A stretch of DNA of 37,071 nt from positions 1 to 37,071 of IMG/VR virus record IMGVR_UViG_3300032212_000078; one strand, 5' to 3'. This DNA comes from a virus (Duplodnaviria > Caudoviricetes). The translations under genes and the position numbers were made by a program. The notes below the pieces were generated by a model that worked only from the letters and a program-made list of their open reading frames with translations, made no database searches and was not told where the DNA came from. This document shows, in pieces, positions 1 through 37,071 of this stretch (position 1 is the first letter of the stretch; each line of letters opens with the position of its first letter).

Positions 1-1
1 G

Positions 2-91
2 CCTCATAATGGTAGTGCGATTGCGCATCTCTTTAATCGCCATCGACTGGGACGTTTGCTGCTGGGTAAAAGCGCACTGTGTGGCCTGTTG
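2..91 (+). pseudogene. Host CDS fragment interrupted by the phage left end, possibly alpha/beta hydrolase
   Basis: Open frame PHNGSAIAHLFNRHRLGRLLLGKSALCGLL up to the phage TG. PHxGS resembles the lipase/esterase (T)PHxGS motif. Confidence 0.4.
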
Positions 92-118
92 TGTGACTAG
101 ACGTTTAGTATGAAAGAT
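92..118 (+). repeat. Left-end transposase binding site L1
   Basis: TGTGACT-AGACGTTTAGTATGAAAGAT shares the core RnAC-N3-TARTWTG with the right-end sites. Confidence 0.75.
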
Positions 119-120
119 AT

Positions 121-155
121 GGGATTAAGCGGGATTGGCCGGGATTTTTCGGGAA
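121..155 (+). repeat. Four GGGA(TT) direct repeats in 10-bp phase (candidate pac or end-organising site)
   Basis: GGGATT at 121, 131, 141 and GGGAAA at 151. Confidence 0.6.
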
Positions 156-243
156 AATTAAACAATACAACGACTTAAATAGCTCTGACATCAATTCCGC
201 GAAAATCTGCGAGACACACTTTTGATGCGCCAAATAACGACGT

Positions 244-262
244 GGACAAGTAGTTTGAAACT
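244..262 (+). repeat. Internal left-end transposase binding site (L2/L3-like)
   Basis: GGACAAGTAGTTTGAAACT matches the L1/R1/R2 core. Confidence 0.6.
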
Positions 263-316
263 CTAGTGTAAAATTATACAGTGATCGCTGTCGATTAAAT
301 GATATATATTTTGTGT

Positions 317-469
317 ATGAATAATCGTATGAAGAAGAAGGTAGAGCACCTACTAGCTAGCACTTATCAAAAACGATGTAGCTGTCGTCAGGATGATGTG
401 AGGCTGATTTTTATGTCTCTAATGACCGCAGGCCTAATATTAAGCTGGGTACACATCGTTGTCCTTTAA
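317..469 (+). CDS. Small hypothetical membrane protein (46-50 aa)
   Basis: ORF read by hand: MNNRMKKKVEHLL...LIFMSLMTAGLILSWVHIVVL, with a C-terminal hydrophobic helix. AT-rich, no clear RBS. Confidence 0.35.
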   Translation: MNNRMKKKVEHLLASTYQKRCSCRQDDVRLIFMSLMTAGLILSWVHIVVL

Positions 470-555
470 GTAATAGCTTTCTATCATTAATCAGAACTCC
501 GTTATAGTCGATATTGTAAGTAGACGCTTACAATAAAAATATATGGAGATTGAGC

Positions 556-768
556 ATGACCACTAAGTACGTGCTTCTAACTGCTTTTTTTGTGCTAACG
601 GGGTTTATCATCGCACCTGAATACAAAGCCTATTACACTCACTCAATGCATGAAAGTGAAATAGAACGCGCGGAAATTGAAGCAGAAAAGATTAAGATAA
701 TCGGTGCTGCCCTTAAAGGAAATGAAAGCTATATCGAGTACGAGAAGGCGCTTAGCTCGCCAAATTAA
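556..768 (+). CDS. Small single-pass membrane protein resembling the C-terminal coiled coil of SPFH/band-7-like phage proteins
   Basis: GGAG RBS at 545-548, ATG at 556, N-terminal TM segment, RAEIEAEKIKIIGAALKGNESY. Confidence 0.6.
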   Translation: MTTKYVLLTAFFVLTGFIIAPEYKAYYTHSMHESEIERAEIEAEKIKIIGAALKGNESYIEYEKALSSPN

Positions 769-1264
769 TCAGTCGAACAATCTTATTAGTGTCTGGTTCG
801 CTTTCTTCCTGGCTAAATTCCTCATAAATAATTGAAATTAGTTCTGATTTTTTATCTGGCCTGAGTTCACACCCTCGCTCTTGCAGGACGGTTTCAACCG
901 TTTCTAACACCTCCTGTAACAGCTCGGTATTAACAATCATTTTGCCCGACTGATACGCCACCTCGCCCTCAGCCACCATATTGGGCTGCATAGTCCCTTT
1001 ACCAGTCGCTAGCCATTCTAGTGACGCACCAACCTCTATACATAAGCGTGCTAGTGGTTCAAACGACGGCTTAACATCTTCGCTAATGTAGCGCTGAAGA
1101 GTATCGGTAGACACGCCCGCAATATTTGCGGCCTTTTTTCGAGTGCCAATCCCACGAGACACCTCAGATATTCGTGTTCCGATTCCCTCCAGTTGAAAAG
1201 GAACGCTGTTCCCGTTCTCTCTTCCCTGTTCCTTTTTCCATAATTTACCCATAATTTCAACCAT
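752..1264 (-). CDS. Phage repressor, XRE-type HTH
   Basis: HTH RKKAANIAGVSTDTLQRYI...SLEWLATGKG, divergent from ner, no S24 peptidase domain. Confidence 0.88.
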   Translation of the reverse strand: MVEIMGKLWKKEQGRENGNSVPFQLEGIGTRISEVSRGIGTRKKAANIAGVSTDTLQRYISEDVKPSFEPLARLCIEVGASLEWLATGKGTMQPNMVAEGEVAYQSGKMIVNTELLQEVLETVETVLQERGCELRPDKKSELISIIYEEFSQEESEPDTNKIVRLINLAS

Positions 1265-1343
1265 TTAGTTTAATTTACGCATATATTCTTAAGCCCAAGG
1301 AATCGGAACAAGAAAATATGCTTGCTAAGCACGAATATCTGCG
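1117..1343. promoter_or_regulatory. Operator/enhancer repeats, consensus AMGAAWATMTGC
   Basis: Copies at 1164-1175 (-), 1279-1290 (-), 1310-1321 (+), 1331-1342 (+). Reverse complement of 1165-1186 matches 1299-1320 at 19/22. Related palindrome CCGCAATATTTGCGG at 1117-1131. Confidence 0.7.
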
Positions 1344-1350
1344 GTAACTT
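1322..1350 (+). promoter_or_regulatory. Early promoter (Pe-like), sigma70 type
   Basis: TTGCTA-N17-TAACTT, overlapped by an operator repeat. ner ATG lies 8 nt downstream of the -10. Confidence 0.6.
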
Positions 1351-1358
1351 ATCTACCC

Positions 1359-1634
1359 ATGAGTGAATCAACGCAGACAAAAAAAAGAGTCATAGAGGAT
1401 ATGCATCGTGCTGACATTATCGCTGCATTACGAAAATCCGGTTGGTCGCTACGCAAGCTGTCAAAGCATCACGACTACTCTGATCCCACTACACTCAAAA
1501 CCGCTCTAGATCGACCATGGCCCAAAGGCGAGCGCCTTATCGCTGATGCGATTGGTGTTCCGCCTTCAGATATCTGGCCAACTCGATACCCCCAGAATAC
1601 CACCGTCAGCGGTGCTGTAGATAGAGGCGTATAG
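1359..1634 (+). CDS. ner: Ner/Nlp-family DNA-binding regulator
   Basis: DMHRADIIAALRKSGWSLRKLS...LDRPWPKGERLIADAIGVPPSDIWPTRY. Confidence 0.95.
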   Translation: MSESTQTKKRVIEDMHRADIIAALRKSGWSLRKLSKHHDYSDPTTLKTALDRPWPKGERLIADAIGVPPSDIWPTRYPQNTTVSGAVDRGV

Positions 1635-1749
1635 CGCATGATCATCACTCTCCTGTTTCGTCGATGTGAAAATCATCTCACGCCCCACCAGCGTCACGAT
1701 AGAGCACTCGCGCGCCGCGTTTTGAAACACTCAAAAATCGAGGTTTCCA

Positions 1750-2238
1750 ATGGCTAAACGGAATTGGAAAAAAGCCCAACCCAACAGCCTGCGCCACGCA
1801 CAAGAACTGTGCCTGGAACACGCTCTGGCCAAGCACAACCGGTCAGTGGATAACATTGCCGATTTAATGGGCATTCCCAATAAATGGAACCTCTATAAAT
1901 GGCTGGAAAGTGGCCGGATGCCAGCCATCCTAATTCGCCCCTTTGAGGCCGCCTGCGGCATCGATTTTATGACCCAATACCTTGCTGCATCGTGTCATAA
2001 ATTAATGATCGACATCCCCACAGGGCGCAAGGCATGCCCCCAAAAATTGAATGATGTGCAAGGCTCGTTTGCCGAAGCGATGAACCACCTTATCTGTTTT
2101 TACAACCATAATGGCGAGGCGGATGAAACACTCTCCGCACTCAGCCGAGTCATGAGTGATATCGCCTGGCATCGCGAGAATGTAAAAAAGAGCGCGTCAC
2201 CAGAGCTAGCGTTATTTAACGACGGCGGCGACCAATGA
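1750..2238 (+). CDS. Phage regulatory protein (HTH, CII-like) upstream of transposase
   Basis: HTH-like SVDNIADLMGI..WNLYKWLESG, GAGG RBS, position typical of B3-like phages. Confidence 0.7.
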   Translation: MAKRNWKKAQPNSLRHAQELCLEHALAKHNRSVDNIADLMGIPNKWNLYKWLESGRMPAILIRPFEAACGIDFMTQYLAASCHKLMIDIPTGRKACPQKLNDVQGSFAEAMNHLICFYNHNGEADETLSALSRVMSDIAWHRENVKKSASPELALFNDGGDQ

Positions 2239-4466
2239 ATCAGGAATGGTTCACCACTGCTCATCTTGCTGGTTTGCCACTGCTCCCTAGTACGCCACGA
2301 GGCATCAATAAGATTGCCGATCGTGAATCGTGGGAAAGTAGAAAGCGAGCAAAAGGAAAAGGCCGCGAATACCACATCAACAGCTTGCCAGAAGAAACCC
2401 AACGCCACCTACGCCATCAACAAGCGGTAGCGGCCGTCAACGTCATGAGCGCAGCAACGCCGCTGCCTAACGAAGTCGCACTCGATAAAATCATGGGGCC
2501 GTTAGCAGAATCAACCCAGGCGAGATTAACCAGAAAAGAGCAGTCGTTAAAAGACTTTTCAGCCTTGCCCGCTGGGCCTAAAAAAACACGCGCCAAAGCA
2601 CGTAAATGGACAGTCGAAGCCCTTAACATCTACCGCCAAACCCACGGCGGCACCAAGCAATCGAGCCGTGCCCAGTTTGCCCAGGCATTCAATGACCACA
2701 CGCTCGACAAAGACACCATTGACCCACCACAGTGGGTGCGAGAGCAGATGCCCAAATACAACGGCACTCACACCCTCAGTGCCGCCAGTCTGCACCGCTG
2801 GGAAAATGATCTATTCAACAACGGCATCATGGCTCTGGTCGATAGCTACGGCCAAAACAAAGGCCGCAGCAAAATCGAATGCAATGAAGCACTGAAAAAG
2901 ATCGTACTCGGTACTCTCTTTAAATACCCGCATATCACAGCCAAAGATATCAAAGCCTATATCGAAGCAGGCCACACAGAACTAGATATCGTCTCAATCA
3001 AGGGCATTGATCGCTATATAAAATCGTGGAAAGCAGACAACGCGCAACTGTGGACAAAGATCACCAATCCCGACAAGTGGAAAAATATCTACATGGCTGC
3101 GGTCGGCTCGCATCACGACCAGATCATCCGCCTTAATCAATTATGGGAGATGGATAGCACCCCTGGCGACTGGATGCTCACCGACGGCCGTCACTCCGTA
3201 GTCGGCGTTATTGATATGTATTCACGTCGCCTCAAACTTTACGTATCCAAGACCTCAAAGGCCACCGCCGTTTGTCAGGTGTTCCGCCGTGCAGCCATCG
3301 CGTGGGGTATACCCGAAGCGATCCGAACCGATAACGGCAAAGATTATGTATCTAAGCAGATAGATGAAGTAGTTGAAGCCTTAGAGCTAGAACATGAGGT
3401 ATGTATCCCTTTTGCATCAGAAGAGAAAGGCACCATCGAACGCGCCATGCGTACCATGAGCCACGGCATACTCGATCTACTCCCCGGCTTCATAGGCCAC
3501 AACGTCGCAGAACGTAAAGTGATTGAATCACGCAAAGCCTTCGCGCAACGCATTATGGATAAAGATGCCGTGGTTGATGTGGCGTTATCGAGTGACGATT
3601 TACAAGTAATTCTTGATGAATGGACAGACCACCTCTATATGCACAACATTCATGGTGCTGATGACATGGATGGAAAAACACCCTTCCAAAAAGCATCAGA
3701 ATGGACAGCGCCAGTACGCCGTATCTCAGATGAACGCGTGCTCGATATGCTACTCGCAGAAGTTGCCGGCACATGTTCAATTCAGAAAAAAGGTATCCGA
3801 TTCAAAAAACACTGGTACTGCAACCCCAAACTATTTGAACACATGGACGATCACGAAAAGACAAAGGTCACCATCCGTTACGATGAGCAGGATATCGGGC
3901 GTCTCGCCGTCTATATTTCTGGTTGCTTTATTTGCTGGGCAGAATGCCCTGAATTACTTGGTACCTCGCGCAAAGAAGCGGCGGCAGCCATCAAAGCGCA
4001 TCAGAAAAAATTCCTTAACGAGCAATCGAAACAGTACAAACGGTATAAGAAGGAAATCACCGACAATGTGGCAGATGTCGTTCGCCAACATCAGGTTGAA
4101 CAGAGTCAAAAAATTTACGCCTTTCCACCGAAAAGCACAGAACACACCACGCCAGCCATTCAATCAGTCACCGGGCTAGAAGCATCACAACAACCAACAG
4201 CACCTGAAGAAACAAAACGAGAAAAAGAGATCAAAGAGCAGATCGCCAACAACACATTTAAACCAGTAGTGCTGAATATTACCGAATCAGAAACCCCAGA
4301 AGATCGCTACAGAAGATGGGCAAGAGTCGAGCACCAAATGCAAAATGGTGAGCCAGTGAGCGATGACTTAAAAGCGGCACTAAAACGCTACCAGCAGAGT
4401 AGTGGTTACAAAATGATGAAGGATTTCTTTAAAGAATTTGGCCTCTCCATTGGAGAGGCCAACTAA
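2235..4466 (+). CDS. A: MuA-like DDE transposase
   Basis: N-terminal Mu I-alpha HTH (WFT..LAGLP.LP...GKGREYHINSLP), catalytic WEMDST / RTDNG / KGTIER, Mu-type C-terminal domain. Confidence 0.96.
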   Translation: MNQEWFTTAHLAGLPLLPSTPRGINKIADRESWESRKRAKGKGREYHINSLPEETQRHLRHQQAVAAVNVMSAATPLPNEVALDKIMGPLAESTQARLTRKEQSLKDFSALPAGPKKTRAKARKWTVEALNIYRQTHGGTKQSSRAQFAQAFNDHTLDKDTIDPPQWVREQMPKYNGTHTLSAASLHRWENDLFNNGIMALVDSYGQNKGRSKIECNEALKKIVLGTLFKYPHITAKDIKAYIEAGHTELDIVSIKGIDRYIKSWKADNAQLWTKITNPDKWKNIYMAAVGSHHDQIIRLNQLWEMDSTPGDWMLTDGRHSVVGVIDMYSRRLKLYVSKTSKATAVCQVFRRAAIAWGIPEAIRTDNGKDYVSKQIDEVVEALELEHEVCIPFASEEKGTIERAMRTMSHGILDLLPGFIGHNVAERKVIESRKAFAQRIMDKDAVVDVALSSDDLQVILDEWTDHLYMHNIHGADDMDGKTPFQKASEWTAPVRRISDERVLDMLLAEVAGTCSIQKKGIRFKKHWYCNPKLFEHMDDHEKTKVTIRYDEQDIGRLAVYISGCFICWAECPELLGTSRKEAAAAIKAHQKKFLNEQSKQYKRYKKEITDNVADVVRQHQVEQSQKIYAFPPKSTEHTTPAIQSVTGLEASQQPTAPEETKREKEIKEQIANNTFKPVVLNITESETPEDRYRRWARVEHQMQNGEPVSDDLKAALKRYQQSSGYKMMKDFFKEFGLSIGEAN

Positions 4467-4486
4467 ACCCGCTGTTGGCACAGCGG
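4438..4486 (+). repeat. Two hairpins at the A/B junction
   Basis: Perfect inverted repeat TTGGCCTCTCCA-T-TGGAGAGGCCAA (4438-4462), then CCGCTGT-TGGC-ACAGCGG (4469-4486). Confidence 0.7.
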
Positions 4487-4508
4487 AAACAACTAAGGAG
4501 AGAGAAGC

Positions 4509-5246
4509 ATGACCCAAGAAGAGGCAGTCGTCAACAATATTGCACCGCTTACCAATGTTGCACTCTGTGCAGGTGTATTAGAACAAGCAATCAGCCGCCC
4601 CGGATCACTGCCAGGGCTAGTGAGTTTTTACGGGCCATCGGGTTACGGTAAATCATTCGCCGCCGCCTACGCTGCTAATCGATACAACGCCTATCATGTC
4701 GCCTGTAAAAAATCGTGGACAACAAAAGCATTCCTTCAAAACGTGCTTAAAGAAATGGGCATAAAAGAGGCACGCACCATTTCAGACATGGCCGACCAGG
4801 TCGCAGAACAGCTCTCGCTATCGGGCAGACCGCTAATTATCGATGAGTTCGATTACATGGTCGCAAAAGGTTACGAGGAAATCGTCCGTGATGTTTACGA
4901 AGGCAGCAACGCCGCCATCCTACTGATCGGCGAAGAGCAGCTGGAAACCAATCTATCCGCAAATGAGCGCTTTCATAATCGTGTTTTAAAATGGGTGCCT
5001 GCCCAGCCCGCAACCTATAGTGACGCAGAGCTTTTAAAGCAACTATATTCTCCCAAAATCGTGATCGGCGATGATCTCTTAAAAAAAATAATGACAGCTA
5101 TAAAAGGCTGTACTAGGAGGCTATGCATTAACCTTCACAATGTTCAGTCGTTTGCCATCGATGAAGGCCACTCCCATGTTTCTTTGACAGAATGGGCGGA
5201 TCAACCCATTTACATCGGCAAAGCACCACAAAGGAAGGTGGCGTAA
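4509..5246 (+). CDS. B: MuB-like AAA+ transposition ATPase
   Basis: Walker A GPSGYGKS, Walker B LIIDE, follows transposase. Confidence 0.93.
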   Translation: MTQEEAVVNNIAPLTNVALCAGVLEQAISRPGSLPGLVSFYGPSGYGKSFAAAYAANRYNAYHVACKKSWTTKAFLQNVLKEMGIKEARTISDMADQVAEQLSLSGRPLIIDEFDYMVAKGYEEIVRDVYEGSNAAILLIGEEQLETNLSANERFHNRVLKWVPAQPATYSDAELLKQLYSPKIVIGDDLLKKIMTAIKGCTRRLCINLHNVQSFAIDEGHSHVSLTEWADQPIYIGKAPQRKVA

Positions 5247-5497
5247 TGGTTGAAAAAACACAAGTAAGATTAAACATCCCCATGCGAGATCGTATCTGGC
5301 TGCAAGGTGAAAAACTTCGGGTTGATTTATACAACTACAGATATGAGCGCCTGCAAAATAGAGCATTTAATTTTGATCGCTGGGAAGAGCAATCTGCTTA
5401 TGTCTCAATGGCAAACGGCTTTAAAGACGCGTACCGGCTCGCAAGAACAATATTGCGCCATAACGGCCTAACCCCCGATGTGGAGTGTGCCTTATGA
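5246..5497 (+). CDS. Hypothetical protein (83 aa)
   Basis: TAATG coupling to B stop, AGGTGG RBS, ATGA overlap with next gene. Confidence 0.7.
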   Translation: MVEKTQVRLNIPMRDRIWLQGEKLRVDLYNYRYERLQNRAFNFDRWEEQSAYVSMANGFKDAYRLARTILRHNGLTPDVECAL

Positions 5498-6135
5498 CCA
5501 GAAAATACGTAGGCCGCAAGCCAGTCGATGTATCAACCAACGCAAAACACCCAGAAGGTAGGCAGGTGATGTGGGAGGCAATGCGGCAAAAGAAAACCTT
5601 CTCTACATCAGATGTCGAAGATGTAACACGCATCAAGGTGCCAACCATCCGCACCTATCTTAAAGGTATGGAGAAAGCCGGGTTTATTAAGCGAACGGGG
5701 GAAAATCGAGTTGGCTACTCGCCCACAAGCTTCAAGGCCATTATCTGGCAATTGATTAACGATATCGGCATTGATGCCCCGCGCGTTACTCGCGAGGGGA
5801 AGATAGTCACCCAGGGGGCTGCGCAGCAGAACATGTGGCGCACCATGAAAATAACCGGTGAATTTAACTATGTAGAACTCGCCACGTTAGCAAGTACAAA
5901 AGAGTTTCCGATCAGGCCATCCGCCGCGCGTGATTACATCAAGCACCTCTATCGAGTCGGTTATCTGATGATGACTCAGAAAGAGAAAAAGGGAAACAGA
6001 AGCACGACACCTGCCCGCTATCGCTTTGTAAAAGCCAGAAATACCGGCGGCAAAGCACCCATGGTGCAGCGCATTAAGCAGGTGTTCGATCCCAACCTGG
6101 GCGAAGTCGTTAAGCCCGTGGAGCGCCCGCAATGA
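5494..6135 (+). CDS. Early protein with two winged-helix-like repeats
   Basis: Two related segments, MWEAMR...TIRTYLKGMEKAGFI and MWRTMK...ARDYIKHLYRVGYL. Position after B is typical. Confidence 0.8.
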   Translation: MTRKYVGRKPVDVSTNAKHPEGRQVMWEAMRQKKTFSTSDVEDVTRIKVPTIRTYLKGMEKAGFIKRTGENRVGYSPTSFKAIIWQLINDIGIDAPRVTREGKIVTQGAAQQNMWRTMKITGEFNYVELATLASTKEFPIRPSAARDYIKHLYRVGYLMMTQKEKKGNRSTTPARYRFVKARNTGGKAPMVQRIKQVFDPNLGEVVKPVERPQ

Positions 6136-6497
6136 GCGCATCAATGAATAGAGCCAATCAGTTCTGGAATAACAATCCGCCAGACTGGGTTATCGCACTC
6201 GCCAAAGCCTGCGATGAAAAAGGCCAGAGTCAGAAGAAAGTGGGCGCGTTAATCGGCTATTCAAACTCTGGTATTAATCAAGTGCTGGGGAATCGTTATC
6301 CGTCAGATTTAACCACCTTTGAAAAGGCAGTCAGGGGCGCGTTAATGAACGTCACCGTGCAATGCCCGGTGCTTGATTCAATCCCAGCTAATCGCTGTGT
6401 TGAGATCCAGCGTAGGCCCTACGCCAACACTAATCAAATGCGGGTGCAGTTGTTCCAGGCATGCCGCCAATGCCAACACAACACCACAGAGGGGTGA
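6132..6497 (+). CDS. XRE HTH regulator with C-terminal Cys cluster
   Basis: SQKKVGALIGYSNSGINQVL, CPVL...C...CRQC. Confidence 0.8.
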   Translation: MSASMNRANQFWNNNPPDWVIALAKACDEKGQSQKKVGALIGYSNSGINQVLGNRYPSDLTTFEKAVRGALMNVTVQCPVLDSIPANRCVEIQRRPYANTNQMRVQLFQACRQCQHNTTEG

Positions 6498-6502
6498 GCA
6501 AT

Positions 6503-6751
6503 ATGAATGACCAGGCAATTATCCAAAGATTAAATCAGACCCCAGACATCGTTAGAGCGCTGGCGAAAAAAGGTATCCAGGTTAACGGCATCATGATCAC
6601 AGCAGGTGCGCCAGTAATTGATGTGGTGCCATGTAAGGCCGTCACAGAAATTAGTTCAGCGATTACCAACGTTAATAATCGCGGGGACAGAGGCGCTCCA
6701 GTTAGCTACATCAATTTTCAGGGGTGCAAGGTTCAATGGGTAAATCACTAA
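6503..6751 (+). CDS. Hypothetical protein
   Basis: GAGGGG RBS, ATG at 6503, ends GCKVQW like other small Mu-like early proteins. Confidence 0.7.
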   Translation: MNDQAIIQRLNQTPDIVRALAKKGIQVNGIMITAGAPVIDVVPCKAVTEISSAITNVNNRGDRGAPVSYINFQGCKVQWVNH

Positions 6752-6768
6752 ACACAGGAGGCCATATT

Positions 6769-6900
6769 ATGGATGGGAATATCGGTTATGCAGTAATCAT
6801 TTTCATGGCAGGCGGCTGGTGCGGTTTTATGGCCTGCGCCTTAATCAAAGGCAGTAACGTTCTGGAGTCAAGGCAGGGGGTAAATCATGACGGTCAATGA
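6769..6900 (+). CDS. 43-aa single-TM microprotein (DUF3789-like)
   Basis: Not in the ORF track. AGGAGG RBS; MDGNIGYAVIIFMAGGWCGFMACALIKGSN... Confidence 0.65.
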   Translation: MDGNIGYAVIIFMAGGWCGFMACALIKGSNVLESRQGVNHDGQ

Positions 6901-7516
6901 TCAACACATGATCAACGCGCAGGGGCATCTGGTGCCGACTGCGCTGGTTTCTGATCATGACAAGCTCAAAAATGAGCTGGTTACCAACATCGCTTATGAA
7001 GCGCTGGCACTTAGTCAGCAACTGGTTAATTTAAAGCGCAGAACGTTGGCAGATATCCAGGCGTTCGTGGAACTATCCGCAGAACGCTACAACGCCAGCA
7101 TGGGCGGGAAAAAGGGCAATCTCAGCCTGTTAAGTTTCGACGGCAACACTAAGGTTCAAATCGCCATTAGTGATCACCTGGTATTTGATGAAAAATTACA
7201 GATTGCAAAAGTATTAATCGACGAATGCATTAACGAGTGGATGAGTAAAAGCAACGGCACGGATGATTCACACGTCAACATCAAAGCCCTGGTACAGCAC
7301 GCCTTTCAAGTAGATAGAGAAGGTCAGGTAAACCGCGCGCGAATCCTTAGCCTAAAGAAGATCGATATCAAAGATGAAAAATGGCAAGACGCCATGCGCG
7401 CCATTGCCGATTCAATGACGGTCATCGGCTCCACTCAGTACCTGCGAATTTATCAGCGCAAAGAACCCGGCGCACGCTTTAAACAAGTGTCACTAGACAT
7501 TGCCAACGCCGAGTAA
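6887..7516 (+). CDS. DUF3164 family protein
   Basis: NAQGHLVP, GGKKGNLSLLSFDG, FDEKLQIAKVLIDECI, AFQVDREG, YLRIYQR. Confidence 0.88.
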   Translation: MTVNDQHMINAQGHLVPTALVSDHDKLKNELVTNIAYEALALSQQLVNLKRRTLADIQAFVELSAERYNASMGGKKGNLSLLSFDGNTKVQIAISDHLVFDEKLQIAKVLIDECINEWMSKSNGTDDSHVNIKALVQHAFQVDREGQVNRARILSLKKIDIKDEKWQDAMRAIADSMTVIGSTQYLRIYQRKEPGARFKQVSLDIANAE

Positions 7517-7521
7517 TTCAA

Positions 7522-7659
7522 GCCCGCAACGGGCACGCCCAGCCAGCGGTGGCGTTAAACACTGGCAGTAAGGACGGGTGACTCCTTTCCGCCCAAGACC
7601 TTGCCGGTTAGCCCACGCTAAGGGCTGCACAACTCCCCTGCCACACGTTGTGGCAGGGG
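7522..7659 (+). ncRNA. Candidate structured RNA with pseudoknot and anti-SD loop
   Basis: Five stems, loop-loop complementarity TGGCGT/ACGCTA, loop ACTCCTTTC, final 11-bp hairpin CCCCTGCCACA/TGTGGCAGGGG. Confidence 0.55.
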
Positions 7660-7679
7660 CTTAATTAAAGGAGACCAAC

Positions 7680-8117
7680 GTGACCAAAGCAGCTAAACCA
7701 AGCCAACCAACCAAAGAACAATGGGAAGCCATCACCGAAAAGCTATTCAGTTTTTATAATACCGTTGACCTGATGATTGATGGTTATAAGGTTCAGCTTA
7801 CACTTGTTCGTATTAGTACCTTTAATAATGCAGTGTCAATTTATGTTAATGGGGTTTTTAAAGGCGAGTGGTTTTTAAATAGAGACGAAGTGTGCGAAGA
7901 GCTTCGTCGTTTTTTTCCTTGCGTAGAGGTTAACAGGTGGCCGGTAACGTTAACAAAGGACATGGTGAAAATATTGGGTAAACGAGAAGCCAAAAAGAAG
8001 GGGTATTTTGATAAGGCAAAAAAATATAGCACCCACTGGACATCATTCAGAAGCATGAAATCACACCTAACAAAAAACAACACCAACATCGAATGGTTGA
8101 ATGAAAATGACAGTTAA
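7680..8117 (+). CDS. Hypothetical protein
   Basis: AAGGAG RBS, GTG start, 145 aa, AT-rich. Confidence 0.75.
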   Translation: MTKAAKPSQPTKEQWEAITEKLFSFYNTVDLMIDGYKVQLTLVRISTFNNAVSIYVNGVFKGEWFLNRDEVCEELRRFFPCVEVNRWPVTLTKDMVKILGKREAKKKGYFDKAKKYSTHWTSFRSMKSHLTKNNTNIEWLNENDS

Positions 8118-8568
8118 AAGCAAAGCCATACGCAGCCGTATCGCCATCATTCACATCGGCATCAAGCAGCTCAACATTGCCAACGATGACGGCGACGACG
8201 CCACCGGCCAACTCAGCACATATCAGAAGATGCTAAAGAACCTCACCGGTAAAACTAGCTGCGCCAATATGTCACTGGTCGAGCTGAATAAGGTGATCGA
8301 TTTTCTCAAGCGAAAAAGGCTAGAGATTAAGCCAAAAAAACGCATCGGTAAGCACCACGGTACACCCCACACCATTGATTGTGAGCCACAACTAAAAAAG
8401 ATCGAGGCACTACTCGCAGAGGCTGGCCGCCCATGGTCGTATGCTGTTGGTATGGCTAAAAGAATGTACCAGCGTGAACGGTTGGAGTTCTGCGGTGTTA
8501 CCGAACTGCAAGGCATCATCACTGCTCTGGTAAAAAATGCCGAGAAACAAGGGCGGTTTACCGGATGA
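8101..8568 (+). CDS. gemA: GemA / Mu gp16 (DUF1018) regulatory protein
   Basis: IAIIHIGIKQL...YQKMLKNLTGKTSCANMS..EL.KV...KIEALL. Start may be 8107. Confidence 0.9.
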   Translation: MKMTVKSKAIRSRIAIIHIGIKQLNIANDDGDDATGQLSTYQKMLKNLTGKTSCANMSLVELNKVIDFLKRKRLEIKPKKRIGKHHGTPHTIDCEPQLKKIEALLAEAGRPWSYAVGMAKRMYQRERLEFCGVTELQGIITALVKNAEKQGRFTG

Positions 8569-9263
8569 ATATCCCGTGCCCACATTGCCACACGCCCATC
8601 AACATAGAGGCTGCCAGCGAAGATGACAGCGCGCGCCAATTGTTCGGGGTACTGTCAAAAGAGATTACGCCCGCGATGGTCGCCTACCTCGGCCTGTTCA
8701 AACCACGCAAACAAGCACTACGCTGGAGCCGCGCGTATCTGCTTGCAAACACAGCACTAGCGCTCTGTGATGACCCTGCGCTGTTAAACTTTGCAATGGT
8801 TGAAACGGTGGAGTCAATGCGAGAGCGCCGCCAACAGGCAAGCTGGAAGCCGCTCACGAATCATAATTACTTAAGCAGCGTTATCAACTCAATTGCCTCC
8901 CGTGGCGAAACAACGCATTCAACGGCGATTAAATCACCATTAACGGGCAGCTCTAAAACAGCGCAATCAATTGAAATATTAAAAGGGTTGACCGCACCGC
9001 GTGATATTCCAGAGTGGTTTACCCGCGTGGTGTGTGATGCCCATATCGACATGCTATTACTCGGCCTGGATAACACCCCCGCGAGTGATGTCATGGAGAT
9101 GGCCGCCACCCGATTCATAAAAGAGCTGTGGCCACGCCGTGAATGGGTAGCTACCTCTCGTGAGCTTGGGGCTAATAAGTTGCGCAAATCCATCACGGAC
9201 GAAGCAGAAAGAAACCGCCGCTGGCCAACACCCAAAGCAGTTCTCGAGCATATCCAGCGATGA
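8565..9263 (+). CDS. Hypothetical protein of Mu-like phages (N-terminal CxxC)
   Basis: CPHC, YLGLFKPRKQALRWSR, PLTNHNYL, ATGA coupling on both sides. Confidence 0.8.
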   Translation: MNIPCPHCHTPINIEAASEDDSARQLFGVLSKEITPAMVAYLGLFKPRKQALRWSRAYLLANTALALCDDPALLNFAMVETVESMRERRQQASWKPLTNHNYLSSVINSIASRGETTHSTAIKSPLTGSSKTAQSIEILKGLTAPRDIPEWFTRVVCDAHIDMLLLGLDNTPASDVMEMAATRFIKELWPRREWVATSRELGANKLRKSITDEAERNRRWPTPKAVLEHIQR

Positions 9264-9679
9264 GCGATCACCTGCCCCTCTATCTGTTACCGGATTCGAT
9301 TCACGAATTAATCAGCGTGATCGATGTACCGCTCACGCTGGTACTCATCCGTGCGCGTGCAGGCCGTCAGGTATCGATGCCAACAGACCCAAAACTCAGC
9401 CCATGGCTAGTTGAATTACTCGGCATAGATGCCGTCACAAAATTAAGCGCGCACTATAACGGCCAAAAAATTGATATACCGCGCTGCGTTGCCGCCATGC
9501 GAGCGGTGCGAGACCAGGCAATCTATGCAGATAGACAAGCCGGGGAAACGCTAGGTGCACTCGCATCAAAATATGATTTCACCGAGCGCGGCATACGCAA
9601 TGTATTAAAACGTGCGACACAAGCGATTGAGGCCGATGGAACCATAGGCATTGAAAACCCACAGGCATCACTGTTTTAA
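9260..9679 (+). CDS. Mor/C-family transcription activator
   Basis: LPDS..ELI.VI, YNGQKIDIPRC, RDQAIY, C-terminal HTH LASKYDFTERGIRNVL. Last gene before the late operon. Confidence 0.9.
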   Translation: MSDHLPLYLLPDSIHELISVIDVPLTLVLIRARAGRQVSMPTDPKLSPWLVELLGIDAVTKLSAHYNGQKIDIPRCVAAMRAVRDQAIYADRQAGETLGALASKYDFTERGIRNVLKRATQAIEADGTIGIENPQASLF

Positions 9680-9731
9680 TCACTTGCTCGATTAAGTTTT
9701 TACCGGTAACTTAATAAAAGCAATACACCTC

Positions 9732-9786
9732 CAAGCCGGAACGCCTTCCTCGCTACAGTGCCACTGCTTATATCTATGATCCAGAT
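9732..9786 (+). promoter_or_regulatory. Late promoter 1 (Plys-like): activator dyad plus -10
   Basis: CAAGCCGGAACGCCTTCC...CTACAG, TATGAT at 9775-9780, no -35. Repeated with identical spacing at 19832. Confidence 0.8.
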
Positions 9787-10278
9787 ATGAGCCGCATACT
9801 CCTACCTGCTAACGTTAACGAAATTATCATCCACTGTTCAGCTACGCCCAACGGGCGCTGGCACAAGGCGGAAGATGTTGATCGCTGGCACGCCGAACGA
9901 AACTTTAAACGAGCCCCACGCCTAATCGGCCATAACGCACAGCACATGCCGCACATTGGCTATCACTTTGTTGTGCCCACGTCAGGTGCCGTTCAAGCGT
10001 GCCGTGGCATCCGTGAAGCAGGCGCACATGTGCGTGGTCATAACCATAAATCAATTGCCATCTGTTTAATTGGTACAGATCAATACACCAAAGAGCAATG
10101 GCACGCGTTACGCGTGTTAACCATTGGCATGAAGAGCCGTTTTAAAGGCGCGCGCGTGATTGGTCATAACCAAATTAATAAAGGTAAGACCTGTCCGGGG
10201 TTCGATGTGCAGGCATGGCTGGCTGGGAAAATGGCCGCGCCCGATGGTCATCTACTATCTGAAGATGAGTCGGAATAA
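9787..10278 (+). CDS. Endolysin, N-acetylmuramoyl-L-alanine amidase (T7 lysozyme-like)
   Basis: IIIHCSAT, IGYHFV, GAHVRGHN, VIGH, KTCPGF. Confidence 0.95.
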   Translation: MSRILLPANVNEIIIHCSATPNGRWHKAEDVDRWHAERNFKRAPRLIGHNAQHMPHIGYHFVVPTSGAVQACRGIREAGAHVRGHNHKSIAICLIGTDQYTKEQWHALRVLTIGMKSRFKGARVIGHNQINKGKTCPGFDVQAWLAGKMAAPDGHLLSEDESE

Positions 10279-10346
10279 TTGCTCATCTGCATGATAAAAA
10301 TCGGGATTGTAACCGTCAGTACAATAAAACTATAGAGGATTAGATT

Positions 10347-10979
10347 ATGGGCGCAAAATCAAACGCACTCGAAAATGCACTTATCGATTTCTGGCTGCGA
10401 GGGCAATCGCTGGTGCCGCCAGCAACTACTTACATCAAATTGATCGTCTGTAATGGCGTCCATGCTGTTGGTACACCTCTAACGCTAAACGACTTAATAG
10501 CTGTGCAGGACGATAGCAATAAATGGCGGCTCTACATGGTCACAACTGCGGGAACTACGGCAGGTGTTAAGCCATCGTACCCAGGGGTTAACAATGAAGT
10601 GATTGCCGATGGCAGTGCTGTGCTCACTCAGCAAAATGCCGGGCTTGAAAGTGGCGCGTCGATCTCGACACCTGTAGGCAATGGATATGCAAACGCTGCG
10701 GTAGTATCGAATATGGCTAACTGGGCAGGGACTCACGGTGCGGACACTACCACTGTTTCGACCGGTGTCGGCGCAACTACAAGTAACAATGCGCCCGTTG
10801 CTTTCCCTAACCCGACAGGCGACTGGGGTTGGGTATTCGGATTTTTAATTGATGACACCGATGTATCACTCGGTAGGTACCTATGGTCAGAATTCCAGGG
10901 CGGGCCTGTACAAATAGTAAGCGCAGCTACGAACGTCCAGTTTAATAATGGGCAGTTGTCTTACCAAGAAGATAATTAG
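10347..10979 (+). CDS. Putative accessory fibre subunit
   Basis: SNALENALIDFWLRGQ...PATTY, NNAPVAFPNPTGDWG, inserted YMVTTAGTTAG.KPSYP...DG module, GAGG RBS. Confidence 0.6.
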   Translation: MGAKSNALENALIDFWLRGQSLVPPATTYIKLIVCNGVHAVGTPLTLNDLIAVQDDSNKWRLYMVTTAGTTAGVKPSYPGVNNEVIADGSAVLTQQNAGLESGASISTPVGNGYANAAVVSNMANWAGTHGADTTTVSTGVGATTSNNAPVAFPNPTGDWGWVFGFLIDDTDVSLGRYLWSEFQGGPVQIVSAATNVQFNNGQLSYQEDN

Positions 10980-10990
10980 ATTTTATCGCC

Positions 10991-12904
10991 ATGGCTGGAG
11001 CTGTAATATCAGGTACTAACACTGCGTCACTGCACAACGTGGGCGGCGGCAAGCAGTACGCGGGCAAAGACTTTACCCGCCACTGGCTTAACACTGCGTC
11101 GGGTGAGTACGACGGTCTCCTCCCGAAAACAAACGGCACATCAGAGGATCATTACGTCTGTAAAAACATTACCGGTACTCCCGTTTTCACAAATTTGCAA
11201 ATGGAAAACAGGAGTTCTGGACGGCCAGATGTATACTGGGATGACCCGGCGAAAATACTCTATTGTCTTGGCCCTCACAATTCGACGGTCAGGTTTTGGT
11301 CAGCGTTCTACGATGACCAAACTGGTGATTATTCCCCGCTTGTAGGCACTGCGGGCGCTGGCGGTATAACCGTGCCGGGTCTGTCGCGGTCTACTTACGA
11401 CATGACTCTGAGTCTGACAAAGTCCCCGAACGGGTACCTTTGGGCGTTTGAGTTAGACGGCACTGGACTAAAAGTCCAGCGGTCAACCAATGGTGGCGCT
11501 ACGTGGCTAGCGGATCGCGTCAAGATAGCCGATAACAATGGCCATGGCTCGGTCAGTAGCTGCTGGTTTACTCATAATGGTACTAATTACGTTTGCGTGT
11601 TTTGCGCAGAAGATGGAGCGGTAGGCGGCGCTACGCAATACTTTTACGTCATCGACGAAGACGCTGATATAACAAATCTTACAAACTGGATAAATGAAAG
11701 CGACGACATACCCGCGCTTGATGCCGGGGTAGTCGCCGACAACCATGTCACTATGGCTCGATCTAGCGATCATACTTTATACATCGGTTATAAAGATGAT
11801 GCCGACGCGATTAAATTAGTCACACGCACCGCTGCGGGTACGTGGGCAGGGTCTTATGAAGCATGGGCACCTGCTGACAATAAAACGCGTCCTGCGCTGC
11901 TCGTTAAGAAGATTGACAGCTCAACTGACGAAGAGCTGATGATCGTTGTTAATACAACGAGCGACGGGCCGACTGTTGTCTATAAAACATCGCCATTAGA
12001 CACGATATTGTTTTCATCAGAGGTGGTATTGTTTGAGGATACAGCAGGGTCGGACGTGTTCAACGACTCGATGACGCACCAGGGTGATTTCATAGCATCA
12101 TCAGATAGCGGCGTAGTCGTGATCGCCGAAAACGTGACCGACACCGAAATGTGGGTTAATACAATAAGCATTGCGCCACCGGTGAATTCATCAATCCCGT
12201 TGGTCGGTGCAGCGATTACTCTCGCAACCGCCGCGGGCACTGTTGCAGCGAGCATCCCAATCGAGGGCGCAGCGGCAACTGTAAGCAGCGCAAGCGGTGG
12301 TCTATCTGTAGCTGTCAACATCAACGGTGCGGCGGTTGCTGAGGCTATCGGTGCAGCGGCAATGACATCTGATATGGGTGTTTCGGGTGCCGCGGTTGCA
12401 GCCGCGATAGCAAGCGGTGGTTTGTCAATCAACCTTGGTTTAGAGGGTAACGCAGTCGCAGCCGCAAGCGCTACGGCGGATCTATCATCTAGTGATGCTG
12501 CATCGGTGCCATTATCTGGCGACGCAACTGCAAGCGCGAGCGCGTCGGCGTCATCCTCGATGGATATACCAATCAGTGGCGCGGCAATATCAACAAGCGG
12601 CGCAGCTGGCGGATTGGGCGCAATCTTCCCTGTCAGTGGTAGTGCCGCATCGGTAACAGCGGCGGTCGGGGCATTAAATATAGGTTTTAATCTTGCTGCA
12701 AACGCTAGCGCTGATGCGTTAGCGGGGGGGGATATCAAAATTAGTTTTGATATTGATGGTGCTGCCGTTGCGCGGGCGTCCGCCTCTGGGGCGCTGAGTT
12801 TGGGTGGAACACATCATTTGCCACCGCCAGAGCGCCTTGAAATTATTTATTACGAAGAGCGAATGGAAACCATCCCGTACGAACATAGGATTACGGCGGC
12901 ATGA
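10991..12904 (+). CDS. Fibre-like protein: N-terminal Asp-box (sialidase/BNR-like) propeller plus ten 20-aa Ala/Gly repeats
   Basis: Asp-box STNGGATW at 11483; repeats from aa 402. Confidence 0.65.
   Translation: MAGAVISGTNTASLHNVGGGKQYAGKDFTRHWLNTASGEYDGLLPKTNGTSEDHYVCKNITGTPVFTNLQMENRSSGRPDVYWDDPAKILYCLGPHNSTVRFWSAFYDDQTGDYSPLVGTAGAGGITVPGLSRSTYDMTLSLTKSPNGYLWAFELDGTGLKVQRSTNGGATWLADRVKIADNNGHGSVSSCWFTHNGTNYVCVFCAEDGAVGGATQYFYVIDEDADITNLTNWINESDDIPALDAGVVADNHVTMARSSDHTLYIGYKDDADAIKLVTRTAAGTWAGSYEAWAPADNKTRPALLVKKIDSSTDEELMIVVNTTSDGPTVVYKTSPLDTILFSSEVVLFEDTAGSDVFNDSMTHQGDFIASSDSGVVVIAENVTDTEMWVNTISIAPPVNSSIPLVGAAITLATAAGTVAASIPIEGAAATVSSASGGLSVAVNINGAAVAEAIGAAAMTSDMGVSGAAVAAAIASGGLSINLGLEGNAVAAASATADLSSSDAASVPLSGDATASASASASSSMDIPISGAAISTSGAAGGLGAIFPVSGSAASVTAAVGALNIGFNLAANASADALAGGDIKISFDIDGAAVARASASGALSLGGTHHLPPPERLEIIYYEERMETIPYEHRITAA
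12194..12806 (+). repeat. Ten degenerate ~60-bp (20-aa) coding repeats
   Basis: IPLVGAAITLATAAGTVAAS / IPIEGAAATVSSASGGLSVA / ... / FDIDGAAVARASASGALSLG. Confidence 0.8.
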
Positions 12905-13179
12905 GGCCATACAGTATTACGCTGGGTGGAGAGCTGGACTTTGGAAAGGATATCACTCAGTGGTTAAATGGCGACACGATCACAGGCGTGACGTGGTCTA
13001 TTTCACCCGAGTTTGACCTGGTTAACCCTACCTTTGATTCAGCATCATTTGTCGCGTTCGTTAGGCCAAATGGCGCAGCCGTCGTCGGTAGTGTCTGCAT
13101 CTTAACCGCGTCAATACTAACGGCAGCGGGTCGAAGGGATCAGCGAACCATTTCAATAACAGTTACAAAGTATCGATAA
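12901..13179 (+). CDS. Putative fibre adaptor protein
   Basis: LDFGKDITQWLNGDTITGVTW...TAAGRRDQRTISI, ATGA coupling to the fibre gene. Confidence 0.6.
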   Translation: MRPYSITLGGELDFGKDITQWLNGDTITGVTWSISPEFDLVNPTFDSASFVAFVRPNGAAVVGSVCILTASILTAAGRRDQRTISITVTKYR

Positions 13180-13191
13180 CGGAGATCGTCA

Positions 13192-13533
13192 GTGAGCGAC
13201 ACTATTAATTTTTCAGGGGCTAGTTTCTGGCTGGATGCAGCGCTTGCAGTATGGCTCATTGGAACATCTGTTTTCGTTTGGGTATCGAATAAACGAAAAG
13301 CAAACCAGGATGAGATCGATCAACTAAACAAGCGAACGCGTGATGCCGAAGATCGCGTATTGAAACTTGAGTCTATTAATGAATACCAGCCAGGCAATAG
13401 AGAAATTGGTGAGATACATAGTCGAGTAGATCAGCTTGGCCAGGGATTGCAGAATGTTGAAGGGCAAATGATTCAAATAAATAACACGATGAACAATATC
13501 AATCAGCACCTACTGGAAAGGGGGAAACAATGA
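13192..13533 (+). CDS. Mu gp25-like (DUF2730) single-TM coiled-coil protein
   Basis: N-terminal TM, coiled coil RVLKLES...P, ends HLLE, immediately before gp26/gp27. Confidence 0.8.
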   Translation: MSDTINFSGASFWLDAALAVWLIGTSVFVWVSNKRKANQDEIDQLNKRTRDAEDRVLKLESINEYQPGNREIGEIHSRVDQLGQGLQNVEGQMIQINNTMNNINQHLLERGKQ

Positions 13534-13823
13534 GCTTATCTAGGATCGTGTCCGAAGATCAGCGCCTTATCATCCTGCGGGTGCTAAGTGAAGATGCTGG
13601 CTATAGCCACAATGAATATGTAATCCAGGCAGCGCTGGCCCAACTCGGTCATCACGTTAGTGGCGATGTCGTGAAAACACAAATTGCATGGCTAGAAGAA
13701 CAAGATCTACTTACCACTGAGGATAATGGCGTATTGATTGCAACACTCAGCACGCGTGGTGATGATGTCGCACATGGCCGCGCCACCGTGCCGGGTGTTA
13801 AGCGCCCTCGCCCTGGGGCGTAA
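13530..13823 (+). CDS. Mu gp26-like protein
   Basis: EDQRLIILRVL...WLEEQDL...RGDDVAHGRATVPGVKRP. Confidence 0.9.
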   Translation: MSLSRIVSEDQRLIILRVLSEDAGYSHNEYVIQAALAQLGHHVSGDVVKTQIAWLEEQDLLTTEDNGVLIATLSTRGDDVAHGRATVPGVKRPRPGA

Positions 13824-13824
13824 C

Positions 13825-14388
13825 ATGGCTCGCCCATCAACCATAGCCAAACTTGCCCCAGATGTGCTGGCCAAGCTTCAGGAGCTATTAAGAGACCCGC
13901 GCATCTCTCAGCTTGAGGTAACGCAACAGGTTAACGATTTACTGCTATCACTGGGCGAACAACCGATCAGTAAATCAGCAGTTAACCGCTATTCAATGCG
14001 CATGGAAAAGGTCGGTGAAAAACTCCGACAGTCGCGTGAAGTCTCTAAGATGTGGATCAATGAACTTGGTGCCGCCCCGCAAGGTGATGTGGGTAATCTC
14101 GTAAATGAAATCCTGCGCACGGTGGCCTTTGATCTATCGATGAAGCTGCATGATATTGATGACCCTGATCAAATGCCCGGCGTGATCAAAATGTTAAAAG
14201 AGTTATCGCTGTCAGTAATGCGGTTAGAGGTCGCATCATCTGAAAATGTTAAGCGTGAAAAAGATATCAGAGACCAGGAGCGCGAAACCGCAGCCGAAAC
14301 AGCGGCAACCATTGCGCGCAAAGGTGGCGCAACAAAAGAGACCATCGAAAACATTAAGGCCGGTATTCTTGGTGTGAGCCGTGACTGA
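13825..14388 (+). CDS. Mu gp27-like (DUF3486) terminase small subunit
   Basis: MARPSTIAKL...ISKSAVNRY, ends ILG. True start is ATG 13825. Confidence 0.9.
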   Translation: MARPSTIAKLAPDVLAKLQELLRDPRISQLEVTQQVNDLLLSLGEQPISKSAVNRYSMRMEKVGEKLRQSREVSKMWINELGAAPQGDVGNLVNEILRTVAFDLSMKLHDIDDPDQMPGVIKMLKELSLSVMRLEVASSENVKREKDIRDQERETAAETAATIARKGGATKETIENIKAGILGVSRD

Positions 14389-15943
14389 TAGCCTGCTAAT
14401 TCCCAATACGGCAGGCCACCCCATTAATGGCGATCTGCCTACGGTATTGTTGCCCTACCAGCAACGATGGATAGCGGACGACTCACAACTTAAGATTGGC
14501 GAGAAGTCTCGCCGTATCGGCCTTACCTGGGCAGAGGCAGCGGATAATGTATTAACCGCGATGTCGGACAAATCCGCAGGCGGTCAAAATGTTTATTACA
14601 TCGGCTATAACCAGGACATGGGGCTGGAGTACATCGAAGCCTGCGCGATGTGGGCCAAGGCCTTTAATTATGCCGCGAGTGAAATAGAAGAAGGTATCTG
14701 GGAAGAAGACCAGGAAGACAAGCACATAAAAACCTATACCATCAAGTTTCCAAAATCGAATCACCGTATCGTTGCGCTATCATCGCGCCCCGCAAACCTT
14801 CGCGGTAAACAAGGTGTTATCGTAATCGATGAGGCCGCATTCCACGACAAGCTCGGTGAATTGTTAAAGGCTGCATTAGCGCTGTTAATCTGGGGCGGTA
14901 AGGTGCGCGTTATCTCCACGCATGATGGCGAAGACAATCCATTTTGTGAATTGGTTACCGAAATAAAAAACGGCACTCGTAAAGGTAGCGTCCACCGCAC
15001 CACTTTCAAAGAGGCCGTCGAACAGGGGCTATATGAGCGCGTCTGTTTACGCCTTGATAAACCCTATAGCAAAGCAGGCGAGGAAAAATGGATAGCCGAG
15101 GTTTATGACTTCTATGGCGATGATGCCGTCGAAGAGCTAGACGTCACGCCCAAGTCAGGTAGCGGTAGTTATATCCCGTCGATACTCATCGAGCCGGCAA
15201 TGTACGACGCGCCTATTTTACGGCTTGAGTATGATGATGCCTTCGCTGCAATGGCGGAAAACCTACGCCGTATTGATACCGATGAGTGGATTAAAAAAGA
15301 ATTAGACCCGTTACTCAAAGGCCTCAACGGTAAGATGTTGCATACCTACGGGCAGGATTTCGCGCGCAAAGGTCACCTATCTGTCATCTCACCGATGATG
15401 ATCGCTGAAAACCTAGTGCGCTGGGTGCCGTTTATTATTGAAATGCGCAACGTACCCACCAGGCAACAAGAGCAAATCCTGTGGCACATCATAGAACACC
15501 TGCCACGCTTTCAGTCAGGCGCAATGGATGCAACCGGTAATGGTGAAACGCTAGCTGAATACACGATGGATAAGTACGGCACTAAAATCGAATGCGTAAA
15601 GCTCAGTGAAAAGTTTTACAGCGCCAACATGACAACCTTTAAGGCGGCCTTCGAAGATGGCCTGATTAAAATCCCGCGCAGTGTCGATGTACGTCGAGAC
15701 CTGCGCTCAATTTCATTAGTGAAGGGTGTGCCGAAGATTGATAAGGATGGCGAGTACGACGGCAGCGACGGCAAGAAGCGTCACGCCGATAGTGCGGTGG
15801 CATTGTTCCTTGCCTATTTCGCCACCTTAATGGACGTTGAAATATTCGACTATCACCGCGTAGAGAAAACACACAACCCCAAACAAGACCAAGACCCGCA
15901 CGCCGTGCGCACCACCGCAGGCTTTACACGAGGTATGCTGTAA
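14381..15943 (+). CDS. Terminase large subunit (Mu gp28-like)
   Basis: LLPYQQRW, EKSRRIGLTW, VIDEAAFH, ISTHDG, GQDFAR, DATGNG, HADSA. Confidence 0.95.
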   Translation: MTDSLLIPNTAGHPINGDLPTVLLPYQQRWIADDSQLKIGEKSRRIGLTWAEAADNVLTAMSDKSAGGQNVYYIGYNQDMGLEYIEACAMWAKAFNYAASEIEEGIWEEDQEDKHIKTYTIKFPKSNHRIVALSSRPANLRGKQGVIVIDEAAFHDKLGELLKAALALLIWGGKVRVISTHDGEDNPFCELVTEIKNGTRKGSVHRTTFKEAVEQGLYERVCLRLDKPYSKAGEEKWIAEVYDFYGDDAVEELDVTPKSGSGSYIPSILIEPAMYDAPILRLEYDDAFAAMAENLRRIDTDEWIKKELDPLLKGLNGKMLHTYGQDFARKGHLSVISPMMIAENLVRWVPFIIEMRNVPTRQQEQILWHIIEHLPRFQSGAMDATGNGETLAEYTMDKYGTKIECVKLSEKFYSANMTTFKAAFEDGLIKIPRSVDVRRDLRSISLVKGVPKIDKDGEYDGSDGKKRHADSAVALFLAYFATLMDVEIFDYHRVEKTHNPKQDQDPHAVRTTAGFTRGML

Positions 15944-17559
15944 TGGAAAAACAAACGATCACCGATCGCCTCACGGGTAAAAGCGTTAATAAAAGCGGGT
16001 TATCAAAACCCATCGCTGTCAGTGTAACCGGCACAAATCGCCGCTGGGATGAAGAGTCAGTCGCGTCAGGCCTGACCCCTTATCGCCTCGCAAATATTTT
16101 ACGCGATGCCGCTAGTGGTGATGCCACCGCATACCTGACACTTGCTGAAGAGATGGAAGAGCGAGACCCGCACTATGCATCAGTGCTTGGCACCCGTAAG
16201 CGTGCCATCTCGGGTGTCGCGCGCACGGTAGAAGCCGCCAGCGATGATAAAAAAGATGTGGAACTTGCCGATGAAATCCGCGAGCTGTTGCGTGACCCCG
16301 AGTTTGGCTTTGCAGTAGACGACCTGCTCGATGGCCTGGGTAAAGGCTATAGCGCCATTGAGATGAACTGGGATACCAGTAAGGCACCGTGGGCACCTCG
16401 CTCACGGGCTGAAAATATCGAAGGTACCTGGACGGAAGTCGAGGGCTACGCCTGGCGTGATCCACGTTTCTTTAAATTTGATAAGAACAACACGCGCAAA
16501 CTCTGCCTAAAAGCAGAAGACGGCACCGCGACACCATTACCAGGCAATCGCTTTATCACCCATGTACCGCGCTTAAAATCTGGCGCGCCGATCCGTGGTG
16601 GACTGGCGCGACTGGTCGCGGTGGCCTACATGTGCAAAAGCTATACGATCACCGATTGGCTCGCCTTTGCTGAGGTGTTTGGTATGCCGCTGCGTATTGG
16701 GCGTTACGGTACCACCGCAAAACCAGAAGACATTCGCAAGCTGATTAACGCCGTCGCTAATATCGGCAGTGATGCAGCGGCAGTGATACCCGATTCAATG
16801 CGCATCGACTTTGAAGAGTCTGGCACGCAAAGCGGCGGCGACAAGATATTTAAAGGCTTGGCGGAATACCTGGATAAACTCATCTCGAAAGCCGTGCTCG
16901 GTCAAGTCGGCAGCACCGAAGGCACACCAGGCCAACTCGGCGGCAATGACGCACAGGACGAAGTGCGCCAGGATATTTTAAAGGCCGATGTAAAGCAGCT
17001 TGAATACACTCTGAATCGCGACCTGGTTAAACCGTATGTCGATTTTAATCACGGTGTTCAGGAGCGTTACCCAGCGATTCAGATTCAGGTACTCGAACCG
17101 GAAGACATGGAAGCGCTGGTTAATGCGCTTGAAAAACTGGTGCCACTCGGTCTACGTGTTGAAAAATCGGTGATCAATGACAAGCTTGGCATTCCCGATG
17201 CCCCTGACGATGCCGAGGTGTTGCAAGCAGCTGCACTCACTACGTCACCGATCGCCACCGATGCCAACCGCGCCTGCGCTAGTTGCGGTCAACACCACGG
17301 CACCGCATTGAACCGAGCGCAAGCAGAACAAGACGAAATAGACCGCCTCGCCGATATCGCGGGTGATGGTTGGGCGCAACAGCTAGCGCCGATCATCGAT
17401 CCGATTCAACGGCTGGCGGATGAATCCGAAAATTACCAGGACTTTATCGATGGCTTGCCGGGTTTACTTGAAGAGATGGATAGCAGCGAGCTGGTCAGGC
17501 AGTTAGCCATTCAAACATTCAAGGCGCGTGGCCTCGGTGATGCAACAGATAAAACATAG
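15943..17559 (+). CDS. Portal protein (Mu gp29/H, DUF935)
   Basis: GLTP.RLA.IL, EEMEERD, FAEVFGMPLRIGRY, ISKAVLGQ. Confidence 0.95.
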   Translation: MEKQTITDRLTGKSVNKSGLSKPIAVSVTGTNRRWDEESVASGLTPYRLANILRDAASGDATAYLTLAEEMEERDPHYASVLGTRKRAISGVARTVEAASDDKKDVELADEIRELLRDPEFGFAVDDLLDGLGKGYSAIEMNWDTSKAPWAPRSRAENIEGTWTEVEGYAWRDPRFFKFDKNNTRKLCLKAEDGTATPLPGNRFITHVPRLKSGAPIRGGLARLVAVAYMCKSYTITDWLAFAEVFGMPLRIGRYGTTAKPEDIRKLINAVANIGSDAAAVIPDSMRIDFEESGTQSGGDKIFKGLAEYLDKLISKAVLGQVGSTEGTPGQLGGNDAQDEVRQDILKADVKQLEYTLNRDLVKPYVDFNHGVQERYPAIQIQVLEPEDMEALVNALEKLVPLGLRVEKSVINDKLGIPDAPDDAEVLQAAALTTSPIATDANRACASCGQHHGTALNRAQAEQDEIDRLADIAGDGWAQQLAPIIDPIQRLADESENYQDFIDGLPGLLEEMDSSELVRQLAIQTFKARGLGDATDKT

Positions 17560-17568
17560 GAGTTCATT

Positions 17569-17931
17569 ATGAGTGAGGCAAGGTTTAGCAACACCGTCAA
17601 AACAGAATGGTTAGATGGTAATAAACGCGAAATGCGTTTACTTGAAGAGGTTTTTTTTGATGATGGTAAGGGTGGCATCTGGACGGCCGAAAGTGGCGAC
17701 ATAATCGATGGTGCCAGTATTCCAAAGTTTCTCTGGCATATTGTGGGTTCGCCGTTCGTTGGTAAATACCGCCGCGCCTCTGTGCTGCATGATGTCTACT
17801 GCAAAAACAAAAAGGTAAACAGCGCGGCCGTTCATCGTATGTTTTGTGATGCCATGTGTTGTGATGACGTAACAGAAACAAAAGCAAAATTAATGTACAA
17901 CGCCGTGCGTTGGTTTGGGCCTCGCTTTTAA
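17569..17931 (+). CDS. DUF1353 family protein
   Basis: DGASIPKFLW, ASVLHDVYC, MYNAVRWFG, AGGAG RBS. Confidence 0.85.
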   Translation: MSEARFSNTVKTEWLDGNKREMRLLEEVFFDDGKGGIWTAESGDIIDGASIPKFLWHIVGSPFVGKYRRASVLHDVYCKNKKVNSAAVHRMFCDAMCCDDVTETKAKLMYNAVRWFGPRF

Positions 17932-17938
17932 ATAATCA

Positions 17939-19447
17939 ATGAGCGACTACACGCCCAAGCCCGGCTTCTCTTTTCCAGCCAAACCATCCAAAGAAGCCCT
18001 CGGCTACTTTAGAGCAAAGAAGTTGCGTCCCGGCTTCGACTGGCGTGATGTGTGGCGCGAAGAACACGCTACTAACTTCACCATTGCAAAAGCAATGCAG
18101 CATGATGTACTAACCGATATTCGCCAATCGCTGGATGATGCTTTGAGTGATGGTATTCCCTTCGCGCAATTCAAAAAAGATTTAAAGCCAACATTACAGG
18201 CCAAAGGCTGGTGGGGTGTTAAAGATGTTGTTGATCCGCTAACAGGTGAAACGGTAACGGCGCAGCTCGGCAGCCCACGTCGCCTTAAAACAATTTACCA
18301 AGCAAACATGCGTACCGCTCGCGCGGCGGGTCAGTGGCAGCGTGCGCAACGCACAAAGCGCACACACCCCTATTTTGTTTATGAACTAGGCCCATCAGAA
18401 AATCACCGACCAGAACACGTTGCCTGGGCTGGGTTGATGTTGCCGGTCGATCATCCGTTTTGGCAGAGCCACTACCCGCCGAATGGCTGGGGTTGTAAAT
18501 GCAGGATAAGGCAAGTATCAAAGCGCGAGTATGACCGCTTAAATGAAACCGGTAACTACCTCACTGAAGCGCCAACCATTGAGCAGCGCGAGTGGCTAAA
18601 CAAGCGCACAGGCGAAGTGACGATGGTGCCGCGTGGTATCGATCCCGGCTGGGATACCAATCCAGGCCTCGCCCGTAAAACGACCGCTGAACGGCAATTA
18701 AACGAAAAGAAGGCCGCAGCCACCCGCGTGATTAAAGCGCCGCTACCGGATGCGCCACCCTCGTTATGGCCGCAGGAAGAACCTATGGTTTTCTCAACCA
18801 TCAAGGGAATTGATCAGGCCGGTATCACTGATGTGATAAAGCGCGTACCAGGTGCAGAAAAACAGGTAGCGCAACTCTCGCAATTTCTCGAAGCGCACCC
18901 GATTAAAACCGTTGTTATTAAGGCCGCCGAAATGGCGCGCGGTAAGAGTGCTTATAAGATTGAAAGGGAAATCGGTGGATTTCTAGGCGATCACTGGAAA
19001 CGCTTTGCAATTGGTGCGTTCACTATGGGCAGACCAACGCGTGCGCTAGGCTTCACTAATCGACAGTTTGATCATGTAGTGGTTAAAGCCAGGGCAGCTG
19101 AAAAGCTATCGAAGGCAGACCCCACACATCTGGCCGCCGCAGTTGAGGTGGCGGTGAAAGCAAGCCAGGGATCAGCGCGCACTTGGGCCATTCCAGATGA
19201 GATGTCAGGCCCAGCTCAGACCGTCGGTGTCTGGACGCACGAGATGGGCCACCAGGTGCATTACAAGGCGGGCGCACCCAAAAGACCCGCCGGTCTGCCC
19301 GCATTAACCCGCTACAGCGAGGCCAACGACATGGAGTGGCACGCCGAACATTTCGCCGCCTGGCTGCTAAATCGTGACGCACTGGCAAAATGGGATAAAT
19401 CAGTAGCGGAATATATTGACAAACTGGTCACAACGGCCGTTAAATAG
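17939..19447 (+). CDS. MuF (gp30) head morphogenesis protein with C-terminal HExxH metallopeptidase extension
   Basis: MuF motifs RRLKTIY, HRPEH, PPNGWGCKC, GIDPGWDTNPG. Extension has HEMGH (19238-19252) and TRYS...EWHAEHF. Confidence 0.9.
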   Translation: MSDYTPKPGFSFPAKPSKEALGYFRAKKLRPGFDWRDVWREEHATNFTIAKAMQHDVLTDIRQSLDDALSDGIPFAQFKKDLKPTLQAKGWWGVKDVVDPLTGETVTAQLGSPRRLKTIYQANMRTARAAGQWQRAQRTKRTHPYFVYELGPSENHRPEHVAWAGLMLPVDHPFWQSHYPPNGWGCKCRIRQVSKREYDRLNETGNYLTEAPTIEQREWLNKRTGEVTMVPRGIDPGWDTNPGLARKTTAERQLNEKKAAATRVIKAPLPDAPPSLWPQEEPMVFSTIKGIDQAGITDVIKRVPGAEKQVAQLSQFLEAHPIKTVVIKAAEMARGKSAYKIEREIGGFLGDHWKRFAIGAFTMGRPTRALGFTNRQFDHVVVKARAAEKLSKADPTHLAAAVEVAVKASQGSARTWAIPDEMSGPAQTVGVWTHEMGHQVHYKAGAPKRPAGLPALTRYSEANDMEWHAEHFAAWLLNRDALAKWDKSVAEYIDKLVTTAVK

Positions 19448-19468
19448 CAATAGATCATAGGGGTAAAT

Positions 19469-19678
19469 ATGTCTCAAGATAGCCCAGCATTCCAGGAGGC
19501 CTTCGCCATCCTGAAGAAAGAACCGCTTACGATGGCGGATTTGACTCGTCTGGAGGAATTAGAGGCGGATATTCGCCCGGATGAGCAGGAGAAGTACGGC
19601 TATCTTTATGAGGGCTATTTTGCCGCCGCAGACCTGTCAAATGACGAAAACCAGAATAACGCCTCAGAAGCCCTGTAA
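19469..19678 (+). CDS. Small acidic protein, candidate immunity protein
   Basis: 69 aa, D/E-rich, directly downstream of the MuF-peptidase, GGGG RBS. Confidence 0.6.
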   Translation: MSQDSPAFQEAFAILKKEPLTMADLTRLEELEADIRPDEQEKYGYLYEGYFAAADLSNDENQNNASEAL

Positions 19679-19800
19679 GGCCCGATCCCGCTTTACCCGC
19701 AACATCCACGCCCCTCAAAACCCATTAAACGTTTCTGAATCGATTTAAACGCCCCTCCCGGCGACCTGAATCACTTCGGGTGGTAAAATCCCGCGCGGGG
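19658..19800. other. Candidate strong-gyrase-site-like central element
   Basis: Near the genome centre, upstream of gene I as in Mu; phased AAACG/TTAAACG tracts. Confidence 0.45.
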
Positions 19801-19831
19801 TGGTATTACTGTTCCCAGCATCGGAAATCCA

Positions 19832-19886
19832 CAAGCCGGAACGCGTTCCCGTCTACAGCCTGAGTCTTGTTCGTCACAATGGCGAC
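19832..19886 (+). promoter_or_regulatory. Late promoter 2 (PI-like)
   Basis: CAAGCCGGAACGCGTTCC...CTACAG, CACAAT at 19875-19880, ATG at 19887. Same geometry as 9732. Confidence 0.8.
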
Positions 19887-20939
19887 ATGTTCAGAAATTC
19901 CCCACTTGCCATTGCGCTAAATTCAGCCCTCGAAGCTACTGCCGATAATGGCCAGCTTTGTGTTGCATTCAATTTCGCCATGCCGGACGACGGCAGCGTG
20001 CCGGAATGGGTGCAGCTGATTCCGCCTGGTCGAGATGTCGTCGGTATCGATGGCCGCTCATGGCTTAACGATCAGCCGCAAGGTGTTGTCGATTATTTCA
20101 CCGCGCTGCAATCCAAAGGCCGCGATCTGGTTTTTGATTTCGAGCATTCAACCGAACTTAAAGCGCCTAAAGGTGAGAACGCCCCGGCTGCCGCATGGGG
20201 TAAGGCGATGGAGATTCGCGGCGATGGTGAGATATGGGCGAAACCGGACTGGAACGCAATCGGCCAAAACGCGGTCGGCAATAAAGAGTACCGCTACATC
20301 TCCCCCGTTTTGATTTTTGAAAAATCCACGCGCCGTATCGTCGGCATTAAATCTGTTGGGTTAACCAACAACCCCAATCTATTCGTCACCGCCCTCAATC
20401 AAGCGCAGGGCAAACAATCAAACCAAGAGGATAAACCAATGGAAGAATTTCTGAAGGCGCTATGTCAGGCGTTGGGTATCGATACAAGTGGTGGTAAAGA
20501 TCAAGTGATTGCCGAAATCAGCACGTTAAAGCGGGATAAAGATACCGCATTAAACCAGGCGCAGAATCCCAGTCTGGATAAGTTTGTACCGCGCAGTGAT
20601 CATGAACTCGCACTTAATCGCGCAACAACGGCAGAGAGTGCGTTGGCGGAAATTAAAAAAACCGCGCTCAATGGTGAGATTGAAACCGCGATCAATCAGG
20701 CGTTAAAAGATCGCAAGATCACACCGGCCTCAGTCGAGTACCACACAGCACGGTGTCAGCAGGAAGGTGGCCTGGATGAGTTCAATAAGTACGTTGAAGC
20801 CCAACCAGTGATCACCGCCGAAAGCGGCCTGGACAAGAAAGACCCGAACGACGAAACCGGCACCGCGATGAATGCCGCAGAGCAAGCGCTAGCGGATCAA
20901 TTCGGTAACAGCGCTGAAGACCTGGCGAAGTACGGTTAA
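19887..20939 (+). CDS. I: Prohead protease I (Mu gp32-like)
   Basis: PEWVQLIP, DGR, DFEH, APAAAW, EYRYISPV, GLTNNPNL. Confidence 0.93.
   Translation: MFRNSPLAIALNSALEATADNGQLCVAFNFAMPDDGSVPEWVQLIPPGRDVVGIDGRSWLNDQPQGVVDYFTALQSKGRDLVFDFEHSTELKAPKGENAPAAAWGKAMEIRGDGEIWAKPDWNAIGQNAVGNKEYRYISPVLIFEKSTRRIVGIKSVGLTNNPNLFVTALNQAQGKQSNQEDKPMEEFLKALCQALGIDTSGGKDQVIAEISTLKRDKDTALNQAQNPSLDKFVPRSDHELALNRATTAESALAEIKKTALNGEIETAINQALKDRKITPASVEYHTARCQQEGGLDEFNKYVEAQPVITAESGLDKKDPNDETGTAMNAAEQALADQFGNSAEDLAKYG
20439..20939 (+). CDS. Z: Scaffold protein Z (in-frame internal start in gene I)
   Basis: GAGGA RBS before in-frame ATG 20439 (MEEFLKAL); Mu Z is made this way. Confidence 0.75.
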   Translation: MEEFLKALCQALGIDTSGGKDQVIAEISTLKRDKDTALNQAQNPSLDKFVPRSDHELALNRATTAESALAEIKKTALNGEIETAINQALKDRKITPASVEYHTARCQQEGGLDEFNKYVEAQPVITAESGLDKKDPNDETGTAMNAAEQALADQFGNSAEDLAKYG

Positions 20940-20991
20940 TAACCGACCGACTCACAAATAAACAGCCCGATAAAGTTAAGAGGATTTAAAC

Positions 20992-21402
20992 ATGGTTGCA
21001 CTCACTGAAGATCGTAACACCAAGATGCAGGATGCCGAGCTAGTTGCGCAGCCGGTTGCCGCGAATGCCGTCTGTCATGCGGGTGGCTTGGCGGTGCTTA
21101 ATGCGACCGGCTTTGCCGCACCCGGCACCACCGCGCTTAACCTGCTTTCGTTTGGTCGCTTTGAACAGGCGGTAGATAACACAGGTGGTGCAGATGGCGA
21201 TCAAGAAATTTTGATTCGCCGAGGCAAAGCGTTCTACTGGCAAAACCACGGCGCGGACTTAGTTGCGCAGGCGAACGTCCGTCAAAACTGTTTCATCGTA
21301 GATGATCAAACGGTAGCCGCCACCAATGGCGCGGGCACTCGCTCAATCGCGGGTGTCGTTGTTGCCGTTGATGCCAATGGCGTCTGGGTTGAAGCGCCGT
21401 AG
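20992..21402 (+). CDS. Capsid decoration/cement-like protein
   Basis: ALTEDRNT, VDNTGGADG, CFIVDDQTV, GVWV; lies between protease and major capsid genes. Confidence 0.8.
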   Translation: MVALTEDRNTKMQDAELVAQPVAANAVCHAGGLAVLNATGFAAPGTTALNLLSFGRFEQAVDNTGGADGDQEILIRRGKAFYWQNHGADLVAQANVRQNCFIVDDQTVAATNGAGTRSIAGVVVAVDANGVWVEAP

Positions 21403-21427
21403 TAAATACAGCTTAACTCCCGCATAA

Positions 21428-21447
21428 CAGCCCCTTCAATGGGGCTG
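21428..21447 (+). other. Intergenic stem-loop upstream of the capsid gene
   Basis: CAGCCCC-TTCAAT-GGGGCTG, no U-tract. Confidence 0.5.
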
Positions 21448-21496
21448 CGTGGGTGAAAAAAACACCAAGCTCATAGAATCGTAAGAGGATTACATC

Positions 21497-22579
21497 ATGA
21501 AACGAATTTTAACTATCACCCTCGGGCTATTGGCTTGCGTGGGTGTCTCTTTTGCCGCCATTGCTGATGCGCCGTTATCAGCCGAGGCCGTGACCATGTT
21601 AGCGCTCAGTGATATGAATGGCGCTAGTGTGCTGCCGTTTCTCGGCGCGGCGGGTTTGATTGTGAATAAAGAAACGTTAGATGGTTTGGCGAGGAATATT
21701 AAAACAACCTTTCAGAAGGCATTAGATGCCGTTACTGGCACGTGGCAAGAGACCACAATGGTAATACCGTCCGGTGGCGCTGAAAATGATTATAAGTGGC
21801 TCACTAACTGGCCGCAGATGCGTGAGTGGATTGGTGACAAGGTAATCAACAGTTTAAAAGCGGCAAAGTATGTGCTGGCTAATAAAGACTGGGAAGCAAC
21901 CATCGAAGTTGATCGTAATGATATCGATGATGGCAATCTAGGTGGTTACTCAGTTCAGGCTGAAATGATTGGGCAATCGGCGGGTGAATTTTTTGATGAT
22001 CTTGATGCTGGTTTGAAAAACAATGCATTCATAAGTAAGTGTTACGACGATCAATTTTTTTACGATACCGATCATCCTGTCGAAGATGCTGGCGGTGATA
22101 CTGTCAGTGTGAGCAACAGAGGCACAGCCGTGTTATCGAATGCGGGTTTAGCCGCCGCCGAAGCCAGTATCGGTGCCGCTCAAATCGCGATCATGAACGT
22201 CACTCGTGATGGTGGTAAAAAATTAAATCTTCAAGGTAATTTGCTAGAGGTTCCGGGTGCATTAAAAAATGTTGCCAACATGCTGGCTAATAACGAAAAG
22301 CTAGCGGACGGTTCACCTAACCCATTCAAGGGGCAGTTCACCGTTAAGGTCAATCCGTTGCTTACTTCGAATACCGCATGGATGTTGCATGTCACCACTA
22401 AGAAGGTGAAACCCTTTCTTATTCAAGAGCGCAAGAAGCCTGTCTTTGTTTCGATGACCGACGCATCAAATAGCGAATCCGTCTTTATGCGCAAGAAGTT
22501 CCTCTACTCCGTTGAAGCACGTGCGGTGCCTGGTTACGGGTTCTGGCAGCTAAGCTACGGCTCAACCGGCGCAGGTTAA
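21497..22579 (+). CDS. T: Major capsid protein (Mu gpT) with hydrophobic N-terminal extension
   Basis: YKWL..WPQMREWIGD, NKDWEATIEVDRNDIDD, CYDDQFFYDTDHPV, KPFLIQERK, GYGFWQL; AGAGGA RBS. Confidence 0.95.
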   Translation: MKRILTITLGLLACVGVSFAAIADAPLSAEAVTMLALSDMNGASVLPFLGAAGLIVNKETLDGLARNIKTTFQKALDAVTGTWQETTMVIPSGGAENDYKWLTNWPQMREWIGDKVINSLKAAKYVLANKDWEATIEVDRNDIDDGNLGGYSVQAEMIGQSAGEFFDDLDAGLKNNAFISKCYDDQFFYDTDHPVEDAGGDTVSVSNRGTAVLSNAGLAAAEASIGAAQIAIMNVTRDGGKKLNLQGNLLEVPGALKNVANMLANNEKLADGSPNPFKGQFTVKVNPLLTSNTAWMLHVTTKKVKPFLIQERKKPVFVSMTDASNSESVFMRKKFLYSVEARAVPGYGFWQLSYGSTGAG

Positions 22580-22595
22580 TAACCCACCACAAAAA

Positions 22596-22651
22596 AGGGT
22601 GACGTCACCCTAACCACAAAGCAGCCTCGGCGCATCTGCGCCGAGGGATGC
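22596..22651 (+). other. Paired hairpins downstream of the capsid gene
   Basis: AGGGTGACGTCACCCT palindrome (22596-22611); CCTCGGCGCA-TC-TGCGCCGAGG (22625-22646). Confidence 0.55.
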
Positions 22652-22674
22652 CGAATAACTCAAGGTGATTAATC

Positions 22675-23049
22675 ATGGTAGCGAAAAAAAGTGGTGAATC
22701 AGGTGCCAGTGCTGGCAGCACGGCAACAGAAAATTCACTGTCAACGGATCAGGCCAACCAGGCCCCGAAAAAACCTCAATCACTGGGCGGCGGAGTCCAG
22801 CAAGCGCCAGCTGAAAAAGCGCCGGTTAAAAAGACGCCTAAACCAAAAGCGGTGGAAGGTATTCATGTGAAGACCATCCCTGGTCTTAAGTCGTTTCGCC
22901 GTGCAGGTTTTGGTTTTAACCAGGAAGGCATCAGTTTCACTTTGGACGCTCTCTCTGAAGAGCAGCTAGAAGCGTTAGAGAATGAGCCGCATCTGGTGAT
23001 TACACATTGCACACTTGAACTGGATAAAGAATACGTCGGCAAGACGTAA
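22675..23049 (+). CDS. HI1506-like (Mu gp35-like) protein
   Basis: SFRRAGFGF...LSEEQLEALENEPHLVI after a disordered N-terminus. Confidence 0.8.
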   Translation: MVAKKSGESGASAGSTATENSLSTDQANQAPKKPQSLGGGVQQAPAEKAPVKKTPKPKAVEGIHVKTIPGLKSFRRAGFGFNQEGISFTLDALSEEQLEALENEPHLVITHCTLELDKEYVGKT

Positions 23050-23062
23050 GCGGTTTAGGCGA

Positions 23063-23377
23063 ATGGTATACACAACTAACAAGGGCGATCATCTAGTGAT
23101 CTGGATCACGGGAATGACAGCGGTCTATATCGCCGAGGTTCTGCAATCCGAACCGCTAGAAATGAAGGTGATGGAAAGCGGCGAGTTCTCACGTCTTAAA
23201 CCAGGTGATTACATTATCCACGATAAAGAGTCGGCATTAGTCCAGCAGGATGACAAAAATGATACTTGCCTGTTTTTGCAGATGCGCGAAGAAACTCGAT
23301 TACCCCGCGTACAAAGTGGCCTGAAAAGTATGAATATTGAAGACGGCAAGCTCTACGAGATTTTACCAGGTAAATAA
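23063..23377 (+). CDS. Hypothetical protein
   Basis: Fills the gap between gp35 and gp36 on the operon strand; ATG at 23063. Confidence 0.65.
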   Translation: MVYTTNKGDHLVIWITGMTAVYIAEVLQSEPLEMKVMESGEFSRLKPGDYIIHDKESALVQQDDKNDTCLFLQMREETRLPRVQSGLKSMNIEDGKLYEILPGK

Positions 23378-23379
23378 CC

Positions 23380-23805
23380 ATGCCCTACGCCACTCAACAA
23401 AACATCATCGACCGTTACAGTAAAGACCTGCTATTGCTAATTGCAGACCGTGACGGCGATGGCATTGCAGATAGCGAGGTAGTAGACCCCGCCATCAATG
23501 ACGCCAGTGCGGAGATCGATACTTACGTGGCTAAACGTTATGCATTGCCAATGGCCACGCCACTGCCTGAAGTACTCACCCGCCTCTGTGTTGATATTGT
23601 TGTATACCGCCTTGCCGATGGCGCGGATGTTGGCACCGAGGAAAAGCGAGTGCGCTATGACGATGCGCGCTCGTTGCTGCGTTTAATTGCTAAAGGTGAG
23701 GTGACATTAGGCGTAGCAGAAGCCACCACCACATCCAGTGATGTAATTGAGTCAAGCAGCAGTAACCGCCGCTTTAATCGCGATTCAATGAGCGGTTTAT
23801 TGTAA
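23380..23805 (+). CDS. Head-tail adaptor, Mu gp36 (DUF1320)
   Basis: MPYAT, AINDASAEIDTYVAKRYALP, RYDDA...IAKGEVTLG. Confidence 0.92.
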   Translation: MPYATQQNIIDRYSKDLLLLIADRDGDGIADSEVVDPAINDASAEIDTYVAKRYALPMATPLPEVLTRLCVDIVVYRLADGADVGTEEKRVRYDDARSLLRLIAKGEVTLGVAEATTTSSDVIESSSSNRRFNRDSMSGLL

Positions 23806-23807
23806 CG

Positions 23808-24272
23808 ATGAGTACATCACTGGAATTTGATCTCTCATCCATCGACCGCCTCGCGGATCGCATGAATGAACTGGGTCGGCTAGATAAAATTGAACTACTC
23901 GATTCAATCTTTGCCGAAATCGAAACCCAAACCCGCCGTCGCTTGCGCCGTGAAAAGACAGCGCCCGATGGCACGCCCTGGGCAGCATGGTCTGATGAGT
24001 ACGCCGAGACCCGTCATGGTGGCCATAGCTTGCTGATGAATGAAGGCGACCTTGATGATTCCCTGGCACCGTTTATTTATCTTGATGGTTCCGGTGGTGA
24101 GTTCGGTAGCAACCTGGTCTATGCCGCCATTCAACAATTCGGCGGCGAAGAAGTAGACCGGCCCAATCACCCCGCACGTGAATATCTTGGTTTTTCTCAA
24201 GAGAACCTGGACGACATCGAACATATAGTGGATCTCTTTCTTGAAGATCACATCGAGCGGGTAATGCACTAA
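23808..24272 (+). CDS. Virion morphogenesis / tail completion protein (Mu G / P2 S family)
   Basis: APDGTPWAAWS, GSNLVYAAIQQFGG, PAREYLG. Confidence 0.9.
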   Translation: MSTSLEFDLSSIDRLADRMNELGRLDKIELLDSIFAEIETQTRRRLRREKTAPDGTPWAAWSDEYAETRHGGHSLLMNEGDLDDSLAPFIYLDGSGGEFGSNLVYAAIQQFGGEEVDRPNHPAREYLGFSQENLDDIEHIVDLFLEDHIERVMH

Positions 24273-24826
24273 TGAGAAACCTTTTTGAACTTCGCCAGGG
24301 TGTGATTGATGATATCGCCAACAATATGCCTGTTATCGCTGCGCTTGGTAATGTCGTCGTTAAACCCCACGCGGGTAAGTTCGAATCGAAAGAGCTTAAG
24401 AGTATCGGTGCTAAAGCGCCGTGCATATTCATATCAACCGGTGCATTGGGTGGCATTGATAGCGATGCCCTCGGTGACTATGCCGATATCGCTTTTGCCG
24501 CGATCATCGTTACCAAAGACAAACCGGGTATTGGACGGGATGAAGCCGCGATGTTACTCGCCAACTTCCTCGCCGTACATCTCACTGATAACCACTGGGG
24601 TATGGATGAGGTACGCCGCCCCCCGGAAAAGGTAAATGGCCGTAATCTTTATTCTACCGCACTAAAAGAAAACGCTGTTGCGATGTGGGGCTTTACCTGG
24701 TCGCAGTGGATGACGATTGGCGGCATTAGTGATAGCGCTGATTTTGATCAATTCCTAAACCACACTGGCGTAAGCAGTGAGGGTGAAAACGTACCCACCA
24801 CAAACATCGATACAACGTTTCAATAA
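24272..24826 (+). CDS. Tail terminator, Mu gp37-like
   Basis: HAGKF, NHWG, RNLYS, AMWGFTWSQ; syntenic position. Confidence 0.75.
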   Translation: MRNLFELRQGVIDDIANNMPVIAALGNVVVKPHAGKFESKELKSIGAKAPCIFISTGALGGIDSDALGDYADIAFAAIIVTKDKPGIGRDEAAMLLANFLAVHLTDNHWGMDEVRRPPEKVNGRNLYSTALKENAVAMWGFTWSQWMTIGGISDSADFDQFLNHTGVSSEGENVPTTNIDTTFQ

Positions 24827-24838
24827 CAGGAGCCAAAA

Positions 24839-25153
24839 ATGGGCAAGAAAGCAGATATTTATGTAAAGCCAGGATTTGAAGGTGCGGTGGTCCGTATGCC
24901 AGATCGCGGCGGCAAGATCATGCCACCGCACGGCGCACTGGTTCCTAATGTTATTTTTTATCAGCGCCGCATGGCGGATAAAGATTTGGTGAGTATCACT
25001 AAAACAGAATTCGAGAAAGCCGAAAAAGCGGCGCAAAAAACAGCGGGTAAAGATATTAACCAGCGTTTTACTAAGGCGAGAGAAACTGTCGAAGAAACAC
25101 AGCCAGTTAAACCACTAAAGGCTGCCAGTAAAGCCCCAGCAAAGGAGCAATAA
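24839..25153 (+). CDS. Mu gp38-like (DUF2635) protein with Lys-rich tail
   Basis: YVKP...VRMP...MPPHGALVP...FYQRRMADKDL. Confidence 0.85.
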   Translation: MGKKADIYVKPGFEGAVVRMPDRGGKIMPPHGALVPNVIFYQRRMADKDLVSITKTEFEKAEKAAQKTAGKDINQRFTKARETVEETQPVKPLKAASKAPAKEQ

Positions 25154-25156
25154 GCG

Positions 25157-26632
25157 ATGGACTTTAATTTCATCCCAGAAAACATCCGTATTCCAAAGGT
25201 ACTGATTGAGTTTAACGAAAATCTTAGTGCCTCCACTAAGCAGGTACTTAATGCCTGCGTCTGGGGGCAACGCCTCGCAACAGGTACCGTGGCCGCTGGT
25301 GAGGCGCGCCGTATTACCAATGCTGCTCAAGCTGAAGAGTACTGGGGGCGTGGCTCACAGATTGCTGAGATGTTCCGCGTGATCAAGGCGGTTAATCCGT
25401 TTTTTGAGACCTGGGGAATTGCGCTTGATGACGACGTTGCTGGTGTCGCCGGCACTCAAACGATGACGTTTACCGGCAGCGCGACCGAGGCTGGCACACA
25501 TGTCGCTTACATTGGTGGCCGTCGCTATAAGATTGGTGTGGCAAGCGGTGACACGCAGGATGTGCAGGCAACTGCCGCAGCCGATGTTATTAATGCGGAT
25601 GGTCGCCGCTCGGTTGATGCCGCAGTGGACGGCGTAAATGCCAACCAGATAAACCTGGTCGCGCGTCATGATGGCGAAACAGGGAACAGCATTGATTTGC
25701 GGATGAACTACTACGGCGAAAAGACACCCGCCGGTACCGCTGTTGCTTTTGGTGCTGCCACCATGACGGGTGGCACCACCAACCCGGATGTCACCGATGC
25801 CATTAATGCTATGGGTAGCGATTGGTATAACTACATCATTCATCCTTACACTGATGCGGCTAACCTCACTATCATCGAGACGCAGCTCGAACTTAATTAC
25901 CAGCCACCGCGCCAGCAAGGGAGTCGCTCGTTTACTGCGCACCGTGGTACGCATACATCTAGCACTACTTATGGTAACGGTCGTAATAGCGGTCACGTGA
26001 CCTCGTTTGGCACGATGATATCACCCGCGCCAGTCTGGATTTGGGCTGCGATGTGCGGAATTATCAGCGCTGATTCACTAGCTAAACACCCTGCAAAGCA
26101 GATGAATGGTCTTAAGGTGCCTGCTGTTGAGGGGTATGTATTGGCACCTAAGCCGATAGATCGTTGGACAGAAGAAGAGAACAATCTTGCACTGTTTGAT
26201 GGTATCAGCACCTCAACCGTGGGCGCTGATGGTGAGGTTTATCTTCAGTGGGTCATCACGATGTATCAGAAGAATACCGCAGGTATAGAAGACGATGCGC
26301 TACTGCTGGTGAATGATGTCGAGCTACGTGAGCGTGTACGCTTCGAGAAGATAGCCACGTTTGCCCCTTATGCGCGCCACTTGTTGGCTGAGGATAATGC
26401 GCGACCCGCGCCCGGCGTTGAGATGATCCAGCCAAAAAGTGCGCTGGTAGTAATGCTAAACCTCTACCGTAATCAGGAGGCTAAAGGCTGGGTGCAAGAT
26501 TACGAAGGTTATAAGGCAACGGCGCTCGCAGCGATCGATGCTGATGTTAAAACGCGCCTGAATATTGCAGACCAGCCAAAGCATGTTAGACCGCTCGGTG
26601 TGCTGGCTATCAACACACAAACGCGTCGCTAA
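25157..26632 (+). CDS. L: Tail sheath protein (Mu L)
   Basis: FNFIPENIRIP, WGRGSQIAEM, GETGNSI, MTGGTTNPD, EENNLALFDGIST, ITMYQKN. Confidence 0.95.
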   Translation: MDFNFIPENIRIPKVLIEFNENLSASTKQVLNACVWGQRLATGTVAAGEARRITNAAQAEEYWGRGSQIAEMFRVIKAVNPFFETWGIALDDDVAGVAGTQTMTFTGSATEAGTHVAYIGGRRYKIGVASGDTQDVQATAAADVINADGRRSVDAAVDGVNANQINLVARHDGETGNSIDLRMNYYGEKTPAGTAVAFGAATMTGGTTNPDVTDAINAMGSDWYNYIIHPYTDAANLTIIETQLELNYQPPRQQGSRSFTAHRGTHTSSTTYGNGRNSGHVTSFGTMISPAPVWIWAAMCGIISADSLAKHPAKQMNGLKVPAVEGYVLAPKPIDRWTEEENNLALFDGISTSTVGADGEVYLQWVITMYQKNTAGIEDDALLLVNDVELRERVRFEKIATFAPYARHLLAEDNARPAPGVEMIQPKSALVVMLNLYRNQEAKGWVQDYEGYKATALAAIDADVKTRLNIADQPKHVRPLGVLAINTQTRR

Positions 26633-26645
26633 AGGAGAGAGAGTG

Positions 26646-26996
26646 ATGGAATCTGTCAATAAAGTAATTGTAGAGACCGTGGATGGAAAGCGTTATCCGA
26701 CTGACCACAAAGGTGCCTTTAACCCCGGCGGCGATTCAGCTGGCGAGCCTGAATTGCATGGTGAAATTCTTATTCATGATGAAAGTGAAGTTGCAGCCAC
26801 CTTGACAACTAACCTGTTGCTAGTAAACGGGGTCGATATTGATGAGGTGAATAGAATTCGCGGGGCTGTGGCTGTGATTGAAACGAACACTGGCGTGAGA
26901 TACATGCTGCGCGAGGCTTACACGATTGGCCTTGTTGAATATGACCCCTCTGGTAAGGCTGCATGGCGGATTGGTGGTATTGCAGAACGTATGTAA
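26646..26996 (+). CDS. Tail tube protein (Mu M)
   Basis: 116 aa right after the sheath gene, AAGGAG RBS, FNPGG, ETNTGVRYML.EA. Confidence 0.8.
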   Translation: MESVNKVIVETVDGKRYPTDHKGAFNPGGDSAGEPELHGEILIHDESEVAATLTTNLLLVNGVDIDEVNRIRGAVAVIETNTGVRYMLREAYTIGLVEYDPSGKAAWRIGGIAERM

Positions 26997-27028
26997 TAGC
27001 ACTGAACACAATTGATTAGAAAATAAGG

Positions 27029-27328
27029 ATGGAAAAGATGAGCGAGACAATAACAGGTACTTTTAAAGATGGTATGAAGATCGGCGAAAAAACTCATAAA
27101 GAGTTTGAGATGCGTCCGGTCGGTTCGATGCAAGAAATGTTTAATGCAGAGCAAGATGCCTCTGTTGATTCGGTGTTGAGTTTTAACGGCGCAATGATGG
27201 CGACACAGTTAGTGCGCGTGGGTGACTTTAAGGGGCCATTCTTGTTTAGCATGATCGGCGAGCTTAGCCCGGCGGATTATAAGATATTACGCGCTAAGCA
27301 AACGGAGTTAGACAGACTGGGAAAGTAA
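27029..27328 (+). CDS. Tail assembly chaperone (gp41-like)
   Basis: FKDGMKIG..HKEFEMR, LVRVGD..GP, LSPADY. Confidence 0.85.
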   Translation: MEKMSETITGTFKDGMKIGEKTHKEFEMRPVGSMQEMFNAEQDASVDSVLSFNGAMMATQLVRVGDFKGPFLFSMIGELSPADYKILRAKQTELDRLGK

Positions 27329-27465
27329 GAGTAAAAACCCATACCCCATTATGGAATCGCCTGTTATTGCTAGCGATGAAAACGGGCTGGTCAAGAAGTG
27401 AGTTGCTTGCTTTGCCTGCTGATGAATTTGCCTATTACCTGAGTGTATTGACGAAAGAAAAATGA
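27319..27465 (+). CDS. -1 frameshift extension of the tail chaperone (lambda G-T-like)
   Basis: Slippery G GGA AAG (27319-27325) before TAA; -1 frame open to 27465 encoding ...LAMKTGWSRSELLALPADEF. Confidence 0.85.
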   Translation, partial: GKVRVKTHTPLWNRLLLLAMKTGWSRSELLALPADEFAYYLSVLTKEK

Positions 27466-29240
27466 ATGAATTAATGGTATCAACGAGACTGACTCTGGAG
27501 GCGCGCCAATTTGAGCGTGGCCTGCGTAAGTCTGGACGCGGTGTTGCCGGTTTTTCTACACAGGCACGACGTGAGTTAAAAGAACTCAGAAACGCTTTTG
27601 GTGGCATTCAGGGCAAGATTGCATCGCTGGGTTTAACCATCGGCACCACGGCGCTGCTGATGCAAAATGCAAAGTTAACAAAGTCGCTCACCCAGATTGG
27701 TCAAACCGCTGGGTCAAACATTGACCAGGTAAAGCAATTACGCGCTGAACTGTTCGAGCTGACACGCGACACCGGGCAGGAGCTTGAGGGGTTAAAGGGT
27801 GGTTTTAATGATTTGATTCAGTCCGGCCTGGACTGGCGAAAGTCATCAGCCACCATTGCTGCTATCAACCCCGCTAGCGCGGTAACGGGTTCCGATCCTC
27901 GTGTATTGTCTGGTGGTTTAACGGTGGCTGCTAAGGCGTTTGATTTTGATCTCTCGCAACCAGGGCTGGCGGTTGAGTTAATCGACAAGATGGTGGTTGC
28001 AGGCCGTTTAGGTAATGCCGAGCTGGAAGACCTTTCCGGTATTTTTGCCCGTGTTGGTCAGAATGCAAAACGGGCAAATCTTGGGTTCTCACAGACACTC
28101 GGTTTCATCGAAGAGTTATCTGAGATCGAGCGCAATCCCGAGCGCCTGGCAACACTGGCAGACAGTACGCTGCGCCTGTTTACCAATGAAAACTATAAGC
28201 GCACCGCGCAAAAGAGACTAGGCGTCCCTTTTTACGATGAAAATGACGCATCACGCCCCGCCTTTGATGTGCTGAAAGATATGCGTGATATTTACCAGAG
28301 TTTAACGAGTGATAAGCAGCGTGCTCGTTTCCTGCAGGCCGGTTTTGGGCAGACGGATCTGGATACTAAAAAGGGACTGGCGTTGTTGTTTTCTGGTGAT
28401 GCACTGGATAACGTGAATGAAAAAGTACTGGTGATTGAAGATGCTGCAGGCACCATTGCGCGAGACCTGCCAGATGCATTGAATAATGCAGTTGATCAGA
28501 CCGGCCGTTTAAAAGCGGTGCTGCGTGAGGCAGCTGATGGCTTTACCGGGCCAATTAATGAAGTGATATCCGATGCGATTAAGTTTGGCTTAGATAAAGA
28601 TAAGCTGGACTTGACGGGCAATCAACTTGTGGGTGGTGGTGTGGCGGCCGTGGTAGCGGCTGCGCTGGCAACACGCTACGGCGGCAAAGGCATTAAAGCA
28701 ATGCGCGGTAAGATATTCGGCGTGGCCAGTGGCGTGGCTACCGGCAAGGTGCTGGAAGAAGCGGCAGGCGTGACCCCTGTTTATGTAGTAAACATGCCAG
28801 GTGAAGGCTTTGGCCTGGGCGGTGGTAAAGGTAGAGGCGGCAAGCGTGGCGGCCGTGGCAAGCGGAGCAACAGTGCAGTGGTGCCCTTCCTTGACCTGCC
28901 TGATGATGTGAAACATAAAGCCGGTGGTTACTCAGTCGGCGGTTTTGCCCGTCTGCTCGGTTGGGTCGGGGCAGGCATCACGGCGGGAGAGATGGGCGGT
29001 TCGTTTTATGATAATCGAGTCAAGGGCCGCGCCATTGAGACGCAGGCGATTGAAGACTGGAATAAGCTGTTAGAAACATTAGGCCTAGCAGCGGAGAAAA
29101 TGGATTCTGCTGCGGATAAGATGGGTGAGGCTAAGGCAACGATTGAAGTTGATCTTAAAGATGGTCAGGTTCGTGATGTCCAATTATCAGCAGACGAGAG
29201 ACTTGAGTTGCAAGTACAGACTGGTATGGTGGTGGACTAA
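27462..29240 (+). CDS. Tape measure protein
   Basis: 592 aa, helical, AGRLGNAELEDL core, VTPVYVVNMPG; follows chaperones. Confidence 0.92.
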   Translation: MNELMVSTRLTLEARQFERGLRKSGRGVAGFSTQARRELKELRNAFGGIQGKIASLGLTIGTTALLMQNAKLTKSLTQIGQTAGSNIDQVKQLRAELFELTRDTGQELEGLKGGFNDLIQSGLDWRKSSATIAAINPASAVTGSDPRVLSGGLTVAAKAFDFDLSQPGLAVELIDKMVVAGRLGNAELEDLSGIFARVGQNAKRANLGFSQTLGFIEELSEIERNPERLATLADSTLRLFTNENYKRTAQKRLGVPFYDENDASRPAFDVLKDMRDIYQSLTSDKQRARFLQAGFGQTDLDTKKGLALLFSGDALDNVNEKVLVIEDAAGTIARDLPDALNNAVDQTGRLKAVLREAADGFTGPINEVISDAIKFGLDKDKLDLTGNQLVGGGVAAVVAAALATRYGGKGIKAMRGKIFGVASGVATGKVLEEAAGVTPVYVVNMPGEGFGLGGGKGRGGKRGGRGKRSNSAVVPFLDLPDDVKHKAGGYSVGGFARLLGWVGAGITAGEMGGSFYDNRVKGRAIETQAIEDWNKLLETLGLAAEKMDSAADKMGEAKATIEVDLKDGQVRDVQLSADERLELQVQTGMVVD

Positions 29241-29662
29241 TGATTAGCCACTGTCTTGACTTTCCCTTTGCGGCCATCAACCCATGTGTACCTTCCCTTA
29301 TTGTCCACGAACTGTTTAAGCCGTCCGTTCCATGCGTCAAGAAACGCTTGCGTTACTGCCATGTTGGGGTTCAGTTTAAGCATGCTACTTCCTCGAAATG
29401 TGTTTCTCTTGTATTTGAAAACTTTGGCGAAACTTCCATTTTTATCTGCTTGATAAATGATAGCGTCTATACCATTAGTATCAACAATTTGGTATGCACC
29501 TTCTTTCTCACCAAGGTAAATAATAGAGAACAGCTTCGGCCCACTTTTGAGTTCATATGCATAATCATACCCATCATTAATCGTATAGTAATGCTCACGT
29601 TTTTCTTCAGCGTTCACGCTACCCATAAAAACAGCCATCATCAGTATCAAAGCTCGCATCAT
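29237..29662 (-). CDS. Exported moron protein, unknown function
   Basis: Antisense to the late operon, AT-rich, signal peptide MMRALILMMAVFMGSVNA, GAGG RBS, own promoter. Confidence 0.75.
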   Translation of the reverse strand: MMRALILMMAVFMGSVNAEEKREHYYTINDGYDYAYELKSGPKLFSIIYLGEKEGAYQIVDTNGIDAIIYQADKNGSFAKVFKYKRNTFRGSSMLKLNPNMAVTQAFLDAWNGRLKQFVDNKGRYTWVDGRKGKVKTVANH

Positions 29663-29676
29663 TTCGCCCTCGGTGA

Positions 29677-29705
29677 ATTGTCTTATTCGTTATATCGTCA
29701 GCCAA
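29677..29705 (-). promoter_or_regulatory. Sigma70-like promoter of the moron
   Basis: TTGGCT-N17-GACAAT on the minus strand. Confidence 0.55.
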
Positions 29706-29715
29706 GGATATCACT

Positions 29716-30900
29716 ATGAGCTGGCGAGATCGACTGATCACCATCGATGGCGAGAGCTACTACGCCGGAAAGTTCCGTAACGCACTGTTTTTACTACGCA
29801 CTGATGCCCTGGAGTTTGGACGTAACAATGAGGTGCATGAGTACCCGTTAGCGGCGCTTCCCTGGGTGGAGGATAGTGGGCCAGCTAAAAACCAGTTCCA
29901 ATTGAGCGTTTTTGTCACCGGTGAAAATTTCGATATCGAGCGTGATAAATTAATTGCCGCGATTAACGAACCTGGTTCTGGTGCATTACAGCTCCCTTTT
30001 TATGGCGCGATGCAGGTCTCCATTATTAAGCCTCGGGTAACGCATCGCACTAAAAAGGGCGGTCGGGCTGAGTTTTCCTTTACCTGTGTGGTGGGCAGTG
30101 ACTTCCCACAACCAACGATTACGGAGATCACAGAGGAAGAAACCAAAAACGCGGCTGATGAGACATTGGTTCAGGCGGTGGAAGACTTTTCCAGCAGCTT
30201 CGATGTGCTGGGCCAGGCGGCGGATGCTGTGCAGGCCGTCACTGATGAAATCGCAGCCACAATGGCGGCGGTGGATGATGCCATCGGCAACGTGACCGGC
30301 CCGATCGCTGATTTGATTCGCTCCCCTGCCGAAATGGCGGGCGCGATCGTGGGCGGCGTGAATCGCATTCGCATCACCATTGGAGAACCAGGGCGCGCTT
30401 TAAACATTTATAAAAGCCTGTTTAATGCCGGTTCAAATGGTAGTTATTCAACTGCCACGGCAAGCCAGAAAAAAACAGTGGGTAACATACAGGCACTGCA
30501 ACACCTGGTGCAGCGTGCCGCGATGGCTGAGGCTGCCAATGTCACAGCGAGTATGCAATATCTAACATCGGACGATGCCCTGCGTGATGCAGGCGATATC
30601 GCCACCGCCATTGAAGCCCATGCATCTAGTGAAAGCGTGGTCGATGGTTCACCGATTAGTGATGAGGTCTATGCCGCGTTAACCACCTTGCAAGCAACGG
30701 TGATGATCGACCTTCGTGAACGTGGCGCACAACTACCTAAACTCACCGCTTACACACCATCGGCCACACTACCTGCGTTGGTGGTGGCACATCAGTTATA
30801 TGGTGATGCCACGCGGGCGGATGAGTTGGTAACGCGTAATAAAATTAGCCATCCCGGTTTTGTATTAGGTGGTGAGGCGCTGGAGGTACTGGATGTCTGA
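29716..30900 (+). CDS. N: DNA circularisation protein (Mu N)
   Basis: MSWRDRL, GKFR, HEYP...PWVEDSG, LPALVVAHQLYGDATRADELVTRNKISHPGF. Confidence 0.93.
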   Translation: MSWRDRLITIDGESYYAGKFRNALFLLRTDALEFGRNNEVHEYPLAALPWVEDSGPAKNQFQLSVFVTGENFDIERDKLIAAINEPGSGALQLPFYGAMQVSIIKPRVTHRTKKGGRAEFSFTCVVGSDFPQPTITEITEEETKNAADETLVQAVEDFSSSFDVLGQAADAVQAVTDEIAATMAAVDDAIGNVTGPIADLIRSPAEMAGAIVGGVNRIRITIGEPGRALNIYKSLFNAGSNGSYSTATASQKKTVGNIQALQHLVQRAAMAEAANVTASMQYLTSDDALRDAGDIATAIEAHASSESVVDGSPISDEVYAALTTLQATVMIDLRERGAQLPKLTAYTPSATLPALVVAHQLYGDATRADELVTRNKISHPGFVLGGEALEVLDV

Positions 30901-31960
30901 CATCGCACTGAAAATAAATGGTGTGAAATACCGTGGCTGGAAATCGTTCACCGCACGTTCTAGCGTGCAGATGATCAGCGATAGCTTTGAGGCGACGTTA
31001 ACTGAGGCGTGGGCGGGTAATGATACAGGCTGGCCGATCTCGCCTGATGACGCGTTTGATTTGCTGATTGATGACGCACTGGTAATGAGTGGTTATGTCG
31101 ATGAGTTTAATGTTGCGTACGATAAAAACAGCCACCTGATTAAGATTAAAGGCCGTAGCAAACTGCGCGACCTGATTGATAGCTCGGGTATACATGCGCC
31201 GTTTATTAACCAGACGTTTGTGCAGTTGGCAACCTTTTGTTGTGATCTTTTTGGTCTTAAAGTTGTCGTTGATGCGAGCGTTACCGATATCGATGCCGCC
31301 TTTGCTAAAGCGACCATTGAGGTGGGTGAGACTTATATCGAGTTTTTAAAGAAACTCGCAGATGAACGCGGTGTGATTCTCACCGATACACCCGAAGGTG
31401 ACCTGTTAATCACCCGTGCCGGTACTGAGGTAGCACCGACCGCGTTGGTGTTGGGCAAAAACATCATTAGCGCGAATGCGACGAATAGCGTACGCGACCG
31501 GTTTTATAAATACATGGTAGTGGGCCAAGGTGAGGTTTCGTATCTAGATGACCCGGATGATGAGTCGGTGCAGGTAGATGCGGTGGTGTTGGATGAGGAC
31601 GTACGCAAGGCGCGTACTAAAGTGATTGACCCAGATGACTCGGTAACATTAGGCGATGTTGAGCGCTATGGTCTACGCGAGCGTAACGACCGCTTTGGTG
31701 AGAGCCAGCCGATCACTTATGTGGTGAGTGGTTTTCGCCATAAAACGGGGTTATGGCGACCTAACACACTGGTTGATATTGATGACTCGCGCTCACGAAT
31801 TAAAGGGAAGCGTTTAATTGTGAGTGTTGAATACTCGCGGAATAAAAAGAGCACTACTAGCATTACCGTGATGCCTAAAGAGGCGCTGGACATTGTGCCA
31901 TTGCCCAGGAAGATTGATGATGATGTGTACGTGCCACCACTGCCTGTGAGTACTTCATGA
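30893..31960 (+). CDS. P: Baseplate hub (Mu P/gp44)
   Basis: YRGW, SGYVD, GRSK..DLIDSS, LVLGKNI, LWRPN; ATG at 30893. Confidence 0.92.
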   Translation: MSDIALKINGVKYRGWKSFTARSSVQMISDSFEATLTEAWAGNDTGWPISPDDAFDLLIDDALVMSGYVDEFNVAYDKNSHLIKIKGRSKLRDLIDSSGIHAPFINQTFVQLATFCCDLFGLKVVVDASVTDIDAAFAKATIEVGETYIEFLKKLADERGVILTDTPEGDLLITRAGTEVAPTALVLGKNIISANATNSVRDRFYKYMVVGQGEVSYLDDPDDESVQVDAVVLDEDVRKARTKVIDPDDSVTLGDVERYGLRERNDRFGESQPITYVVSGFRHKTGLWRPNTLVDIDDSRSRIKGKRLIVSVEYSRNKKSTTSITVMPKEALDIVPLPRKIDDDVYVPPLPVSTS

Positions 31961-32502
31961 AGTACGTTTACCAACGTTTACTATCTCGCCTGCGCCGCCG
32001 CATCGCCAACATGATCAACCGCGCAACAATCACCGGCGTGGATACGAGCAATGGCGTAACGCTATTGCAGTTCGCATCAAAGGCAGGCCAGCCCGATGAT
32101 GGCGTGGCCTACTATGAATTATATGGTTTCACCAGTACCCCGCTGGTTGGTGCAAAAGTATTGGTGTTGTGCCTCGGTGGATACCGCATCGCTGTGTGCG
32201 CCACAGACTCCCGCTATCGAATCAAAAACCTACCTAACGGTGATGTAGCGGTTTATGACTTTCGTGGCCAGACAATCACCCTTAGTGCCGATGGTGTCAC
32301 CATCGACACAAGCCTGGCGCTTACCGTTAACGCTGGAGACTCAACCTTTAACGGCAACATCAAAGCAACTGGCAATATCGCTGCCGATGGCGATCTGAGT
32401 GACGCCACCGGCACGGTGCAAGCTATGCGAGATATCTATAACGTGCATACACAACAGGTGAGCGGTACAACAGCGGCCGCGCCAACGGTACCGATGGCAT
32501 GA
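31957..32502 (+). CDS. Baseplate spike (Mu Q/gp45)
   Basis: YGFTSTP..GA, DSRYR, GDVAVYD, MRDIYNVHT. Confidence 0.9.
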   Translation: MKYVYQRLLSRLRRRIANMINRATITGVDTSNGVTLLQFASKAGQPDDGVAYYELYGFTSTPLVGAKVLVLCLGGYRIAVCATDSRYRIKNLPNGDVAVYDFRGQTITLSADGVTIDTSLALTVNAGDSTFNGNIKATGNIAADGDLSDATGTVQAMRDIYNVHTQQVSGTTAAAPTVPMA

Positions 32503-32930
32503 GTGATATTGCATTAAAACAAGATGACAGCGGCGCGTTTGATATATCACTCGATCGCGGTGATCTGACTACACATAGCGGGCTTGAAAATGCGGTGATC
32601 CTTAGCCTGTTTACTGACTTGAGAGTAGATGATGATGAGCTGCTTGATGGTGATGATAAACGTGGTTGGTGGTCTCGCATATTTGGTTCGAGGCTGTGGC
32701 TACTAGAGCGAGCGACAACAACGAAAGAGACATTAGACCGGGCGGAGTATTACAGCACTGAGGCGTTGCAATGGTTGATTGACGACGGCGTGGCGAGTGC
32801 TGTTGCTGCGCACGCTGAGTGGAGTCGTGATGGTGTGATGTTGCTGGTAATTGAGATTGTTAAACCAAACGGTACCGCGACGTTTAAATTCGAAGACATA
32901 TGGAGTGCGCAATTAAATGGCGTTTACTAG
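32499..32930 (+). CDS. Baseplate protein, Mu gp46
   Basis: AVILSLFTD, RGWW, GSRLWLLER, EALQWLIDDGVA. Confidence 0.93.
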   Translation: MSDIALKQDDSGAFDISLDRGDLTTHSGLENAVILSLFTDLRVDDDELLDGDDKRGWWSRIFGSRLWLLERATTTKETLDRAEYYSTEALQWLIDDGVASAVAAHAEWSRDGVMLLVIEIVKPNGTATFKFEDIWSAQLNGVY

Positions 32931-33972
32931 GCCTTCCCTTGAAGAGTTAAAAACCCGAATGCGTTCAAGTATCAATACGCGTATGCCGGGGGCTGAATCG
33001 CGCCTGCGATTGTCAGTGTTGGGCGTGATCGCGGATGTGGTCGCTGGCGCAGTGCATCTGCTATACGGTTTTTTGCAATGGATTAGCCTCCAGATTTTAC
33101 CTGACACGGCAGATGATGAATGGCTATTACGCCACGGTGACGTGCGCGATATTGCGCGTAATGCAGCGACAACGGCACAGGGCGATGTTGTTTTTACAGG
33201 TACAGACGGTATTGATATACCTGCGGGCACAAAAATGCAGCGCGCCGATGGTGTTGAGTTTTTAACGGATGCGCTGGTAACGGTGGTCTCTGGCTCTGCT
33301 ACTGTTTCGGTAACGGCATTAGATGCTGGCGCGGCGGGTGTGACGTTGCCAGGCGTTGCGATGACCCTGGTGCAGCCGATCGCGGGGGTTAACAGCTCGA
33401 CTATTGTTGATGTGGCCGGTTTAACCGGCGGCGCTGACATTGAGGCTATTGATGACTATCGTGTGCGCGTGCTGGCTCGTTGGCAGCAACCAACGCAGGG
33501 TGGCAGTGAGAGTGATTATGTTTCATGGGCGCTCGGTATGGCGGGCATCACGCGTGCGTGGTCATACCCATTAGAAGATGGCGATGGCACGGTCGTGGTG
33601 AGATTTATGATGGATGACACGTATGGCGATGGCATCCCGTTACTGGGTGATGTGGCGACACTGCAAACACTATTAGATAGTAAACGCCCGGCCACTGCGG
33701 CGGTGACTGCTGCCGCTCCGACCACAAAGCCCATTGATATGACTATCGCGATTACACCGGACACCGCGCAGATTCGTGCAGATGCTGAGGCTGAGATTAA
33801 TGATCTGTTTCGACGCCGTGCAGTACCAGGTGGCGGCGTTTATCTGTCCCAGATTAACGAGGCGATATCAATCGTTGACGGCGAAGAAGATCACACCATT
33901 ACCGGGCTGGTCACTGATGTCACGTCACTGCCGAGCGAGATCGCCGTCGTAGGTTTTATTACATGGCTATGA
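32917..33972 (+). CDS. Baseplate J-like protein, Mu gp47
   Basis: FTRPSL, QILPDTAD, GGADIE, GG..DYVSWAL. Confidence 0.93.
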   Translation: MAFTRPSLEELKTRMRSSINTRMPGAESRLRLSVLGVIADVVAGAVHLLYGFLQWISLQILPDTADDEWLLRHGDVRDIARNAATTAQGDVVFTGTDGIDIPAGTKMQRADGVEFLTDALVTVVSGSATVSVTALDAGAAGVTLPGVAMTLVQPIAGVNSSTIVDVAGLTGGADIEAIDDYRVRVLARWQQPTQGGSESDYVSWALGMAGITRAWSYPLEDGDGTVVVRFMMDDTYGDGIPLLGDVATLQTLLDSKRPATAAVTAAAPTTKPIDMTIAITPDTAQIRADAEAEINDLFRRRAVPGGGVYLSQINEAISIVDGEEDHTITGLVTDVTSLPSEIAVVGFITWL

Positions 33973-34565
33973 CATCGATTGATTATCGTGATCAGTTGTT
34001 GAGTCTGTTGCCGCGTGGCCGTGCCTGGACGCGTAGCCTGTTTTCAATGATGGCTGCATTGATGCACGCGATCGGCGATGAGTTTTCGCGAGTTGAACAG
34101 CGCGCGGATGATTTACAGGAAGAGTCTGACCCACGCACTACAGTTGAAATGATCGACGACTGGGAGCGCGCATTAGGGTTGCCGGATGCGTGTAGTAATA
34201 CGATCGCACCCACGCTCGAAGAACGCCGCGCGGCGGTGGTTGGTAAATACCTGGGCGTTGGCGGGCATAACATCCCGTATCTAATTAGCGTTGCGTCACG
34301 CATGGGGTTTGAGGTATCGATCATCGATAAAATAACGCCATATCACTACGAGATTGTTGTGCCAGGTGTTGAAGCGCAGCGCCTTAGTGTTGGTGTTGGC
34401 GCTGGTCATCAAGTTGGTAGCCCACTGCGGAGCTATGGTAACGAGCAGGCGTTAGAGTGTGCGTTTATGCGGTTAAACCAGGCGCACACCGTGCCTACAT
34501 TTACATACGGTGCGGCAGCCGATTATTCAATTACATATAATTACGAGGTGCAGCGACATGCATAA
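33963..34565 (+). CDS. Baseplate protein, Mu gp48 (DUF2313/YmfQ)
   Basis: LLPRGRAW, DWERALGLPD, LEC....QAHT. Confidence 0.92.
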   Translation: MAMTSIDYRDQLLSLLPRGRAWTRSLFSMMAALMHAIGDEFSRVEQRADDLQEESDPRTTVEMIDDWERALGLPDACSNTIAPTLEERRAAVVGKYLGVGGHNIPYLISVASRMGFEVSIIDKITPYHYEIVVPGVEAQRLSVGVGAGHQVGSPLRSYGNEQALECAFMRLNQAHTVPTFTYGAAADYSITYNYEVQRHA

Positions 34566-35682
34566 AATAGGTAACGATACCCCTACTGCTGATGTGAACG
34601 GTGAGTTTCGTGAGACGTCTACGCCCACGGATTTACGAGCCAACTGGGCTAATACCGTGCAGCGTGAGCTGGTGGCAGTGGTCGAGGATTTTGCTGGTGA
34701 GACTTTAGACCCCGAGAATGATACGCAGATATCAGATGCTTTGAATAGTAGGCAGTATGGGCGTGCAGCTAATAGCCCGGCTGCTGCTGCATCGCTGGGA
34801 TTAACGTATGAGCCAGACCTTATGAATCATATTGTATCTCCTACATCTAGTTTTATCAGCGGTGTGTATTATGGCGCTGGTTTTATCTGGGCCACAAATA
34901 ATGGCATCGATACTGTGATTAAAGTTGATCCTGTAACGATGGTTGTCGTGGGTCTTTATTCTTTTGGCCCGTCAAGCGTCGAGGGGCCTGTGATCGATGA
35001 TGGCACTTACTTGTGGGTGCTGGCTAATGAGAGCGGCATCGGTGATGATTCTGTCTATCGTGTGACTATTTCCGATGGAACGATACTGGGGCCTATCTTA
35101 GTTGGCCGTGGCCCGCGGTCATTGGTCTATGTTAATGGGTTTGTTTATGTCGCCAATTCAACAACGGACAACTTGTCTAAAATTGATCCGGAAAGTGCTA
35201 CTGTAGTTTCAACGATCGCATTAGCCGCTGGCGCATCACCCTGGGGGATGTGTTTTGATGGGTCTCATATCTGGATAGCCAATAGTGCTAATGACACGAT
35301 GTCACTTTTAAATCCTGTTGACGATAGTGTGACTAGTTTTTCGTTGGTTGCTGGTGATTCCCCCATCTGGCCTATATTTGACGGCCGAACGATGTGGGTC
35401 ACTGCTCGGGGACGTGATCGCTTAATTCAGATAGACATAGACACGCATCAAACGATTATGGAGTTACCGTACACTGCTGGCACCTCAGATGTCGGTCAGG
35501 TTGTATTTGATGGATATTCGATTTATGCGGTGGGACTCCAGTTTCAGTCGATAACTGTATTTAAAGACCTGATGTGGGTACAGACACAGCAGCTAATGGA
35601 TTGGTCTTATGGTGTAGCCTTTGATGGCAGGTATATATGGTATGGCACGTCTGACCGCTTAATGAGGATGTTGGTGCGATGA
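34558..35682 (+). CDS. Tail fibre / receptor-binding protein: Mu S-like N-terminus plus YVTN-like beta-propeller
   Basis: MHKI...WANTVQRELVAVVE..G.TLD anchor; repeats IWATN, LWVLAN, VYVANS, IWIANS, MWVTAR; GAGG RBS. Confidence 0.85.
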   Translation: MHKIGNDTPTADVNGEFRETSTPTDLRANWANTVQRELVAVVEDFAGETLDPENDTQISDALNSRQYGRAANSPAAAASLGLTYEPDLMNHIVSPTSSFISGVYYGAGFIWATNNGIDTVIKVDPVTMVVVGLYSFGPSSVEGPVIDDGTYLWVLANESGIGDDSVYRVTISDGTILGPILVGRGPRSLVYVNGFVYVANSTTDNLSKIDPESATVVSTIALAAGASPWGMCFDGSHIWIANSANDTMSLLNPVDDSVTSFSLVAGDSPIWPIFDGRTMWVTARGRDRLIQIDIDTHQTIMELPYTAGTSDVGQVVFDGYSIYAVGLQFQSITVFKDLMWVQTQQLMDWSYGVAFDGRYIWYGTSDRLMRMLVR

Positions 35683-35966
35683 GGTGCGTTTTATTAGCGG
35701 TACTACTGCTGCCATCCGTGTTGCTTGCTGATGGTCTTTACCTTGAGGCTGGGGTGGGCGCTCACGCTGAGCAGTATGATAGCGTACGCTCAAACGGGGA
35801 GTCGTGGCCAAATGGTCTCGGTATGGGTGAGCTTGGCTACCGATACGGGGATTATAAAATGTTCTTTTTGCACATCAGTTCTCTTGAGCAGAAAGACACC
35901 GGGCTGAATATGCTGGCGATAAAATACCGCTTCGGCGGTGGTCGGAAAGGTGGGTGTGTAAACTGA
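35679..35966 (+). CDS. Small exported beta-strand (outer-membrane-like) protein
   Basis: Signal peptide, alternating strands YLEAGVG / GELGYRY / FFLHISS / MLAIKYRF. Confidence 0.7.
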   Translation: MRCVLLAVLLLPSVLLADGLYLEAGVGAHAEQYDSVRSNGESWPNGLGMGELGYRYGDYKMFFLHISSLEQKDTGLNMLAIKYRFGGGRKGGCVN

Positions 35967-35990
35967 TTTTAGACGTGTGAAATGCGACTA

Positions 35991-36019
35991 TTGACACGGG
36001 GATCAAGATGGATTAATGT
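35991..36019 (+). promoter_or_regulatory. Sigma70 promoter of the right-end operon
   Basis: TTGACA-N17-TAATGT. Confidence 0.75.
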
Positions 36020-36025
36020 TGTTTT

Positions 36026-36039
36026 ACTACTACTCTCAG
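36026..36039 (+). promoter_or_regulatory. Upstream C4 target boxes (a1/b1-like)
   Basis: ACTAC-TA-CTCTCAG is complementary to CTGAGAG..GTAGT of the RNA. Confidence 0.75.
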
Positions 36040-36083
36040 ATGCACTGCGGCAATAATGTTTGGTTTCGTGTAAGCTCCTTCTT

Positions 36084-36159
36084 GCGGGATGAGATGGGGA
36101 AATACAATACCAGCAATGGGAATACCCTGCGCCGCCTGAGAGCGGTAGTTGAGTCCCGC
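36084..36159 (+). ncRNA. C4-like antisense RNA
   Basis: Closing stem GCGGGAT/GTCCCGC, GGGAAATACAATACCAGCAATGGGAATA segment, hairpin CCGC-CTGAGA-GCGG then TAGTTG; complementary boxes upstream and downstream. Confidence 0.8.
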
Positions 36160-36172
36160 CACTTTATAGTGG

Positions 36173-36198
36173 CAACTACTAACTAAACTCTCAGGAGG
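36173..36198 (+). promoter_or_regulatory. Downstream C4 target boxes (a2/b2-like) overlapping the RBS
   Basis: CAACTAC at 36173-36179; CTCTCAG at 36188-36194 overlaps AGGAGG. Confidence 0.78.
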
Positions 36199-36203
36199 CC
36201 ATC

Positions 36204-36431
36204 ATGGCTGGATATCAAGAAACACCTATAGACCGTGCGCAGACCTGCGCATCTCAACTCCATGCGATTGACGAACTATTAGCTCAGTCTGCTGATGGGA
36301 GCGACAACATGCATCTTGTTAACCCTGATCACTTCGCCATACTGCTTAATAGTATCTTGCGAGAGTTGGATGATTCGCTGTTGGCGCTATCGAAACAGGT
36401 GGGCAGTACTCCGCATTTGCGGTCAGTTTAA
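36204..36431 (+). CDS. Small helical protein under C4-like control
   Basis: AGGAGG RBS, 75 aa. Confidence 0.8.
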   Translation: MAGYQETPIDRAQTCASQLHAIDELLAQSADGSDNMHLVNPDHFAILLNSILRELDDSLLALSKQVGSTPHLRSV

Positions 36432-36441
36432 GGGGGATATA

Positions 36442-36858
36442 ATGGCAAAGTCAGTAAAGGTTCGCTGTGAGGCCATCGAGTATGCCCTCAAGCTGATAAA
36501 AAAAGGTAAGCCGCCACGGACTGCTTGGGAGATGGCTGCCGGTAAATTCGACTCCAACGTTTCAACATTATATCGATGGTACCGCTTGATAGAGGGGAAA
36601 CCACGCGGGGAGTGGTCTTCTGCTCTTCAGCCTAAATGGAACAGTGAAGGCACTCCTGTCGAGTTCAGTCAGGCTGCATGGGATTACTTTTTAGCCGTCT
36701 ATAATGAATCTCGGTCTACAAGCGTTCGTGAAGCGTATTGTAAGACACAGGAGGTGGCGGAGTCGAAGGGTTGGGAGCTTCCATCTGAGCGGACAGTAAA
36801 CCGAAGAGTGACCCGAGAGGGCTTTAAAAAGCCATCTCGATATGAGGACTATATCTAG
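36442..36858 (+). CDS. Stand-alone Mu-type transposase end-binding domains (I-beta/I-gamma), no catalytic core
   Basis: VSTLYRWY...PRGEWSSAL...EFSQAAWDYFLAVY...GWELPSERTVNRRV parallels the MuA I-beta/gamma segment; AGGGGG RBS, ATG at 36442. Confidence 0.82.
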   Translation: MAKSVKVRCEAIEYALKLIKKGKPPRTAWEMAAGKFDSNVSTLYRWYRLIEGKPRGEWSSALQPKWNSEGTPVEFSQAAWDYFLAVYNESRSTSVREAYCKTQEVAESKGWELPSERTVNRRVTREGFKKPSRYEDYI

Positions 36859-36867
36859 CCTTTAACC

Positions 36868-36905
36868 CCCGTCAAAATGGCCCTTAAAAGGGCTGTTTTG
36901 ACGGG
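36868..36905. terminator. Long hairpin / probable terminator before the right end
   Basis: CCCGTCAAAATGGCCCTT-AA-AAGGGCTGTTTTGACGGG followed by TTT. Confidence 0.7.
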
Positions 36906-36921
36906 TTTAATGAATAAAACC

Positions 36922-36971
36922 ATCTTAGCAAACTAAGTGTACACGCACCGCAAATTACGCGTCCGGTTACA
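36922..36971 (-). repeat. Right-end transposase binding sites R1/R2
   Basis: Minus strand TGTAACC-GGACGCGTAATTTGCGG (R1) and GTACACTTAGTTTGCTAAGAT (R2). Confidence 0.8.
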
Positions 36972-37071
36972 CTATAAACCGATGAATGAAGACTGGGTCT
37001 CATTCTGTGATCCCAGTCAGAATTCGAACTGGAGTGGTTTTGGTGCCTGTACCAATGGCAATGGGTCGGGT

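Follow-up and report, generated by a model that had tools for sequence, protein, structure and literature searches.

A stand-alone MuA-type I-beta/I-gamma DNA-binding protein behind a C4-like structured RNA in an accessory cassette of a Mu-like phage

The window analysed here is an entire virus record of 37,071 bases, whose genes follow a Mu-like order: repressor, Ner, cII-like, transposase, MuB-like ATPase, GemA, Mor, gp27 and portal, after which come gpF, gpI, gpT and the baseplate. Past the tail genes, a cassette headed by a structured RNA ends in a 138-aa ORF, the last gene of the phage. The features of the window are as follows.

92..103, unstranded: probable left terminus; begins TG, and a contig of run X1 departs from the window before 92
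2235..4466, + strand: resident transposase with PF02316 (I-alpha), an rve core and PF09299 (Mu C-terminal), without PF09039
35942..36905, + strand: accessory cassette; homology to the relative L001 ends at 35941, and the L001 cargo there differs
35991..36019, + strand: promoter-like site (perfect TTGACA, 17 nt, weak -10)
36026..36039, + strand: upstream target, a1/b1-like, complementary to the second loop of the RNA
36083..36168, + strand: C4-like structured RNA (Rfam sRNA-Xcc1, full-length, 46.9 bits against a cut-off of 53, E 3e-7)
36135-36142 and 36145-36151, + strand: antisense segments of the RNA, in its second loop (36135-36151)
36173..36198, + strand: downstream targets, a2/b2-like, with Watson-Crick pairing of 7 and 8 nt; the second shares bases with the AGGAGG of the 75-aa ORF
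36204..36431, + strand: ORF of 75 aa that opens the operon; matches neither a Pfam nor a PHROG family
36430..36437, + strand: purine-rich ribosome-binding site of the 138-aa ORF, overlapping the stop codon of the 75-aa ORF
36442..36858, + strand: stand-alone MuA-type I-beta/I-gamma DNA-binding protein of 138 aa (translation, PF09039, alignment, AlphaFold model)
36868..36905, unstranded: inverted repeat of 18 bp, 89% complementary, 3' of the stop codon; probable terminator
36960..36971, unstranded: probable right terminus; ends CA, and an X1 contig departs from the window after 36971

The termini were called from contigs of run X1, possibly the source sample itself. Since these contigs leave the window at both points, and the termini form an inverted TG...CA pair with 9 of 12 bases identical, the phage probably extends from 92 to 36971. 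A distance of 113 bp thus separates the 138-aa ORF from the probable right terminus, in agreement with the original prediction, which had likened its position to that of mom, the last gene of Mu. The relative L001, whose baseplate J protein is 77% identical to that of the window, is collinear with the window until 35941 and carries other genes thereafter; hence, 35942-36905 represents accessory cargo in a variable slot past the tail genes. An 18-bp motif at 240-257 that recurs inverted at 36929-36946, with four mismatches, may be a site at which the resident transposase binds. Positions 36972-37071, past the probable right end, match an X1 contig of about twelvefold greater depth and are probably a host repeat.

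The 138-aa ORF is intact, with no internal stops, and no variants were found in it in run X1. All four MuA motifs quoted by the original prediction are present in its translation (STLYRWY, WSSAL, EFSQAAWDYFLAVY and GWELPSERTVNRR), and it has the ribosome-binding site of its own that had been claimed for it. From the sequence we infer that translation of this gene is coupled to that of the 75-aa ORF. The downstream hairpin corresponds to the inverted repeat, which was not reported by the terminator scan. The reading frame is open further 5', where an ATG at 36295 would give 187 aa, and the database gene call has 162 aa; both longer starts were rejected because the alignment of homologues begins where 36442 does.

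Profile and structure comparisons established the proposed relationship to the I-beta/I-gamma region of MuA. PF09039 matched the ORF with 44.6 bits (E 1.7e-11, cut-off 20.5), and the MuA chain 4fcy_A aligned to residues 11-124 (E 1e-8). The AlphaFold model (pLDDT 91.9, top Foldseek match 4fcy) consists of two three-helix HTH subdomains with an extended linker between them, each of which superposes on its MuA counterpart at 1.2-1.6 A over 52-58 columns, while the whole-chain TM is just 0.41 because the orientation of the subdomains differs from that in MuA. The ORF spans MuA residues ~103-231 and so lacks about the first 25 residues of I-beta, and it ends in a family-specific C-terminal tail, G-x5-RY(D/E); its net charge is +7. 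Both recognition-helix motifs are retained in the family. As had been proposed, the ORF ends before the DDE catalytic core would begin: it stops after I-gamma, with no DDE_2 or rve match. It was also unmatched in the NCBIfam search. The statement that it is not a duplicate of the resident transposase was borne out by BLASTP (best E 1.8) and by the lack of PF09039 in that transposase; judged by its sequence, the ORF is foreign to the carrier and does not derive from the transposase at 2235-4466. Compared with MuA (PF09039; PDB 4FCY, 2EZK, 2EZH), the two HTH subdomains and the linker agree in both sequence and fold. Unlike MuA, the protein is without I-alpha, the DDE core and the C-terminal domain, the start of I-beta is shortened, and it has its own G-x5-RYD tail and a separate clade.

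Of 1.84 billion representatives searched, 282 matched at E <= 0.001. Homologues of the same length, which the original prediction proposed to look for, make up 18 of the best 22 non-self matches (130-151 aa), the rest having 201 (duplicated I-gamma), 168, 302 and 677 aa. The short family proteins share a common start, end and C-terminal tail, the last unseen in transposases, with pairwise identities of 19-56% and net charges of +1 to +16. A 54-row tree was built from 26 chosen members, P0014, four other short or fused proteins, the transposase of the provirus G486 and 22 of 64 other full-length transposases. In this tree, whose bootstrap was not fully settled, 27 members fell on a single branch at 99/97 with none of the 23 sampled full transposases within it; the family had been delimited from top matches and its tail formed part of the alignment, both of which favour a single clade. 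A quick tree of 168 rows recovered two transposase-free groups (100 and 96) and not one, with other short proteins scattered amid full transposases, pointing to further separate captures.

Three Competibacteraceae-type pairs gave dN/dS values of 0.17, 0.31 and 0.32 and were the only unsaturated pairs of 15; the other 12, which include all pairs with the gene of the window, were at or near saturation or too distant. Neither of the outcomes that the original prediction had named as telling against it, absence of a MuA match or homologues existing as decaying fragments with neutral dN/dS, was found. The protein family is conserved and stand-alone, occurs in several phage kinds and is not a decaying fragment. 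It is apparently undescribed in the searchable literature, which lacks most subscription journals. R146 of MuA sets specificity, for which we found no supporting paper. At the matching position, Tyr occurs in all but one of the 18 members of the group to which the window belongs (17 of 18), and 65 transposases have R in 32%, Y in 25% and W in 22%.

Other searches returned few further members. A word-indexed protein search found the window's own protein only, a search with the profile found five proteins, and the same type of search among longer proteins gave one full transposase. Locus scans of collections with short exact peptides returned, beyond the loci analysed, only the window itself or five full transposases; owing to the exactness and shortness of these patterns, more loci probably exist. 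A class-level sample of 400 genomes contained only G001 and two full transposases. The tblastn matches in 30 annotated-phage and four plasmid records were rejected as transposase genes by annotation and position. As a lead only, the ESM Atlas holds look-alike clusters of 146-154 aa with 64-133 members. P0004 (L013, 8001-8606) carries a duplicated I-gamma and P0033 a tandem I-beta/I-gamma repeat, suggesting modular extension of the predicted binding site. The 105-aa ORF at L050 876-1190 (in G486), which lies directly 5' of the transposase gene and resembles the N-terminal I-alpha region of that transposase, is another stand-alone transposase DNA-binding piece.

Gene neighbourhoods could be compared at six loci with DNA: the window, L012, L013, L002, L011 (close kin of L002) and L004/L006. 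Members P0005-P0024 enter the context counts solely through those in L002, L012 and L013. A C4-like RNA of sRNA-Xcc1 or c4-2 type heads the operon at all six loci, an arrangement that the original prediction had proposed to look for in homologues of the ORF, and stops are intact and the operon is conserved in every one. The order in the window, L012 and L013 is a TTGACA promoter-like site, an sRNA-Xcc1-like RNA, an ORF of 75-81 aa and the family member, and the carriers at all three loci of this group have Mu-like virion genes. The L013 carrier, G486, is a provirus (98% complete) that encodes a MuA-type transposase itself, which is 28% identical to the cassette protein and lies outside the family branch in the 54-row tree; the cassette protein itself is recorded from Cycloclasticus. 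The L012 carrier lacks the early region and runs into a tRNA. Tyrosine integrase was absent from G486-G489, three of which are fragments. Just 5' of the L013 cassette lies a short CxxC...CxxC ORF (7389-7500) with no NCBIfam match, which we take to resemble Mu Com and which suggests that the cassette replaced a mom-like gene.

L002, L011 and L006, which form one subclade, have a c4-2-like RNA, a Bro-N gene and then the family member, with Bro-N and the domain fused as one 328-aa ORF in L006. Their carriers are tRNA-adjacent Competibacteraceae-type prophages whose tail genes are not Mu-like. One and the same tRNA-Lys marks the end of L002 and of L011, and in L006 a tyrosine integrase gene lies next to a tRNA. 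A second Bro-N fusion, P0106, belongs to a different lineage. No MuA-type transposase was detected at E <= 1e-8 in 88 Competibacteraceae genomes, which are incomplete and in each of which at most 46 candidates were scored. Look-alikes of the 75-aa ORF (19-27% identity) occupy the same slot in L012 (7775-8011) and L013 (7753-7998) and also stand behind two other Xcc1-type RNAs (L042, 2198-2410; L032, 1630-1839). In the ESM Atlas, ORFs of this type bear a weak likeness to XAC0095 (0.86) and Derepression protein (0.83), both under the 0.9 bar.

Rfam searches assigned the leader RNAs to two families, with all matches below the cut-offs and none to RF01695 (C4). For sRNA-Xcc1 (RF02221), L012 scored 48.3 and L013 37.5 bits, over the full model length as in the window. 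For c4-2 (cut-off 41), L002 and L011 scored 32.1 bits each and L006 28.1 bits; the L006 RNA was missed at E <= 0.05 over 45 kb and found in a smaller search with E 0.038. The promoter-like site was not reported by the consensus promoter scan, and a TTGAC is similarly placed in L002, L011, L012 and L013. At all six loci, the pairing of the RNA with its downstream region was equalled by just 1-40 of 1000 shuffles. For upstream pairing, the number of shuffles as good per 1000 was 5 at one locus, 64 and 65 at two, and 146, 379 and 669 at the remaining three; in the window, it comprises 7 nt (65 of 1000 shuffles, 0 of 24 cross pairs), and it is weak in L002, L011 and L013.

Base composition was controlled for by pairing each of 25 distinct RNAs with the regions of other loci. 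These RNAs came from 23 of 26 sRNA-Xcc1 matches in 151 genomes, three matches (two unpublished genomes) being omitted, together with the window, L012 and L013. Pairing with the region of the ribosome-binding site reached 8 nt in the window, L012 and L013, and in each case 0 of 24 cross-locus pairings were as good. Among Xcc1-type loci in general, own pairing of at least 7 nt was observed downstream in 17 of 25 (30 of 600 cross pairs) and upstream in 19 of 25 (55 of 600 cross pairs). The paired letters vary by locus, so that RNA and targets change together. Family proteins were found at none of the 23 sampled sRNA-Xcc1 loci; the 21 ORFs scanned behind the sampled RNAs yielded SymE twice and P22_AR_N, KilA-N and Rha once each as clear families, and the first ORF usually begins 30-45 nt past the RNA.

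Locus-specific complementarity to the region of the next gene's ribosome-binding site and to the RNA's own leader was hence a general observation for sRNA-Xcc1 (L022-L047; window 36026-36198), and it indicates that members of this RNA family are built like C4-type antisense repressors with local targets. The RNAs look like such repressors rather than trans-acting sRNAs. In P1, C4 RNA controls ant through complementary upstream regions, according to the accessible sections of PMC7313666 and PMC8201110, and C4 and its a1b1 targets are listed as motifs in the available part of PMC2864571. The Xanthomonas sRNA-Xcc1 is described in the accessible text of PMC2996969 as a discrete 88-nt RNA, and in that of PMC12444791 it precedes symE in Xanthomonas integron cassettes. 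In the same portions of both papers, it is treated as a trans-acting virulence sRNA, in contrast to the local targets seen here; earlier sRNA-Xcc1 papers may already note the link to C4.

The whole arrangement resembles the immI region (c4-icd-ant) of P1 and P7 and the C4/c4-2 cassettes (RF01695, RF02944) in its promoter-like site, structured RNA and downstream targets, with upstream pairing of uneven strength among the loci, and in a small first ORF followed by a larger gene. Unlike in immI, the RNA resembles sRNA-Xcc1 or c4-2, with scores short of the cut-offs, and does not match RF01695, the first ORF has no Icd match, and the cargo is a transposase-derived DNA-binder in place of Ant. RNA fold and slot are shared with the sRNA-Xcc1 cassettes that carry SymE, ORF6N, Rha, KilA-N or P22AR-N. 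We regard it as very probable that the architecture is that of a domesticated family under C4-type control.

The cargo slot, the fusions to Bro-N and the silencing that we predict suggest an effector that binds DNA and is produced for a short period on entry or induction. Our preferred reading, held tentatively, is that the ORF encodes a specific DNA-binding regulator of prophage control DNA, made briefly from a P1 immI-like operon. The promoter would fire on entry into a cell without matching RNA, or on induction, and both ORFs would then be translated for a short time. Once matured, the RNA of ~86 nt would pair with the leader and the ribosome-binding site of the first ORF and shut off the operon, the coupled second gene included, so that lysogens would make little protein. 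Through both recognition helices and the basic linker, the protein may bind a site of ~20-25 bp, most likely in the control DNA of the prophage that encodes it or of another in the same cell, and thereby bias the choice between lysis and lysogeny or the switch to derepression, the role ascribed to genes in the ant position. The regulator or antirepressor role, which the original prediction had offered as a second option, fits better than an anti-phage factor, and no binding site was found for it: a search for end repeats of MuA type, run over the cassettes and the early region, recovered Mu's own left-end repeat as control and gave nothing that outdid shuffles, with most of the contigs used starting away from a true end. 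Against a regulator stand also the facts that Bro-N and its neighbours are termed antirepressors mostly by annotation, that P1 Ant binds repressor protein and not DNA, and that the window's whole group (three loci) sits in Mu-like phages.

The headline of the original prediction was an anti-transposable-phage factor. As an inter-phage weapon, the protein would act at entry or induction, occupying the ends of a rival MuA-type phage and blocking transpososome assembly; we consider this unlikely, and the same holds for its fuller form, in which a single capture of the MuA end-binding module came under C4-type control and is fired as a dominant-negative decoy against rival transposable prophages. 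Such a decoy would stop replicative transposition of rivals, a case of phage-phage competition. The domain is indeed the end-binding module of MuA with both helices intact, at three of three loci in the window's group the gene stands last in a phage whose virion genes are Mu-like, and the protein differs from the carrier's transposase (unalignable in the window, 28% identical in G486), as a non-self blocker should. However, the operon is predicted to be silent in lysogens, and silencing once the RNA accumulates argues against a standing lysogen defence. Family members are found, and fused to Bro-N, in tRNA-adjacent prophages with non-Mu-like tails, one of them with a tyrosine integrase, no MuA-type transposase was detected in the 88 incomplete Competibacteraceae genomes, and PADLOC matched none of four proteins (0 families). 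The Tyr fixed at the R146 position, which is variable in transposases, suggests one conserved target and not the tracking of diverse ends. No positive evidence emerged for the headline, and an anti-phage role of the ORF is possible but unlikely. Equally improbable is a toxic protein that binds DNA largely without specificity and is kept in check by the RNA, in the manner of SymE, Icd or KilA, and that would briefly arrest host growth or division during infection, or kill when RNA control fails. This reading draws on the basic character of the members and on SymE behind the same RNA family, in two sampled loci and in Xanthomonas integron cassettes (accessible text of PMC12444791), as well as on the inhibition of division by icd and kilA of the P1 C4 region, as given in the available part of PMC8201110. 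A module of two HTHs with conserved recognition helices and a linker would rather suggest specific binding, and the gene is usually second in the operon.

Far less probable is modulation of the carrier's own ends or transposition. The short distance to the right terminus and the MuA-type transposase of G486 would suit it, but the transposase of the window has no such domain, that of G486 lies outside the family, and one carrier uses a tyrosine integrase. A neutral or decaying transposase remnant is the least credible of all: the other short transposase-like proteins scattered in the tree and the many family members on contigs of 1-2.5 kb would be in line with it, and the fixed length, own tail, single clade, intact stops, conserved operon and dN/dS well under 1 have already largely refuted it.

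IS1 InsA, IS911 OrfA and P-element KP are truncated transposase inhibitors that come from and act on their own element, and CENP-B and the paired domain are domesticated transposase DNA-binding domains. Like these, the ORF keeps the DNA-binding part of a transposase without catalysis. Unlike the inhibitors of InsA/OrfA type, it is foreign to the phage that carries it and is part of an unrelated operon under RNA control. Among prokaryotes, the family clearly exemplifies a DNA-binding domain that was taken from a transposase and domesticated as a gene family of its own, placed in the antirepressor slot of phage operons that are predicted to be RNA-silenced. While RNA-controlled phage operons of this kind are known, the cargo family is new. 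As DNA complexes of the parent MuA module have been solved, it offers a tractable probe of the poorly understood slot of Bro-N/Rha/KilA type.

Two further observations concern other parts of the window. Minor variant contigs of run X1 at 639-723 (ORF 550-768) and 2339-2429 (the N-terminal region of the transposase) point to a co-occurring related phage. At 10347-13179, between the lysis and terminase genes, a 637-aa ORF is bordered by two genes that match the podophage GP4 fibre and adaptor families PF23140 and PF23148, an odd site for fibre-like genes in a Mu-like phage.
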